Made by a program: the position numbers and the translations under genes
Source: Candidatus Woesearchaeota archaeon
GTDB taxonomy: Archaea > Nanobdellota > Nanobdellia > Pacearchaeales > GW2011-AR1
NCBI GenBank assembly: GCA_964514585.1
Contig: CAZETU010000004.1
Coordinates: 22,726-86,725 of the forward strand
Reading direction: 5' to 3'
DNA length: 64,000 nt
The notes under the pieces: generated by a model
Databases searched by the model: none
Seen by the model: only the letters and a program-made list of their open reading frames with translations
What the model was told of the DNA's origin: nothing
Part shown: piece after piece, positions 1 to 64,000 of the stretch
Layout: each line of letters starts with the position of its first letter
How positions within the stretch are numbered: position 1 is the stretch's first letter

Positions 1-2532
1 ATCTATAAAATCAACGGCCAAACAAAAACAAGACAAGATTTACTAGAGCTACTTTCCCAAGGCGGAATCGACCCAAATGGATTCAACATCGTCCTTCAAG
101 GCGAAATCCAATCTCTAGTCAAAGCAACATCAGAAGAAAGAAGAAAAATAATCGAAGAAGTCGCAGGAATTTCAATTTACGAAACAAGAAAACACAAATC
201 CTTAAGAGAGCTAGAAAAAACCGAAGAGAAATTAAAAGAAATCTCCGCCGTTCTAAAAGAAAGAGTATCTTATTTAAAAAATCTGGATAAAGAAAGACAA
301 GAAGCAATATCATACCAAAAACTTGAAAAAACAATAAAAAAATGCAAAGCAACACTTCTCTCAAGAAGCATGAACGAAAAAGAAATTGAAATTTCAAAAC
401 TCAATAAAGCAATTGAAGAATTCGAAATAGAAATAGAAAAACTAAGAAAATTAATCTATGAAAAAAACGAAGGCGTAGATAAGCTCCAAGACAAAATAGT
501 CGTAGTTAACAAACAAATCCAATCTTCAACTAGCGAAGAACAAGAAATACTACACAGAGAAATATCAGACCTAAAGGCAGATCTTGCAGGATTAAATGTC
601 AGACGAGAAAACTTCGAGAACAGAATTATTCAAGGAAAAGAAAAAATAGATGAGCACAAAGAAAAAATCGAAAATCTAAACTTAGAAATATCAAAAATCC
701 AAACCAGCAGCCCAGAGATTAAAAAACAACAAGAACAACAAAAAATCTTACAAGACAAATTCGACATCCTCGAACAACAAAGAAGAAAATTTTACATGTT
801 AAAATCAGAACTCTCAACCCTAGAAAACCAAAAATTCGAAAAAGAAAAAACATTAATCGAATCGAAAAAAGAAGTTCAACTTATCGAACAAAACATAACC
901 TCGCTATTTCACGAAATCAAATATGCCAAATCAGTAGAAAAAGTCAAAGAGCTGAAAAAAGAATCTGAAAAAGAGATTGACGAAATTCAAAATAAGATCG
1001 CCAAATTAGAAGAAGAAATTTTAGAAAAGGAAAAACGCGTAGCCATTCTTGGACAAGATGTCAAAAGAGAAGAAAAATTAAAAGATGACATTACAAAATT
1101 AGACAAATGCCCAGTCTGCAAACAAGATGTTAAAAACGAATACAAAGACGATATTTCCATAAACGCCAATATAAAAATAGACGCAGCCAAAATCGAAATC
1201 GAACAAAGCATGAAAACCAGAGAAGAAAACGCGAAGAAAATCGCTTTACTAAAACAGTCCCGTTCATCCCTAAGAACAAAAATAAACGAATTAGATATCG
1301 ACCAATTCAAACTGCAAAACTCAGAAGAGAAAAAGAAGCAAATTCAAAAAATAACACTTATGCAAGAAGAATCCCAAAAAGAACTCGTAAAAATTAATGA
1401 GAAAAATCATTCAATACGAGAAGAATTTGAAAAACTAAAAGACATCGAAGAAAAATACGACGACACAAGATTAAAACTGCAAGAACTAAGCTTCGCAGAT
1501 ATGGACGTCGACACAGAAATAACAGTCAAACAAAGAGAAGTAAGTAGATTAAGTATGGAACTAAAATCCTCAACAAGAGATATAGAAGATTCAACAGTAG
1601 AACTCAAAAAAATAGAAGTCCTAATTATTGAAAAAGACAAATTAGTTGGCAAAAAAGAAATTGAAGAACAAAAGCTATATGAAAAATTCCAAAAATTCTT
1701 CGAAGAAAGAAACGAAATCCAAGACCAACAAAAAGTCTTAGAAACCGACGTCGTAGGAATGCAACATACAGCAAGAAATTTCGAAGACAAAATAAACCAC
1801 AACAAAATCCAAAGAGCCCAATACAAAGCTCAAATAGATTCCATCAAATCAGAACTAACAGAATTTGGCTCTATAGAAATACTAAGTATACCAATAGATC
1901 AAATCAAAGAAAGACTCCAAAAATCTCAATTCAAAATATCAAGATTAGGAAACGTAAATCTAAGAGCCCTAGAAGTTTTCGACAAGGTTGGAGAACAAGT
2001 AAAACTAATACAAGAAAAAGTTACAATAATCATACAAGAAAAAGAAAAAATTGAAACCATTATAGCAGAAATTGACAAGAAAAAGAAAAAGTCTTTCTTA
2101 GGAACACTAGAAGCTGTTAACGAATACTTCACAAGAAATTTCAAACAGCTATCCAGAAAAGGCGAAGTCTTCCTAGAACTAGAAAACAAAAAAGAACCCT
2201 TCGACGGAGGGCTAAACATTTTAATCAAAGTCTCCCGTGGAAAATACTTCGACATCACAAGCCTATCAGGCGGAGAAAAAACAATGGTAGCCCTAGCCCT
2301 AATCTTCGCGATACAAGAATACAAACCATACTGCTTCTACGTCTTCGACGAAATCGACGCCGCCCTAGACAAACACAACTCAGAACTCCTAGCAGCCCTA
2401 ATCAAAAAATACATGACAACCGGCCAATACATCGTAGTAACCCACAACGACACTCTAATCTCAGAAGCCACAAATATCTACGGAGTATCCATGCAAGAAA
2501 ATATCTCTAAAATAATTAGCTTGAAACTTTAA
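1..2532 (+). CDS. smc: SMC-family chromosome segregation ATPase, 5'-truncated, with central CxxC zinc-hook-like motif
   Basis: Frame is open from base 1 (IYKINGQ...FNIVLQGEIQ...EERRKIIEEVAGISIYE, the SMC N-head/Q-loop region). Long coiled coils, GNVNLRA neck, LSGGEK signature, FDEIDAALD Walker B/D-loop. CPVC at 1108-1119. Confidence 0.93.
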   Translation: MYKINGQTKTRQDLLELLSQGGIDPNGFNIVLQGEIQSLVKATSEERRKIIEEVAGISIYETRKHKSLRELEKTEEKLKEISAVLKERVSYLKNLDKERQEAISYQKLEKTIKKCKATLLSRSMNEKEIEISKLNKAIEEFEIEIEKLRKLIYEKNEGVDKLQDKIVVVNKQIQSSTSEEQEILHREISDLKADLAGLNVRRENFENRIIQGKEKIDEHKEKIENLNLEISKIQTSSPEIKKQQEQQKILQDKFDILEQQRRKFYMLKSELSTLENQKFEKEKTLIESKKEVQLIEQNITSLFHEIKYAKSVEKVKELKKESEKEIDEIQNKIAKLEEEILEKEKRVAILGQDVKREEKLKDDITKLDKCPVCKQDVKNEYKDDISINANIKIDAAKIEIEQSMKTREENAKKIALLKQSRSSLRTKINELDIDQFKLQNSEEKKKQIQKITLMQEESQKELVKINEKNHSIREEFEKLKDIEEKYDDTRLKLQELSFADMDVDTEITVKQREVSRLSMELKSSTRDIEDSTVELKKIEVLIIEKDKLVGKKEIEEQKLYEKFQKFFEERNEIQDQQKVLETDVVGMQHTARNFEDKINHNKIQRAQYKAQIDSIKSELTEFGSIEILSIPIDQIKERLQKSQFKISRLGNVNLRALEVFDKVGEQVKLIQEKVTIIIQEKEKIETIIAEIDKKKKKSFLGTLEAVNEYFTRNFKQLSRKGEVFLELENKKEPFDGGLNILIKVSRGKYFDITSLSGGEKTMVALALIFAIQEYKPYCFYVFDEIDAALDKHNSELLAALIKKYMTTGQYIVVTHNDTLISEATNIYGVSMQENISKIISLKL

Positions 2533-4103
2533 TTACAAAAATCAACAACAAAATACTTAGCAGTTAACTTCTCACCAGTCGCTCTCTCAACCAACTCAGA
2601 CGAAGTATACTTGTTCCCAGCCTTAAAAATTTTCTCAATCAAATACTTTGAAACATCCTTGTTTCCAGAATAATCACTATCAAAATCCCCCACATAATTC
2701 TCAACAATATAATTATGCAACTGACTCGCCATCAACTCCCCAAGCATATAATGATGATAATAAACAGGACAACTCGCCAAATGAACTTTAGAAGCCCAAT
2801 CTGGCTTATCACGACTAAAATCAATCAACTGATATTTCTTAACCATGTCCCACCAAAGCTTATTCAAATCTTGATCCGGATTCCTATACAACTCCTGCTC
2901 AAAATTAAACATAACTAGGCACCACCTACAAAAAACAATCTGTCTCACCCTCAACATCTTACTAATATCTTCTCGAACACCCTCAACATCAGCACCACAA
3001 TAACTCTTAATAAAATTAGGGTTCCTTGACTTCCTCCCAAACAACAAGGCAATAGCCTCGGTAGTATATATATTAGGACTATCTCTCAAAAGAAATGAAT
3101 CGGCCTCATCATAATTCTTACCATACACCGCATGCCCCAATTCATGCAAAATCGTGTCCATCCACTTTTCATTATTTATCAAATTATTAATCGTCCTAAC
3201 ATCTCCCTTTCTATCCATATCAATACAACAAGCATGGGGATATTTTCCCTTACGCTCATAAAGATCACTGAACTTAATAATATCGTCAATATCAAACCCC
3301 AAACTTTCATAGTAACTCCTAGCTTTAACTAAAATATCCTCACCATAAAAAGAATCCAAATCAACATCATAAATACTCGGTCCCTCCTGGAAATAAGGAT
3401 CCTCATAATGCCACGGCCGAAGCTCACTCTTGTCAATATCATGCTTAACAGACAAATAATCATTTATCTCCCCCATCAATTTTCTAAATGGAGCATCAGT
3501 TTTTTCCTCAAGCTCATCAAAAACCTTTTTCAACTCATCAATATTTTGTTCTTGAAATTCCAACGACATCAAATAATAATTCTCAAAACCCAAACTCTTA
3601 GCAAGTTTATTCCTCAACTTAATAATCTCAACGATAGGACCACAACAAATCTCCCCTCTTTTCTTGCTAGCCTCCCAAGCCTCTTTTAATTTACCAGAAT
3701 CTTTCTCTTTAGACAAAATTTTCTTAATATCATTATCACTAACATCCTCTCCACCAAGACTAGGACGAAAAACATTAAACATCTTTTTCACGGCTCCTTC
3801 TTTTCTAGTAATCTCCTCCACCAAAGCTTTATCTCCAGCTGCCTCCAAACAAAGATTATATAATATTTTCAACTTACGCTTCAACTTAGGCTCCAAACCC
3901 TCAATTTCCAAAAATTTCTTCACCTTCCCAAAATCATCAGAATTATTAAAAAAATTCTTAATCTTCAAGTCCGCCTCAGTATACGCCTCATACTTTTCAT
4001 CCTCACCACTCAAAACAGCATCCCAATAAGAACAAGTCTCACCACGATACAACTCCCCATAACCTCGTTCTTTCTCATCAACAAAAGCACCAGAGTCTTC
4101 CAT
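2529..4103 (-). CDS. M3/M2-family zinc oligopeptidase
   Basis: HELGH zinc motif, downstream TEAIA glutamate, HLAS...YYHHY C-terminal motif typical of M3-like peptidases. Confidence 0.85.
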   Translation of the reverse strand: MEDSGAFVDEKERGYGELYRGETCSYWDAVLSGEDEKYEAYTEADLKIKNFFNNSDDFGKVKKFLEIEGLEPKLKRKLKILYNLCLEAAGDKALVEEITRKEGAVKKMFNVFRPSLGGEDVSDNDIKKILSKEKDSGKLKEAWEASKKRGEICCGPIVEIIKLRNKLAKSLGFENYYLMSLEFQEQNIDELKKVFDELEEKTDAPFRKLMGEINDYLSVKHDIDKSELRPWHYEDPYFQEGPSIYDVDLDSFYGEDILVKARSYYESLGFDIDDIIKFSDLYERKGKYPHACCIDMDRKGDVRTINNLINNEKWMDTILHELGHAVYGKNYDEADSFLLRDSPNIYTTEAIALLFGRKSRNPNFIKSYCGADVEGVREDISKMLRVRQIVFCRWCLVMFNFEQELYRNPDQDLNKLWWDMVKKYQLIDFSRDKPDWASKVHLASCPVYYHHYMLGELMASQLHNYIVENYVGDFDSDYSGNKDVSKYLIEKIFKAGNKYTSSELVERATGEKLTAKYFVVDFCN

Positions 4104-4173
4104 ATATAAACAAGAATAATTATAATTTATATGTCTATCCCCCTACCATAATAACTACAAAAATCTTCTAATT

Positions 4174-4656
4174 TTAAACTCTAGCCCAATATTTTTTAGC
4201 CCCATGTTTCTTTAAGAAACCATAGCCCTTGCTTGACCAATAACCAGGATTTGTAACATTAGATAAATAAATTCTTTCTTCACATCCAAGCCTCTCACCT
4301 AGAACATGCATCAAATCAAACAGCATGTCTCCACTCTTACCATCCCCTCTTTGTGCACGACGAAGTTCATACCAACAAACACACATAGCAGGATTAGATA
4401 AACGATAAAGAAATTCAACCGAAGTACAATCAAGGGGCCAAATAGGATTGTGCTTCATCGGTACAATAAAATCTTCAACAATAATCGAATTTTCAATAAC
4501 TTCAGAATCTGGCCACCATCGTTCATAAAATCCCTTATCTCGATTTCTTTCATTAACACTTATTTTAACAATTGGAGAGTGAAAATTGATTTTTAAACCA
4601 AGGAAATCTTCATTAACTCTTTCTATAATCCCTCTAATGTCTTCTATATCTCTCAT
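4174..4656 (-). CDS. Hypothetical protein (possible GNAT-like fold)
   Basis: 160-aa ORF. The C-terminal segment RGDGKSG...NPGYWSSKGY loosely resembles acetyltransferase motifs A/B. Confidence 0.5.
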   Translation of the reverse strand: MRDIEDIRGIIERVNEDFLGLKINFHSPIVKISVNERNRDKGFYERWWPDSEVIENSIIVEDFIVPMKHNPIWPLDCTSVEFLYRLSNPAMCVCWYELRRAQRGDGKSGDMLFDLMHVLGERLGCEERIYLSNVTNPGYWSSKGYGFLKKHGAKKYWARV

Positions 4657-4735
4657 TATAAAAAATAAAAACCACCCCTACTTTCTCTTTCAACCTTTCT
4701 CTTTCAAATAAAAAATAAAATAAAATTTAAACTAA

Positions 4736-5935
4736 TTAATAATAACTAGTTTCTACTTCTTCCATTGGCTTTTCTTTTCGAGTAAGAAGGACAATTAAAA
4801 CTGCAAGGAGTACAACAAAGATAATCACAAGGATTACTGTTAAAGCAACAACAGATGACGAGACATTAGTCCCAACAACGTTAGCTCCGAAAACAGCTTG
4901 TTTACCGTCAACATCTACAGAGAAAGTATAAGTTCCAATTGCAGCATCATCGTCTGCAGTAACTGTTATAGAAACTGTTTCGCTAGCATCTGGGCCAACA
5001 GTAACTACTGAAGGAGCCGATACGCTCAAAACATCTCCGGAAACAGCACTAATCTGGAAAACCTTAACATTATCTGCCGAGTTAACAATAACCAATTCAT
5101 AAGTTACTGTTTCTCCTGCGTTTAAGTCCTTACTTTTTACAGCCGACAAAACCATAGTAGAAGCCGCATCATCAATACTGATAAGCTTCTTCACAATAGT
5201 TTCAGTGTCTTCATTGTAAACCACGATTTCCATTTCATAAACACCGCTATCAGCGTTCGTTGGAATCTTCAAGTATACAATTTCTTCATGAGAGTCTTCT
5301 TCGTGATCTTCTTCTCCGTCTTCGATAGGAATCAAGTCTCTAGCATAACCTCGAGTGGAAACACCCAAAGCTGGAATAGAGGCAACAACGTAAACGTCGT
5401 CCATCCTATTGTAACCATTGTTCTTTATAACAATAGAAACAGGAATAACTTCTCCGCCTTGAACTTTAGAAGTATAGTCAACAGATAAGATTTCAAGAGT
5501 ATATGATTCTCTCTGCATCTTAACAGTATAGTCAACTTCAGATCTATCGTTCTTAGAAACAACTTCAACATAAAGAGTATATTCTTCAGATAAGTCGTTA
5601 GCGTCAGAAGGAAGTCTCAAAGATAAAAGCTTAGTATATGTTGTACCATCTTCGATATCGAATCTAGTAGTAGAAGCCGAAACATCGTCCCGGTGACCTT
5701 CCATATATACCTTAACTTTAACGTCACTCATGTCTTTACTCGCGTCGAAAATAACCTTAACGGGGACTGTACCTGAAACGTCACCAGCCATATTAGTATT
5801 TTGATTTAACCAAACTCCATTGAATTCGGTATCAATACCAGTAACCAGTTCGTCAGCAGAGGCAAAGCCTACAACCATCAAAGTTAAAACTGCAATAAAA
5901 GCAACCAAAAGCACATTTCTTTTCATATTTTTCAT
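4736..5935 (-). CDS. Secreted, C-terminally anchored surface protein (S-layer/CARDB-like Ig domains)
   Basis: Signal peptide MKNMKRNVLLVAFIAVLTLMVVGFASA, beta-rich Ig-like repeats, C-terminal TM helix. Start moved to the ATG at 5935. Confidence 0.75.
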   Translation of the reverse strand: MKNMKRNVLLVAFIAVLTLMVVGFASADELVTGIDTEFNGVWLNQNTNMAGDVSGTVPVKVIFDASKDMSDVKVKVYMEGHRDDVSASTTRFDIEDGTTYTKLLSLRLPSDANDLSEEYTLYVEVVSKNDRSEVDYTVKMQRESYTLEILSVDYTSKVQGGEVIPVSIVIKNNGYNRMDDVYVVASIPALGVSTRGYARDLIPIEDGEEDHEEDSHEEIVYLKIPTNADSGVYEMEIVVYNEDTETIVKKLISIDDAASTMVLSAVKSKDLNAGETVTYELVIVNSADNVKVFQISAVSGDVLSVSAPSVVTVGPDASETVSITVTADDDAAIGTYTFSVDVDGKQAVFGANVVGTNVSSSVVALTVILVIIFVVLLAVLIVLLTRKEKPMEEVETSYY

Positions 5936-6066
5936 TTTGAATTTAGTTAAAATTGAAACAAATGAAAAGTATATAAAGCTTACCATTGTTGTAATTCCAG
6001 AAGGACGAAAACACTTAAAAAGTATACTGAAGTATACAATATGTCACAAAAGATAGTAATAAAAAA

Positions 6067-6333
6067 ATGGCTAAAAAAAACAACCCCGAAGGAAAGATAA
6101 CAACAATAAAACTCTTAGATGAGACTAAACTTCGTATCGAGAAATTACGAGAACACAAGAGAGAATCCTACGATGATATCCTAAGAAAAATACTATATGT
6201 TCTAAATGTAGCCAGAGAAAGCCCAGAGAAAGCAAAAAGAGTTTTAGAAAGAATTGGGGAACTTCGAAATAGAATGCTTGAGGAAGAAAAACAGCTCAAA
6301 GAAGACCTGAAAAAAGAAAAAGAGATGGAATAA
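6067..6333 (+). CDS. Small DNA-binding protein, ribbon-helix-helix-like
   Basis: ITTIKL beta strand followed by two helices (ETKLRIEKL, SYDDILRKIL) and a coiled-coil tail. Confidence 0.6.
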   Translation: MAKKNNPEGKITTIKLLDETKLRIEKLREHKRESYDDILRKILYVLNVARESPEKAKRVLERIGELRNRMLEEEKQLKEDLKKEKEME

Positions 6334-6334
6334 A

Positions 6335-6619
6335 ATGAACATAGAATACGCTATCTCTGAACTATCACAAGATTTACTAATAAGAGGAGAAAATCATGCA
6401 AAAAAATCGTCTCAAAGAATTTATAATACAATCTTTGAAGAATACAAAGAAGAAAGAAGAATTATTGATTGTATCATTATTCCTTGGGCAAGGGCTAATG
6501 GAGTTACATCCAAAGACGAAATAGAAGGAGCGTTTGAAGAAGCTGAAGACATAATAAATCGACTTAACGAATTTAATGAAGATTGGCTCCGTCAATATTC
6601 AGAACACTGCCTCAATTAA
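6335..6619 (+). CDS. Hypothetical protein
   Basis: 94-aa ORF starting 1 nt after the previous stop. Confidence 0.55.
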   Translation: MNIEYAISELSQDLLIRGENHAKKSSQRIYNTIFEEYKEERRIIDCIIIPWARANGVTSKDEIEGAFEEAEDIINRLNEFNEDWLRQYSEHCLN

Positions 6620-7391
6620 TCCCTTCCCAAATCTCCAAACCCTTAGAAGAATCCAAAACAGGATCAGGACTCTCACAAATTATCACAACATCTTTATCAA
6701 TCCCCTTCAAAAAATTCAAAACACTTTCCCACTCACCCTTCTCAGTCAACTTATGCTTCCTCTCCCCCTTATCCCCATACTCAATCCCAGAAAAATGAAC
6801 ATGCCAGTTCTTACGAGAAAAAGCCTTCGCAATCGTCTCAAACTCATACTTCCCATACCGAGCCAAAACATGAGCAATATCAATACAAAAACTACACCCC
6901 GTCTCATCAACCAAATCAGCAACCTCATCAATCGAACCAAAAACATTAATCTTCCCCATCACCTCAGGACAAAGTTCAACATCCCAGCCATTCTTTCCAA
7001 TAACTTTCATCATCTCCAAAATCCCTTTCTTGATATTAACACCAGCCTTCTCACTGTTCATATCAGAATAAAACCCCGGATGAAAAACAATACTCCTCGC
7101 CCCAAGATAATGCCCAATCTCACAAGACTTCAAAATCCTCTGTTTCGACGCCTCAATCTTCTCAGGCTCTTTAGAATTCAAATTAACATAATACGGCGCA
7201 TGAATCGACAAACTAATCCCCAATCTCTTCGCAGCTTTCCCAATCTCAACAGCATCATCCCTCTTAATATAAGCCTGCCTCACAAACAAAACCTCACAAG
7301 CCTTAAAACCCAACTCGGAATATCTCTCTAAATTAGAAATCGCATCTTTAACCGGCCCAATCCCCGTCGGACCAAAAATAATCTTTGACAT
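6612..7391 (-). CDS. nfo: Endonuclease IV / AP endonuclease family 2 (TIM barrel)
   Basis: Metal-binding motifs SIHAPYYVNL, VFHPG, PEVMGK, CIDIAH, HVHFSG, ICESP. Confidence 0.9.
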   Translation of the reverse strand: MSKIIFGPTGIGPVKDAISNLERYSELGFKACEVLFVRQAYIKRDDAVEIGKAAKRLGISLSIHAPYYVNLNSKEPEKIEASKQRILKSCEIGHYLGARSIVFHPGFYSDMNSEKAGVNIKKGILEMMKVIGKNGWDVELCPEVMGKINVFGSIDEVADLVDETGCSFCIDIAHVLARYGKYEFETIAKAFSRKNWHVHFSGIEYGDKGERKHKLTEKGEWESVLNFLKGIDKDVVIICESPDPVLDSSKGLEIWEGIN

Positions 7392-7885
7392 TAAGCCCCA
7401 GTCGAATTAATCTCAGGCACATCCAAAACTTCCAAATTAATCCGCCCCAAATTCTGAACGATATTAGCGTGCAACCCCTTAATAATCAAATCCTGCAAAC
7501 CTTCCTTCAGCTCCCCATGACAATTCCCAATATTACTCTCAGGAATCATAACAATCCCCTCCGGCAAACTACACATCATTTCTTTATTCTCAAGCCTCAA
7601 AGAATCCTGATTATTCAACTGCCCCTGTAACAACCTCACATTAACTTTGCAAATTCCATCCTCATCACCGTCAATACGATATTCAAAAATCATTTCAGAC
7701 TCACCAATAAAAGTCGCCCGATCACAACCCCCAAGATAATTGTTAAAACACTCCCAATCATTACACTCCGCATAACTAAAAAAGAAAAACCAAATAATCC
7801 AAATCAAAATAACTAAAGACACCAAAAAAATAAACCACTTCAAATTAAAAATACTATTCTCCTTGCCCATCACCATGAATAACAA
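7391..7885 (-). CDS. Membrane-anchored hypothetical protein, Cys-containing
   Basis: N-terminal TM helix and a soluble domain with paired Cys. Confidence 0.7.
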   Translation of the reverse strand: MLFMVMGKENSIFNLKWFIFLVSLVILIWIIWFFFFSYAECNDWECFNNYLGGCDRATFIGESEMIFEYRIDGDEDGICKVNVRLLQGQLNNQDSLRLENKEMMCSLPEGIVMIPESNIGNCHGELKEGLQDLIIKGLHANIVQNLGRINLEVLDVPEINSTGA

Positions 7886-7914
7886 ACACCAACACGGTAT
7901 ATAAATATTATCAA

Positions 7915-8316
7915 TTATTTATTTTCTTTCAAAAAATTAACCAACTCATCAAGATCCTGAGCAACATAATCACAAACAGCATCTAACCAACTAGAATATT
8001 GTCTAGTTTCATCAACTCTCAAAGCATATACTTTCTTTCCAAGGGCCTTCGCAAATCCAGCCTCAATATAAATTCCCCTTGTATCAGACAAAACTAAGAT
8101 TAAAAATTCACAATCTTTTATAATTCTTTTTTGCTCCTCCCACACATCTTCCATACTCATATTCTGATGATGATGAGGAACGTAAACATCCAATCCAATT
8201 TCTTTTAATGCAGAAGCAATCTCATCATTCCTAGACAATTTCCAATCAGAAGACGACCAAACCCCTTTATCCTTAGGCTCCGTAGACCCAATCGGACTCG
8301 CCAAATATACAACCAT
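7915..8316 (-). CDS. Nucleoside 2'-deoxyribosyltransferase-fold protein
   Basis: VYLASP N-terminus and GIYIEAGFAKALGKKVY motif with the catalytic Glu. Confidence 0.75.
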   Translation of the reverse strand: MVVYLASPIGSTEPKDKGVWSSSDWKLSRNDEIASALKEIGLDVYVPHHHQNMSMEDVWEEQKRIIKDCEFLILVLSDTRGIYIEAGFAKALGKKVYALRVDETRQYSSWLDAVCDYVAQDLDELVNFLKENK

Positions 8317-8397
8317 AACAAATCAATAGTCGAAAAGCTATATAAAAGTTTTCAAAAAATAAAAAAAATAAAAAAAGGTCAATAAGACCCAATAAAT

Positions 8398-9567
8398 TTA
8401 CAAAGAAACTAATTGTATCTTCGTCTCTGGAATCTTTCCAAATGTCTTAGCTGCAACAGCTCTAGAGCCTAACTTCTCCGCTCCTTGAATAACAGCGCCA
8501 GTAGCACTGCCAACCATCAATACAAAAGCTTCCTTCGCGTTAACAGAATCAAGTCTCGAAGCAGGAACATTCTTAACAACTTCCAATTCGTCGTTCAAAA
8601 CCAAAACGTTCTTACCCTTAATCTCAGGGGCAAGCTCTCTCAGCTTCGAAATATCGCTATCGTTCAATTCTCTTCGAACAACATCTTCAGCCGGCTCAGA
8701 ATCAAATCTAGGCTTACGTTCAAATTTCTTTGAACGGTCCTCACCCTTACCTAAAAAAACTCTAGCAGGAACTTTCTTCCTCAATGCCTGCAATAATTCT
8801 TTTCCAGCAAGTTCTTCAACTTCCTTTCCGTCTGGAGCCTGCGCGATATAAACAACCTTAGCGTTGTCACAAACATTCTTTGCAATCAAATTTCCGCCTC
8901 GGTCGCCATCAACAAATAAAGTTAATTCTTTAGTTTCCCCAAGCTTCGTAATCGTCTTCGGAAACTTTGTTCCTTGCATACCAATAACATTCTTAATCCC
9001 ATGTTTCAACATGTTAATAACATCTGCTCGACCTTCACAAACAATCAATTCTTTCTCATTGTCAATATCAGGACCTGCCGCCAAACCTTCCGGACCGTAT
9101 TCAACAGCCTTAGAAACTCTATTAGATTCCCTAAGTTCAGTTTCCATTTCTGTAGAATCCATACCCTCGTTCTTAATTCCAGCCAGCAAAGCTTTCGCTC
9201 TCTCCATGATATAATCCCGCTTCGAACCTCTAACATCACTAATATCTCTAATAGTAATCTTAGCGTCGGTAGGACCAATCTTATCAATCGTTTCCAAAGA
9301 AGCCGCAATTATCGTAGTCTCGGTTTTATCCAATGCAGACGGAATCGTAATCTCTCCAGTTGTCTTGCCACCCTCGGTAACCAAATCAACTTCGATACGA
9401 CCAACTTTTCCTTCTTTTTGAAGTTCCCTCAGTTCCATGTCGCTGCCAAGCAAACCCTCGGTCTGCCCAAACAAAGCGCCAATAACATCAGGTTTCTGGA
9501 ACGGACCATCCGCTACGAAATCAGCTATAATCGAATATTTTATCGACGTTGGACTAATTTTTGCCAT
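8398..9567 (-). CDS. dnaG: Archaeal DnaG (TOPRIM primase-like, exosome-associated)
   Basis: KPDVIGALFGQTEGLLG N-terminus; TOPRIM motifs EGRADV and DGDRGG; SD-like AGGAG upstream. Confidence 0.95.
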   Translation of the reverse strand: MAKISPTSIKYSIIADFVADGPFQKPDVIGALFGQTEGLLGSDMELRELQKEGKVGRIEVDLVTEGGKTTGEITIPSALDKTETTIIAASLETIDKIGPTDAKITIRDISDVRGSKRDYIMERAKALLAGIKNEGMDSTEMETELRESNRVSKAVEYGPEGLAAGPDIDNEKELIVCEGRADVINMLKHGIKNVIGMQGTKFPKTITKLGETKELTLFVDGDRGGNLIAKNVCDNAKVVYIAQAPDGKEVEELAGKELLQALRKKVPARVFLGKGEDRSKKFERKPRFDSEPAEDVVRRELNDSDISKLRELAPEIKGKNVLVLNDELEVVKNVPASRLDSVNAKEAFVLMVGSATGAVIQGAEKLGSRAVAAKTFGKIPETKIQLVSL

Positions 9568-9849
9568 ACTTTATTTTCTCCTATTTAGTTCATTAGAAAT
9601 AACCTATTCTTTGCTCTTCTAAAGCCACTCGTGAATGTGAATGTGATAATCGTAATACTGATACCCTAAAGGCCATCTCTAACAAATATCAAAGCAATTT
9701 TCGCTTTTTAAAACTTACTATCCAAAGAAAGCATTAAAAAAAATAAACAATCCCCTTTAAATTCTTTTAGATTCTCGACAAAACAGAAAATTTTACACAA
9801 ATCTTTATAAACTTTCTAAGTCAAAAAAGTTTAAATAAAAGAGGGTAAA

Positions 9850-9924
9850 ATGGAACTCAACGAAGATAACAACCTTGAAACCGAAGAATTCGACGATAAG
9901 GAAGAACTCGGAGATGAGCAATAA
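9850..9924 (+). CDS. Putative 24-aa acidic micro-protein (MELNEDNNLETEEFDDKEELGDEQ)
   Basis: Hand translation. GAGGGT SD-like sequence 3 nt before the ATG; AT-rich promoter-like tract upstream. Confidence 0.5.
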   Translation: MELNEDNNLETEEFDDKEELGDEQ

Positions 9925-9933
9925 CCCAAAAAC

Positions 9934-10008
9934 ATGAGTGTAGAAGAAGACTTAAACAAAGAACATGCAGACATCGATAGCATGGATGTCACAGAAGATT
10001 TAGACTAA
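9934..10008 (+). CDS. Putative 24-aa acidic micro-protein (MSVEEDLNKEHADIDSMDVTEDLD)
   Basis: Hand translation. Same frame as the previous micro-ORF; followed by a T-rich tract. Confidence 0.5.
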   Translation: MSVEEDLNKEHADIDSMDVTEDLD

Positions 10009-10010
10009 AC

Positions 10011-10040
10011 TTTTTTTTATTTTTTTATTTTTTTATTTTT
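10011..10040 (+). terminator. Oligo-T tract, archaeal-type terminator
   Basis: Repeated T6-8A runs between convergent genes. Confidence 0.55.
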
Positions 10041-10604
10041 TTAAATCCCCTCTAATAACTTTGCCTCTCTAAACATTCCAAGCGCCTTATACGTCGTCAG
10101 TAACCTATCCTTAATCATCATCTTCTCCATATCATCCAAATTCATCTTAATCAACTTCTCATAAAACTTCGTCGCCCCAGCCTTCTTACCCTTATTCTCA
10201 AACTCCTTCGCAAAAACAACATAAATATTCTTCCGCGCCAACTTCACCTTAGACCTCTGTTCAACATTAGCATCCCGACTCGCCCGAATAAACATCTCAT
10301 CAGCCTCGTCAACCTTACCCATCCTAGCAAACAACTCAGCCGCCACTAAATGACTATCAATCTTATCCTTAAGCGTCACCTCGACCGCCGCCTTATTCCC
10401 CATCGCCTTAGCCGCCCTGTCATACATTTTCCTCTCAGCATAAAGCCCAGCCAACTCACCCCACAAAAATCGCTTAATCTCATAACTAAAACCTGACTCC
10501 TTCAACGCCGACTCCAAATACATTATCTTATTCAAAATCGTATTCATAGAAGCCAGCTTACCCTCAATTTCCTCAATACTCCGCTCCCTAACTTGAACAC
10601 CCAT
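10041..10604 (-). CDS. TPR-like all-helical protein
   Basis: Repeated helical motifs (LAGLYAERKMYDRAAKAM, AAELFARMGKVDEADEMF). Confidence 0.75.
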   Translation of the reverse strand: MGVQVRERSIEEIEGKLASMNTILNKIMYLESALKESGFSYEIKRFLWGELAGLYAERKMYDRAAKAMGNKAAVEVTLKDKIDSHLVAAELFARMGKVDEADEMFIRASRDANVEQRSKVKLARKNIYVVFAKEFENKGKKAGATKFYEKLIKMNLDDMEKMMIKDRLLTTYKALGMFREAKLLEGI

Positions 10605-10650
10605 AATAAAAAAAGCTTCTCCGACTTTTTAAGAATTTATATGATTCATA

Positions 10651-10950
10651 TCAACGAGGCAACTTCAAAGAAATCTCATCGGGCAAACACTCAAGGCCCA
10701 TGCCATTAAACTCCCAGCCATCCTCTCCACTCAAAACTTCCATAGGATCAACCTTTTTTTGTTCCTGATTATAGAGCTCACCCTCTAAACCCAAACCAAA
10801 CCTCAGCTCATCTCCAGCCATTCTACCATAATCATAAGTCCTAAATCCCTGACCAGGCCTCAACCTACCAGATTCAAGTCGTTCATAAAACTCATTTGAT
10901 CCATGGAACAAGCCCTCTTCCGAAACAAGAAACCGAGGTAAATCTCCCAT
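10651..10950 (-). CDS. Hypothetical protein
   Basis: 99-aa ORF with the local minus-strand codon style. Confidence 0.6.
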   Translation of the reverse strand: MGDLPRFLVSEEGLFHGSNEFYERLESGRLRPGQGFRTYDYGRMAGDELRFGLGLEGELYNQEQKKVDPMEVLSGEDGWEFNGMGLECLPDEISLKLPR

Positions 10951-11087
10951 AACAAAAATTATACTAACGACTTTTTAAAAATTTATACACTTACAGCTCA
11001 CATCAATAAAATAAAAACATTTTTACCCTCAGGGATTTTACCCCCGAAGGATTTTAATTATAAAAATAAAAAAATAAAGTTGTAAAA

Positions 11088-12374
11088 TTACAACTTCTTT
11101 TCAACAAGAGATTTACAAACGCCTGCCGCAACTGTAACACCAGCGTCTCGGATAGCGAATCTCGCCATGTATGGATTATCTGTAACAGATTCCATAACTA
11201 GATTTCCGATCGGTTTGATCTTAACAATAGCAACATCCCCATTCTTCAAAAAGTCTGGGTTCTCTTCAGAGACTTGTCCGCTTGCAGGGTCCAACTTAGC
11301 CTTAAGTTCCACGAATTGACATGGGACTTGAGCTGTGTGAACATGGAAAACTGGTGTGTAACCTTTAGCGATTACTGTTGGGTGGTTGATAACAGCAATT
11401 TGTGCTTCAAACTCTTCAACAATCTTAGCCGGGTTAGCAGCATCACAAATAACGTCGCCTCGAGCCATGTCTTTCTTACCAACACCTCGGATGTTGATAC
11501 CGACATTGTCTCCAGCTTCGCCTTCTTTTAACTGCTCATGGTGAGCTTCGATAGATCGAACTTCACCTGCAATTCCAGTTCCAGATCGTCCTGGTAATAC
11601 GATAACCTTTTGACCGATTTTCATAATTCCAGTTTCAATCTTTCCTACAGGAACAGTACCAATACCCGTGATATCATAGACATCTTGGATTGGCATTCTC
11701 ATCGGTAAAGTAGTTGGTTTTTCTGGTGCAGGGAACTTATCAATCTGTTCTAGAACAGTTGGTCCTTTGTACCATGCTATATTCTCGCTTCTCTTAGCCA
11801 TGTTGTCGCCCATAAGAGCGGAACCTGCGATAAACGGAGTTTCGTCAGGATTGTATCCAGCTTGTTTAATAACAACCTTTACATCCTCAACAGCCTTATT
11901 GTACTTAGTCTCATCATACTTAACAACGTCCATTTTATTAATAAGAACTGCAATGTTTTTTACACCCATAGTTCGAAGTAACCAAACGTGTTCTTTTGTC
12001 TGAGGTTGTACACCGTCTTCGCATCCAACAACTAAGAAGGCAGCATCTGCTTGCGAAGCACCTGTGATCATGTTTTTAACAAAATCCTTATGTCCTGGTG
12101 CATCAATAATTGTAACTTCATAATTCTGAGTAACAAGCTTCTTGTAAGACAAGTTAATAGTAACTCCTCTTTCTCGCTCTTCCTTCAGATTATCAGTAAA
12201 ATAAGCAAACTCAAATCCTGCTTTACCGTGTTTCTCTGCTTCTTCCTTGAACTTCTTCATTTCCTGATCGGAAATAGCTCCGCCTTCAAAGAATACTCTA
12301 CCAACTGCGGTAGACTTTCCCTGATCGACGTGCCCAACGAAGACAACATTCATTCCTGGTTTTTCTTTAGCCAT
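11088..12374 (-). CDS. tuf: Translation elongation factor EF-1alpha
   Basis: GHVDQGKST, EERERGVTI, DAPGHKDFVKNMITGASQAD, INKMD, RFAIRD. Confidence 0.98.
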   Translation of the reverse strand: MAKEKPGMNVVFVGHVDQGKSTAVGRVFFEGGAISDQEMKKFKEEAEKHGKAGFEFAYFTDNLKEERERGVTINLSYKKLVTQNYEVTIIDAPGHKDFVKNMITGASQADAAFLVVGCEDGVQPQTKEHVWLLRTMGVKNIAVLINKMDVVKYDETKYNKAVEDVKVVIKQAGYNPDETPFIAGSALMGDNMAKRSENIAWYKGPTVLEQIDKFPAPEKPTTLPMRMPIQDVYDITGIGTVPVGKIETGIMKIGQKVIVLPGRSGTGIAGEVRSIEAHHEQLKEGEAGDNVGINIRGVGKKDMARGDVICDAANPAKIVEEFEAQIAVINHPTVIAKGYTPVFHVHTAQVPCQFVELKAKLDPASGQVSEENPDFLKNGDVAIVKIKPIGNLVMESVTDNPYMARFAIRDAGVTVAAGVCKSLVEKKL

Positions 12375-12503
12375 TTTCTAATTTTTTTAATTTAGTTAGT
12401 TTTATTTAGTCCTCGAAGATAAATCCCTCCGAAAGACATAAAATATGATATTAAAATCGGTTTTTAAGGGTTGTGGTTGGATATCTCATTGAGTACATTA
12501 AAA

Positions 12504-12977
12504 TTACAAACAACATATTCTTGCAGGTTGTACATCTCCCATTAACACATAAACAGAATAATGATTATCCTTAGCATCAACACAATATTTTCTCCTTACC
12601 TCTCCAGCCTTATTACTTTTACCATAAGGACTATAACGAATTCTTGAATCACTTTTTTTATTACCTGGCGCACCTTCCCAAGTATCATTTAATTCACTAT
12701 CTTCAACCCTTTCTTGACTCCCTTTTACACAAGTAACGACAACAAACTCTCCACTCTCCAAGGCTTTTCCCCTGAAAAAAGCAGTATTAACAACATCGCC
12801 AGATAAATCCTCAAGGCTACGCCGAACCGCTCCTTCAAACAACTCAAACCTCCTCTGACGTTCTATTGCAATTGAATACGCACCTAAAAGATTCTTTACA
12901 GTTGTCATTTTATCTTTGCCATTTCTTAATTTATCAGAACTCTTATTCCCTTTCGGATAAAAAAACACAGTAATCAT
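12504..12977 (-). CDS. Hypothetical protein (ORFan between fusA and tuf)
   Basis: 157-aa ORF, AT-rich and less strand-skewed than its neighbours. Confidence 0.6.
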   Translation of the reverse strand: MITVFFYPKGNKSSDKLRNGKDKMTTVKNLLGAYSIAIERQRRFELFEGAVRRSLEDLSGDVVNTAFFRGKALESGEFVVVTCVKGSQERVEDSELNDTWEGAPGNKKSDSRIRYSPYGKSNKAGEVRRKYCVDAKDNHYSVYVLMGDVQPARICCL

Positions 12978-13001
12978 AATTTATAAAATTTGCTATTTCC
13001 C

Positions 13002-13106
13002 AATTTTTGATTCTTTTTAGAGTTAGACGAGGCGTGAGGTTGCGCAGTGTGCTCACGCACATAAGCATTTTCACAACAAAGTATAAACTAAAAAGAATCA
13101 AAAATT
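13002..13106. repeat. Nested inverted-repeat element: 19-bp perfect arms enclosing a GC-rich 7-bp hairpin
   Basis: aatttttgattctttttag (13002-13020) is the exact reverse complement of ctaaaaagaatcaaaaatt (13088-13106). Inner stem gcgtgag (13032-13038) / ctcacgc (13052-13058). Confidence 0.9.
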
Positions 13107-15276
13107 ATTGGTTTTCGGAAAGTCCTTTCCTATCCCTAATCTGCTTGATAATCTTAACCTGCAATTCATTAGGCAATTTCTTAAAACTCTGACTAACCAA
13201 CGAAGAAACTCCTCGACCACCAGTAGTACTTCTAAGGTCACTAGTCCATCCAATCATTTCCTGAACCGGAAGCTCTGCCCTAATCGTAACACCAGTTTCA
13301 TCCTGCTGAACATCAACTAAAGTTCCTCTCTTTGTAGAAACTAAACTCGTCACAGCACCCATATACTCTGTAGGCGCCTCAATCTGATGAACCTGAACAG
13401 GCTCATAAATAGTCGGAACAGCCTTAGCAAAAGCGGCTCGAAGACCTTCTCTAATCGCAGGGTATACCTGAGCAGGACCCCTATGAATCGCGTCCTCATG
13501 CAACTTCAAATCAACCAAAGAAACCTTCAACTTCAAAGTCGGCTCCCTAGCCAAAGGACCGCTCTTCATAACTTCTTCAAAACTATCCAAAACCAACTCG
13601 ATAACTTCACCAATATGGACCTCACCCTTAGTCTTATCCAAGAAAACATTCCCATTAAAAATATCCCTATATTGCTGAGCCTCATCTCTAGAAATCCCAA
13701 GACCAACCAAAGTCTCATCAAGCGCTTTGTCCTTCTTCTTAATCCTACCTCTTGGCAAAGTACCATCAGCAACAGCCTCGACAATCGCATCCTCCAAAGG
13801 CTCAACCGTCATAAAGAAACTATTATGCTTATTCGGAGACCTACCCTCAGCAGGATCAGAAGTCTTTGCAACCGATTCCCTATAAACAATAATCGGAGGT
13901 CCCATTTCAATCTCAAGCCCCTTCTCTGTCTTAATCCTATTCTCAATAATCTCCAAATGCAACTCCCCCATACCAGACATCAAAGATTCCCCAGTCTCCT
14001 CATTAATCTCAATCCGAAGGCTAGGATCTTCCTTTCCAACCTGTCTCAATGTCTCAATCAACTTAGGCAAATCAGCAGTCTTCTTAGCAGCAATAGACTT
14101 TGTAACAACCGGTTCAAACAAATGACTAATCGCTTCAAATGGCTCAATTGGATTCTTACTAACAGTCTCACCAACAACGACATCCCTCAACCCAACAATA
14201 CCAACAATATTACCCGCAACAACCTCGTCAAGCTGAACCCTATTCGCACCCTTGTAAATCGAAACCTGCTGCGCCCGAACATTAGTCCCTGCAATATTCA
14301 TATACAACTCATCACCCTGTTTAATCGTCCCACCAAACAATCTACCAGCAGCAACCTCACCAGCATGAGGATCAATCACAATCTTAATCGGAACAAAAGC
14401 AACCTCACCCTTAATATTACAACTCGTTAAATCCTTCCCAGCCTGACTCTCCAAGTCACCATGCCAAATCTTAGGAATCCTATAAGCCTGAGCAGTCACA
14501 GGATCAGGATGGTTATTAACAACCATAGAAAGAATAACCTCATGAATTGGAGCCTTCTTCGCCAAAATCTTATATTCTTCCCCACCTGCCTCATAAGCAT
14601 CAATAATTTCTTTAAAACTAATACCATGCTTTTGCATATACGGAATCGAAAGAGCCCAATTGTGAAAAGCACTACCAAACGCAACCGAGCCATCAGCGAC
14701 GCTAACTTGCCACTTCTGCTTATAATCAGGCTCAGCAATCTCAGCAATCAACTTATTCACCGAATTAATAATATCAATAAATCTCTTCTGCATTTCCTCA
14801 GGAGTCAACTTAACTTCCCTAATCAAACGGTCAACCTTATTGATAAACAAAATAGGCCTAACTCTTTCCTTCAAAGCCTGTCGAAGAACAGTCTCAGTCT
14901 GAGGCATAATCCCTTCACTAGCACAACTCAAAACAATCGCACCGTCCACTGCCCTCATAGCTCGTGTAACATCACCACCAAAATCAACATGCCCAGGTGT
15001 ATCAATTAAGTTAATCAAATAATCCTGGCCATCAACAGTATGAACCATAGAAACTGAAGCCGAATCAATAGTAATCCCCCTCTCCGCCTCATCATCATGA
15101 AAATCCAAAGTCCTAGCCTTTCCAGCCAAAGCCTCACTCATCATCCCAGCACCAGCCAACAAATTATCAGAAAACGTCGTCTTACCATGATCGATGTGCG
15201 CACAAATAGCAATATTCCGAATATGCGTCGGATCATTCTGCAATTCCTTAACTTTAGTAGTCATATCTGCCATCAT
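13105..15276 (-). CDS. fusA: Translation elongation factor EF-2
   Basis: AHIDHGKTT, ERGITI, DTPGHVDF, INKVD; diphthamide loop HEDAIHRGPAQ intact. Confidence 0.98.
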   Translation of the reverse strand: MMADMTTKVKELQNDPTHIRNIAICAHIDHGKTTFSDNLLAGAGMMSEALAGKARTLDFHDDEAERGITIDSASVSMVHTVDGQDYLINLIDTPGHVDFGGDVTRAMRAVDGAIVLSCASEGIMPQTETVLRQALKERVRPILFINKVDRLIREVKLTPEEMQKRFIDIINSVNKLIAEIAEPDYKQKWQVSVADGSVAFGSAFHNWALSIPYMQKHGISFKEIIDAYEAGGEEYKILAKKAPIHEVILSMVVNNHPDPVTAQAYRIPKIWHGDLESQAGKDLTSCNIKGEVAFVPIKIVIDPHAGEVAAGRLFGGTIKQGDELYMNIAGTNVRAQQVSIYKGANRVQLDEVVAGNIVGIVGLRDVVVGETVSKNPIEPFEAISHLFEPVVTKSIAAKKTADLPKLIETLRQVGKEDPSLRIEINEETGESLMSGMGELHLEIIENRIKTEKGLEIEMGPPIIVYRESVAKTSDPAEGRSPNKHNSFFMTVEPLEDAIVEAVADGTLPRGRIKKKDKALDETLVGLGISRDEAQQYRDIFNGNVFLDKTKGEVHIGEVIELVLDSFEEVMKSGPLAREPTLKLKVSLVDLKLHEDAIHRGPAQVYPAIREGLRAAFAKAVPTIYEPVQVHQIEAPTEYMGAVTSLVSTKRGTLVDVQQDETGVTIRAELPVQEMIGWTSDLRSTTGGRGVSSLVSQSFKKLPNELQVKIIKQIRDRKGLSENQ

Positions 15277-15345
15277 AATTAATTGAAAAAACGGTTTATA
15301 AAAGTTTGCCTTCCAAAATCAAAAATCACCGTCGAGCATTTAATA

Positions 15346-15714
15346 TCACCAATAACTATGACGAAGAGGACTTATTTCATACCCAAAATGCTTTTTGTAA
15401 AGACCAATCATCTCTTTCTCCTTTAAAGAAGCAACGCTATGAAAAGATCCACGCAACCAACTATCTCCCCTATCATATAAGGAATCGTCATCCGTTGAAC
15501 TTGAAGACGATCTCCTAGAATCCCTATGAGAATCTAAAACCATTGTACCTCCAAACAAAGCAACCATATTGCCTCTTATGCCAAATTCATCTTGATGGGC
15601 ATCAGAACAAAAATGAGCTTCCACAATCTTACCCTTTCGACCAGCATAATTAACAGAACAATCTTTTGAACCCGGCGCTCCACAATAACATTTATCAATA
15701 ACTCTAGTTGTCAT
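15346..15714 (-). CDS. Hypothetical protein with Cys/His cluster (possible Zn finger), between rps7 and fusA
   Basis: CYCG...C...HFCSDAH followed by a Ser/Asp-rich linker. Confidence 0.55.
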   Translation of the reverse strand: MTTRVIDKCYCGAPGSKDCSVNYAGRKGKIVEAHFCSDAHQDEFGIRGNMVALFGGTMVLDSHRDSRRSSSSSTDDDSLYDRGDSWLRGSFHSVASLKEKEMIGLYKKHFGYEISPLRHSYW

Positions 15715-15768
15715 AAACAAACCAATAAGAAACCTTCTTTATAAAAATAATTATCCTAAAGAACACAC

Positions 15769-16365
15769 TTAACGAGCAGCATCAGCCTGCTTCTCCGCAT
15801 CATTCTTCTTAGAAACAGCATAGCTCTCAGAACTACCTTCAGCCGCCAACATTATCTCCTTTGCCAAAGCCTCAACAATCGTAGCCTTCTTATTAAAAGC
15901 CTTATCATAAGAACCATTAATAATATACCGAAGAACCAAATTCAATCTTCTCCGTGGAGAAACATCAACTGCCTGCGGATATCTAGCTCCACCATACTCA
16001 ATAGAAGTAACCTCATCCCGCGGTGCCCCATTTTCAACAGCCTTAACAAAAACCTTCAAAGGATTCTCACCAGTCTTCTCCTCGATAATCTTAAACGCAT
16101 CAATCACAATACCAGTACACCGAGTATGCTTCCCCGTAATCCACCCAGTAATAATCCTATGCTTCTTCCCTCTACTACCAGGAACCTGCAACAAATTTAC
16201 CAACCTCTCAACAACATTAACCTTCGCCCTCGTCGGATCCCACTTAATCCTACCATGAGACTTCAACATCAACTTCGCATTCAAATTAATAACCTTCTTC
16301 AAACCAGGATCCTCAACCCTAACCTCAGAAGCATCAAATAAACCAAAAACCTTCATTTGTACCAT
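15769..16365 (-). CDS. rps7: 30S ribosomal protein uS7
   Basis: ENGAPRDEVTSIEYGGARYPQAVDVSPRRR, KQADAAR. Confidence 0.97.
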   Translation of the reverse strand: MVQMKVFGLFDASEVRVEDPGLKKVINLNAKLMLKSHGRIKWDPTRAKVNVVERLVNLLQVPGSRGKKHRIITGWITGKHTRCTGIVIDAFKIIEEKTGENPLKVFVKAVENGAPRDEVTSIEYGGARYPQAVDVSPRRRLNLVLRYIINGSYDKAFNKKATIVEALAKEIMLAAEGSSESYAVSKKNDAEKQADAAR

Positions 16366-16367
16366 AA

Positions 16368-16790
16368 TTATCTTCGACCCTTCTCAATCTTACCTGACCA
16401 AAGTCTAGCCAATGGCTGATCGTTCACTTTAATAATTTGAAATCTAACGCCTGACAAATCTCCCTTAGTCCGACCCTGCTTCCCACCAATTCTCTCAATC
16501 AAAACTTCATCATGCTCATCAACAAACTTCTGCGCCAAATTCCCAGGAATAAAAGCAGTAACTTCCTTACCATTCTTAATCAACTGAACCCTCGCACATT
16601 TCCTCATAGCCGAGTTCGGCTGCTTAGCTTCCTTCTGAATCTTCTTCGTAACAATTCCTTTAGCCTGCGCCGCTCGCCCAATCGGATCAAACTTCAAACT
16701 AATCCCAAGCCGCTTCTTTTTGTCAGGCAACCTGCTATCTCTAAACTTACTCCGCGCTTTCTTCAATTTTCGTCCATTCATTAATCCCAT
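16368..16790 (-). CDS. rps12: 30S ribosomal protein uS12
   Basis: EAKQPNSAMRKCARVQLIKNGK, GDLSGVRFQ. Confidence 0.97.
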   Translation of the reverse strand: MGLMNGRKLKKARSKFRDSRLPDKKKRLGISLKFDPIGRAAQAKGIVTKKIQKEAKQPNSAMRKCARVQLIKNGKEVTAFIPGNLAQKFVDEHDEVLIERIGGKQGRTKGDLSGVRFQIIKVNDQPLARLWSGKIEKGRR

Positions 16791-16833
16791 CGTATAAATT
16801 AAGTGAAAAGTTGGTTTAAAAACTTTTACATAT

Positions 16834-17259
16834 CTAAGCTATTCTAAATTTAATAATCCCAAAAAAATTCTTCAAAACTTCAGCTAATTCCTTCTCTCTC
16901 TGACGACCACGACCAATCAAAGCAGCCTTGCTCTGACGACCAGCAGTAATCGTTAACGAATTTTCCTTTACTTCAACTTTATTAAATTCAACAGGGTCGA
17001 CAACATCCTCGACAAACTTCCCAATACCATCTCTATCTTCACAATCAGGCATAGCGACAACCTTAATCTTCTTCCTCAAAATATCCCTCAGCCTCTTAAC
17101 ATTCACAGCATTCTTCCCAATCGCCAAAGAAACCTTAGAACTAGGAACAGCAAAAATAATCTGATTATTATAAACAAAACACTTCGTCGTCGAAACCTTG
17201 GAAACCTTAGAAAACAAATTAATGTACCTCATCAACTGCATATCAATAGTTCCAGCCAT
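16834..17259 (-). CDS. nusA: Archaeal NusA (two KH domains)
   Basis: AIGKNAVNVK and ALIGRGRQ KH motifs; canonical position in the operon. Confidence 0.92.
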   Translation of the reverse strand: MAGTIDMQLMRYINLFSKVSKVSTTKCFVYNNQIIFAVPSSKVSLAIGKNAVNVKRLRDILRKKIKVVAMPDCEDRDGIGKFVEDVVDPVEFNKVEVKENSLTITAGRQSKAALIGRGRQREKELAEVLKNFFGIIKFRIA

Positions 17260-17260
17260 T

Positions 17261-17497
17261 TTATCTCAAAGAGAAAACTTCAGATTCAAAATCGAGATTT
17301 AATTCCTTGGCTAATTCTGCTTTAGGCTTCAAAACAACAAATTCAATTCCAGCAGATTCCAACTTTTCAACAGTCTCATCTCGAGTATCTTTAGCAATAA
17401 AAACGCCTTTCAATCCCTTCGGATTTTTCAAAGCTTGACGAACACCAAAACAAACATTCTTTTTTTCCATTCCTTCCCGAATTTCTTTTACGCTCAT
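17261..17497 (-). CDS. rpl30e: Short divergent L30e/L7Ae-family protein
   Basis: FGVRQALK, VFIAKD, ELAKEL pattern; canonical position between rpoA and nusA. Confidence 0.7.
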   Translation of the reverse strand: MSVKEIREGMEKKNVCFGVRQALKNPKGLKGVFIAKDTRDETVEKLESAGIEFVVLKPKAELAKELNLDFESEVFSLR

Positions 17498-20400
17498 ACT
17501 TTCTTCTCCTTTGTCTTCTCTTCTTTCTTAAGTTTCGATTGGACAGCCAATGGGCCAGTAACTTTAACCAACAACCCAGGAAGACCCGTACCAACAGGAA
17601 CCGGCTGATTCAAAATAACATTCTCAATCACCGACGCCAACTTATCCTTTCTACCAGTCTTAGTAGCCTGAACAAACTGCTTATCTGGAGTCTCAAACGC
17701 AGCCCTTGCCAAAATCGAACTCTTGTCCCCAATAATACCCATTCGAGTAATACCCTTAACAGCACCAGAACCAGTCATAGTATCCGCGACAAGCATAGCG
17801 TGCTTGCCATCAATCGCAAGACCCTGAGAAACAATTACACCATTAATTTCATTAATAACTAATTGTCGAGCAGCCTCAATTCCCAAAACATCCGAAACCT
17901 CATAAATATCATTCGTAATAATCCTATCAGCATCGATACCCTTAAACTTCAGCAAATCCTTTAAATTTGAACCAGCCGTCAAAATCACATAATCCCTATC
18001 CCTCTTAACAACCAAAACCTGCGAAATCTTCTTAACACCAGTCAAAATAACTTCCTTAATTTTCTCCTTAGTTTTATAAATCATCTTAAAATCTTCCTTA
18101 GACATATCAAGAGTAATTCCGTCAGACAACTTCTTAGCATCGAAACCCTTATCATTCAAAACCTCAACAGCCTTATCTAAAGTTATGTGAGCCAATTTCA
18201 AAGATGCATTATCAACACCAATCTTAATCTTCTTAGAGCCAAAATCAATCCCAATCTCAGAAACAATTTCCTTCAACTTAACTTCCTTAATCTTCTCAGC
18301 AACAACCCTAGCATCCTTCTCATTATTATGATCCTTATCCAAATAAATAACCATAGCTGGTGTCTTAGGTAACTTACGAGCATCCAAAATTTCAATTATT
18401 CTCGGCAACCCCTGAGTAACCTGCATCTCTGCAACACCAGCAGCGTGAAACGTATTCAAAACCATCTGAGTCGAAGCTTCACCAAAACTCTGAGCAGTCA
18501 CAACACCAATAGCTTCACCAGACGCAACCGGCATATTCTTATGTTTAGCAGAAACATCAATCCCATCAAGACCATACTTAAACTGAACAATATTATTAGA
18601 AGCATCCCTCACAGTACCGTCGTAAGCCATAACCAAATCCTGCAAAGAATTTGCCAACCTTCTATACAAATAACCAGACTTCGGCGTCCTAAGAGCTACA
18701 TCCATCAGACCATCTCGACCAGTCATAGAACCAAAGAAAAATTCCTGAGCAGTCAAACCTTTCATCAAAGAACTATAAATAAACCCTCTAGCCTTCGGCG
18801 ACAAATCTCCCTTCTTGAAAAACGGCAATGTCCTATCGGTATACCCAAAATCAATTCTACGCCCATTCAATACTTGCTGCCCAACCGAACAGGCAATCTG
18901 AGTAATATTAAGCATACTACCCTTCGCCCCCGAACCAATCATCTTACTAGTCAAATTATCCTTAGGAAAACCTTCCTTAACAGCGTCACCAATCTCAGTT
19001 CGAGTCTCATTCAAAACCTGCAAAACCTTATTTTCCCTCGTCTCCTCAGAACTCTTACCCGGCAAGCATTCAATACTGCCATCGTAATAACTATCAATAA
19101 TTTTCTGAGACTTAGCCTCAGCAACTTCAATAATCTTAGCCGTCTTATTCTTAACTTCCTTAGGAACGTCTAAATCAGTCATAGAAAGTGTAAACCCCGT
19201 CCTCGATAAAAAAGTCGTACCAATGGCAAAAACTCTTCTCAAAAGTTCAGTAACCTCACTTCGACTCATCTTAGTATCAGCGATCCTTAAAGCGTCGCCA
19301 CTACCTTCCTTAAATCCTTTAAAATCGACATTATCTCCAGCCATAACTTTAGGGATAACTTTATCAAAAACATCCTTTCCTGAATTCATTGCCTTAAAAT
19401 TAGGAACCTCAACGCCCGCTTCATACATCAATTGCGAAGCGTCCTCCTTACTAAGTTCAGCCTCATTCAACATAAAATTCCCACTAACAGCATCCGCAAC
19501 ACAGCCTAAAAAATTCATATTATTCTTTGGCGAAAATAAATTATTATCAACATTCAACAAAACCTCTGCTTCAGCCCTAGCCTCTTCAGTCTGTGGAGCG
19601 TGAATATTCATCTCATCCCCATCAAAGTCCGCACCATAGGGACCACAAACAGCAGGATGAATTCTAAAAGTCCTACATGGAAGAACCTTAACAAAATGAG
19701 CCATCAGCGACGCTCTATGCAAAGAAGGATGCCTATTAAACAAAACAATGTCTCCATCAATCAAATGCCTCTCAACAACATAACCAGGCTCAATCTCCTC
19801 TTTCAATTCTTCCCTCAAATCATTAGTAATTCTTTTCCTCTTCCCATCAGGTCGAATAATATAATTAGCACCAGGATATTCCGCCTTCATAATCAATTCC
19901 TTCAACTTCTTAATATTAAGCGATGTCACCCTCTCTGCAGCAGTCAAAATCTTTGCAACTTCAAAAGGAACACCAACTTCATTTAGCCTCATATTAGGAT
20001 CCGGAGAAATAACAGTACGAGCAGAAAAATTAACTCTCTTCCCAGCCAAATTCTTTCTAATTCGTCCTTCCTTACCTTTAATTCTCTCAGTAATAGTCTT
20101 CAATGGCTGACCACTTCTATGCCTCGCTGGCGGAATCTTTGCAATTGAATTATCAAAGAAGGTCGTAATATGATACTGCAATAAATCCCAAAGATCCTCG
20201 ATAATAACCTCAGGCGCACCAGCATTCAAATTTTCCCAAAGCCTTTGATTAGACCGAATAATATCCGACAACTTATGTGTCAAATCATCTTCACTTCTTT
20301 CACCAGATTCCAAAGTAATAGAAGGTCGAACCGTTACAGACGGAACAAGCAACAAAGTCAAAATCGCCCATTCAGGCCTCAAAGTCTCAGCATTAATTCC

Positions 20401-20934
20401 CAAAATCTTCAAATCGTCGTCGCTAACCTTAACCAATCTCTCCCTAATCTCAGAAGGGAAAAGTCTCCGCCTACCTGATCTAAAGGTAGTAGGTTTCTCC
20501 AACTTAACTTTCTCCTGAATAATACTACAATGAGGACATTTCTTTCCATCCTTAGCCTTCTTAATTCTATCAATCAAATTCTTACTCAAATCCTTCTCTT
20601 CTTTAATTAAAACCTTACCACAAGCCTCACAAGTTGACCTCAAAACCAAATCAATAATTGGCAGATACTTAATATGAACAAGAGGTCGAGCTAATTCAAT
20701 AACACCAGGATGACCAAGACATTCCTTCAATCGACCACCACAAGTTCTACACCGAACACCAGGGTCAATCGCACCAAGCCTCAAATCCATCAAACCACCA
20801 TCAACCGGATAACCATCAACGTCATAAAGCTCCGGCGTCACAATCTTCGCAACACTCAACTTCTTAATCTGCTCAGGACTAAGTAAGTGAAAAGTCATCG
20901 CATCAATTTGTTTCTTAATTGGTTTCCTACTCAT
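17494..20934 (-). CDS. rpoA1: RNA polymerase largest subunit, fused Rpo1N/Rpo1C (A'+A'')
   Basis: CRTCGGRLKECLGH Zn site, RKNLAGKRVNFSAR, YGADFDGDEMN, bridge helix TPKSGYLYRRL, trigger loop TQMVLNTFH and C-terminal ENVILNQPVPVGTG, all in one 1146-aa ORF. Confidence 0.97.
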   Translation of the reverse strand: MSRKPIKKQIDAMTFHLLSPEQIKKLSVAKIVTPELYDVDGYPVDGGLMDLRLGAIDPGVRCRTCGGRLKECLGHPGVIELARPLVHIKYLPIIDLVLRSTCEACGKVLIKEEKDLSKNLIDRIKKAKDGKKCPHCSIIQEKVKLEKPTTFRSGRRRLFPSEIRERLVKVSDDDLKILGINAETLRPEWAILTLLLVPSVTVRPSITLESGERSEDDLTHKLSDIIRSNQRLWENLNAGAPEVIIEDLWDLLQYHITTFFDNSIAKIPPARHRSGQPLKTITERIKGKEGRIRKNLAGKRVNFSARTVISPDPNMRLNEVGVPFEVAKILTAAERVTSLNIKKLKELIMKAEYPGANYIIRPDGKRKRITNDLREELKEEIEPGYVVERHLIDGDIVLFNRHPSLHRASLMAHFVKVLPCRTFRIHPAVCGPYGADFDGDEMNIHAPQTEEARAEAEVLLNVDNNLFSPKNNMNFLGCVADAVSGNFMLNEAELSKEDASQLMYEAGVEVPNFKAMNSGKDVFDKVIPKVMAGDNVDFKGFKEGSGDALRIADTKMSRSEVTELLRRVFAIGTTFLSRTGFTLSMTDLDVPKEVKNKTAKIIEVAEAKSQKIIDSYYDGSIECLPGKSSEETRENKVLQVLNETRTEIGDAVKEGFPKDNLTSKMIGSGAKGSMLNITQIACSVGQQVLNGRRIDFGYTDRTLPFFKKGDLSPKARGFIYSSLMKGLTAQEFFFGSMTGRDGLMDVALRTPKSGYLYRRLANSLQDLVMAYDGTVRDASNNIVQFKYGLDGIDVSAKHKNMPVASGEAIGVVTAQSFGEASTQMVLNTFHAAGVAEMQVTQGLPRIIEILDARKLPKTPAMVIYLDKDHNNEKDARVVAEKIKEVKLKEIVSEIGIDFGSKKIKIGVDNASLKLAHITLDKAVEVLNDKGFDAKKLSDGITLDMSKEDFKMIYKTKEKIKEVILTGVKKISQVLVVKRDRDYVILTAGSNLKDLLKFKGIDADRIITNDIYEVSDVLGIEAARQLVINEINGVIVSQGLAIDGKHAMLVADTMTGSGAVKGITRMGIIGDKSSILARAAFETPDKQFVQATKTGRKDKLASVIENVILNQPVPVGTGLPGLLVKVTGPLAVQSKLKKEEKTKEKKV

Positions 20935-20935
20935 T

Positions 20936-23900
20936 TTATTCGTACTTGTTCTTTAGCTCGAATTTAGTTAATAAATGCAATCCCTGTAATTCCTCAACCA
21001 ACAACTTGAAAGCATACGAAACCTCAATGGGTTCAATCTGATTTGAATGACAAAGGCTACAAACTTTCTTATTATGAATCTGATCATCGATAACAACACT
21101 CCCACACTTCGAACAAATATTCAAAACAACCTTATCAGAATCGTAACGCTCCTTCAAAAGAAGAGACGCCCCATGCCCAACCAAAGCTTCCTGCTCCATT
21201 TCTCCAAGTCTCAAAGCTCCACCCCGACTCCTACCCTCGATAGGCTGCCTAGTCAACAAAGCAATCTTCCCCGAAGCTCGAGCGTGCATCTTATCCGCAA
21301 CCATATACTTCAACTTCAAATAAAACATATTACCAATAAAAATCTTAACAGGCATTCGCTTCCCAGTAATCCCGTTATACATAACTTCCTTACCACTCGC
21401 TCTAAATCCTAACTTCTTCAAATTATCTTCAAGACTATCAATCGTCTCACCACTAAAACTAGAAGCATCAACAATTCTTCCAGAAAGAGCAGCCAACTTA
21501 CCAGCCAAAACATCCATCAAATAACCAACAGTCATACGCGATGGTATACCATGAGGATTAAACATAATGTCCGGTCGTATACCACTAACAGTAAACGGAA
21601 TATCAGCCTCCTTAGCAATCATACCAACAATACCTTTCTGTCCATGAGGCACCGAAAACTTATCTCCAACTTCAGGAATTCTCAATTCTCGAGTTCTAAC
21701 CTGAACAATCTTATTACCTTCTTTATCTTGAGTAATAAAAACAGCGTCGACAATACCAGTCTCTTCTTGCTTAATAGCAGAAGAATTCTCCTTCTTTGTC
21801 TGAATAGAAATTTCCCTAGCCTCACTCAAAAATTTAGGAGGACTAATCTTGCCAATAACAACCTCACCCTCATTCAAAGAAGCCTCAGGATAAACAATAC
21901 CATCATCTTCCAAAAACCTATAGCTCTCTTCCAATCTGTAACCAGAAACATCCTTGTCAGGAATCATAATCTCATCACGAAGACCACCGGCATAGTTCAA
22001 CTCAATAGAAGTATACGGCCTAAATCTAGAGCTTCTACCAAATCCCCTATCAACAGAACCACCATTCAAAACAGTAGCATCTTCCATATTATAACCCTCA
22101 TAAGGCATAATCGCCAAAACAACATTCTGCCCAACAGGATGAACATTTAAAGTATCATAAACAAAACTTCTAACTAGGGGCTTCTGCGGATAATGCAAAA
22201 GAGAAACATCAGTATCAATTCTAACAGGAAAATTACCAGCATAAATTCCAAGGCCCTGTCTATAAGCTCTAGAACCACCCTTAACCATACGCGCAGGAGG
22301 ATCATGATTTCCAAAAGGAATCAAAGAAACCGAAACACCAAAAACATCAATATCATCAATCTCAAGATGAGTATGCTCCTCAGTCAAGCCATCTTCTTTC
22401 AAAGAAAGATAACAATCATCTTCCTCAGCAGCATCAAGATACTCCAAAATTCCCTGCCTAAACAATTCTTCCCAAGACAAATTTCCTTCCTTAACCAATT
22501 CCAAATGTTCTTCCTTTAATCTAGAAACGCCATTCTCAACGATAATCAAAGGTCGAATAACTCTACCAACTTCAGAACTTATAAAAACAGTATTCAAAAA
22601 CTTATCAAACCGAACAGACATTTCAACCGGTAACCTATTTTCTCTCCTAGCTTCTCTAACCAACTTCGTAAAATCTTCAGCCTCATCAATAGAACCAACA
22701 AATCGTCCATTATAAAAAACATCAACATTCCCTTCGTCACTAATCATTCCAGATTCCTTCAAAACCTTCAAAACATCATCATGCTCCATCGTCGTCCTCG
22801 TAGTAATTCTAGCAAGCAATGCCAAATTTTTCCTAAGACCAATCTCAGTTCCTTCTGGAGTTTCAATCGGACAGAATCGACCATAATGAGTTGGATGAAC
22901 AGTCCTAGCAGCCAAATTTTCCTGCTCACCAGGCAAAGTCGAAGTCACTCTCTGTAATTGAGACATAATCGCAAAAGAATTATTCTTATCCATATTCTGA
23001 GTCACACCATTTCTCTCACCAATCCACGAACCGGTCGCAATCGCCGATTCAACCCTGTGAGTAAACAAAGTCGACTTAGCAATAGTCTTAATAGAATAAA
23101 ACTTACGTCTCTTCACAGTCTTCTGCAAAGTATGCTGAACCTCTCTAAGCAAAATATTAATATTAACCCTAAACAAATCAGACAACAAATCCCCACTCAA
23201 TCTAACTCTCTTATTAGCATAATGGTCCTTATCAGTAAAAGCATCACCAGGATTTTCCCTCGCAATATAAAACTGCTTAATAAATTTACAAAGCGTCTTA
23301 GCTTTCTCAAGACGAGCCGCCTTGTCTAAACCAATATGAGGTAAAAAGTAAGAATCCATTCTCTGCTTAACCCTATCAAGCATCTCCTTGTTCGTACCCT
23401 GCAAAGAACTCTTCTCCGCAATCCACATCAAAGCATCATTCACATTAGCAATTTCAGCATATTCATAAAGATTAACGGCCAAACTATCCGTCTGCTTCCC
23501 AATCAACTGCGCAATCTCAGCGTCACTAGTCAAGCCCAAAGCCTTCAAAAGAACAATAGCCGGAATATCTCTAAACCTCGAAAACGAAGCCTCCAAAATT
23601 CCCTCAGGACTCTCAACTAAATTAACTGGAATCTTATAAGCCCCTCGCTGCGAGAACAGCCTCAAAACCAATCTATTCTTAGTCTTCTGCCACTCAACAA
23701 AAGTTTGATTCGAAGCCAAATCCTCAGCCATAACCATAACTCTCTCATTACCATTAATCAAAAAATAGCCACCATGATCTTTAGGATCAATATAATTCTT
23801 AATCAAATCCTCCTCATTCATTCCATCAAGATTACAAGCCCGACTCTTAACCATAATCGGAATCCTACCAAGCTGAACTTCCTCAGTCTCAACCTGACCA

Positions 23901-24190
23901 GCATAATTAATCGCCATCTCAATCCAAATCGGAGCAGAATAAGTCAAATTTCTCAAACGAGATTCAGCAGGAGTAATCGGCCGACTAGAACCATCACTCT
24001 CGATAATATTCGGCTTACCAACCCTAACCTTACCAAGTTTAATCTCAAAATCCTCATTAGGCAAACCGTCAGACAACTCCGTCACAATTTCCTGCATCTT
24101 ATTTTCAACAAAATCATTAAAAGACTTAATATTAGACTCAACAAGTGAATGGTTCTTCAAAAACTCTTTAACTAAAACATGCTCAGCCAT
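20936..24190 (-). CDS. rpoB: RNA polymerase subunit B (unsplit Rpo2)
   Basis: GGYFLING, CPIETPEG, GYNMED, GDKF..HGQKG, GALRLGEME, C-terminal CxxC...CxxC Zn ribbon. Confidence 0.98.
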   Translation of the reverse strand: MAEHVLVKEFLKNHSLVESNIKSFNDFVENKMQEIVTELSDGLPNEDFEIKLGKVRVGKPNIIESDGSSRPITPAESRLRNLTYSAPIWIEMAINYAGQVETEEVQLGRIPIMVKSRACNLDGMNEEDLIKNYIDPKDHGGYFLINGNERVMVMAEDLASNQTFVEWQKTKNRLVLRLFSQRGAYKIPVNLVESPEGILEASFSRFRDIPAIVLLKALGLTSDAEIAQLIGKQTDSLAVNLYEYAEIANVNDALMWIAEKSSLQGTNKEMLDRVKQRMDSYFLPHIGLDKAARLEKAKTLCKFIKQFYIARENPGDAFTDKDHYANKRVRLSGDLLSDLFRVNINILLREVQHTLQKTVKRRKFYSIKTIAKSTLFTHRVESAIATGSWIGERNGVTQNMDKNNSFAIMSQLQRVTSTLPGEQENLAARTVHPTHYGRFCPIETPEGTEIGLRKNLALLARITTRTTMEHDDVLKVLKESGMISDEGNVDVFYNGRFVGSIDEAEDFTKLVREARRENRLPVEMSVRFDKFLNTVFISSEVGRVIRPLIIVENGVSRLKEEHLELVKEGNLSWEELFRQGILEYLDAAEEDDCYLSLKEDGLTEEHTHLEIDDIDVFGVSVSLIPFGNHDPPARMVKGGSRAYRQGLGIYAGNFPVRIDTDVSLLHYPQKPLVRSFVYDTLNVHPVGQNVVLAIMPYEGYNMEDATVLNGGSVDRGFGRSSRFRPYTSIELNYAGGLRDEIMIPDKDVSGYRLEESYRFLEDDGIVYPEASLNEGEVVIGKISPPKFLSEAREISIQTKKENSSAIKQEETGIVDAVFITQDKEGNKIVQVRTRELRIPEVGDKFSVPHGQKGIVGMIAKEADIPFTVSGIRPDIMFNPHGIPSRMTVGYLMDVLAGKLAALSGRIVDASSFSGETIDSLEDNLKKLGFRASGKEVMYNGITGKRMPVKIFIGNMFYLKLKYMVADKMHARASGKIALLTRQPIEGRSRGGALRLGEMEQEALVGHGASLLLKERYDSDKVVLNICSKCGSVVIDDQIHNKKVCSLCHSNQIEPIEVSYAFKLLVEELQGLHLLTKFELKNKYE

Positions 24191-24191
24191 C

Positions 24192-24395
24192 TTAAATCAC
24201 AACCCTATAATAAACTTCGGCCAAATCACCCTTTCGTTCAATTTTAACAACGTCTCCAGTCTCACAACCTTCAGGAAGAGCAGCGTCCTTCTTAGAAATT
24301 TTCGGCAACTGCGCCAAAGCAATATTAAACTGAAGCAGAACCTTCTCTACCTCATTGGGATTCAGCTTCGTGTGCTTTGGTTGGAGTATATGCAT
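24192..24395 (-). CDS. rpoH: RNA polymerase subunit H (Rpo5)
   Basis: HILQPKH, QLPKI...D, GDVVKIER, YYRVV. Confidence 0.96.
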   Translation of the reverse strand: MHILQPKHTKLNPNEVEKVLLQFNIALAQLPKISKKDAALPEGCETGDVVKIERKGDLAEVYYRVVI

Positions 24396-24553
24396 CTTAC
24401 TTTTAGAATATTACCTTTAGATAAAAAAAAGACCAAAAATGGCTTTAAAAACTTTTGCTTTTTGTTATTATAAAGTAGTTCGAGACAAAATTGCCCTCCC
24501 ACAAAGATACATTACAATAATACTTTTAAATCACATTAATATAATTCATTAAA

Positions 24554-25471
24554 ATGATTAACAGACAAAGAACCATCAAAAAACCATTTAAGCTTTCAGG
24601 AATAGAAGCACTTGGTGGAAAATCTGTATATGTTTATTTTGAGAAAGCTCCAGTAGACAATGGAATTAAGTTTATAACTCCCTCTGGATACATTCCTGCA
24701 TCATTAGATTGCGTTAAATCGAAAACAGCTTTTTTAGATCTTGCACGAACATTATCCCTAAGCAATGGAAGAAATGATATTCTAGTGCCAGAACATTTAC
24801 TTGGGATCGTCTTTGGAATGGAGCTAGATAATGCAAATATAATCTTAGAAACAGAAGAATCAAGAAGTTATTCTGCTTTAAAAGGAATATTGGGGTCTTC
24901 TAATTCTGATGTTGTACCATATCTCGGAGAAGCTCTATATGATCACTTAGAAAATAATTTAGAAGAACAAGAAACCCCTAGAAAAAATTTATTTCTCGAA
25001 CACAGAATAGAAAGTGATAGATTATCCATAGAACCAACAGATAGAAAGGGAATAATTATAGACATAGAAACTGACTATAAATTAAGAAGTGGAGAAAGAG
25101 TGATTCAATCATATAAGGGGGAAATAACACCCGAACTAGTAAAAGAAATTTCATTAGCCAGAGCCTATTGCAGAGTTCCACACTGGTCCCCAAAAACTTT
25201 AACAAAATTTCTGAGTCAGTTCTTCTATCTTTCACAAGGCTTAGGGAATGGGAGCAATAAAGATAATATTTTTTATCCAGAAAAAACCGCCAATGGTTGG
25301 CATGCCCAAGAAAGAGTGGAGGCCGAAATAGTCAAACATTCAATTTTAGACAAACTGGGAGAAATAGCATTACTATCAGGAAGATTATCTAGAGTAAAAA
25401 TAACATCTCGTGGAGCAAGTCATAAACACACAATGGGGTTTCTTCAAAAATATCAAGACAAATTTAGATAA
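24554..25471 (+). CDS. lpxC: LpxC-like zinc deacetylase (UDP-3-O-acyl-GlcNAc deacetylase fold)
   Basis: QRTIKK..SG N-terminus, AP.DNGI, PEHLL (Zn His/catalytic Glu), KHSILDKLGEI (HKxLD-like) and ASH (catalytic His). Divergent, so activity is uncertain. Confidence 0.78.
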   Translation: MINRQRTIKKPFKLSGIEALGGKSVYVYFEKAPVDNGIKFITPSGYIPASLDCVKSKTAFLDLARTLSLSNGRNDILVPEHLLGIVFGMELDNANIILETEESRSYSALKGILGSSNSDVVPYLGEALYDHLENNLEEQETPRKNLFLEHRIESDRLSIEPTDRKGIIIDIETDYKLRSGERVIQSYKGEITPELVKEISLARAYCRVPHWSPKTLTKFLSQFFYLSQGLGNGSNKDNIFYPEKTANGWHAQERVEAEIVKHSILDKLGEIALLSGRLSRVKITSRGASHKHTMGFLQKYQDKFR

Positions 25472-25475
25472 AAAA

Positions 25476-25565
25476 TAGTCCGAGGGAATTAAAGAGTCTT
25501 TATAACTCCTTAGAAATTATTTACAATTTCGGCCGAGCTTCTTTGAAGCGACGGTTGTTCAAAGA
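25476..25565 (-). other. Structured ~90-nt element 3' of tRNA-Lys, ending in a degenerate copy of the tRNA 3' end
   Basis: Stems tctttgaa/ttcaaaga (25540-47/25558-65), gaaatt/aatttc (25513-18/25525-30), gagt/actc (25494-97/25505-08). aaaaatagtccgagggaatt resembles aaaaatggccccgaggggatt. Confidence 0.55.
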
Positions 25566-25576
25566 CCCGAGAAAAA

Positions 25577-25651
25577 TGGCCCCGAGGGGATTTGAACCCC
25601 CGACACCTGGATTAAAAGTCCAGTGCTCTAACCAGGCTGAGCTACGGAGCC
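25577..25651 (-). tRNA. tRNA-Lys(UUU)
   Basis: GGCTCCG/CGGGGCC acceptor, CTGGA-CTTTTAA-TCCAG anticodon arm, GGTTCAAATCC T arm; CCA not encoded. Confidence 0.97.
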
Positions 25652-25727
25652 ATTAAATTACTGAGAAAATTTAACTTTAAAAACTTGTGGGATTAAAGCA
25701 CTGACACCTCAATCTTAACTTTAAAAA

Positions 25728-26831
25728 CTATTTATTCATATCAAAATATTTAGCCAACTTCGGACCATGTTGACCCTGATAATGAGAGCCCTTTCCCTTC
25801 TCTCCATATAAAACCTCTGGGAGATCTTTCATACGATAAAACTTGAAACTCCCTATCCTTTGTCCATCCGTCAATAAAAAAGGCTGGCCAAAATTCCTAA
25901 CCTCAAGAGTTGCTTGCGCTCTAAAATTAGGATCAAAAAACCCTGCATAATGAACACGAACTTCTCCAGCATCCGTTTCGATATCAACCATTTCCGAACA
26001 AAGATTTGCAGGGATGCTAATAATCTCCTTACTAGAAAGAATATAGAAAGAATTAGAATTAACAATAAGCCCCTTACCCAAACCCTTAGATAAATAGACT
26101 TTATCAAAATACTCTGAAAAGGGAAGATCTCTTTTAGAAAGATCGACAGGAGGAGCATTTTCCTTAGAAACAAACCCAGGAAACCTTTCATCCAAATCTA
26201 AAGTTAAAGAAAATATTCCGTTAAAAAGCCCTTTACCTTCACTCAAAAGACATTCAGTATCATTGTTTGACTCAAACAATAAACCATAATTTTTATTAAT
26301 TTTTTTCAAACAATCTTCATCAAGACAACAAGTGTTAGAGTCAAAAAATCTAAGCTGATTAAGACAATCCCCTTTGCGAACAATAATATCAAAAGACCTA
26401 GGATATATTTCAACCCACAACTTCCCACTATAACCATAAGGTATCTTATCAAAAGAAGTTCCATTTTCAGCTATTAATCTAACATGAACATCAATTCTAC
26501 CAATAGAACTTTTAGGATTAACTCTCCCAGAAATTCCCGGAGGCAATTTCAAATATTCTTGCAACTCAAAAACATAAACACAATTTTTATGCAAAAATCC
26601 ATTCTTACTCAAATCAACGTCATAAGAAGAATTATTTTTCAAAAACTCTTCAAAATTTCCATTAGAAGAAATAGAAGAAAAAGGCAAACAATAACCCATC
26701 TCACCTAACCTCAAGTCCAAAGAAGAAGGTTGTATTTGATTTTCGTTTACAGCCTCCTTTGAACAAATCAACCCTCTTTCAATTAATTTCTTAATACCCT
26801 TATCGGAATAAACGCCCCCTTCTTCAATCAT
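25728..26831 (-). CDS. dcd: dCTP deaminase, long two-domain bacterial type
   Basis: IQPSSLDLRLG, NPKSSIGRIDV, HYAGFFDPNF, LEVR, YQGQ; two trimeric dUTPase-fold halves. Confidence 0.9.
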   Translation of the reverse strand: MIEEGGVYSDKGIKKLIERGLICSKEAVNENQIQPSSLDLRLGEMGYCLPFSSISSNGNFEEFLKNNSSYDVDLSKNGFLHKNCVYVFELQEYLKLPPGISGRVNPKSSIGRIDVHVRLIAENGTSFDKIPYGYSGKLWVEIYPRSFDIIVRKGDCLNQLRFFDSNTCCLDEDCLKKINKNYGLLFESNNDTECLLSEGKGLFNGIFSLTLDLDERFPGFVSKENAPPVDLSKRDLPFSEYFDKVYLSKGLGKGLIVNSNSFYILSSKEIISIPANLCSEMVDIETDAGEVRVHYAGFFDPNFRAQATLEVRNFGQPFLLTDGQRIGSFKFYRMKDLPEVLYGEKGKGSHYQGQHGPKLAKYFDMNK

Positions 26832-26912
26832 ACAAAAAAATGATTAATCCCATTTATATAAATTATTGTGATTAGTTAAGCTATAAATAAAATTAAAAAT
26901 TAGCCCACTCTA

Positions 26913-26996
26913 CTAAATATTACTTCCACCGCTACCAAAAGCCCTGTTACCCAGAACACTATCACTAAGCTCGCCGACAACCGACAACTCAATCAC
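26913..26996 (-). pseudogene. Orphan remnant of a dUTPase 3' end
   Basis: Translates as VIELSVVGELSDSVLGNRAFGSGGSNI*, matching the adjacent dUTPase tail DELSDSVRGEAAFGSG*SNI*. Upstream in-frame stops, no start. Confidence 0.8.
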
Positions 26997-27082
26997 TCAA
27001 AATCATAACTAACAAAAAATTATTCATCTACATATTGTTACAATAAGGTAAACTATAAATAACAACACTGCCTCAACAACTT

Positions 27083-27541
27083 ATGGAACAATACAACTTC
27101 CAATACTGCCCAAAAATAATAATATTCTCAAAAGACAAATCAAAAGTACTCTTATGCAAAAGAAAAGGAGAAAACGACTACGACGGAACATTTGGGTTCC
27201 CGGGAGGAAAAATGGAAACAACCGACAACTCAATCATCGAAGGACTAGCAAGAGAGAAAAACGAAGAACTAAGCCCATCCTTCAAAATCAAAATCTTAAA
27301 AACATTCACAAACAACATCCTATTCAAAAAGAAAAACGGGAAATCCATGATTCTGCCATACTACCTAGCAATACATGAAAACGGAGAGGTAAAAATAAAT
27401 GAAGAATATTCAGAATACAAATGGGTCCAAATAAAAGATTTAGAAGAATTCGGCCCCAGAATGCCAAACATCCCTGAAGTTACAGAAAAAATGAAAAAAC
27501 TATTAACAATCTCAAAAGAACACGACTTCGAAATAATCTAA
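27083..27541 (+). CDS. NUDIX hydrolase
   Basis: Nudix box FPGGKME...GLAREKNEEL; EYSEYKWV. Confidence 0.9.
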   Translation: MEQYNFQYCPKIIIFSKDKSKVLLCKRKGENDYDGTFGFPGGKMETTDNSIIEGLAREKNEELSPSFKIKILKTFTNNILFKKKNGKSMILPYYLAIHENGEVKINEEYSEYKWVQIKDLEEFGPRMPNIPEVTEKMKKLLTISKEHDFEII

Positions 27542-27587
27542 ACCCAAAACAATAAACAAAATTAAATAACTCTAATTAAATATTACT

Positions 27588-28226
27588 TCAACCACTTCCA
27601 AAAGCCGCTTCTCCTCGAACAGAATCTGACAATTCATCTACAGTCTCAATATCCACCATTGCAACCGGCGCAATCACAACTTGAGCAACTTGATCTCCAG
27701 TTCTAATCACAAAATCCTCATCACTTGTATTCAAGAAAACAACCCCATATTCTCCAGTATAAGTATACTCGATTACTCCCCCAAGAATACAAATCCCCCT
27801 CTTATATGCCAAACCACTCTTCCCCCGAATCGAAGCGAAATAACCCTCAGGCAATTCCATCGCAATCCCCGTAGAAATCAACTGTCTTTTTCCAGCCGGC
27901 ACAACATAATCTTCACAAGAATGCAAATCTAAAGCAGCATCACCAGGATGTCCATAACTAGGAATGATAGCATTCTCCTTCAATTTTTTAATCTTCACTT
28001 TAACCGCCCCCTCGTCAATCAACTCAAACCGCTTAACCCTTCGACCATCCTCAAAAATCTTATCCCCACAAAACTCATCCAACAACCTAACCCAAGTCAC
28101 GCCATCACCGTAAAGAGCCTTATACACAACTAACATCTGATCCGTATTATCACAATTCCGCGCAACATCAACAATCTCATATTCGCCCCCCTTAAAATGC
28201 CGATACCGCTCTCCAACCTCAACCAT
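27588..28226 (-). CDS. dut: DUF1653-dUTPase fusion
   Basis: N-terminal YRHFKGGEY/VYKALYG/WVR domain, then trimeric dUTPase motifs AALDL, RGKSG, GGVIEYTYTGE, AQVVI, RGEAAFGSG. Start set at ATG 28226, downstream of a TATA-like tttataaa. Confidence 0.92.
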   Translation of the reverse strand: MVEVGERYRHFKGGEYEIVDVARNCDNTDQMLVVYKALYGDGVTWVRLLDEFCGDKIFEDGRRVKRFELIDEGAVKVKIKKLKENAIIPSYGHPGDAALDLHSCEDYVVPAGKRQLISTGIAMELPEGYFASIRGKSGLAYKRGICILGGVIEYTYTGEYGVVFLNTSDEDFVIRTGDQVAQVVIAPVAMVDIETVDELSDSVRGEAAFGSG

Positions 28227-28550
28227 AAAAAACAAAACAACTAACACTTTATAAAAATTATTACACTCTAATCTCCACTTCTTCAAACCGAACTCTCATC
28301 AATCAACTCAAACCGTTTAACCCTCCGTCCATCATCAAAAACTTTATCTCCACAAAACTCATCAAGCGACCTGTCCCAAGTCCCACCCTCGCCATAAAGC
28401 GCCTTATACTTAACTAACATCTGACCTGCATTATCACAATTCGGCGCAACATCAATAATCTCATACTCGCCACCCTTAAAATGCCGATATCTCTCTCCAG
28501 CCTCAACCATAAAAAACAAAACCCAAAATACTTTATAAAAATTATTACAC
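28010..28550. repeat. Tandem duplication (~284-bp period) of the DUF1653 module plus its promoter region
   Basis: accataaaaaacaaaac...ctttataaaaattattacac occurs at ~28222-28266 and ~28506-28550; the coding parts are near-identical. Confidence 0.9.
28283..28510 (-). CDS. Stand-alone DUF1653-domain protein, near-duplicate of the dut N-terminal domain
   Basis: MVEAGERYRHFKGGEYEIIDVA...KRFELIDE is nearly identical to the fusion's N-terminus. Confidence 0.88.
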   Translation of the reverse strand: MVEAGERYRHFKGGEYEIIDVAPNCDNAGQMLVKYKALYGEGGTWDRSLDEFCGDKVFDDGRRVKRFELIDESSV

Positions 28551-29246
28551 CCTGATATCTACTTTCTCAAAATACTCAACAGCAACAGCCTTCAATTTCT
28601 CCAAATATTCCTCACGCACATCCAATTCCGTCACCAAACTCTTATCTATCATCTCATGCCCAGATTTAAACCCCTGCAAAAATAAATTCTTAGGCTTGCC
28701 CCCACAAACATCATTCAACCACCGACCCATTTCCTCAACAACACTCTCGTCATGAAACTTATTCAAAATCGTCGTCCTAAACTCGTACTTCCCAAAATCA
28801 TAAATAATCTTCATCGACTTCTCAACCTTCTCAATATTAACATCAACCCCGACAACATTAGAATAATTCGCCCGAGAACTCTTAACATCCATCGCAATAT
28901 AATCAATCAAACCCTCGTCAATCAACTCTTTCAACTTGTCTGGAAACGACCCATTAGTATCAATCTTCACCAAATAGCCCATGGCCTTAATCTTCTTCAA
29001 AAAACCAACATCCAAAGTCATCAACGGCTCACCACCAGTCACACAAACAGCGTCCAGCTTCCCACGACGCCTCTCTAAAAATTCCAAAATATAACTCTCA
29101 GAAAAAATCTCACTATCACCTCCAAGTACCAACAATGGATTATAACAAAACCCACAACGAAAATTACAACCAAATAAAAAAATGGTACACGCAACTTTCC
29201 CTGGATAATCAACCAGAGTAGTCCTTTGCAAACCTAAAATTTTCAT
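28545..29246 (-). CDS. nrdG: Anaerobic ribonucleotide reductase activating enzyme (radical SAM)
   Basis: DYPG, CNFRCGFC, VTGGEP, KIDTNG, YEFRTT; GGAGGT SD upstream. Confidence 0.93.
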   Translation of the reverse strand: MKILGLQRTTLVDYPGKVACTIFLFGCNFRCGFCYNPLLVLGGDSEIFSESYILEFLERRRGKLDAVCVTGGEPLMTLDVGFLKKIKAMGYLVKIDTNGSFPDKLKELIDEGLIDYIAMDVKSSRANYSNVVGVDVNIEKVEKSMKIIYDFGKYEFRTTILNKFHDESVVEEMGRWLNDVCGGKPKNLFLQGFKSGHEMIDKSLVTELDVREEYLEKLKAVAVEYFEKVDIRV

Positions 29247-29258
29247 AAACACCTCCAA

Positions 29259-29284
29259 AAAAATTAAAAGGGGGGAAATCCCCC
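29259..29284 (-). terminator. GC hairpin plus U-tract (intrinsic-terminator-like) between the nrdD fragment and nrdG
   Basis: Minus strand reads GGGGG-ATTT-CCCCCC-TTTTAATTTTTTT. Confidence 0.6.
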
Positions 29285-29291
29285 AGGAAAT

Positions 29292-29414
29292 TTAACAATC
29301 GGAACAGAACATAGAACGATCCTTAAACTCTTCTAGTTTACCGTCGTTCCATCGAGCAGTCGGTCTCAAATATCCGCAAACCCTGCTCCAAACTTCACAC
29401 TTAGTTCTCCCCAT
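29292..29414 (-). CDS. nrdD: Separate C-terminal glycyl-radical fragment of class III RNR (~40 aa)
   Basis: Hand translation MGRTKCEVWSRVCGYLRPTARWNDGKLEEFKDRSMFCSDC carries the NrdD SRVxGYLRP...WN.GK..EF..R motif. GGAGGTG SD 6 nt upstream; alternative start at 29420. Confidence 0.9.
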   Translation of the reverse strand: MGRTKCEVWSRVCGYLRPTARWNDGKLEEFKDRSMFCSDC

Positions 29415-31635
29415 TGGCATCACCTCCAAAATTTAGTTGAGATTCAAAATTAACACTCGAAACACTAGGGGCCGACAAATTGTCCTCAACAACAACATTG
29501 GCAACCTTCAAAACAGGAACTTCTGCAACCGGAGCAACGACGACTGGAGCTTCAGCAATAGGGGCTTCAGCAATTTCCTCAGGTTGTACCTCAGGCAAAA
29601 CATCTTTAGCAACAGGAGTTGTATGTGCCTCAGCTTCAGCAATATCAGCATCACACTTAGGACAATATTCATGTTCCCCAGCCAAATAACCATGAATCGG
29701 ACAAATCGAAAACGTAGGAGTAATTGTAAAATAAGGCAAATGATAATTATTAGAAATCTTTTTAACCATCGTCCTAACAGCATCCTTACTCAGCTTCTCC
29801 CCAACAAAAGTATGAAACACCGTTCCCCCAGTATACTTACATTGCAAGTCATCCTGCAAATCAAGCGCCTCAAAAACATCATCAGTATGATTCACTGCCA
29901 ACTGTGTCGAATTAGTATAATACGGCTTCGCCCCGTCCTGGTACGCCTTTTCATTCGCAACCAAAATTCGGCCAAACCTTTTCTTATCAATCCGTGCAAA
30001 CCTATAAGTCGTACCCTCACCCGGAGTCGCCTCAAGATTGTAAATACTATTAGTCTCTTCCTGATATTCCTCAAGCTTCTCTCTCATAAAATCCAAAACC
30101 TTAATAGAAAAAGCCATCCCCTTCTCCGTCGCAATATCCTCACCAGGCATAAAATTAGTAATCGACTCATTCATACCCAAAAGTCCAATCGTCGAAAAAT
30201 GATTCTTCCAATACTCTCCAAACCGTTGATGAACCTGTCTCAAATAAAACCTAGTATACGGATAAAGCCCCACATTAATAAACTGCTCAATCGTCTTCCT
30301 CTTAATCTCAAGGCTCTCCTTCGCCAACTCCATCAATCTAGCCAGCCGCGCCATATAGTCATCTTCACTCGTCGACACATAACCAAGTCTAGGCATATTA
30401 ATCGTCACAACCCCAATCGAACCAGTCAAGGGATTAGAACCAAATAAACCACCACCCCTCTTCTTTAGTTGAGTATTATCAATACGAAGACGACAACACA
30501 TACTTCTAGCGTCCTCAGGATTCATATCTGAATTAACAAAATTGGAAAAATAAGGTATACCATACTTCGCCGTCATTTCCCAAAGTAAATCGTGGGAAGG
30601 ATTGTCCCAATCAAAATTTTTCGTAATATTATATGTCGGAATAGGAAAAGTAAAAACCTGCCCCGTCGCATCGCCCTCAAGCATGCATTCAGCAAACGCC
30701 CGATTAATCATTTCCATCTCAACCTCAAAATCCCCATAAGTCTCGCTCTGCGGTTGCCCACCAATAACAACATGTTCATCCTTCATATAAGACGGAATCT
30801 CCAAGTCCATAGTAATATTTGTAAACGGCGTCTGAAACCCAACCCTCGTCGGCACAGCCATATTAAAAATAAACTCCTGCATCGCCTGCTTCACCTGCTT
30901 ATAGTCCAACTTATCATAACGAACAAATGGAGCAAGTAAAGTATCAAAATTAGAAAACGCCTGAGCCCCGGCAGTCTCACCTTGTAAAGTATAAAAGAAG
31001 TTCACCATCTGCCCCAAAGCAGTCCTCAAATGCTTAGCAGGCTTACTCTCAACTTTCCCCTTAACGCCCTTAAACCCAACCGTCAACAAATCCTTCAAAT
31101 CCCAACCAACACAATAAGCACCAAGAGTCCCCAAGTCATGAATATGCAAATCACCAGCCTCGTGAACTTTCCGAATCGCCTCAGGATAAATCCGCCTCAT
31201 CCAATAATTCGTAATAATCTTCGTCGCAATATAATTATTCAACCCCTGCAACGAAAACCCCATATTAGAATTCTCCTTAACCATCCAATCATTCAAACCA
31301 ATATAATCATCAACTGCCTCAATCGTATCAAACAACCCCTTAACATCCCGTAGCTCCTGTCGGCTCTGTCTATACAAAATAAACGATTTAGAAACCTTCG
31401 CATGCCCCTCCTCAATTAAAACCTTCTCAACAAGATCCTGAACCTCTTCAACGTCAGGTATACCAAAATCCCCATAAGTTTCATCTAACTTTTCACAAAC
31501 TAAGCCTGCAAGATGCACCGACTTCTCTTTATCTTTCCCGCCAACAGCCTTAACCGCCTTCCAAATAGCGTCGGAAATTTTATCTTTCTGAAAGAATACA
31601 ACACACCCATCTCTTTTTCTTATTTTTTTAACCAT
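29401..31635 (-). CDS. nrdD: Class III (anaerobic) ribonucleoside-triphosphate reductase, large fragment lacking the glycyl loop
   Basis: N-terminal ATP cone, LHIHDL, AYCVGW, QTPFTN, RSMCCRL, YTGGTVFH, CPIHG...CPKC Zn site, then a low-complexity tail. No RVxGY motif. Confidence 0.96.
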   Translation of the reverse strand: MVKKIRKRDGCVVFFQKDKISDAIWKAVKAVGGKDKEKSVHLAGLVCEKLDETYGDFGIPDVEEVQDLVEKVLIEEGHAKVSKSFILYRQSRQELRDVKGLFDTIEAVDDYIGLNDWMVKENSNMGFSLQGLNNYIATKIITNYWMRRIYPEAIRKVHEAGDLHIHDLGTLGAYCVGWDLKDLLTVGFKGVKGKVESKPAKHLRTALGQMVNFFYTLQGETAGAQAFSNFDTLLAPFVRYDKLDYKQVKQAMQEFIFNMAVPTRVGFQTPFTNITMDLEIPSYMKDEHVVIGGQPQSETYGDFEVEMEMINRAFAECMLEGDATGQVFTFPIPTYNITKNFDWDNPSHDLLWEMTAKYGIPYFSNFVNSDMNPEDARSMCCRLRIDNTQLKKRGGGLFGSNPLTGSIGVVTINMPRLGYVSTSEDDYMARLARLMELAKESLEIKRKTIEQFINVGLYPYTRFYLRQVHQRFGEYWKNHFSTIGLLGMNESITNFMPGEDIATEKGMAFSIKVLDFMREKLEEYQEETNSIYNLEATPGEGTTYRFARIDKKRFGRILVANEKAYQDGAKPYYTNSTQLAVNHTDDVFEALDLQDDLQCKYTGGTVFHTFVGEKLSKDAVRTMVKKISNNYHLPYFTITPTFSICPIHGYLAGEHEYCPKCDADIAEAEAHTTPVAKDVLPEVQPEEIAEAPIAEAPVVVAPVAEVPVLKVANVVVEDNLSAPSVSSVNFESQLNFGGDANGEN

Positions 31636-31678
31636 CTATTTTTCCTTATGTATTTATGTTACTCTTTGAGCAACCATC

Positions 31679-32122
31679 TTATTTTCCTAATTTAGCAAGC
31701 TCATCTTTGAACTCATCAATATCTGCAAAGTCACGGTATACCGCAGCAAATCGAACATACGCAACCTTATCGACTTTCTTCAGCTTATTCATAACAATCT
31801 CCCCGATACGCGTACTCTTAATGTCCTTATCTTTAGCAACCCGATAAACATTCGCCTCAACCTCATCCACAATTCTTTCTATCTCAGCACTCGTGAATGG
31901 CCTCTTCTGAAGATTATTATCAATTCCCTCAAAAAGCTTAGCTCGCGAAAATTTCTGCCTCCGACCGTCCTTTTTAATAACGTTCAAATCCAACTCCACT
32001 CGCTCATACGTAGTAAACCGCTTACCACATTTCAAGCACTCTCGCCGCCTCCGAGTCAAAGATTCACTATCTCTTTTATCAGTAACTTTCGTTTCAGCAG
32101 CACAACAGTATGGACATTGCAT
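31679..32122 (-). CDS. nrdR: NrdR transcriptional repressor
   Basis: MQCPYC...RRRRECLKCGKRFTTYER Zn ribbon, ATP cone, VAYVRFAAVYRDF. Confidence 0.96.
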   Translation of the reverse strand: MQCPYCCAAETKVTDKRDSESLTRRRRECLKCGKRFTTYERVELDLNVIKKDGRRQKFSRAKLFEGIDNNLQKRPFTSAEIERIVDEVEANVYRVAKDKDIKSTRIGEIVMNKLKKVDKVAYVRFAAVYRDFADIDEFKDELAKLGK

Positions 32123-32141
32123 TTTTGTTATTTTATAATGA

Positions 32142-32157
32142 ATACAAGATATTGTAT
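32142..32157. promoter_or_regulatory. NrdR box 1
   Basis: atacaagatattgtat, a 16-bp imperfect palindrome; 13/16 match to ACACAATATATTGTGT. Confidence 0.8.
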
Positions 32158-32173
32158 CTCGCACCCCTTTTTG

Positions 32174-32189
32174 CCACAATAAATTGTGG
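32174..32189. promoter_or_regulatory. NrdR box 2
   Basis: ccacaataaattgtgg, a 16-bp palindrome; 13/16 match; starts 32 bp from box 1. Confidence 0.85.
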
Positions 32190-32347
32190 GCGTAAGAGAA
32201 TATTAACCAAAAGAGTATTTAAAGATTATTGTCCTCCAGCTACTATTTATGTTAACTATAGTAAACATTGTAGACTGACAGTTACTTTTTTCAAATGATT
32301 ACGCATCTTTAAGAACCTCTCACATCAAAACTCCCATAAAGAATTCA

Positions 32348-33592
32348 TTAATAAAAAGAAAACCTTTTACACAACTCCCCAACCTCTAACTTAATCTTAG
32401 AACAAACAGATTCATCAGACAAATTTTCAATAACATCAGCAATCCAATTCCCAACGATAATCATTTCATTCTCCTTCATACCCATAGTTGTCAAAATCGG
32501 GACACCCAACCTAATTCCAGATGGTTTAAACGGAGTAGATGGATCAAACGGAACAGTGTTGGCGTTAGTCACAATTCCCGCTTCCTCCAAAGCAACAGCA
32601 ACCTCTCGACCCCTGCCCGGCTCACCAATAGCAGAAGTCTTAATCAAATCAATCAAAATCAAATGATTATCGGTCCCATCACTAACCAACTTAATATTCC
32701 TCTTCTTCAAGGTCTCCGCCAAAATAAAACAATTATCAATAATCTGCTGAGAATATTTTTTAAACTCTGGCTTTAACGCCTCGCCAAAAGCAATTGCCTT
32801 AGCCGCAATCGTATGCTCATGAGGACCGCCCTGCAACCCCGGGAAAACGGCCTTATCAATTGCCTTACCAAATTCTTCCTTACACATAATTATTGCACTC
32901 CTAGGACCTCTCAAAGTCTTATGCGTTGTCGTCGTCACAAAATCAAAATCCGGAAACGGAGTTGGATGAACACCACTAGCAACTAAACCAGCAACATGAG
33001 AAATATCCGCCAAACAATAAGCTCCAATCTCCTTAGCAATTAAAGCGAAGGCCTTAAAATCAATCTCTCGAGGATAAGCCGTCGCCCCACAAACAATCAT
33101 CTTCGGCCTCTCGCGCAAAGCAATCTCTCTAACCTTCTCCATGTCAACAATTCCAGTTTCCTCCTCAACACCATAAGAAACAAAATCATAGTCTTTCCCA
33201 GAAAAATTCACCTTCGACCCATGAGTCAAATGTCCACCATGCATCAAATCCATTCCAAGAATCTTATCCCCCTTCTCCAAAACCGCAACATAAACCGCCA
33301 TATTCGCAGGACTCCCAGAATTCGGCTGCACATTTACATGTTCAGCCCCAAACAATTTCTTCGCCCGCTCAATCGCCAAATTCTCAACCTTATCAACAAA
33401 CTCATTCCCTTGATAATACCTCTTCCCAGGATAACCCTCTGCATACTTATTATTAAAAACCGAACCACACGCCGCCAAAACATCCTTAGAACAAAAATTC
33501 TCCGAAGGAATCATATTCAAAGTCGTCTTCTGTCGCTCCAACTCGTCAACAACGATCTCATTCACCTCAGAATCCAAAATCCAAAAAGTCAT
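32348..33592 (-). CDS. glyA: Serine hydroxymethyltransferase
   Basis: MIPSENF, KYAEGYPGKRYY, GGHLTHG, TTTTHKTLRGPR (PLP Lys), FPGLQGGP. Confidence 0.97.
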   Translation of the reverse strand: MTFWILDSEVNEIVVDELERQKTTLNMIPSENFCSKDVLAACGSVFNNKYAEGYPGKRYYQGNEFVDKVENLAIERAKKLFGAEHVNVQPNSGSPANMAVYVAVLEKGDKILGMDLMHGGHLTHGSKVNFSGKDYDFVSYGVEEETGIVDMEKVREIALRERPKMIVCGATAYPREIDFKAFALIAKEIGAYCLADISHVAGLVASGVHPTPFPDFDFVTTTTHKTLRGPRSAIIMCKEEFGKAIDKAVFPGLQGGPHEHTIAAKAIAFGEALKPEFKKYSQQIIDNCFILAETLKKRNIKLVSDGTDNHLILIDLIKTSAIGEPGRGREVAVALEEAGIVTNANTVPFDPSTPFKPSGIRLGVPILTTMGMKENEMIIVGNWIADVIENLSDESVCSKIKLEVGELCKRFSFY

Positions 33593-35817
33593 AACAAAGT
33601 ACTCTTGGCTTCAGTTTGTTCCTCAGCCTTCAACCGACCAAGCTCCTCCTCAGAATAATTGCAAACAATATACTTCGCCAAAATCGGATACCTCTCTTTC
33701 ATTATCTCATAAACCCTATAAGCGATTCTCCTATACGAATCATGCGCCAACGGAATCGTCCTCAACTTAATCAAATGATACAACTCCCTTAAATTCATCG
33801 TAATCAAAAACCTCTTCCTAAATCCAAGCGGCAAAAGATACTGCGCCTGCCACGGATACTTCTCACGAACCCTATCGTAAACAACCTTCGCCTTTTCCAT
33901 CGCAAGTCGATACTCACTTTCAACCCCAGCAGCCACGATATCTTTCGGAATATCATAGCCAAGGTCAGCAGTAAAAAGAGGATTCGTCTGAGTACAAATC
34001 CTATGCCTCTGCAAATCACGAAAAGCCCCATAATCCATCACAATCTCAAAACTAAAACTCTCATGCTCTAATTCCCTCATCGGATAATCAAATTCCCCCA
34101 TCTTCCCAAGGTAATCATCCAAAACTCTTTCCTTATCAAAAACACTCATCAAAGCAACCTCTCGACTAATCTTATCAAACGACTTATTATTAAATCTATA
34201 CAAAATAGAAGAAACAATTCTATCCTCAGGATTTTCAGGAACCCCAACCAACTTCACCTTCTCCCCATCAAAATTATTATCACCAAAATCATAACTCTGC
34301 ATCGCATCCTGTGTATCACAAATATAATTTTTCTTATCCGCAAATTCCAATAAAGACGGCAAAACCTTCCGCCCCTCAACTTTCAACATCTCGCCAATCT
34401 CCTTCATCTCTTTCAGCGGATGCGACGAAAGCTTCGAAATAGCATGCGACAACTGTCTAGCATTAAGAGTCCACCCAAGGCTCGTCTTAGTACAGGTCGG
34501 AAGCAAATAACGAATAGCATCAAATCTCCGAGAACCACAAGCCCTTTCCCAAGCCGCCTTTGATCCCCCCGCCCCAAAAGGAGCCGAACCCTTGACATAA
34601 TCCAAAACTGGAACATGTAGCTTCGTATAAGTCTCAAAAAGATAATCCAACATCTCACCAATCTCACCAACAAATTCAGAATTCTTCAAAACAGGATCAA
34701 GATAAAACGAACTCCTATTAAACGAAACATACCTCGTAGACTTTTCGCAAAAAGAAGCCAATCTATTATCCTCAATAATCTTCGTCGCCAAAATACTCAC
34801 TCCCTCAAGACCAAATCCAACAACAGCCCCCTCAGCAATAGAACTATGACCATAACCAAGAACCCATTTCTCCATAAATTGAATCGCCTTTTCCGTCGCG
34901 TGCTTAGTCGCCTCCCCAGCACCAGTCTTCTTTAACTCAGCAACAAGCAAATTAAAATTACTTTCATCCTCCTTCAGTAAATCCAAAAAACTATCCCTCA
35001 ACCCGCCCTGAGACCGGCTATATCTCGCCTGCATCAAAGCCCAAACCTCAGGATGAAAATTCTTAGTAGCAAAAATCGAGCTATCAACATTAGTAAAAAA
35101 ATAATCCAAAACCAATCTTTCGTCAGAACTATAACTCAAACTATCACCCAACTTCTCCCAAAGTTCCTTATGAATTTCTTCTGGTGTCTTCAAAGAGGCC
35201 ATCGTTCCATCAGGCGCACAATTAATCTTAATCCAACCATACAACTCCGCCAAATGCAAATACGACTCCTCCGCATTCCTCATATGCTCCTCATTACTCT
35301 CATGCCCATCAATATCCCCCTTCTCGGAACGAAACCTAGAACCCCGATTCCCCATTAACTCCTGACTAACCCCATACGGCATATAAAGAAAAACAACGAC
35401 ATCAGGCCTCGGCAAACTAAAATTCTCATACTCCAACTCACGCAACCACTCAAAAAAACTCTCCCTCTCTATCTCATCACGAATCTTCCCTCCCTGGTGC
35501 CCCATATTAGACTCAACATATCTATCCAAAATCGTCACATTACCCTTCTTCAACTCGTCCTGAATAAACCTCTTTGACGCAAATCTATCCTCGGCATAAA
35601 AAATCGAAGCAACCTTCGCCGGAACCTCATTCGCAGGTCCAAGCCAACCATCAAGATACCGTCTCACAACCTTCCCAGTCGGCGTAGAATAATCCGGAAA
35701 ATCCAAAGCCACAACTCCACGATTCATCGATTTCAATTTCTCAATCAACAAATCAATCTGCGTAGATTTCCCACAACAATGACTTCCTTCAAAAACAATC
35801 AACTTACCCTTCCTCAT
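33589..35817 (-). CDS. thyX: Fusion of dTMP kinase with tandem-domain flavin-dependent thymidylate synthase
   Basis: N-terminal ~230 aa Tmk (FEG...GKSTQ, LDRY, PDVVVFL), then two ThyX halves (YGHSSIAE...EKSTRY; RDLQRHRICTQ...MNLRELYHLIKLRT). Confidence 0.9.
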   Translation of the reverse strand: MRKGKLIVFEGSHCCGKSTQIDLLIEKLKSMNRGVVALDFPDYSTPTGKVVRRYLDGWLGPANEVPAKVASIFYAEDRFASKRFIQDELKKGNVTILDRYVESNMGHQGGKIRDEIERESFFEWLRELEYENFSLPRPDVVVFLYMPYGVSQELMGNRGSRFRSEKGDIDGHESNEEHMRNAEESYLHLAELYGWIKINCAPDGTMASLKTPEEIHKELWEKLGDSLSYSSDERLVLDYFFTNVDSSIFATKNFHPEVWALMQARYSRSQGGLRDSFLDLLKEDESNFNLLVAELKKTGAGEATKHATEKAIQFMEKWVLGYGHSSIAEGAVVGFGLEGVSILATKIIEDNRLASFCEKSTRYVSFNRSSFYLDPVLKNSEFVGEIGEMLDYLFETYTKLHVPVLDYVKGSAPFGAGGSKAAWERACGSRRFDAIRYLLPTCTKTSLGWTLNARQLSHAISKLSSHPLKEMKEIGEMLKVEGRKVLPSLLEFADKKNYICDTQDAMQSYDFGDNNFDGEKVKLVGVPENPEDRIVSSILYRFNNKSFDKISREVALMSVFDKERVLDDYLGKMGEFDYPMRELEHESFSFEIVMDYGAFRDLQRHRICTQTNPLFTADLGYDIPKDIVAAGVESEYRLAMEKAKVVYDRVREKYPWQAQYLLPLGFRKRFLITMNLRELYHLIKLRTIPLAHDSYRRIAYRVYEIMKERYPILAKYIVCNYSEEELGRLKAEEQTEAKSTLL

Positions 35818-35886
35818 AAAAAACCCAATCTCCTATCCTTAATAAAAAAATATATACTCCAATATATATATTCCCCCTCAAGCTTC

Positions 35887-36633
35887 TCAATCGACTCCTT
35901 CCTTCTCCTTCTCATTCATGCCCTTCGTACTAAAAACAATCTCTTTCTCCTCAGTATCCTCAATCTCCACCTTCACAATCTTGTAAACATCCTCATGTAT
36001 TTCTTCAACACTTCTCATTTTCCCATCCGGAGTACACTTAATAACAGACCAACCAAATTTATCAGCACAATACAAAAACGCCTCAGAAGCATCATTAAGA
36101 TGATTTATATCCGCCTCATGTATATCTCTTTTATTCCCACCAACATAATCTCGATGCCCCTTTTCATCAACCAAAATCTGAGCAACAGCAGGATCAGCAT
36201 AAAGTAAAATTTGACAATCAGGCTTCGGTATTTCAAAAATACTATATTCTAATTCATGCAGCCAATCCAAAAACTTATCTCTTTCAATAATATCTTTAAT
36301 TTTACCAGATTGATGTCCCATATTCGCAGAAACATAACGATTACTAATACCTATTTCTCCATTTTCAAGACGCTTCCTAGCATCCTTTGATACAGCAAAA
36401 CGATCACAGGCATAAAAAATAGATGCCCTATAAGGACCAACTTCCTCAGCACTACCAAATTTCCCAGTCAAATAATCTTCAACCAATGCTGCACTTCTTT
36501 CTCCATATTGAGGAAAATCCAAAACAAAAACTGGGTACCCCTCTTCTTTCAACCTCTTAACCAACACCTCGGTCTGTGTTCCCTTTCCACTACCATCAAT
36601 TCCATCAATAACAATCAACTTCCCCCTTTTCAT
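35887..36633 (-). CDS. tmk: Thymidylate (dTMP) kinase
   Basis: IDGIDGSGKGTQ P-loop, DRF, NRYVSAN, PKPD. Confidence 0.92.
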   Translation of the reverse strand: MKRGKLIVIDGIDGSGKGTQTEVLVKRLKEEGYPVFVLDFPQYGERSAALVEDYLTGKFGSAEEVGPYRASIFYACDRFAVSKDARKRLENGEIGISNRYVSANMGHQSGKIKDIIERDKFLDWLHELEYSIFEIPKPDCQILLYADPAVAQILVDEKGHRDYVGGNKRDIHEADINHLNDASEAFLYCADKFGWSVIKCTPDGKMRSVEEIHEDVYKIVKVEIEDTEEKEIVFSTKGMNEKEKEGVD

Positions 36634-36732
36634 ACAAAAATCAAAGTTCATCCCTTTATAAAAAAATATGCACTACAGAATATACCTCACAAAAAACAAT
36701 AAATTAATATAAACACATTCACAAAATATATT

Positions 36733-37149
36733 ATGAAAATATATTTCGCAGGATCAATTCGCGGAGGAAGAAAAGACGCCGAACTCTACAATCAAATAAT
36801 TGAATATCTAAAAACTCTAGGAGAAGTTCTCACTGAACACGTAGGAGACACAAACCTCTCACACCTTGGAGAAAAAACAAAAACACAATATATTCACGAC
36901 AGAGATTTAAAATGGATAACAGAATGCAATATAATGATTGCAGAAGTTTCAACACCATCACTCGGAGTAGGATACGAAATAAAAGACGCAATAACCAAAA
37001 ACAAAAAAATTCTATGCTTATATCACCCACAAGAAAACAAAAGTCTCTCGGCAATGATAGCAGGCAGTCTAAATATAACAAATAAATCCTACACAAATCT
37101 AGACGAAGCAAAACAAATAATTAATGAATTCCTAAAAACAATACAATAA
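36733..37149 (+). CDS. DNPH1/RCL-like 2'-deoxynucleoside 5'-phosphate N-hydrolase
   Basis: IYFAGSIRGGR, VLTEHV, IHDRDLKWI, AEVSTPSLGVGYEI, SLSAMIAG. Confidence 0.9.
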   Translation: MKIYFAGSIRGGRKDAELYNQIIEYLKTLGEVLTEHVGDTNLSHLGEKTKTQYIHDRDLKWITECNIMIAEVSTPSLGVGYEIKDAITKNKKILCLYHPQENKSLSAMIAGSLNITNKSYTNLDEAKQIINEFLKTIQ

Positions 37150-37962
37150 TCACATACACCCAATAATCTTACAAAAATTACAAACCTCTCCCGTCGACGG
37201 CTCCCCACATTTCCCACAAACCTTCAACTCCCGCTTATTCTCAGTCCGCAAAGAAGGAACCAGTTTTTGAAAATTTTCAACAATAGCTAACTTCTCATCA
37301 TCCCCAATATGAGACATCCATTCCCTCGTATCAACCCGGTAAGTCCCAAAAGCACAAGGACACTTATCATACAAAATATCAAACTTCTTCGACTTAGCAT
37401 ACTTCATAATCTCCGACTCCGGAACAAAAAACAAAGGCTTAACCCTCTGAGCAAATCCCTCAATCCTCCGTTCCCCAGCCGACGGCGCCGAATTAACCCC
37501 CAACAAAACATTCCCCTTCAAAAAATTCATCAAAACATTCTGAGCCTCATCATCCAAATTATGCCCCGTCACCAAAACATCACCCCCAAGCTTCTTCGCC
37601 CACTTATTCAAAATCCATCTCTTAATAATCCCACAAACAGTACACCCCGTCAAATTCTTCTCCTTCTTTAAAACAGCCTTAATAAAACAAATCCCCTGCC
37701 CCAACTCCTTCTTCAAATCAACAATAGTCAACGGCACACCAAGCTCCCCACAAAACGTCGTCATATTCTCATTATGAACCCTCGACCAATCCCCCAAATG
37801 CAAATCAATCAACAACCCATGAACATCATAGCCCAAATTTTTCAAAATATACAAAACCGAAGTCGAATCCTTCCCACCGGATAAAGCCACGACTACCTTA
37901 TCTTTTTTCCCAATCAACTTATACTTGTCCACGGTTTCAGCGACTTTCTTCTCTATATCCAT
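37150..37962 (-). CDS. tRNA 2-thiolation protein (TtuA/NcsA/TtcA family)
   Basis: PP-loop SGGKDS, CTVC, GHNLDD, C-terminal CGKC...CNFC; N-terminal Zn finger absent. Confidence 0.88.
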   Translation of the reverse strand: MDIEKKVAETVDKYKLIGKKDKVVVALSGGKDSTSVLYILKNLGYDVHGLLIDLHLGDWSRVHNENMTTFCGELGVPLTIVDLKKELGQGICFIKAVLKKEKNLTGCTVCGIIKRWILNKWAKKLGGDVLVTGHNLDDEAQNVLMNFLKGNVLLGVNSAPSAGERRIEGFAQRVKPLFFVPESEIMKYAKSKKFDILYDKCPCAFGTYRVDTREWMSHIGDDEKLAIVENFQKLVPSLRTENKRELKVCGKCGEPSTGEVCNFCKIIGCM

Positions 37963-38047
37963 AATATAATAACAAAAAATCATCTTTTAAGTATAACGTT
38001 AACACAGATTCCCAAAACTTTATAAAGAAAAACAATCTTGACAAATA

Positions 38048-38989
38048 ATGACAGACAAGAAAGATACCAAAAAAATTCTAAAAGACTTGTCTCAAAACTA
38101 CTGGACGATTTCCACAGTTGTTTTAGCAGTAATTTTAATCATGGTATTAATTATAGGAAACACAGCTACTCCAACAATCAACACAGACGCAATAGCACAA
38201 AAAGTTGTAGAACTCGCAGAAGCACAGGGAGCAAAGGCAGAATTGATAACGGCGGTTGATAACGGACAATTAATCGAAGTAACACTTTCAATGCCAGACC
38301 AACAAGGAAATATGCAAGAAGTTTCTCTATATGCAACACGAGATGGAGAAAACCTAATCTTACCAAACGGAATGATCCCATTAGAAATACAAGAAACACC
38401 AGCGCCTACAGCACCAGCGCCTACACAAGTTCCTACTTCTAACAGACCCTCAGCAGAATTATTTATCATGACACATTGCCCTTACGGAACTCAAGCAGAA
38501 AAAGGATTCATCTCAGCAATGAAAACATTACAGGACGTCGCTAATGTACAAATCAGATTCGTTCACTATTTTATGCACGACCCTGAAGAAACAGAAACAC
38601 CAATTCAAGTCTGCATCAGAGAAGAACAACCAAGCAAATTCCTACCATACTTAGAATGTTTCCTTGAAGCAGGAGACACAGACGCTTGTATCACAACAGC
38701 AAACGTAGACAAAACAAAAGTCGACGAATGTATCGCTAACGGAAACGCAGCAAAATACTACGAAGCAGATTCTGCACTAAGCCAACAATACGGAGTAAGC
38801 GGAAGTCCAACATTAATAGTCAACGGAGCAAAATCAAGCGCAGGACGAGACTCAGCCTCATACCTAGCTGGAATCTGTTCAGCATTCAACGACGCTCCAG
38901 AAGTTTGTAACACAGAGTTATCAACAGCAGCTCCAAGCCCAGGATTCGGATACACAGCAGCAGGAAGCGCAACAACAGCTCAGTGTTAA
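38048..38989 (+). CDS. Membrane-anchored thioredoxin/DsbA-fold protein (monothiol CPYG)
   Basis: N-terminal TM, Pro-rich linker, FIMTHCPYG, GVSGSPTLIVNG cis-Pro loop. Confidence 0.8.
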   Translation: MTDKKDTKKILKDLSQNYWTISTVVLAVILIMVLIIGNTATPTINTDAIAQKVVELAEAQGAKAELITAVDNGQLIEVTLSMPDQQGNMQEVSLYATRDGENLILPNGMIPLEIQETPAPTAPAPTQVPTSNRPSAELFIMTHCPYGTQAEKGFISAMKTLQDVANVQIRFVHYFMHDPEETETPIQVCIREEQPSKFLPYLECFLEAGDTDACITTANVDKTKVDECIANGNAAKYYEADSALSQQYGVSGSPTLIVNGAKSSAGRDSASYLAGICSAFNDAPEVCNTELSTAAPSPGFGYTAAGSATTAQC

Positions 38990-39009
38990 TAAAAATATTT
39001 TTAATTTTT

Positions 39010-40212
39010 TCAAGCAACAATCGGTTTATCTAAATATCCAATCTCGTCATCAGACAATCTCAAATCTTCTCGAATCTTAGAACCCTGCAAAATAATCTTC
39101 AACAACATAAAATCCTTCATCGCAGTCTTCGTCGAAATATGACAATGCTTAGCATACTTCTGGCAAATCGTCTTCTTCTTCGCCGCCCTTTGATTCTGCA
39201 ACCAAATCTTCAAAATCCGACTCGGCTTCTTATAACTAGTCCACCCCTTCCTATCATATTTCTTAACAGACGCAACACCTGCCCCAAGCAAAAAATATTC
39301 ATAAACCATAAACCTCCAATGCCTCTGCCTCCGAATCCGCCCACGAAAAACATCAGCCAAACTCAAAGCCTCAATCGCCCGACACAATTCCTCACCCTGA
39401 TACGCAATCGGCAAATTCTCCTCGACCCACAAAAACACATCGTCAATCGGCATGTTCACATCGTCATAAATATTCAACATCTTCTTATCAATATTAGCAT
39501 TCTGAAAAACATGCTGCAAAGCCGAAAAAATCGACTGCTCCTTATCCCTCTCACCAACCTCCTGTAAAAGATCCGGCGAATCCATTTTCGACAAAAGCTG
39601 CAAATCATTCAACGCCGCCCGAATATCCCCCCGAGCCTTAATCGCAATCGACTTCAAAACGTCCCCACTAACAACAACGCTCTCCTTCTCGCAAACATCC
39701 ATCATAATCTTCAACACAACCTTATAGTCAACCTCCTTCAACGCAATCAACTCAGACTTATTCCGAAGCAAATTAAATTTCTTCTGCCAAATATCATTCG
39801 CCGTCACAACCACAGGAAACACCGACTTCTCCAAAAGACCCAATAACTCAGCAAGACCACCCCTATCCTTCATCGCCGAAATCCCATCAACCTCATCAAC
39901 CAAAATAATCTTATTCTTCCTAAACAAACTCTTCTGTCTCGAAGCCGGCCCAACAATCATTGAAATCTTATCTTTATTCCGAAAATCACTCGCATTCATT
40001 TCCAAAACCTCAGCATCAGTTTCAAACGCAATCGCATAAGCAAGACTAGTCTTCCCAACTCCCGGCGGCCCATGCAAAACCATCGCCTTCTTCTTCGGAA
40101 ACATCTTCAAAAACAACTTAGCCTTATCAATCGCCAAATCCTGCCCCTTCACATCGTCAAAACATTTCGCCCGATACTTCTCGCACCACGGCACATTATC
40201 CATGTTCATCAT
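39010..40212 (-). CDS. rfcL: Replication factor C large subunit
   Basis: PWCEKYRAK, GPPGVGKTS, EMNASD, LVDEVD, GDIRAALNDLQ. Confidence 0.95.
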   Translation of the reverse strand: MMNMDNVPWCEKYRAKCFDDVKGQDLAIDKAKLFLKMFPKKKAMVLHGPPGVGKTSLAYAIAFETDAEVLEMNASDFRNKDKISMIVGPASRQKSLFRKNKIILVDEVDGISAMKDRGGLAELLGLLEKSVFPVVVTANDIWQKKFNLLRNKSELIALKEVDYKVVLKIMMDVCEKESVVVSGDVLKSIAIKARGDIRAALNDLQLLSKMDSPDLLQEVGERDKEQSIFSALQHVFQNANIDKKMLNIYDDVNMPIDDVFLWVEENLPIAYQGEELCRAIEALSLADVFRGRIRRQRHWRFMVYEYFLLGAGVASVKKYDRKGWTSYKKPSRILKIWLQNQRAAKKKTICQKYAKHCHISTKTAMKDFMLLKIILQGSKIREDLRLSDDEIGYLDKPIVA

Positions 40213-40616
40213 CGTACCAACTCCAACTCCCCATTTATCACAACCAGAGACATCCCCCTCAATTCATCACTAAAAGAACAATTCGGCAAAGGATTATAAA
40301 AAAATATTTTCTTATTCATTTCCCATGCTTTAATCACTTCCATAAAAGTCGCGCCACCAATATAATTCGGAATTCCATTTTTCTCAAAATTCAAAACAAG
40401 AATTGCATCCTGCGGAGCAATAGACGCATCAGTTCTCCTCATCATCTCGTCCTTCCAATTTACATGCTCCTCGCTTCCACTCTCCATCTCCTCTTCCTCA
40501 AACGGATTCTCAAAACAATTAGGTAACGTAATCTCATGTCCTCTTAATTCCAAATTCTCTTTAATTGGCATAATCCTATCATAAAAATGCTTACTTGAAG
40601 CAATGAAAATTTTCAT
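40209..40616 (-). CDS. Nucleoside deoxyribosyltransferase-like protein between rfcS and rfcL
   Basis: KIFIASS, DAILVLN, YIGGATFME...KKIF pattern. Confidence 0.6.
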   Translation of the reverse strand: MKIFIASSKHFYDRIMPIKENLELRGHEITLPNCFENPFEEEEMESGSEEHVNWKDEMMRRTDASIAPQDAILVLNFEKNGIPNYIGGATFMEVIKAWEMNKKIFFYNPLPNCSFSDELRGMSLVVINGELELVR

Positions 40617-40618
40617 AT

Positions 40619-41623
40619 TTACTCCGCCCCCTTCAGCCTACCCGTCTCACAACCGTCACCAATGCCAGCCATAATAAACGCAGCAATCAAAGCTTCCAAC
40701 TGAATAAACTCATCAGCACCCTCAACCAACCTAAACTCAGCCTCGCCAGTCTTCTCAGTCAATCGAACCTTCAACGCATTATCAATCGGCAAATTCCAAA
40801 CCTCTTTCTGAATCGCCTTAATCACATCCTGCCCCGAAATCGACTCTTTCAACATAATATCCAACAACTTCTCCCTCGAACTCTGAAAATCCCCACTCAA
40901 AGCATAATCAAGAACAATCTTAATATCCGAAGGCTTTGCCTTACTAACAATCGTGTTCACCAAATCCGGAGTAATATTAGGACTAATCGACGCCGTCGCC
41001 TGCAACAAATTAATAATCCTCCTACAATCTCCCTCGCTAGCCTCATACAAGGCATCAAACGCATCAGGAGTAATACTAAGGCCCTCATACTCAGAAATCA
41101 AATCAATCCGCTTCTTAACGTCCTTCTTCTCCAACAACTGAAACCTAAACACAACCGTCCTAGACTGTATAGGGTCAAGTATCTTCGACGAATAATTACA
41201 AGACATAACAAACCTACAAGTCGAAGTATAATTCTCCATAGTCCTTCTCAAAGCCTGCTGCGCCTCCCTCGTCAAAGCATCCGCCTCATCAAGAAAAATA
41301 ACCTTAAACGGAACGTCCCCTATAGCCTTCGTCCTCGCAAAATCTTTAACCTTCTGTCGCACAACATCAATACCTCGCTCATCCGACGCATTCAACTCCA
41401 AATAATTCTCACGCCAAGATTCCCCAAACAAAGTCTTAACAATAATTAAAGCAAGTGTACTCTTCCCAGTTCCAGCCGGCCCAGCAAAAAGCAAATGCGG
41501 AATATTCATCGAACCAACCAAAGACTTAACTCTCTTAAGAATCTCAACTTGCCCAACCATATCACCAAACTCCTTCGGCCGATATTTCTCGGTCCACACC
41601 TCCGAACTATAATGCTCCGTCAT
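40619..41623 (-). CDS. rfcS: Replication factor C small subunit
   Basis: WTEKYRP, GPAGTGKS, ELNASDERGIDVVR, FLDEAD, AQQALRRTME, QSR. Confidence 0.97.
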   Translation of the reverse strand: MTEHYSSEVWTEKYRPKEFGDMVGQVEILKRVKSLVGSMNIPHLLFAGPAGTGKSTLALIIVKTLFGESWRENYLELNASDERGIDVVRQKVKDFARTKAIGDVPFKVIFLDEADALTREAQQALRRTMENYTSTCRFVMSCNYSSKILDPIQSRTVVFRFQLLEKKDVKKRIDLISEYEGLSITPDAFDALYEASEGDCRRIINLLQATASISPNITPDLVNTIVSKAKPSDIKIVLDYALSGDFQSSREKLLDIMLKESISGQDVIKAIQKEVWNLPIDNALKVRLTEKTGEAEFRLVEGADEFIQLEALIAAFIMAGIGDGCETGRLKGAE

Positions 41624-41668
41624 AATCTAAAAAGAAATCCCCTGTTTATAAGGATTATTGTGATAAGC

Positions 41669-42427
41669 CTAGCACACTCCACAAGGATCAAGCTTCTTTG
41701 ATAATTCAGGATCATAAGATTCCACTAAATAATCATCACAAACTTCAATATCAGCACATCTAACAGTTATTGGATTAACACCTTCATAAAAATGCAAATC
41801 ACACCCATCAACATTACTTTGCACTCCCAAATATTCCAAATTACATAAACCTGAATCATTAGTATGAAAAGCAATCCGCTGATGACACAAATAAAAATAA
41901 TAAGGAGAACCTATTTTATCACAAACACCCTCATCAACAATTTCATCATGCTCGTCAACAAAATAAAAAATACAAGAATCAACAACCCTCGTCTCCTCAT
42001 CAACTCCTTCAGCCTCTACCCTCTCCTCATTAGAAAAAGAAACTGGATTAAAAAAATCCCCATCATTTCCCAGTTTAAAACAATCATCAATACTCTCTAT
42101 CGGTTCTTTATCGGGTACACAAAAAGGAATACCACCGCCATTAATACATCTCATAACAATCGGCCCAGAAAAACCACTCAAACAGTCCCCATCAGACATA
42201 AGATATCCATATTTTTCCATTTCATCAACACTATTCAAACAACACTTTTTTTCAGAAGGAGAAACTAAAGAATTATCAGAAAGATCTTCACAAAACTGTA
42301 TTCTTAAATTATTATAATAATCAGGGATACGTTCCTCGTTCATTACCCAATTTATCTTACTATACAAATAAACTCCAGCAAAAATTAAAAAAATAACGGC
42401 AATAACAACCCACCATTTCTTCTTCAT
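41669..42427 (-). CDS. Secreted/membrane-anchored Cys-rich hypothetical protein
   Basis: N-terminal TM/signal; many Cys in an acidic ectodomain. Confidence 0.75.
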   Translation of the reverse strand: MKKKWWVVIAVIFLIFAGVYLYSKINWVMNEERIPDYYNNLRIQFCEDLSDNSLVSPSEKKCCLNSVDEMEKYGYLMSDGDCLSGFSGPIVMRCINGGGIPFCVPDKEPIESIDDCFKLGNDGDFFNPVSFSNEERVEAEGVDEETRVVDSCIFYFVDEHDEIVDEGVCDKIGSPYYFYLCHQRIAFHTNDSGLCNLEYLGVQSNVDGCDLHFYEGVNPITVRCADIEVCDDYLVESYDPELSKKLDPCGVC

Positions 42428-42473
42428 AAAACACTCAACACTAAAAACATTATAAATCTTTCGAGAATTACAA

Positions 42474-42584
42474 CTACTTATTTCTCTTCAGCTTTCTCTT
42501 TCGCTTTTCCTTCTTAAGTCTCTTACGCTGCCATTTCCAACGCATTTGACCTTTCTTCTTCCATCGTCTTGAACTTCTCTTCAT
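42474..42584 (-). CDS. rpl41e: Ribosomal protein L41e (eS32)
   Basis: 36-aa basic peptide MKRSSRRWKKKGQMRWKWQRKRLKKEKRKRK matching the archaeal pattern WKKKG.MRWKW. Confidence 0.85.
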   Translation of the reverse strand: MKRSSRRWKKKGQMRWKWQRKRLKKEKRKRKLKRNK

Positions 42585-42644
42585 TGTAATAATAACTCCA
42601 AATTTAGGTTTATAAAGTTTTAGATAACTTCTTACCGGAATCAA

Positions 42645-42717
42645 TAGCCCCACCAGGATTCGAACCTGGGTCACGAGAGTCAGAGTCTCGTATCCTTGAC
42701 CACTAGACTATGGGACT
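42645..42717 (-). tRNA. tRNA-Gln(CUG)
   Basis: AGTCCCA/TGGGGCT acceptor (A1-U72), CGAGA-CTCTGAC-TCTCG anticodon arm, GGTTCGAATCC. Confidence 0.97.
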
Positions 42718-42779
42718 ACATCCAAACAACAAAATCTTAATTTAAAAAGTTTTATAATACAACTCCTCGTTACAAAACT

Positions 42780-43298
42780 ATGACAATAAAAGCAAACCTA
42801 ACATCGGAAAAAATCACATCAAATACAGCTGAAGCTCAAAATTTATTTTCAACAAGAAGATTTGGAGAAAAAGACGGAGAAAAAATCTTGTATTCAATCT
42901 TCGAAACACTATTCCTAATTCAAGACAAAAAAATGGAAATCCACGACTTCCGAGATAAAAAATTAACCAAAAAAGAAATCTTAAAACGCTTCGAAAAAAT
43001 AGATAAAAAATTCCATACAAAATACCTCGTCTTCAAAGACTTAAGAAAAAAAGGGTACATCGTAAAGACCGCTCTAAAATTTGGAGCAGAATTCAGAGTC
43101 TACGAAAAAGGAACAAAAGTCGGCAAGAGCCATTCCAAATGGATATGCTTCCCAGTCTCGCAGAGAGAAGTATCAACATGGCAAGATTTCGTAGCTAAAA
43201 ACCGAGTCGCACACTCAACAAAAAAGAACCTCCTAATAGCAATCGTAGACGACGAAGGAGACATCTCATACTTCGAAATCAAATGGACTAGAACATAA
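42780..43298 (+). CDS. endA: tRNA splicing endonuclease (short, alpha4-type length)
   Basis: YLVFKDLRKKGY, ALKFGAEFRVY, GKSHSKW, RVAHSTKK. Confidence 0.93.
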   Translation: MTIKANLTSEKITSNTAEAQNLFSTRRFGEKDGEKILYSIFETLFLIQDKKMEIHDFRDKKLTKKEILKRFEKIDKKFHTKYLVFKDLRKKGYIVKTALKFGAEFRVYEKGTKVGKSHSKWICFPVSQREVSTWQDFVAKNRVAHSTKKNLLIAIVDDEGDISYFEIKWTRT

Positions 43299-43346
43299 CT
43301 CTTCGAACACAAAAAACCTTATAACTTCTAACAATCTCTAAATTTC

Positions 43347-44273
43347 ATGATAGATGTCGAAGATAAAAAACAAAGAATACTTTCATTCTTAGAACAAAAC
43401 GGACCCTCTCTCCCAGTCAGAATTGCAAAAACAATCCAAATGGACCCAATCTTCGCATCCGCAATTTTATCAGAACTCTTAGGCGCGCACAAAATCAAAA
43501 TGAGCCACATGAAAATCGGCGCCTCCCCCCTCTATCTAATCCCAGGACAAGAGAAACAATTAGAAAAATACACTGAACACCTAAAATCGGCCGAAAAAGA
43601 AGCTTATAACAAACTCAAGAAAGGAGAAAAATTAACAGACAAAAACGAAGAACCAGCAACAAGAGTAGCCCTAAGAAGTATCAAAGATTTCGCAATACCC
43701 TTCAAATTAAACGAAGAAATAATGTGGGAATACGCATTTAAGCCAGAAATCCCAAAAGAAACTCCAAAAGAAGAAGAGCCAGAAACAAGACCAGTCCAAG
43801 AAACTGAAAAAATCCCCAAACCTGAACCAGTCGAAGAAGAGCCAGAAACAAAAATAAAAGAAGAACAAAAACCAGAAGAAAATCAGAAACCAGGAAAAGA
43901 GCCAGAACAAAAATCTTTAGAACCAATATTTGAAGAAAAAAACGAAGAACCAAAGCCAGAATTTTTAAATGAGGTCAAAGAATTTTTAGAAAATAAAAAA
44001 ATAGAGTTCTTAGAGGAAATCCAATCAGAAAAAAAAGAAATAGTCGCCAAAGTAAGTATTAATTCAACCCTTGGAGAAATGCACTTCCTTATGATTGCCA
44101 AAAACAAAAAGACAATCTCCAGAGAAGAAATTAACGCATCAGTTCAAAGGGCAAGATATAACAAAATGCCCTGTCTACTCATTCTCAAAAAAGAACCATC
44201 AAAAACAATACAAACTCTAATTGAGGAAAATCACCTAATAAAATTAGAAATAATGTCAAACGAAGAACCATAA
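43347..44273 (+). CDS. Hypothetical protein: N-terminal HTH-like domain, Pro/Glu/Lys-rich linker, C-terminal domain
   Basis: GPSLPVRIAKTIQMDPIFASAILSEL helix-turn-helix-like segment; low-complexity centre. Confidence 0.75.
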   Translation: MIDVEDKKQRILSFLEQNGPSLPVRIAKTIQMDPIFASAILSELLGAHKIKMSHMKIGASPLYLIPGQEKQLEKYTEHLKSAEKEAYNKLKKGEKLTDKNEEPATRVALRSIKDFAIPFKLNEEIMWEYAFKPEIPKETPKEEEPETRPVQETEKIPKPEPVEEEPETKIKEEQKPEENQKPGKEPEQKSLEPIFEEKNEEPKPEFLNEVKEFLENKKIEFLEEIQSEKKEIVAKVSINSTLGEMHFLMIAKNKKTISREEINASVQRARYNKMPCLLILKKEPSKTIQTLIEENHLIKLEIMSNEEP

Positions 44274-44304
44274 TACTTTTAAACCCAAAATAATACCCTT
44301 AAAC

Positions 44305-44508
44305 ATGGGAAGAATAAAATCGACACTAATCAAAAGAACTTCAAGACAGTTAATTGTAAATTCGACAGAATCATTCGGAAAAACATTCGAAGAAAATAAA
44401 AAAGCACTTGGAAGCATACTTCCATCAAAGAAGATGAGAAACAAAGTAGCCGGTTATATTGCACGGATCAAAAGAAACACAAAGACAATCATCGACGACA
44501 ATGAATAA
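44305..44508 (+). CDS. rps17e: 30S ribosomal protein eS17
   Basis: MGRIKSTLIKRT, FEENKK, SKKMRNKVAGYI. Confidence 0.95.
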   Translation: MGRIKSTLIKRTSRQLIVNSTESFGKTFEENKKALGSILPSKKMRNKVAGYIARIKRNTKTIIDDNE

Positions 44509-44512
44509 TAAA

Positions 44513-44812
44513 ATGACAGAAGAAACAATAAAAACAAGCGAAAATTATATTTTTATCGGGGGGAAACCCTTTATGAATTACATTACTGGAGTAGTTATGC
44601 AATTCAACAACAACAAAGCCAACGAAGTAACAATCAAAGCTAGAGGAAAATTTATTTCCAAGGCAGTCGATGTTGCAGAAGTTGCACGAAGAAAATTCTT
44701 AACAGAGCTAAACGTAAAAGTTAAAGAAGTTAGAATCGGAAGCGAAGAATTCGAAAACAAAGAAGGTAAAATGGTTAACGTTTCCACTCTTGAAATCGTT
44801 CTAACAAGATAA
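44513..44812 (+). CDS. albA: Alba chromatin/RNA-binding protein
   Basis: IFIGGKPFMNY, KARGKFISKAVDVAE, VSTLEIVL. Confidence 0.94.
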   Translation: MTEETIKTSENYIFIGGKPFMNYITGVVMQFNNNKANEVTIKARGKFISKAVDVAEVARRKFLTELNVKVKEVRIGSEEFENKEGKMVNVSTLEIVLTR

Positions 44813-45082
44813 TTACTTCTTTTTCTTTCTAGATTTTTTACTACTTTTCAAAAGAGTATCTAATTTTTTATCAATAACATCAACTTTCTTCTCGATACGG
44901 ACAACTCTCCTATGCCTTCTCCAATTCAAAAAAGCCATGACAACAGCATAACAAACATAAACAATAAACGCAATTCCAACAGCCTTCAATATCGTAGCCA
45001 GCCCAGAAAAACTTTCAACAATTTGAGGAGGTAAATCCACAAATGCATCAGTAAAATTAATCATCCCCTCACTTATAGCCAT
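44813..45082 (-). CDS. Small membrane protein
   Basis: One TM segment and a basic tail; start placed at ATG 45082 so the ORF does not overlap the tRNA. Confidence 0.7.
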   Translation of the reverse strand: MAISEGMINFTDAFVDLPPQIVESFSGLATILKAVGIAFIVYVCYAVVMAFLNWRRHRRVVRIEKKVDVIDKKLDTLLKSSKKSRKKKK

Positions 45083-45124
45083 AACTGCAAAAAGAAACCT
45101 CACTATTAAAACGTTATCATTAAA

Positions 45125-45196
45125 TGGCTCTAGGGAGTGCTGACCTCCCGGCCTCCGCCTCATGAGAGCGGCGCTCTACCGCTGAGCTATAGAGCC
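45125..45196 (-). tRNA. tRNA with CAU anticodon (probably elongator Met), non-canonical T loop
   Basis: GGCTCTA/TAGAGCC acceptor, TAGCTCAGCGGTAGAGC D arm, CCGCT-CTCATGA-GGCGG anticodon arm, GGGAG-GTCAGCA-CTCCC T arm. Confidence 0.88.
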
Positions 45197-45215
45197 ATAC
45201 AAAGAACTAAGAATT

Positions 45216-46565
45216 TTAATTTAAAAGACTTCCGCTAAGAAAAAATCCATTCAACCAATCATTAAATCTAGTCCACCATGACTTCCCAACAAATTCAGTA
45301 TCCTTATATTTTTCCTCACAAGAAATACAACTACCTCCACAATCAACGCCCTCCTCGGCACCGTTCATTAGCCCATCAAAGCACTCATCGCAGTAAAGAC
45401 TATTATCCTCATCGTCCAAACGAATGTTTAAAGACGGATTGTCCTCAGAACCCTCATTGATACGAGCAATCAGCTTACCGTCCAATTTATTATAAACCCC
45501 AATAAAACCAACACCACACTTCACAAACCTATCAGTATAAATATCAATACTAACAGAACAAGTCTTACTCTCCTCTTTTCCAGGAACACAAGAATTTTCA
45601 TCAACACAAATCCTGGATTTAACACCAGTAAGCTCTTGAATCTGATCCAAAGAATCCAAATCATCAAAAGTATAATCAACATTACAAATAGTCCAATCCC
45701 CACACTGAACATCTGGAACGCAATCCTTGCTAACATCACACTCCAATTTCTTAGGAATCTTAAAACTCGTCCCACATTTATTCAAATCAACACAAGTAGG
45801 TGTAACATAACCACCATTACACTCAGACCACTCACACTGCCAATCTTCAACACAAGCACCATCGCAATAACGGACACTGTCCGGAACATCCGTAGGAATA
45901 AAACAATCTTTTTTATCCTCGCAAGATCTCCTTTGAACCCCATCAACACATTCCTCCCAATTGCTACAATCCCAATTAGAGGCACACTGTGATTTCCATA
46001 TTCTTTCCCTATCAACAATATCCAAAGAAAAAATATCAGAAGTCTGATCTATAAGACGAACAATATCAATAAAATCCTCAACTCCCACTCCAGGCAACGG
46101 ACTTATAGTAACATCAAAATCATCACCATGGATACCAGTCGGACAATATGTAACAAATAACCTTCTAGAATTCTCACAAACAGGCTTAGAAAAATCTTTT
46201 TTAACCGTCAAAACAACATCAATGTTCTGAGGATTTTTCAAGGCAGGAATTTTATAAGCTCCAACATCACTTCGGTCAGGAACATCGTCCAACTTATATG
46301 ATTGCCCCGCCTCGTCAAAAAACGAAACCTTCAACTGATTTATTTCGTAAGGATCCTGTGCTCTCTTAAGCTTCAAAAAAATATTCTTAGAATAAGCATC
46401 GTAACAAGCATCGTAAACAAAACTAGGATCATTATTCACATCAACACACTTCTCTTCTGGCGATGCCGGCTCGCCAAAAAACAAATCAAAAAGAAAAACA
46501 GAAAAAATAGCTACAATTACCAATAAGATAAGCATATTTAACAAGCCAAAAAATTTCCTTCTCAT
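45216..46565 (-). CDS. Membrane-anchored Cys-rich surface protein with WxCxxWxxC (TSP1-like) repeats
   Basis: N-terminal TM; CASNWDCSNWEEC, CVEDWQCEWSEC, CGDWTIC; CFDGLMNGAEEGVDCGGSC module. Confidence 0.8.
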   Translation of the reverse strand: MRRKFFGLLNMLILLVIVAIFSVFLFDLFFGEPASPEEKCVDVNNDPSFVYDACYDAYSKNIFLKLKRAQDPYEINQLKVSFFDEAGQSYKLDDVPDRSDVGAYKIPALKNPQNIDVVLTVKKDFSKPVCENSRRLFVTYCPTGIHGDDFDVTISPLPGVGVEDFIDIVRLIDQTSDIFSLDIVDRERIWKSQCASNWDCSNWEECVDGVQRRSCEDKKDCFIPTDVPDSVRYCDGACVEDWQCEWSECNGGYVTPTCVDLNKCGTSFKIPKKLECDVSKDCVPDVQCGDWTICNVDYTFDDLDSLDQIQELTGVKSRICVDENSCVPGKEESKTCSVSIDIYTDRFVKCGVGFIGVYNKLDGKLIARINEGSEDNPSLNIRLDDEDNSLYCDECFDGLMNGAEEGVDCGGSCISCEEKYKDTEFVGKSWWTRFNDWLNGFFLSGSLLN

Positions 46566-47659
46566 CTAAACCCCAACCTTCCCAGAAGGCCTTTCCTCCT
46601 TTTAACTCTAACGGCCATAAGCCTAGCACGCCTTTCTTCATCCATTTCCCTTCTATTAAACATTTCTGGATTATTTATTTCCATCGCTTTCTCTCTTTCA
46701 AACGCAATCCTGGCTTCTCGAGACTTTTCCTTAGCAGCCCTAGCCCTCAAATTCCTTCTTCTCTTGGCCTCAGCACGAGCAGCCCGTTCTTTCTCTTTAA
46801 TCTCACGAGAATAATCCTTAGCAATTTTCTTATCAACAACAACATCAATCTTCCTCTTGTTACCAACACTCAAAATCTTCTCACGAGTCTCACGAGTCTT
46901 ACGCAACTTCTCATTCTCCAACTCCAACTTCTTCATCTTCTCTACTAACTCTTTCTCCAACCTTTCTCTCTCCTTAGAAATATCCTCATGCCCAGTAGCA
47001 ACTTTCACTTTCTTATCCTCATGATGCTTCCTAATCCAACCACCTTTCTTGAAAACAGAAAACAAAGACTCATGCTCCTCCTCAACCTCTTTCCTCTTCT
47101 CAACCTTCTTCTCAACAGGCTTAGACTTAGAAACAAGTTTTTTAGAACCCTTACCACTGCCAAACAATTTATCAACCTTGCCAAAAAAAGAAACAGGAAC
47201 AACCTGATCAGTCTGTTCTTTTTGCTGAGCTGCAATAATAAGCAAATTCGCAAGCAACCTAATTCTTTGATCGGTCAATTCACCCTTAGAATAATAAGTA
47301 TCAAACATCGCTTTACAAAACTCAAGATCTTTCTCCTCTTTATTTTTTTCAAAATTTTCAATTAAAGCAGAATAGGTAGAATTCAACGGTGTTCCAAAAG
47401 TTTGCTTAAAGTATTTCTTAGCAGCCCCATTAATAATTTCCAATTTCTCCCTCGCAGATTTATTAGACAAAACCTTCTTTCTCATTTTCTCGACGGGAGA
47501 TTCTTCAGACAATTTTTGAACAAGAACAGCCTTCTTTCTTTTCAACATAATTTCAACAAAAGTAAGGATCGCTGCCACAAAAATCGCGACTAACAAAAAG
47601 CCCAGTAAAAACTTCAGACGACTGTCAAACATCAACGGAATCAATGAATACCACCCCAT
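46562..47659 (-). CDS. Membrane-anchored Lys/Glu/Arg-rich hypothetical protein
   Basis: N-terminal TM, helical domain, charged coiled-coil tail. Confidence 0.75.
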   Translation of the reverse strand: MGWYSLIPLMFDSRLKFLLGFLLVAIFVAAILTFVEIMLKRKKAVLVQKLSEESPVEKMRKKVLSNKSAREKLEIINGAAKKYFKQTFGTPLNSTYSALIENFEKNKEEKDLEFCKAMFDTYYSKGELTDQRIRLLANLLIIAAQQKEQTDQVVPVSFFGKVDKLFGSGKGSKKLVSKSKPVEKKVEKRKEVEEEHESLFSVFKKGGWIRKHHEDKKVKVATGHEDISKERERLEKELVEKMKKLELENEKLRKTRETREKILSVGNKRKIDVVVDKKIAKDYSREIKEKERAARAEAKRRRNLRARAAKEKSREARIAFEREKAMEINNPEMFNRREMDEERRARLMAVRVKRRKGLLGRLGFR

Positions 47660-47750
47660 AAAAACTATACAACATTTGTATATAAAAAGGTTACTTAATC
47701 CCGAACATAAAAAACTAAATCTTTAAAAACTATGGTCATCGAATAAAGAC

Positions 47751-47996
47751 ATGGTAAACGGAATCGAAAGACCTTTGGATTTGCTGAATTCGGCAAAAGG
47801 TAAAGAGATTTTAGTGCAGCTGAAAACTGGCAAACAATTTGTCGGAACTTTGCTCGCATTCGACATCCACATCAACGTGGTTCTCGACAACGCGAAAGAA
47901 GTTGAAAACGGAGAACAAACAACGAGCTACGGCTTGACGTTTCTAAGAGGAGATACAATTATCTTCATCTCACCGTCATCAGCGGCTAAAGCTTAA
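47751..47996 (+). CDS. Sm-like archaeal protein (SmAP/Lsm)
   Basis: RPLDLL, GTLLAFDIHINVVLDNA, LRGDTII. Confidence 0.94.
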   Translation: MVNGIERPLDLLNSAKGKEILVQLKTGKQFVGTLLAFDIHINVVLDNAKEVENGEQTTSYGLTFLRGDTIIFISPSSAAKA

Positions 47997-48103
47997 ATGA
48001 GCGTTTTATCCGATTAATTTCGCAGGATAAGAATTCTCAAAACTTTACAACTAGTCTTAACTCTAAAAGAATAATCTAAACTAAACATAGTCACAACTTT
48101 AAG

Positions 48104-48301
48104 CTACTTTCTAAGCTTCAAAAACAAACCCAATATACCAATCAACAAAAACATCACACCAAGAAGAGAACTTCCAGAAAAAGAAGACCCACCAATAACA
48201 TTACCAGTAATATTTATACCAACAATAACAATCCCCGCTCCAATAAAAAAAAGAAAAATTATCAAAGTAAAATACGCAACCAAAAATCCATTCTTAGCCA
48301 T
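48104..48301 (-). CDS. Small two-TM membrane protein, paralog 1
   Basis: TM-GINITGNVIG-TM-FLKLRK. Confidence 0.75.
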   Translation of the reverse strand: MAKNGFLVAYFTLIIFLFFIGAGIVIVGINITGNVIGGSSFSGSSLLGVMFLLIGILGLFLKLRK

Positions 48302-48368
48302 AACAAACAATACCTAAACAATTATTTAAATTCTCCTAAAAGTCCAAACAAACATAATTTATTTAAAA

Positions 48369-48632
48369 TCACTTTCTAAATCTCAAAAATAACCCCAATG
48401 CACCAATCAACAAAAATATAATACCAATAAGAGAGTTCCCAGAAAGAGAAGATTCTCTAACGACATTCCCAGTAATATTTGAACCAACAATAAAGACCCC
48501 AACCCCAAAAAAAACGAGAAGAATTGTCATAGAAAAATATTTTTTTACAGGAGCCTCTTGTCTCTTAGCCTCCGCTGCAACATAACTATCAATCGAAACA
48601 TTCTCACTATTAGATTCCGATCCCCCAACCAT
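48369..48632 (-). CDS. Small two-TM membrane protein, paralog 2
   Basis: DYVAAE.K.QE...TM-SNITGNVV-TM-FLRFRK. Confidence 0.78.
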   Translation of the reverse strand: MVGGSESNSENVSIDSYVAAEAKRQEAPVKKYFSMTILLVFFGVGVFIVGSNITGNVVRESSLSGNSLIGIIFLLIGALGLFLRFRK

Positions 48633-48667
48633 AGCAAACAACACCCAAACAATTATTTAAATTTTCC

Positions 48668-48716
48668 TAAAACGAATCTCATACAAATCCTCAACAACTC
48701 GCACATTCTCAAAAAA
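48668..48716 (-). repeat. Duplicated 3' end of the RNase Z gene
   Basis: ctaaaacga(a)atctcat.caaatcctcaacaactcgcacattctcaaaaa recurs at ~49224-49273. Confidence 0.88.
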
Positions 48717-48721
48717 TAACC

Positions 48722-49189
48722 TCAATTTCTAAGTTTCAAAAACAAACCTAATATCCCAATCAACAAAAACATAATACCAATAAGAGAACTGCCCGAGAAA
48801 GAAGACTCTCCGACAACATTCCCAGTAATATTCACTCCAAAAATAGAAACACCAAGTCCTACAAAAATAAGAAAAACCGCCGTAGGAAAATATCTCCTTA
48901 AAGAACTCTCTTGCCCCTTAATCTCTGCCGCGACATAATCACCGATTGAACGCTGCCATCCTTGAGATTCTAGATACGCCTTCGAAGTATCATATCCAGC
49001 CCTAATACTTTCTGCACTCAATTTATTAAGCACTACCTCCTTGGGCATCTCATTCCTTTTCGCAACAACTGCCATTCTATCTCTAACATTAGCAGCCTTC
49101 TCTTTTTTTCCTTCATCAAAAGCCGTTCTAGCCTCAATATCCATATCAGCCAATTGATCTTCAATAGACTCCCTCTTTCCTTTAGCCAT
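48722..49189 (-). CDS. Two-TM membrane protein with helical N-domain, paralog 3
   Basis: Longest copy; same C-terminal module TM-VNITGNVVG-TM-FLKLRN. Confidence 0.8.
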   Translation of the reverse strand: MAKGKRESIEDQLADMDIEARTAFDEGKKEKAANVRDRMAVVAKRNEMPKEVVLNKLSAESIRAGYDTSKAYLESQGWQRSIGDYVAAEIKGQESSLRRYFPTAVFLIFVGLGVSIFGVNITGNVVGESSFSGSSLIGIMFLLIGILGLFLKLRN

Positions 49190-49223
49190 AACAAACAATA
49201 CTCAAACAATTATTTAAATTCTT

Positions 49224-50132
49224 CTAAAACGAAATCTCATCCAAATCCTCAACAACTCGCACATTCTCAAAAACTTCTTTAGCCTCGTTCAAAATCACCT
49301 TAGGAATCTCATCATACCTCTGACTCAAATGAACCAAAACCAAACTCTTAACTTTAGCTTTCTTAGCAATTTTCGCCGCATCAACAGAAGTCAAATGTCC
49401 ATGCTCCGTCGCAATCTCCTGCTCTTCAACAGAATGATTCGCTTCACTGACCAAGACATCTGCCCCTTTAGCCAAACTAATAACCCTATCATTCTTCCGA
49501 GTATCCGTTACAAAAGCAACCTTTCTAGAATCTTCCTTGTACAGCAGTTTCTTCCCGTCAACTTTCTTCCCGTCAATTGTAACAGTTTTTCCCTTAACCA
49601 GCTCAGCTACCAATGGAGAATTCGGAATCTTCAACTTCTTCAACTTATCCTTATCCAACCGAGTCTTTTCCTTAACAGTAAAAGAATAATTCAAAGCAGA
49701 ACAATCATGATCAGCCTCAACAGCCTCGATAAAAAACTCATCATTCTCAAAAACAACTCCTGCCCCCACCTCCTTAACAACGACATCAAGCTTCTGTCCA
49801 CTCAAAGGAACCAAATCAAAATATTGCCTAACCTTCTCACTAGTTCCCTTCGGCCCATAAATTTCCAACTTCTTATTATAACCATTCATCATCATTGTCA
49901 TCCAAAGCCCAGGCAAACCCAAAACATGATCCCCATGCCAATGAGTAATCAAAATCTTAGTAATTTTACAAGGATTCAACTTAGCCTTCCGAAACTGCCG
50001 CTGCGTCCCCTCCCCACAATCAATCAAAATATTCTCCGCCTTAAACTGCAGAAGCATAGCTAAGTGATTCCGCCGCGCCGTAGGAATAGCACTCCCAGTT
50101 CCAAGGAAAGTCAAACTAATTTTCTCTACCAT
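49224..50132 (-). CDS. rnz: Ribonuclease Z
   Basis: FLGTGSAIP, IDCGEGTQRQ, ITHWHGDHVLG, FVTDT, SEAN, HGHLT, LVHLSQRY. Confidence 0.96.
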   Translation of the reverse strand: MVEKISLTFLGTGSAIPTARRNHLAMLLQFKAENILIDCGEGTQRQFRKAKLNPCKITKILITHWHGDHVLGLPGLWMTMMMNGYNKKLEIYGPKGTSEKVRQYFDLVPLSGQKLDVVVKEVGAGVVFENDEFFIEAVEADHDCSALNYSFTVKEKTRLDKDKLKKLKIPNSPLVAELVKGKTVTIDGKKVDGKKLLYKEDSRKVAFVTDTRKNDRVISLAKGADVLVSEANHSVEEQEIATEHGHLTSVDAAKIAKKAKVKSLVLVHLSQRYDEIPKVILNEAKEVFENVRVVEDLDEISF

Positions 50133-50203
50133 AAAATTATATAACTTCTTCCCTTATAACACTTATGAAACAAATTAAAAAATACAAATCTATAAATCCA
50201 TTA

Positions 50204-50452
50204 TCACGCAACAAGATACTTATAGAAAAAAAAACCAAAGCCAACCAAAAATAATATTAAACGTATAATCCAGGACATTACACCATGATAAAATACTTTA
50301 GGATTTTCATGCTTATATACACCATGAAATCCCCATAAACCAAGTGTCACATAACTTTTCCTTATTATCTTAAAATAAATATGATAAATTGGAATCAACG
50401 ATAAAACAGCAAATATAATTGCAATTGACAAAAATGGAGGTTCTATAACCAT
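50204..50452 (-). CDS. Small membrane protein
   Basis: 82 aa with two hydrophobic segments. Confidence 0.6.
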   Translation of the reverse strand: MVIEPPFLSIAIIFAVLSLIPIYHIYFKIIRKSYVTLGLWGFHGVYKHENPKVFYHGVMSWIIRLILFLVGFGFFFYKYLVA

Positions 50453-50512
50453 AACTATTATTAAACAAATTACACTTATATATCTATAGCCAAATCACTA
50501 AAATCTATCAAA

Positions 50513-50583
50513 AGCAGGTACTGGGATTCGCACCCAGGATCAGCGGGTTGCAGCCGCTTGCCTTACTGCTTGGCTATACCTGC
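50513..50583 (-). tRNA. tRNA-Cys(GCA)
   Basis: GCAGGTA/TACCTGC acceptor, U73 discriminator, AGCGG-CTGCAAC-CCGCT anticodon arm; T loop TGCGAAT. Confidence 0.93.
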
Positions 50584-50620
50584 ACAAATAAATAGAAACA
50601 AACTAGTTTTAAAATCATTC

Positions 50621-50747
50621 GGTACTGGGATTCGCACCCAGGATTAGTGCGGTTGTAGAAAAAATTTCGCTTCGAGCAAAAAACTCAAAATAATATTTTG
50701 CGAGATGCAAAATTTTTTAGCTTGCCTTACTACTTGGCTACCCCTGC
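50621..50747 (-). pseudogene. Degenerate tRNA-Cys copy interrupted by a 61-nt palindromic insert
   Basis: 5' half GCAGGGGTAGCCAAGTAGTAAGGCAAGC and 3' half CTACAAC...CCTGGGTGCGAATCCCAGTACC flank the insert at 50659-50719; the acceptor 3' strand is broken. Confidence 0.88.
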
Positions 50748-50786
50748 ACAGAAAACTGAAATAAATAATTCTTTTAAACTTATCTA

Positions 50787-50861
50787 CGCGCCCGACAGGA
50801 TTTGAACCTGCGACCCCTTACTTAGAAGGCAAGTGCTCTATCCAGGCTGAGCTACGGGCGC
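50787..50861 (-). tRNA. tRNA-Arg(UCU)
   Basis: GCGCCCG/CGGGCGC acceptor, CTTGC-CTTCTAA-GTAAG anticodon arm, GGTTCAAATCC. Confidence 0.97.
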
Positions 50862-50938
50862 CTGAAATTAAAACCTAAAAATCTTATATAAAGTTATCCA
50901 ATCCCAATTTTTATAAACCTTCACGCCTCTCTATAGCC

Positions 50939-52393
50939 ATGACACTAACAATAGACGAAATGGCAAATTTCTGTAAAAGAAAAGGATTCATCTACCCATC
51001 CGCAGAAATCTACGGCGGACTAGCAGGATTCTGGGACTTCGGACCATTAGGAAGCGAATTAAAAAAGAACATCAAAGACTCATGGTGGAAATACCACGTT
51101 CACACAAGAGAAGACATGGTTGGAATCGACGGTGCAATAATCACAAACCCAAAAGTATGGGAAGCCTCAGGCCACGTTGAAAATTTCTGCGATGTAGCAG
51201 TAGTTTGCAAAAAATGCAAAAACAAATTTAAAGTCGACGAATCAGAACTTGAAAAAGCAGTCTGCGATAAATGCGGCGGAGAAATAGAATCAAAAGGAAA
51301 GTTCAACCCAATGTTCACAACACAAGTCGGCCCAATCGAAGACGACTCGATAACAACATACTTAAGACCCGAAACAGCCCAACTAATTTTCACAAACTTC
51401 AAACTAGTCCAAGAAAACGCAAGACTAAAACTCCCATTCGGAATCGCCCAAATCGGAAAATCATTCAGAAACGAAATCGCCCCACGAAACTTCATCTTCA
51501 GATCACGAGAATTCGAACAAATGGAAATTGAATATTTCATCAACCCAGACAAAAAAACAGAATGTCCAGGCAATACTTGCATCGGAGAATTCGAATTAAA
51601 CATATATTCAGCAGAAATGCAAGAAAAAAACCAAGAGCCGAAAAAAATGACAATCAAAGAAGCCCTAAAGAAAAAAATTATTGCACTGCCTTGGCACGCA
51701 TACTGGCTTTCAACTGAACTAAGTTGGTTTTACAATCTCGGAGCAAATCCAGAAAATTTCAGAGTCAGACAACACCTCAAAGACGAAAAATCGCACTACT
51801 CAACAGACACCTGGGACATAGAATACAAATTCCCATTCGGCTGGAAAGAACTACAAGGAATCGCAGATCGAGGAACTTACGACCTAAATGCCCACCAAGA
51901 AAAATCAAAAAAATCAATGGAAATAATGGACGACGAATCAAGCAAAAAAATCCTACCAATGGTCGTCGCAGAACCTTCCCTTGGATTAGAACGAGCATTC
52001 CTAGTATTCATGTTCGACGCCTACACAACAGGAGAAAAAGATAATACCATCTTAAAATTAAACCCAAAACTCTCACCCATAAAAGCAGCAATTTTCCCAT
52101 TAGTAAGAAAAGATAAAAAACTAGTAGAACTGGCAAAAAATATTTACAAAGAGTTGAAAGAAGAATGGAATGTTGTATATGATGAATCAGGATCAGTCGG
52201 AAGAAGATATGCAAGAAACGACGAAATCGGAACTCCATTTTGCATAACCACCGACAGTGACTCAATCATAAACAACGACGCAACAATCAGAAACAGAAAC
52301 ACAGGTGAACAAAAGAGGGTTTCAATAGAAAATATCAAAAACACTCTAAGAAAATTAATCTCAGGCGAAATAGAATTCACTTCACCACAATAA
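50939..52393 (+). CDS. glyS: Glycine--tRNA ligase (alpha2, archaeal/eukaryotic type)
   Basis: YGGLAGFWDFGPLG, YLRPETAQ, FRNEIAPRNFIFRSREFEQME, ELQGIADR, EPSLG, anticodon domain SVGRRYARNDEIGTPFC. Confidence 0.97.
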   Translation: MTLTIDEMANFCKRKGFIYPSAEIYGGLAGFWDFGPLGSELKKNIKDSWWKYHVHTREDMVGIDGAIITNPKVWEASGHVENFCDVAVVCKKCKNKFKVDESELEKAVCDKCGGEIESKGKFNPMFTTQVGPIEDDSITTYLRPETAQLIFTNFKLVQENARLKLPFGIAQIGKSFRNEIAPRNFIFRSREFEQMEIEYFINPDKKTECPGNTCIGEFELNIYSAEMQEKNQEPKKMTIKEALKKKIIALPWHAYWLSTELSWFYNLGANPENFRVRQHLKDEKSHYSTDTWDIEYKFPFGWKELQGIADRGTYDLNAHQEKSKKSMEIMDDESSKKILPMVVAEPSLGLERAFLVFMFDAYTTGEKDNTILKLNPKLSPIKAAIFPLVRKDKKLVELAKNIYKELKEEWNVVYDESGSVGRRYARNDEIGTPFCITTDSDSIINNDATIRNRNTGEQKRVSIENIKNTLRKLISGEIEFTSPQ

Positions 52394-52423
52394 TTCTTAA
52401 AAACCTCAATTCATTAAAAAAAT

Positions 52424-52597
52424 ATGACACTTGACACACTAGGAGAAGGAGACGAAGGACAATTGGATGAATTTATACAACCCCATATTATAGCTAGAGT
52501 AAAACCAGGAACAGAAATGTCAGTCCAGCCAGGATACCCAAACATACCAAGAAGTGGCGGCGGAGACCCAGACCTTAACGATTACACTCTACAATAA
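52424..52597 (+). CDS. Unannotated 57-aa acidic Gly/Pro-rich protein
   Basis: Hand translation MTLDTLGEGDEGQLDEFIQPHIIARVKPGTEMSVQPGYPNIPRSGGGDPDLNDYTLQ; fills the glyS-minD gap with plus-strand codon style. Confidence 0.6.
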   Translation: MTLDTLGEGDEGQLDEFIQPHIIARVKPGTEMSVQPGYPNIPRSGGGDPDLNDYTLQ

Positions 52598-52639
52598 TTT
52601 TATATACTTCTCAAACGTCATCAATATTAGGTGATAAAA

Positions 52640-53440
52640 ATGACAAACGTTCTAGCATTTGTTTCAATTAAAGGAGGAGTAGGAAAAACAACTCTAGCTC
52701 TAGAAACAGCCTCGGCATTAGCAAACAAATTCAACAAAAGGGTACTTCTTGTCGATGCAAATTTCTCAGCCCCAAATATCGGATTATATCTCGACCTAGC
52801 AAACGAAACAACACTTCACGACGCACTAAACGGCACACTACTCCACAATGCAATCTACGAAGCACACGGAGTAGACATAATACCAGCATCAATGTACTAT
52901 CACGAAGAAGTTGACACATTCAAACTAAAAAAAATTCTTGAAAAATTCAAAACCCGATACGACTTCATAATACTCGACTCATCGCCAAACTATGAAGAAC
53001 TAAAACCAGTAATGGCCGCAGCAGACAAAATATTCATCGTAACCTCCCCCGATAACGTAACACTAACAACTTCTCTAAAAGCTGCAAACCTAGCCAAAGA
53101 ACAAAACACGCCAATCGAAGGAATCATCGTCAATAAAATCCGAAGCCCAAAACACGAATACAACATAAATGAAATAGAAATAATATCCGATATTCCCGTA
53201 ATGGCAAAAATAAGAGATCATAAAAAAATGGTACACGCACTGCATGCAAAAACTCCAATAACAATTCTCGATCCAAACAACATAGTATCAAAAGAAATTC
53301 AAAAATTCTCCTCAGCAATATGCGGAATACCAGAAGAAGAAAGATGGTTCCAGAAATTAATCCCGGCAAAAAACATTGTTCAAAAAGAAAAGGTCAACCG
53401 AGAATTCTTAAGACAAAAATTCTACGAATCCCAACTCTAA
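52640..53440 (+). CDS. minD: MinD/ParA-family ATPase
   Basis: Deviant Walker A KGGVGKTT, LLVDAN, IILDSSP. Confidence 0.85.
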   Translation: MTNVLAFVSIKGGVGKTTLALETASALANKFNKRVLLVDANFSAPNIGLYLDLANETTLHDALNGTLLHNAIYEAHGVDIIPASMYYHEEVDTFKLKKILEKFKTRYDFIILDSSPNYEELKPVMAAADKIFIVTSPDNVTLTTSLKAANLAKEQNTPIEGIIVNKIRSPKHEYNINEIEIISDIPVMAKIRDHKKMVHALHAKTPITILDPNNIVSKEIQKFSSAICGIPEEERWFQKLIPAKNIVQKEKVNREFLRQKFYESQL

Positions 53441-53524
53441 AATCGCGAAATCTATGTATCCGAGAATTAAGGACACTACAATTTACATCACCACCATAAG
53501 CCACAAACGGAAAAGCAAAGCTTT

Positions 53525-54448
53525 TTACGGTACTACCTTAAATCTCAAATTATAAAGAATCCACAAAATTGTAAACAAAGCTATAGCTATTAACAATAAA
53601 TAAAAACTCAAATCTATTGTAACCATTTTATTAGTTTCATCAATCAAAGAAGAAAGTAAACTTTTCATCCCACTAGAATCCTCAGCCCTAAAAAACTCTC
53701 CCCCACTATTATAAGACAAAGACTTCAAAAAATCCTCATCAACCTTAGAAACAGTATTAAACCCAGACATTCCCCCTTCCTCTGTCCCAACAGCGACGGT
53801 ATTAACAATTATATTATTACGATTAATAAAACGAATAATCTGCGGGGCATCCCCAACATTCAACTGTCCATCGCTAATCAAAATAACAGACTTCATCTGC
53901 CTATTCTCAAAAAGCTCATCAGCAGCAATCAAGGCATTGTAAATATTTGTCCCCTGAACCTCTCCAAATTCAACAGTATCCAAAGCCATTTTAGCCTTTA
54001 CCTTTGAAGTATCAAGCGGCTGCAAAATAGTAGCATCTCCAGAAAAACCTATCACACCTATCTCAACACCAAAAGGCAAAGAATCAATAAAATACTTGGC
54101 CGCATCTTTAGCTGCAACAAAACGGCTAGGAGCAACATCGGCAGTCTTCATGCTCTCCGAAGTATCAATCGCAACCACATATGAAAAAGCACTCGTATCA
54201 ACATTAAAAGAGACCGACGTCCCCGCCAAAGTAAAAATCAACAAAATTACAATAAACAAATTCAAATACAACGCCAAAAAATTCTTAGAAAAAAATTCAA
54301 CATCATAAAATCGCTCCATCGCCTCAAAATTGGCAAAAACCATCGCCTTTTTTTTATTATAGATAATACTAAAAAAGTAAACAAAAACAAAAAACGGAAC
54401 CAACAAAAACAACAACAAAAACTTTGGATAAAGAAACGTAAGATCCAT
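53525..54448 (-). CDS. vWA-domain membrane protein (BatA-like)
   Basis: N-terminal TMs, MIDAS DTSES, GTNI, ILISDG, C-terminal TM. Confidence 0.9.
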   Translation of the reverse strand: MDLTFLYPKFLLLFLLVPFFVFVYFFSIIYNKKKAMVFANFEAMERFYDVEFFSKNFLALYLNLFIVILLIFTLAGTSVSFNVDTSAFSYVVAIDTSESMKTADVAPSRFVAAKDAAKYFIDSLPFGVEIGVIGFSGDATILQPLDTSKVKAKMALDTVEFGEVQGTNIYNALIAADELFENRQMKSVILISDGQLNVGDAPQIIRFINRNNIIVNTVAVGTEEGGMSGFNTVSKVDEDFLKSLSYNSGGEFFRAEDSSGMKSLLSSLIDETNKMVTIDLSFYLLLIAIALFTILWILYNLRFKVVP

Positions 54449-55365
54449 TAACTTCTACCTCCACCAGCAGCTCTTCGTTTCAAGAAAGACGCAAAATATC
54501 CAGCAAAATCCTTATCTGTTCTCAACTCTAAAGAATCTATACCAGCCTTATAGAAAAGATCCGAGAGCATAGCTTTATGACGAAGAACGTTCACACGATA
54601 TTTCTCTGACGCAATAGTTGGATCCAAAATCATCTGATTCCCGGAGTAAGGATCTTGAATAGCTAGTTGATAATTCGTCCTCGGCAACTTATCATCCAAA
54701 GGATCTCTAATCATAACCCCCATCGTCTCAAATCTTGAACCCATTAACTTAAGATTTCTCGCATTCGCCTTAGACGTCTTAATAAAATCAGAAACCAAAA
54801 TAAAAATCGTATACGGTGTTTTAATCGTTCTAAGAACATGATCAAGCGCCTTATTTAGATCAAAACCCCCACCATAAAAAGTTGGATCAGAAAGAAACTT
54901 CGTAAAAAGCGCAAACTGATTTTTGCTATTCGAGGGATACAAAATTTTCTGAACCTTATCGCTAAACATAACCAAACCAATCCTATCCCCAGAACCAACA
55001 ATCAAATGACTCATGGCCACTACAAACTCCGCGGCATACTCCGCTTTTAATCTATTCTTAGAACCAAAAAGCATACTGCTACTTACATCAACCAAAAAAT
55101 AAACATGCAAGTCCCTCTCCTCGATATACTTCTTAGCCATAATCTGATTAGCCCTTAGACTCGCCTTCCAATCAATTAAAGTCGCATCATCATCAGACTC
55201 AAATTTCCTATAAGAATCAAATTCTAGACCTTTTCCCCTAAAAATAACTTTATACAAAATTTTCTTCACCGGAAGTTTATTCATCGCCGCCTCAAACTCA
55301 GCAATCACTTTCGGAAAATTAACCATAAACTTGCCCTTCTTCGAAGCAGACTTTTCATCCGCCAT
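54448..55365 (-). CDS. DUF58-family protein
   Basis: FRGKGLEFDSYRKF, IDWKAS, LVDVSSSM, GDRIGL, VSDF. Confidence 0.92.
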   Translation of the reverse strand: MADEKSASKKGKFMVNFPKVIAEFEAAMNKLPVKKILYKVIFRGKGLEFDSYRKFESDDDATLIDWKASLRANQIMAKKYIEERDLHVYFLVDVSSSMLFGSKNRLKAEYAAEFVVAMSHLIVGSGDRIGLVMFSDKVQKILYPSNSKNQFALFTKFLSDPTFYGGGFDLNKALDHVLRTIKTPYTIFILVSDFIKTSKANARNLKLMGSRFETMGVMIRDPLDDKLPRTNYQLAIQDPYSGNQMILDPTIASEKYRVNVLRHKAMLSDLFYKAGIDSLELRTDKDFAGYFASFLKRRAAGGGRS

Positions 55366-55366
55366 T

Positions 55367-56404
55367 TTAAGGAACACTCACTTTAGAAATAATATGCTTA
55401 ATAATCTTGTCCGTAGTAACTTTTTCGGCCTCAGCCTCATAATTCAAAATAATCCTATGTCTCAAAACAGGATAAGAAACAATCTGAACATCCTTGGGAG
55501 TAACATAATCTCGACCACACATCAACGCCTCAGCTTTAGACGCAATATACATTGCAATCGAAGCCCTAGGACTAGCCCCATAAGAAATATAATTCGAAAA
55601 TTCCATCGTCTTACTTCTCGTCTCAGTAACAATCTTAACAATATATTCCTCAATAGCCTCAGAAGTAAAAACCTTCTTAACCTGATCTTGCAATTTCAAA
55701 ATCTGCTCAATCGAAATAACCGGTTTCAAACCATATTCTTCAAACGTTTTTATCGTAGTATTCCTACTCAAAATAAGTCTCTCCTCATCACTCTTAGGAT
55801 AGCCAATTAACAACTTAAACAAAAACCTATCAACCTGAGCTTCAGGAAGAGTATAAACACCACTAACCTCCAAGGGGTTCTCAGTAGCCATAACAAAGAA
55901 CGGAACCGGCAACTTATGGGTCTCTCTAGCGATAGTAACCTCCTTCTCTTGCATCGCCTCTAACAAAGCCGACTGAGTCTTAGGCGGACTTCGATTAATT
56001 TCGTCAGCCAAAAGAAAATTAGTAAAAACCGGGCCCTTCACAATTTCAAAACCTTTCTCCGGAGTATAACTCATAATACCCGTAATATCTGTAGGCAACA
56101 AATCAACAGTAAACTGAACCCTCTTCATATCACAATCTAAAATAGTAGCAATAGATTTCACAATAACTGTCTTCGCCACACCAGGAACACCCTCAACCAA
56201 AACATGACCATTACAAAGTATCGCCCTCATTATCCCATGAACAATCTCCTTCTGTCCTACAACAGTTTTAGCCAATTCCCGATTCATATCCTCAAGAATC
56301 TTCTGCAAATCAACATCTTTCATTTTGCTAACATCAACAACCTTATCGTTTGATTTAACAGGTTTTTCAGACTTCTTACTTTTCTTCACCTTTCTTTTTG
56401 CCAT
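55367..56404 (-). CDS. moxR: MoxR-family AAA+ ATPase
   Basis: GHVLVEGVPGVAKT, RVQFTVDLLPTDITG, LADEINRSPPKTQSALLEAMQE, ATENP, DRF, GASPRA. Confidence 0.96.
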   Translation of the reverse strand: MAKRKVKKSKKSEKPVKSNDKVVDVSKMKDVDLQKILEDMNRELAKTVVGQKEIVHGIMRAILCNGHVLVEGVPGVAKTVIVKSIATILDCDMKRVQFTVDLLPTDITGIMSYTPEKGFEIVKGPVFTNFLLADEINRSPPKTQSALLEAMQEKEVTIARETHKLPVPFFVMATENPLEVSGVYTLPEAQVDRFLFKLLIGYPKSDEERLILSRNTTIKTFEEYGLKPVISIEQILKLQDQVKKVFTSEAIEEYIVKIVTETRSKTMEFSNYISYGASPRASIAMYIASKAEALMCGRDYVTPKDVQIVSYPVLRHRIILNYEAEAEKVTTDKIIKHIISKVSVP

Positions 56405-59400
56405 CACCTATGAGTCCCCTCTATATACTCATCCTCCCTGTATTTATTAAACTTTACTCTTTTATAAACATAAAAAACAAACCCGACAACAAAAACTATC
56501 AAAGTCAGAAAAGAAATATAATAAAAATTATCCCTAACAAACCCCTCAACCCCATACTGAATTTGCTCGTTGGCAGAAATCGAAATCTCACAGGCGGCAG
56601 TAGCTTCCTCAGCTATTCTGATAGAATTAGTATAATCACCATCCTCAAACGCAACCCTAGCCGTCCTAACCAACTCAGTCAACTCCAAACACTCCGGATT
56701 ATCAGCAATAAACTGCTCCGTAAAAATCAAAATATGCTCCGCCTCACTCTCATTAATTTTTCTAACATCAATCGTAAAATCCCCCCAATCTTCAAATTTA
56801 GGAGAACCAACATTGGCAAAAACCGTCGCAGTATACTTGCCCTCAGAATGTGTATCCGCACTAATTCTCATAGCAAAATCCTTAGACTCATTAATAGTCA
56901 AAGTATCAATATAATCCGTCCCAAGAGAAATCTTAACATTATCAGAAAATTCATTATTAAATTTCACAATACTCCTCAAATTAATACTAGCAAGATCAAC
57001 ACTCCCAGTATTCCAAACAGCAAAAGGAACATCAATATAATTATCCTCAGAAACGACTATGTCCCTAGGAAAAATAAGCTTAATTGAAAAACGCTCCAAC
57101 TTAGTAGTACTAGAGCCAGAGCCACCAGAACTTGGTCTAGGCGTAGGCGTCGGAACAACAGGTGGTACAATAAATTCAACTTCAAATTCATTACTCGTCA
57201 CATTACCAATTAAAACATTGCTCGAATCATACTCATAAGCAGTTATAGTCAACCTATCAGTAGTAGCCCCAAAAGATTTCAAAGTAATAACCCAAGAATT
57301 ATCAACCAAAACCCCCGCCGTTTCAGAACTAGCCTCGATAAGACCCGAACCGTTAATTGTTTCAAGAGTAAAATTAATAGTCTGATTTATCGTCTTATCC
57401 CAATAATCAGCATCCTCAAAATACTCATACAAATCAATATCAATATCAGTACCATATGGGATAGGCCCCTTATCAGAAAGATAAGCCGAATCCTTAATAG
57501 TCAAATTTTGATTAGTATGAGTAATATTAACCTTCCAATTAATACTCTGATTCAATTCAGGATAACTCGGATTATAAACCAACAAAGTCAAATTTTTCCA
57601 TTTCCCATAACCCTCATCGTCATAACCAGAAGTAAAATTCCAAGTAAAATTCGCATCAGCAACCCAAGTAAAATTTGTCGCATTTCTAAGACTACCAGCA
57701 GAAATTAAAGTCGTATAATTATACATAGTCAAATTAGAATAGACAATTTTATCCATATATATTTTATAAGTCAAATTCGTATCATTGACAGCATAATCAA
57801 CTTCAAAGTCCAAATCTCCAGTCGCATTCGCCTCTTTCCAAAGAAACTCATAACTAGAACCAGGAGAAGTAATATTGGGTGTCCCATAAATCGTCAAAGT
57901 AAAAATCTGCCAATCAACGGCTCCAGCAGAATCATTAACTGATAAATTATATTCATAATAACCAGCAACACTCTCGTTCAAAGTCTGATTTATCACTCCA
58001 GTCGTCAACCCAATATTCAAAATATCATTACCTGTAATATTAACCAAAGTAAAATTCAAAACACCTGCCGTATCGTTCCCATCTTCCTGATCGCTAGCAT
58101 TAATGTCAACATAAAAAATATCCTGAGAAGTTAAAACATAGTTACTAACAGCAGTCAAATTAGGATCATCATTAGACTCCGTAATATTCAAAATAAAATA
58201 AGTCGAATTATAAGAACCGCCAGCGTCAGTTACATTCACGGTAACATTATAATCACCGACGTGAATTCCATCCGGAGTAAACTCCGCCAAATAAGTAGCC
58301 GTTCCGCCAGAATCCGGAGCAACACTCAAAGTAAAAGTAAAAGAAATTGGCGTCGTAACAACAGTCAAATTTGTAAAAGTCAAATTAAAAGTCAGAGTCT
58401 CATTATAAGTTGCATTCTGAATCGCAGGAATAAGAAAATCTTGATCCGTAATGTCCAAACTTATCTGATTAAGAGTATCTTCAGTAGCCGCCTGAGGACT
58501 AGCAATCGCACCCAAAAACGGACTATCAACAATATTGTTAATTGTAAAATTAAAAACCTCAGAACTATTCAACTTTCCATCGTCAGCATAAAGAGTCACT
58601 AAATGATTTCCAACATCAACATCGCTAGGAGTAAAATTAATTATCCAATTCCCACTCGCATTACTCAAATTAAAATTGTCAAACGGCGTATTATTAGAAT
58701 AGTGAAAAAACACAACATCCCCGTCAGTATCATTAACATAATCGCTCAAATTGATCCCCCCCCAAGTCGAATTATCTTCATTGATAGAAAAATTATATTG
58801 CTTGCTTAGATTCCAATCGGCAGCATTATCAGTCAAAATCTCAACAGTAAAAACCTCAGAATCAGAATTCCCCACAGCATCAGTCGCATTAATTAAAATA
58901 CTATAATTGGCATCCGTCGAATTAACCGAATAAATATAATCATAATTAACTTTTACCGTCGCTCTAGTATAATTATTACCAAATCCATTAACTTCACTCT
59001 CTATAGTCACCCAACTAGTATTAGAATCAAAACTCACAACTTCCGCCTTCACGCTTCCATCTGCAATCAACAAATCCTCATCGAAAGCATCCACAGCAAA
59101 TGTATCATTGAAATAAATTGAAATATCACTAATCGAATTCATGACAACCCCATCCTCAGTCCAATTAACAAAAATATCTATCTCAGGAAAAGAAGAATCT
59201 GGAATAGTATAATCAATAACACTAAAATTAATCGTCCAATTACCAACCTCTCTCTTGGTGGGCGTGAAATTAATGTAAGCAGTCTGAGCAAAGTTAGAGG
59301 CATTAGACAAATTCTCAGCATAAAACCAATCCCGATTACTCTCATAATAAGCCCCCCCCCAAGTCTTAAAATCGGCATAACTTGAAGCATTCAATACATC

Positions 59401-60297
59401 GTCCTCTCCCCTAGTTGTAATATTAATGTGACAAGAAAAAGGCTGCCCCTCCGTCAAAACCTGCCCAGTGCAATTTGAAACATTAACGGTCAGCGAAGAG
59501 AAAACATTAAATTTCACAACATAAACAGAAGTAGACTTATTAACTTCATAAGTCGCATTTTCACAATAAACATGTGGGCAGTTATAATTCTCACCAGCAT
59601 CCATAATAGTAATATTCGCCCAATAAACCCCTACATCATTATGAGTAGCTGTCATATTCATCTCCGCAGAAGCATTCGTCACAGAAGTCAAATTAAAAAT
59701 ACTACAATTCTCACCGACACTCCTTCCAGACCAAGTCGCATGAGTACAGTTATTAATCCAAGCCAAATCAAAACGAAGTGGGTAGTGTGACTCTTCATCA
59801 ACAGCGTTAACGGTCTCAGAAGAAAAAATATCTTGAGTAAAATTATACTCCGATATCAAATTAATTACATCGGGAACATCATTCGTCGCATTAATCTGAA
59901 ACTCAAAATCCTCAACCGTGGCACCAGTACTAAGATTAGTGGCCTGAATAGGAATCTCAAAAAACCCCGTCTGATTATCATAAAGAACATCAATCGTCAA
60001 ATACTCAGAAAGTCCACCAGAAAGATAAATCCAATCAGAAACTTCACTCGGTGTCACGCTTTGAACACCTAAAGAACCAGTCCAAACAATATCAGTAGCA
60101 GTATCTATACTAAAATTAACATCATTAGCAAACCCCGTAATATTCAAACTAAAATTATGATAATATGGCGTTTCTTCAACCGTCGTATAATTCACATCAG
60201 ATGCTCCATTAATCCAGTCAGGCGCCGCTGCAAGAACAAAAACCATCAAGACAATCACAACCAACAAAAAAACAAAACTATTTCTTCTCATCTTCAT
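56404..60297 (-). CDS. Large (~1300 aa) surface protein with cadherin/Ig-like repeats and C-terminal TM
   Basis: Signal peptide, repeated NDxP/DxD cadherin-like motifs, abundant N-x-S/T sequons, PTPTP/SSGGSGSS linker, C-terminal TM. Confidence 0.88.
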   Translation of the reverse strand: MKMRRNSFVFLLVVIVLMVFVLAAAPDWINGASDVNYTTVEETPYYHNFSLNITGFANDVNFSIDTATDIVWTGSLGVQSVTPSEVSDWIYLSGGLSEYLTIDVLYDNQTGFFEIPIQATNLSTGATVEDFEFQINATNDVPDVINLISEYNFTQDIFSSETVNAVDEESHYPLRFDLAWINNCTHATWSGRSVGENCSIFNLTSVTNASAEMNMTATHNDVGVYWANITIMDAGENYNCPHVYCENATYEVNKSTSVYVVKFNVFSSLTVNVSNCTGQVLTEGQPFSCHINITTRGEDDVLNASSYADFKTWGGAYYESNRDWFYAENLSNASNFAQTAYINFTPTKREVGNWTINFSVIDYTIPDSSFPEIDIFVNWTEDGVVMNSISDISIYFNDTFAVDAFDEDLLIADGSVKAEVVSFDSNTSWVTIESEVNGFGNNYTRATVKVNYDYIYSVNSTDANYSILINATDAVGNSDSEVFTVEILTDNAADWNLSKQYNFSINEDNSTWGGINLSDYVNDTDGDVVFFHYSNNTPFDNFNLSNASGNWIINFTPSDVDVGNHLVTLYADDGKLNSSEVFNFTINNIVDSPFLGAIASPQAATEDTLNQISLDITDQDFLIPAIQNATYNETLTFNLTFTNLTVVTTPISFTFTLSVAPDSGGTATYLAEFTPDGIHVGDYNVTVNVTDAGGSYNSTYFILNITESNDDPNLTAVSNYVLTSQDIFYVDINASDQEDGNDTAGVLNFTLVNITGNDILNIGLTTGVINQTLNESVAGYYEYNLSVNDSAGAVDWQIFTLTIYGTPNITSPGSSYEFLWKEANATGDLDFEVDYAVNDTNLTYKIYMDKIVYSNLTMYNYTTLISAGSLRNATNFTWVADANFTWNFTSGYDDEGYGKWKNLTLLVYNPSYPELNQSINWKVNITHTNQNLTIKDSAYLSDKGPIPYGTDIDIDLYEYFEDADYWDKTINQTINFTLETINGSGLIEASSETAGVLVDNSWVITLKSFGATTDRLTITAYEYDSSNVLIGNVTSNEFEVEFIVPPVVPTPTPRPSSGGSGSSTTKLERFSIKLIFPRDIVVSEDNYIDVPFAVWNTGSVDLASINLRSIVKFNNEFSDNVKISLGTDYIDTLTINESKDFAMRISADTHSEGKYTATVFANVGSPKFEDWGDFTIDVRKINESEAEHILIFTEQFIADNPECLELTELVRTARVAFEDGDYTNSIRIAEEATAACEISISANEQIQYGVEGFVRDNFYYISFLTLIVFVVGFVFYVYKRVKFNKYREDEYIEGTHR

Positions 60298-60448
60298 CAA
60301 CCTCCACCAACATACTCTTCTTATCAGCATCAAAACGAATCTTAATCTTCTGCTTAATCTTCAAATCCAAAGTATCAATAATTGCCTTAGGTATCTTAAT
60401 CCGATGACCCGTCTGAATACTATTGTCTTTGAAAATTATCTCTGTCAT
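60278..60448 (-). CDS. AbrB/MazE/SpoVT-family DNA-binding protein
   Basis: IQTGHRIKIPKAIIDTLDLKIKQKIKI pattern. Confidence 0.75.
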   Translation of the reverse strand: MTEIIFKDNSIQTGHRIKIPKAIIDTLDLKIKQKIKIRFDADKKSMLVEVDEDEKK

Positions 60449-60516
60449 TTTAACCCCTTTTATATACCATGTATATACCAAAAAAGTACCTTAAAAAGTA
60501 TATAAACTTAACGCCC

Positions 60517-62553
60517 CTAGCTGGACCTAGAAAGTCTATATCCAGAATTCACAGGTATCGTCTGTAAACGCCTCTTCATTACAACTTCTCTATTTCTCAT
60601 AATCTTAATCACCCTATACAAAACAATCAACAAGATTATCAAGAGAAGAATTATCAAGATAACAAAAATAAATCCATAGATTCCCATAGGTGTTTCTACT
60701 GGACACTGATAAGGACATGGGCCTCCACAATCAACACCAAACTCTCCCTGATTCTGAACCCCATCATCACAAGTCGGACAAATTTCACAAGGACCTCCAC
60801 AATCAACAAGCAACTCACAAGCCCCATCATGACAATTCTTAATTCCATCAGAACAACTAGGATTCGACGTATAATGACACACCTGAGATTCAACAGGCAC
60901 TGGAATTATAGGAACACTATTATTACAATAATTAATGTCATAACACTGTTTCATTTGAAAACCACAAAGCACACCATGATATCCATTCTGATTACAAATC
61001 TCTATCCAATAAAGATGATCTTCTTGTGTTATAGACTTAACAGCAAATGCGCTAAGAACACTATGGCAAACATCCCAATCATCACAAACCCAATCCTCAA
61101 AACAATATTCAGCGCCACCTCCGCCACCTCCGCCAGAAGGAGGCTCAGGGCAAGCAACATAAGAAACACTCACGTTCCAAGTATAGAAATCACTTAACAC
61201 TCCATCAGTAGTAATAATTTTCATATAATGAAGCCCAGAAACTCCACACCCAAAAACATGAGTAAAATTATCAAAAGAAATATTTTCATTATGCTCAATC
61301 AAAACATCGTCAACATACCAATCAATATCAGGAATAGTGCCATCAGGATCACTAACAGTAACATTCAAGAAAACAGCAGAAGCCCCACTAGTAAATAAAC
61401 TACCGTTAGGAAAATAATCAACAATTTCGGGGGGTCGATTAACATTAGTAACAGTCAAAGTAAAATTATCACAAACAGAAATAGATTCATTATCCCCAGA
61501 GCTACAAAGACTAATATTTTCATGATAAATTGGCAATGGATTATCCTGAACACAAACCTCTATGGAATAAATCCCAAGCTCAGCAGCAATAGGAGTATAG
61601 TTCATAACCCCATAATTATCAATCGTAAATAAATTTGCAGCCCCTCCAAAAGTCAAATTAAAAACAAAGTCACCACCAGAAGAAACCCCGTCCTCAACAT
61701 CACTAACATCCATCTGATGATCAAAACTAGAATTCTCCCCAGCAAGCCAAACAGTTTGAGCCCCAAGTCCAACCATATTAGGAGGATTATTTACCCCAAT
61801 CACTGTTATGTTCGTCAGAGCACTGTCGCTATCCAACTCCCCATCCACAACCGAAACAACCTCCTCATAAACCCAAAAACCATTAACAACCTCACCGGCA
61901 TCAGCCTTATCTAATATCCCAGAAATTATAGAAAAATAATTAACAATTCCTACTCTAGTAAGATAACGAGTAAAAAACGGATTCTTTGGAGAAATATCAT
62001 GAGACAAAACCTCATTATCAATATCAGTCGCGTTAAAAGGATGATACAAGGACTCTCCCTCACAAACATAAATATCATCAGGGATATAACCCAACTGCGG
62101 CTCATTATTAGGAAGAGAAACAGTAAAAATAACCGTCTTATTAACCCAGCCAACACCAGCCTCAAAAGCCGACACCGTCAATAAATTGCCACCTATAACC
62201 GCAGTAATCGAACTATTTGGAGAAAAAGGAATGTCAACATAAACCCAACTGTTATTATCCAGTCTATAAAGAGAATACTTCCAACTACTAGCAGCAAAAT
62301 TAGCAGAAACATTCAACGACAAAATATAAGGATCACTAACGTTAAAATAATAGGTCTGATTCAAAGGGGAATAAATTGTAACACTACGCGAATCCTGAAC
62401 ATCAATTGAAACAATCCCAGTATCGTTAGCCACTGCATACCCCGTGAGCAAAACTGGAGAAAGAGAAATATTGAAAAAATAAAACATAGAAAATCCTAAA
62501 AAAACAATCATCACCAAGAACAAACCTAACGCCAAGAATACATCCCTTTTCAT
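60517..62553 (-). CDS. Surface protein with cadherin-like repeats and Cys-rich CxDG...DCGGPC modules
   Basis: N- and C-terminal TMs, NNEP/NNPP/NRPP repeat starts, PPSGGGGGG linker, two DCGGPC modules. Confidence 0.88.
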   Translation of the reverse strand: MKRDVFLALGLFLVMIVFLGFSMFYFFNISLSPVLLTGYAVANDTGIVSIDVQDSRSVTIYSPLNQTYYFNVSDPYILSLNVSANFAASSWKYSLYRLDNNSWVYVDIPFSPNSSITAVIGGNLLTVSAFEAGVGWVNKTVIFTVSLPNNEPQLGYIPDDIYVCEGESLYHPFNATDIDNEVLSHDISPKNPFFTRYLTRVGIVNYFSIISGILDKADAGEVVNGFWVYEEVVSVVDGELDSDSALTNITVIGVNNPPNMVGLGAQTVWLAGENSSFDHQMDVSDVEDGVSSGGDFVFNLTFGGAANLFTIDNYGVMNYTPIAAELGIYSIEVCVQDNPLPIYHENISLCSSGDNESISVCDNFTLTVTNVNRPPEIVDYFPNGSLFTSGASAVFLNVTVSDPDGTIPDIDWYVDDVLIEHNENISFDNFTHVFGCGVSGLHYMKIITTDGVLSDFYTWNVSVSYVACPEPPSGGGGGGGAEYCFEDWVCDDWDVCHSVLSAFAVKSITQEDHLYWIEICNQNGYHGVLCGFQMKQCYDINYCNNSVPIIPVPVESQVCHYTSNPSCSDGIKNCHDGACELLVDCGGPCEICPTCDDGVQNQGEFGVDCGGPCPYQCPVETPMGIYGFIFVILIILLLIILLIVLYRVIKIMRNREVVMKRRLQTIPVNSGYRLSRSS

Positions 62554-62593
62554 AAAATACTAGAGTAATTCGCAATATAAAAAAGTTCCCAAA

Positions 62594-63664
62594 TTACTTT
62601 TTCTTCTTTGGCTTCCTAGTAAAAATAAAAATTCTCCAAACCAAAACGCCGAGCAGAACAACGCCGAGCAGAACATAAATCAAATTAAAATAATTAAAAC
62701 CGGGCACACCCCTCAAAAGAACAACTCTAGAAGTAACTTCATCGCCATAATGTAAAACTATTTCCGCTTCAACATTTTCTCCAGTAATACTGGAAGTATC
62801 CAAAAACCCCCCAATAGATATAGTTTCCCAAGGACCCAAAACTTCAGTAGGAGTAACAAACGAAGCATCGCTATTCAAAATACTAACCCCCATATAAAAA
62901 TCGTTTATCCTTTTATTCCAAAAACTCTCCACATCAACCTGAAATCTTTCAATACCCCCTTGCTTCAACTCATTACTATAATCTAAAACGCCAACATAAA
63001 ATTCACCAACTCTAAAAGAACTCTCACTCAAAGCAAACTTACCCTCGCCATAATCACTAAAAACAATCACAACATAATCGCCAGGAGAATATCCCGAAGT
63101 GTCAAAAGAAACACCATGAGAAATCGACGAACGAGCATCTATTTTCTCCAAAGCAAAATCAAAAGTCTCAATCTCCTCACCATCCTTAAAAATTTGCACA
63201 ACCGAAACAGCCTCGGTATCTATAACACCCCGATTAAACAAAGTAAAGGTAAAATCAACCACCTCCCCAAAATTAACATTAGAAATAGACAATTCAGGCT
63301 CAATATATTCTTCAGGATAAGGAATTCTCACCTTTAATATTCCCTTAGTTTCAGAAATACCATCCGTAGCAACAACCATAACACTACTAATACCATAAAC
63401 ATCCAAATTAAAAGGCAAAGTCAAACTAGCAATCACATCCTCTCTTCCTTTAATGCGATTTTTATCAAGAGTTAGATATTCCGCCAATTCTCCCTCAATA
63501 TGCAAATCAACATCAGCGTTCCCATCGAAAACAAAATCGAAAACAAAATCCCTTTCCAACCCCGGCTCAAAATCAACATCGTAACTCACAGGATTAACTC
63601 CAGAAATTCCAAGAACCCCACTACATAAAAAAATCAAAATCCCAAAAATCAAAATCCTCTTCAT
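62594..63664 (-). CDS. Secreted/membrane-anchored Ig-like protein
   Basis: Signal peptide, beta-rich acidic body, C-terminal TM plus basic tail. Confidence 0.82.
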   Translation of the reverse strand: MKRILIFGILIFLCSGVLGISGVNPVSYDVDFEPGLERDFVFDFVFDGNADVDLHIEGELAEYLTLDKNRIKGREDVIASLTLPFNLDVYGISSVMVVATDGISETKGILKVRIPYPEEYIEPELSISNVNFGEVVDFTFTLFNRGVIDTEAVSVVQIFKDGEEIETFDFALEKIDARSSISHGVSFDTSGYSPGDYVVIVFSDYGEGKFALSESSFRVGEFYVGVLDYSNELKQGGIERFQVDVESFWNKRINDFYMGVSILNSDASFVTPTEVLGPWETISIGGFLDTSSITGENVEAEIVLHYGDEVTSRVVLLRGVPGFNYFNLIYVLLGVVLLGVLVWRIFIFTRKPKKKK

Positions 63665-63704
63665 AAAATACTCACACAAAAATACTTTTTATTACTATCT
63701 AAAA

Positions 63705-64000
63705 TCACGGCTTAATACAAAGACCATTACAAGAAACGCCAACAGATGAACTAGTACACTTAACCCGAGCACCACTAACGTAACTTGAATCAGTACCAGG
63801 ACCCGTATAGGTAACAGTCAAACCAAAACCACTAGCACATTCTATATAACAAGTACACCCATACCCAGAACTATCACAATCACAATTAACATCATAAGAA
63901 CTTACACCAACCCAACTACTCTTACAATCACTACCAACACAAATCTGAGAACAAGAACCAGGAGTACTGCATTTCGTATCCGTATTTGTATCTATATCAT
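63705..64000 (-). CDS. C-terminal part of a Cys-rich secreted protein (truncated by the window edge)
   Basis: Hand translation, 97 codons then TGA: DIDTNTDTKCSTPGSCSQICVGSDCKSSW...CNGLCIKP*. Confidence 0.78.
   Translation of the reverse strand, partial: DIDTNTDTKCSTPGSCSQICVGSDCKSSWVGVSSYDVNCDCDSSGYGCTCYIECASGFGLTVTYTGPGTDSSYVSGARVKCTSSSVGVSCNGLCIKP

What the first reader, a model, noticed from the sequence alone, without database searches (positions are those of the whole stretch)
1..2532. SMC (condensin-type) ATPase whose hinge appears replaced by a Rad50-type zinc hook
Seen: the head motifs are SMC-type (FNIVLQG Q-loop, GNVNLRA neck, LSGGEK, FDEIDAALD), not the DEPT Walker B of Rad50/SbcC. 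The coiled coil runs uninterrupted apart from KCPVCKQ at 1108-1119, roughly midway between the head halves (~310 residues before, ~280 after), and no ~150-aa globular hinge is visible. Established: canonical SMCs dimerise through a hinge, Rad50 through a CxxC hook. Inference: a chimeric hook-dimerised SMC, shorter than the usual ~1150-1200 aa. No scpA/scpB lies immediately downstream.
Basis: partly seen in the sequence, partly recalled or inferred. Interest (0 to 1): 0.82.

Follow-up and report, generated by a model that had tools for sequence, protein, structure and literature searches.

The report
Natural SMC with Rad50-type zinc hook
This tiny (Pacearchaeota-type, DPANN) archaeon's only chromosome-organising SMC ATPase has no hinge domain. 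At the exact tip of its coiled-coil arm it carries the small zinc-hook joint of the DNA-repair protein Rad50, a swap I found described only as a laboratory chimera yet conserved across a whole archaeal order.

Summary
The gene runs off the window's 5' end. The full ORF is 954 aa, of which window 1-2532 encodes the last 843.

- **Heads:** they are true SMC heads (Pyrococcus Smc E 6e-98; Rad50 6e-13).
- **Hinge:** no SMC_hinge was found in this genome or in any of 151 genomes of its order.
- **Hook position:** CPVC (window 1108-1119, residues 481-484) lies at the midpoint. In AlphaFold models it is the hairpin between the two arm helices.
- **Hook type:** a profile of the region hits solved Pyrococcus Rad50 hooks (E 5e-11). 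Within this genome its only other hit is the resident Rad50 (E 2e-16). The window's own copy alone misses Pfam Rad50_zn_hook.
- **Partners:** ScpA, ScpB and a separate Mre11-Rad50 operon are present elsewhere in the genome.

The most likely reading is an Smc-ScpAB-type complex whose two arms are joined by a shared zinc ion.

New here:
- Some lineages of the same order have SMCs of about 780-900 aa with neither hinge nor hook.
- The upstream PHP gene is not a conserved partner.

Six searches of the held papers found no description of a natural form. This scan has noted the same thing on other DNA before (103 notes, at least 101 genomes).

The parts
1..2532 (+). smc gene, last 843 of 954 codons plus the stop. 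The first 111 codons (Walker A GPNGSGKS) lie 333 nt upstream of the window, at G000:C4:22393-22725.
   Evidence: Pfam SMC_N 193 bits; SMC_prok_A 522 bits; Pyrococcus Smc E 6e-98
82..105 (+). Q-loop FNIVLQGE (residues 139-146) of the N-terminal head half
   Evidence: Q144 invariant in 54 sequences
169..1095 (+). N-terminal arm strand (residues 168-476), with helix breaks at 210-219, 346-351 and 417-422
   Evidence: AlphaFold2 model, DSSP and pLDDT; collinear with the canonical SMC arm
970..1296 (+). Rad50-hook-like module (about residues 435-543): the stretch over which the family profile aligns to Rad50 hooks
   Evidence: A3 profile against PDB 6zff and 1l8d, E 5e-11 and 9e-11; against this genome's own Rad50, E 2e-16, profile positions 11-119
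1096..1134 (+). apex loop (residues 477-489), a short beta-bridged hairpin between the two arm helices
   Evidence: fragment model pLDDT 94.5; top fold matches are Rad50 hooks
1108..1119 (+). CPVC (C481, P482, V483, C484), the proposed zinc ligands
   Evidence: C, P and C are the only invariant columns; at fraction 0.50 of the length here and 0.47-0.50 in every full-length member
1135..2151 (+). C-terminal arm strand (residues 490-828), with breaks at 590-592, 610-615, 733-742 and 761-766. The breaks at 610-615, 733-742 and 761-766 mirror N-strand breaks about residue 483.
2152..2529 (+). C-terminal head half: signature LSGGEK (nt 2263-2280), Walker B and D-loop FYVFDEIDAALD (nt 2335-2370), H-loop VVTHND (nt 2434-2451)
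   Evidence: motif residues invariant

Best explanation
The gene encodes the SMC subunit of this archaeon's only Smc-ScpA-ScpB (prokaryotic condensin-type) complex. In the lineage leading to its order, the globular hinge of about 140 residues was replaced by a Rad50-type zinc hook.

Each chain folds back on itself into a long antiparallel coiled coil, with CPVC in the hairpin at the tip. Two chains are proposed to join tip to tip by sharing one Zn2+ between their four cysteines, as Rad50 does. The SMC heads bind and hydrolyse ATP and are bridged by the kleisin ScpA with ScpB. The complex then holds or extrudes chromosomal DNA as other Smc-ScpAB complexes do, without any hinge surface.

Shown here by computation: the SMC identity of the heads, the absence of a hinge, the apex position and Rad50-type sequence of the hook, the presence of the partners, and conservation across the order. 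Inferred: zinc binding, dimerisation through the hook, binding of ScpAB, and action on DNA.
For: Head identity:
- Pyrococcus Smc E 6e-98 against Rad50 6e-13; SMC_prok_A 522 bits.
- Walker A, Q-loop, signature, Walker B, D-loop and H-loop are all present and invariant.

No hinge:
- Protein, genome, and 0 of 151 genomes of the order, with controls positive.
- Hinge-bearing relatives carry about 137 extra residues exactly around residues 468-496.

Apex position:
- Full-length model, pLDDT 80: helix 423-476, loop 477-489, helix 490-589, with arm breaks mirrored about residue 483.
- Fragment model, pLDDT 94.5.

Rad50-type hook:
- Region profile against solved Pyrococcus Rad50 hooks, E 5.4e-11 and 9.2e-11, with the next hit at 0.0025.
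- 12 of 16 members hit Pfam Rad50_zn_hook.
- Among 2869 ORFs of this genome, the only non-self hit is Rad50, at 2e-16.
- The same profile finds the Rad50-sized ORF in 46 of 61 genomes of the class.
- Foldseek ranks 1, 2, 3 and 5 are Rad50 hooks; 1l8d has TM 0.71/0.84 and rmsd 2.4 A.

Partners and context:
- ScpA 38 bits, over the cut-off, with a homologue in 146 of 151 genomes of the order.
- ScpB 108 bits, over the cut-off in 143 of 151.
- A separate Mre11-Rad50 operon exists.
- The other SMC_N hits in the genome are ABC-F or ABCE1-type proteins.

Conservation: 148 of 151 genomes of the order have the homologue, mostly 950-1020 aa matched end to end.

Feasibility: a B. subtilis Smc with the Pyrococcus Rad50 hook in place of its hinge supports normal growth on rich medium (PMC5344682).
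Against: - No dimer or metal site was modelled or measured.
- The window's own copy does not reach Pfam Rad50_zn_hook on its own. It has Y where most members and Rad50 have H, 11 residues after the first Cys.
- Foldseek E-values are weak (0.012), because helical hairpins are generic.
- Related lineages in the same order do without the hook. Tip joining through CPxC may therefore not be essential to the complex.
- scpA and scpB are unlinked to smc, so partnership rests on co-occurrence only.
Confidence: 0.85

Rival explanations
1. A repair-type, Rad50-like function: having gained a hook, the protein tethers or processes DNA ends with a nuclease partner, such as the PHP phosphoesterase encoded 34 nt upstream, rather than organising the chromosome.
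For: The hook module is Rad50-type. A co-directional PHP-domain gene lies directly upstream. An earlier scan note proposed it as a partner.
Against: - The PHP protein was found in only 14 of 151 genomes of the order and in none of the 10 other genomes of the genus. In the four genomes with the strongest PHP matches it lies on a different contig from smc.
- The genome keeps its own Mre11-Rad50 operon.
- The heads are SMC-type, ScpA and ScpB are retained across the order, and this is the only SMC in the genome.
Confidence: 0.05
2. The CPxC is not an intermolecular hook. It would be a structural turn, a redox pair or an intramolecular metal site, with the two chains held together only by the heads, the kleisin and arm-to-arm zipping.
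For: Lineages of the same order have SMCs with neither hinge nor CxxC and still keep ScpA and ScpB. No dimer was modelled here.
Against: - Similarity to Rad50 hooks extends beyond the two cysteines, to C-P-x-C-x-x-x-[VIL]-x-x-[ED]-[HY] plus the flanking coils over about 108 positions.
- Two cysteines alone cannot complete a tetrahedral zinc site within one chain, and no third or fourth conserved ligand lies nearby.
- C, P and C are invariant while the flanks diverge to 15-29% identity.
Confidence: 0.08
3. Artefact: a mis-assembled, truncated or chimeric gene call in a metagenome-assembled genome that really has an ordinary hinge-bearing SMC.
For: The genome is a draft of 18 contigs, 89.65% complete.
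Against: - An uninterrupted 954-aa ORF lies inside an 89-kb contig.
- The same architecture is seen in over 100 protein clusters from several sources and in 148 of 151 genomes of the order.
- There is no hinge in any of them.
Confidence: 0.01

Closest known systems
Prokaryotic/archaeal Smc of Smc-ScpAB (TIGR02169 SMC_prok_A; Pyrococcus Smc, PDB 5XEI, 5XNS, 4I99)
   Same: - Head sequence and all ATPase motifs.
- Long antiparallel arm, collinear with canonical arms up to about residue 470 and from about residue 630.
- ScpA and ScpB in the genome.
- Placed in the tree among hinge-bearing SMCs of sister orders.
   Different: - No hinge domain; about 137 residues are replaced by a roughly 28-residue hook segment.
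- The arms look about 25-37 residues shorter per strand in the alignment.
- It scores below the TIGR02169 cut-off (522 against 729 bits).
Engineered B. subtilis Smc(Zh), with the hinge replaced by the Pyrococcus furiosus Rad50 zinc hook (Burmann et al. 2017, PMC5344682); reciprocal Rad50-MukB-hinge chimera (Tatebe et al. 2020, PMC6969161)
   Same: The same architecture: SMC heads and arms with a Rad50 hook at the tip. The chimera supports normal growth on rich medium, which shows the design can work.
   Different: This one is natural, fixed across an archaeal order and co-evolved with its arms. Its function has not been tested.
Rad50/SbcC (Pfam Rad50_zn_hook; PDB 1L8D, 6ZFF, 5GOX)
   Same: The hook module: CPxC at the coiled-coil apex with the same downstream motif and fold.
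   Different: The heads are far closer to SMC (E 6e-98 against 6e-13). Walker B is followed by DEIDAALD. There is no adjacent Mre11. The genome has its own 682-aa Rad50 with Mre11.
Archaea-specific SMC-related proteins (ASRP: ClsN, Sph1/2; NF045487; PMC9389158)
   Same: Archaeal SMC-superfamily ATPases with a CxxC hook in the middle.
   Different: The ASRP model scores 97 bits against a cut-off of 300. ASRPs are about 600 aa, are paralogues distinct from SMC, and are not paired with ScpAB.
'Hinge-less' SMC of marine Actinobacteria (PMC12153180)
   Same: SMC heads and arms without a hinge.
   Different: That paper reports no CXXC motif, and the proteins are bacterial. It resembles more closely the hook-less short forms seen here in some Pacearchaeales.

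Membership tests
SMC proper (Smc of Smc-ScpAB) | SMC-type ABC head: Walker A, Q-loop, LSGGEK signature, Walker B/D-loop DEIDAALD, H-loop | tested here: met
   Pyrococcus Smc heads E 6e-98; SMC_N 193 bits
SMC proper (Smc of Smc-ScpAB) | Long intramolecular antiparallel coiled-coil arm | tested here: met
   AlphaFold2 model with pLDDT 80, long helices 168-476 and 490-828, breaks mirrored about residue 483. This is a prediction only.
SMC proper (Smc of Smc-ScpAB) | Globular hinge dimerisation domain (Pfam SMC_hinge PF06470) | tested here: not met
   No hit at E <= 1 in the protein, none over the cut-off in the genome, 0 of 151 genomes of the order
SMC proper (Smc of Smc-ScpAB) | Reaches the curated equivalog score (TIGR02169, 729.4 bits) | tested here: not met
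   522 bits in two stretches. The shortfall corresponds to the missing hinge.
SMC proper (Smc of Smc-ScpAB) | Kleisin ScpA and ScpB partners | tested here: inconclusive
   Both genes are present: ScpA 38.2 bits, ScpB 107.8 bits, found in 146 and 143 of 151 genomes of the order. They are unlinked to smc, and binding cannot be tested with these tools.
SMC proper (Smc of Smc-ScpAB) | Groups with SMC in a tree of heads and proximal arms | tested here: met
   The order's SMCs form one clade (SH-aLRT 100) placed among hinge-bearing SMCs of sister orders
Rad50/SbcC | CxxC zinc hook at the coiled-coil apex | tested here: met
   Family profile E 5e-11 to PDB Rad50 hooks; 12 of 16 members hit PF04423, though the window's own copy does not; apex position in the models
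Rad50/SbcC | Rad50-type heads | tested here: not met
   Rad50 models score about 76 bits or less against cut-offs of 700-1087; PDB Rad50 at 6e-13 against Smc at 6e-98
Rad50/SbcC | Operon with the Mre11/SbcD nuclease | tested here: not met
   The neighbours are a PHP protein and a peptidase. The genome's Mre11 sits beside its real Rad50.
ASRP (ClsN/Sph) | Reaches the NF045487 cut-off (300 bits) | tested here: not met
   97.1 bits

The most novel reading that the evidence does not exclude
An entire archaeal order runs its only SMC complex without a hinge. That would make it a natural demonstration that the hinge, with its DNA-binding and proposed gate roles, is dispensable for Smc-ScpAB function.

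Within that order the Rad50-derived hook was itself lost several times, leaving SMCs of about 780-900 aa with neither hinge nor hook. These must either join their arm tips in a new way or not join them at all.
Probability: 0.6. Interest if true: 0.85.

Novelty: new variant of a known kind. Interest (0 to 1): 0.75.

Why it matters
What the SMC hinge does is a long-running question in the field. It has been proposed as a dimerisation point, a DNA-binding site, a DNA entry gate and a partner of the heads.

The engineered B. subtilis Smc(Zh) suggested that the nature of the dimerisation domain is 'surprisingly uncritical'. Here nature appears to have made and kept the same swap: 148 of 151 sampled genomes of one order (84 genera) have the homologue, none has a hinge, and the kleisin partners are kept.

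This offers:
- a compact natural protein for structural and single-molecule work;
- a set of natural arm-length variants, with paired indels on both strands and forms of about 950, 970, 1000 and 800 aa, to test ideas about arm geometry;
- sister lineages that dropped the hook as well.

There is also an annotation point. Hinge-based definitions miss these proteins or score them below cut-off, and the short forms are labelled 'hypothetical protein' in public records.

Tried and rejected
- **Pfam Rad50_zn_hook on the window's own protein or its 86-aa hook fragment:** no hit, even at E <= 10. Only the family-level tests succeeded.
- **PHP phosphoesterase upstream as a partner nuclease:** rejected, because the adjacency and the gene itself are not conserved.
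- **Other SMC_N hits in the genome as a second SMC:** they are Rad50 and ABC-F or ABCE1-type ATPases.
- **Independent origin of the Iainarchaeum hook-SMC (P0267):** the free tree places it outside the order's clade on a long branch. The AU test does not reject a single clade (p 0.245), so this is unresolved.
- **Donor of the hook:** the order's own Rad50 hooks score 39-62 bits against the SMC-hook profile, and those of other orders 23-53 bits. The ranges overlap, so no donor can be named.
- **Literature:** six searches found engineered chimeras, ASRP hooks and hook-less 'hinge-less' actinobacterial SMCs, but no natural hook-SMC. The held library is incomplete.
- **A dimer with zinc:** it could not be modelled with the tools on hand.

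Full report
**The object.** Window 1-2532 (+) is the 3' part of an ORF cut by the window edge. The window is G000:C4:22726-86725 in a 1.04-Mb draft genome of 18 contigs, 89.65% complete. The ORF starts 333 nt upstream and encodes 954 aa, kept as P0002. CPVC is at nt 1108-1119, which is residues 481-484, the midpoint of the full protein.

**What kind of ATPase.**
- Pfam gives SMC_N at 193 bits, with no SMC_hinge and no Rad50_zn_hook at E <= 1.
- NCBIfam gives SMC_prok_A at 522 bits in two stretches, below its cut-off of 729. The Rad50 models score about 76 bits or less and ASRP scores 97.
- Against solved structures the heads match Pyrococcus Smc at E 6e-98 and Rad50 only at 6e-13.
- BLAST against a hinge-bearing relative (P0147, 1156 aa) aligns both arms collinearly and skips the relative's hinge.
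- In a 54-sequence alignment, hinge-bearing relatives carry about 137 extra residues exactly around residues 468-496. They also carry about 37 extra residues after position 357 and about 23 after position 592, which are mirrored places on the two arm strands.

**A family, not an oddity.**
- Over 100 protein clusters of 946-954 aa, 65-79% identical, come from several sources. They are named SMC of Pacearchaeota or Nanoarchaeota archaea, and none carries PF06470.
- In a library of 1.84 billion representatives, about 25 more distant clusters (down to 37% identity) match end to end. Relatives of 1100-1200 aa match in two pieces.
- Every full-length member has CPxC at fraction 0.47-0.50 of its length. 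None of the hinge-bearing relatives has a mid-protein CxxC.
- In a sample of 401 genomes of the phylum, all 30 genomes of the window's order showed the end-to-end match in ORFs of 952-988 aa (one split over two contigs). Other orders mostly showed ORFs of about 1160-1190 aa. Six unpublished genomes (G322, G243, G396, G360, G333, G244) are among those other orders, and the statement does not depend on them.
- In 151 genomes of the order (9 families, 84 genera), SMC_hinge was found in 0, the homologue in 148, a ScpA homologue in 146 and ScpB over its cut-off in 143.

**Where the hook sits.**
- The full-length AlphaFold2 model (pLDDT 80) has helix 423-476, a loop at 477-489 with a beta bridge at 480/487, and helix 490-589.
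- Arm breaks are mirrored about residue 483: 346-351 against 610-615, and 210-219 against 733-742 and 761-766.
- A 121-residue fragment model has pLDDT 94.5 and the same hairpin.
- I could not inspect coordinates. The apex claim therefore rests on the secondary-structure strings, the mirrored breaks and the fold matches.

**Is it Rad50-type?** At family level, yes.
- A 16-sequence alignment of the region from six families of the order has only C, P and C invariant.
- Its profile hits the solved Pyrococcus furiosus Rad50 hooks 6ZFF and 1L8D at E 5.4e-11 and 9.2e-11. The next hit is a generic coiled coil at 0.0025.
- 12 of the 16 members hit Pfam Rad50_zn_hook, with a best E of 1.7e-5. The window's own copy does not.
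- Among 2869 ORFs of this genome, the only non-self hit is the resident Rad50 at E 2e-16.
- The shared motif is C-P-x-C-x-x-x-[VIL]-x-x-[ED]-[HY].
- The same profile picks out the Rad50-sized ORF in 46 of 61 genomes of the class.
- Foldseek ranks Rad50 hooks 1, 2, 3 and 5, although the E-values are weak.

**Genomic context.**
- scpA (261 aa, C7) and scpB (C1) are unlinked to smc.
- A 397-aa Mre11-like phosphoesterase overlaps the start of a short 682-aa Rad50 by 4 nt.
- The other SMC_N hits in the genome are ABC-F or ABCE1-type proteins.
- The neighbours of smc are a PHP phosphoesterase upstream and a convergent M3/M32-like peptidase downstream.
- An earlier scan note proposed the PHP protein as a nuclease partner. 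It was found in only 14 of 151 genomes of the order and in none of the congeners. In the four genomes with the strongest matches it lies on a different contig from smc. I reject that idea.

**Evolution.**
- A tree of the first and last 300 residues, which leaves out the trait's own columns, puts all SMCs of the order in one clade (SH-aLRT 100). That clade is placed among hinge-bearing SMCs of sister orders.
- Inside that clade, families f119, f120 and f121 and part of f2 have SMCs of 781-898 aa with no hinge and no CxxC. At least four hook/no-hook changes are needed on the tree.
- The f2 short forms are about 165-170 residues shorter than their hook-bearing sisters. They lack the hook and much of the distal arm and have a middle of their own. 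They still have ScpA and ScpB.
- Because the hook is positionally and sequentially homologous across the order, repeated loss seems likelier than repeated gain. This is an inference on a quick tree with some weak branches.
- A hook-SMC of about 999 aa also occurs in Candidatus Iainarchaeum. Whether that is a second origin is unresolved.

**Mechanism.** The most likely reading is an Smc-ScpAB-type complex whose arms are joined by one Zn2+ held by four cysteines, two from each chain. That such a design can work is shown by the B. subtilis Smc(Zh) chimera, which supports normal growth on rich medium and keeps the arm-length constraints (PMC5344682), and by the reciprocal Rad50-MukB-hinge chimera (PMC6969161). 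Zinc binding, dimerisation, ScpAB binding and DNA transactions are all inferred.

**Novelty.** Six literature searches found no description of a natural hook-SMC. The nearest reports are ASRP/ClsN hooks (PMC9389158) and 'hinge-less' actinobacterial SMCs without CXXC (PMC12153180). This scan has noted the same architecture many times on other DNA: 103 notes in at least 101 genomes. I class it as a new variant of a known kind.

Noticed in passing
window 1-64000 and all large contigs of G000: Extreme strand asymmetry. The window's + strand has G 12.2% against C 25.6% (GC skew -0.36), whatever the gene orientation. The large contigs show skews of about +/-0.17 to 0.37.
   Followed up: no
L031-L036 (G431, G427, G433, G404, G403, G409); P0142, P0144, P0146, P0153: SMCs of 781-898 aa in the same order with neither hinge nor CxxC. 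On the tree they sit among or beside hook-bearing forms, and ScpA and ScpB are kept. Public records call them hypothetical proteins.
   Followed up: partly
G519, G494, G476, G424, G472, G484, G506, G489, G438, G439, G426; P0103, P0127, P0132: smc alleles of about 1480-1516 aa in which the match starts at residue 20-38. P0103 carries intein and LAGLIDADG Pfam domains. This suggests an intein inserted at or near the Walker A loop.
   Followed up: no
G000:C4:21507-22355 (L002:10782-11630), 34 nt upstream of smc: PHP-domain phosphoesterase, preceded by an overlapping 83-aa ORF. Found in only 14 of 151 genomes of the order, and not on the smc contig in the four genomes with the strongest matches.
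   Followed up: yes
L007:302-1492 and L008:163-2208 (G000:C1, about 285972-289210): Mre11-like phosphoesterase (397 aa) overlapping by 4 nt a short 682-aa Rad50, whose hook reads LENCPTCFQTVSSDHKEKI.
   Followed up: partly
L047-L053; P0267: Hook-SMC of about 999 aa in Candidatus Iainarchaeum. Two of its contigs are titled Falkowbacteria and Thaumarchaeota, which probably reflects mis-binning.
   Followed up: partly
residues 357 and 592-609 of P0002 (window nt about 736-741 and 1441-1494): Length changes come in pairs at mirrored places on the two arm strands. Some hook forms have +8 to 16 and +10 to 14 residues; hinge-bearing forms have +37 and +23. The sites coincide with the low-confidence helix breaks at 346-351 and 610-615.
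   Followed up: partly
L042-L044 (G102, G320, G184); P0205, P0219, P0221, P0222 and others: Hinge-bearing 'mini' SMCs of about 800-945 aa with shortened arms. L042-L044 come from other orders of the same class; the P-numbered ones are library representatives of unknown taxonomy.
   Followed up: no
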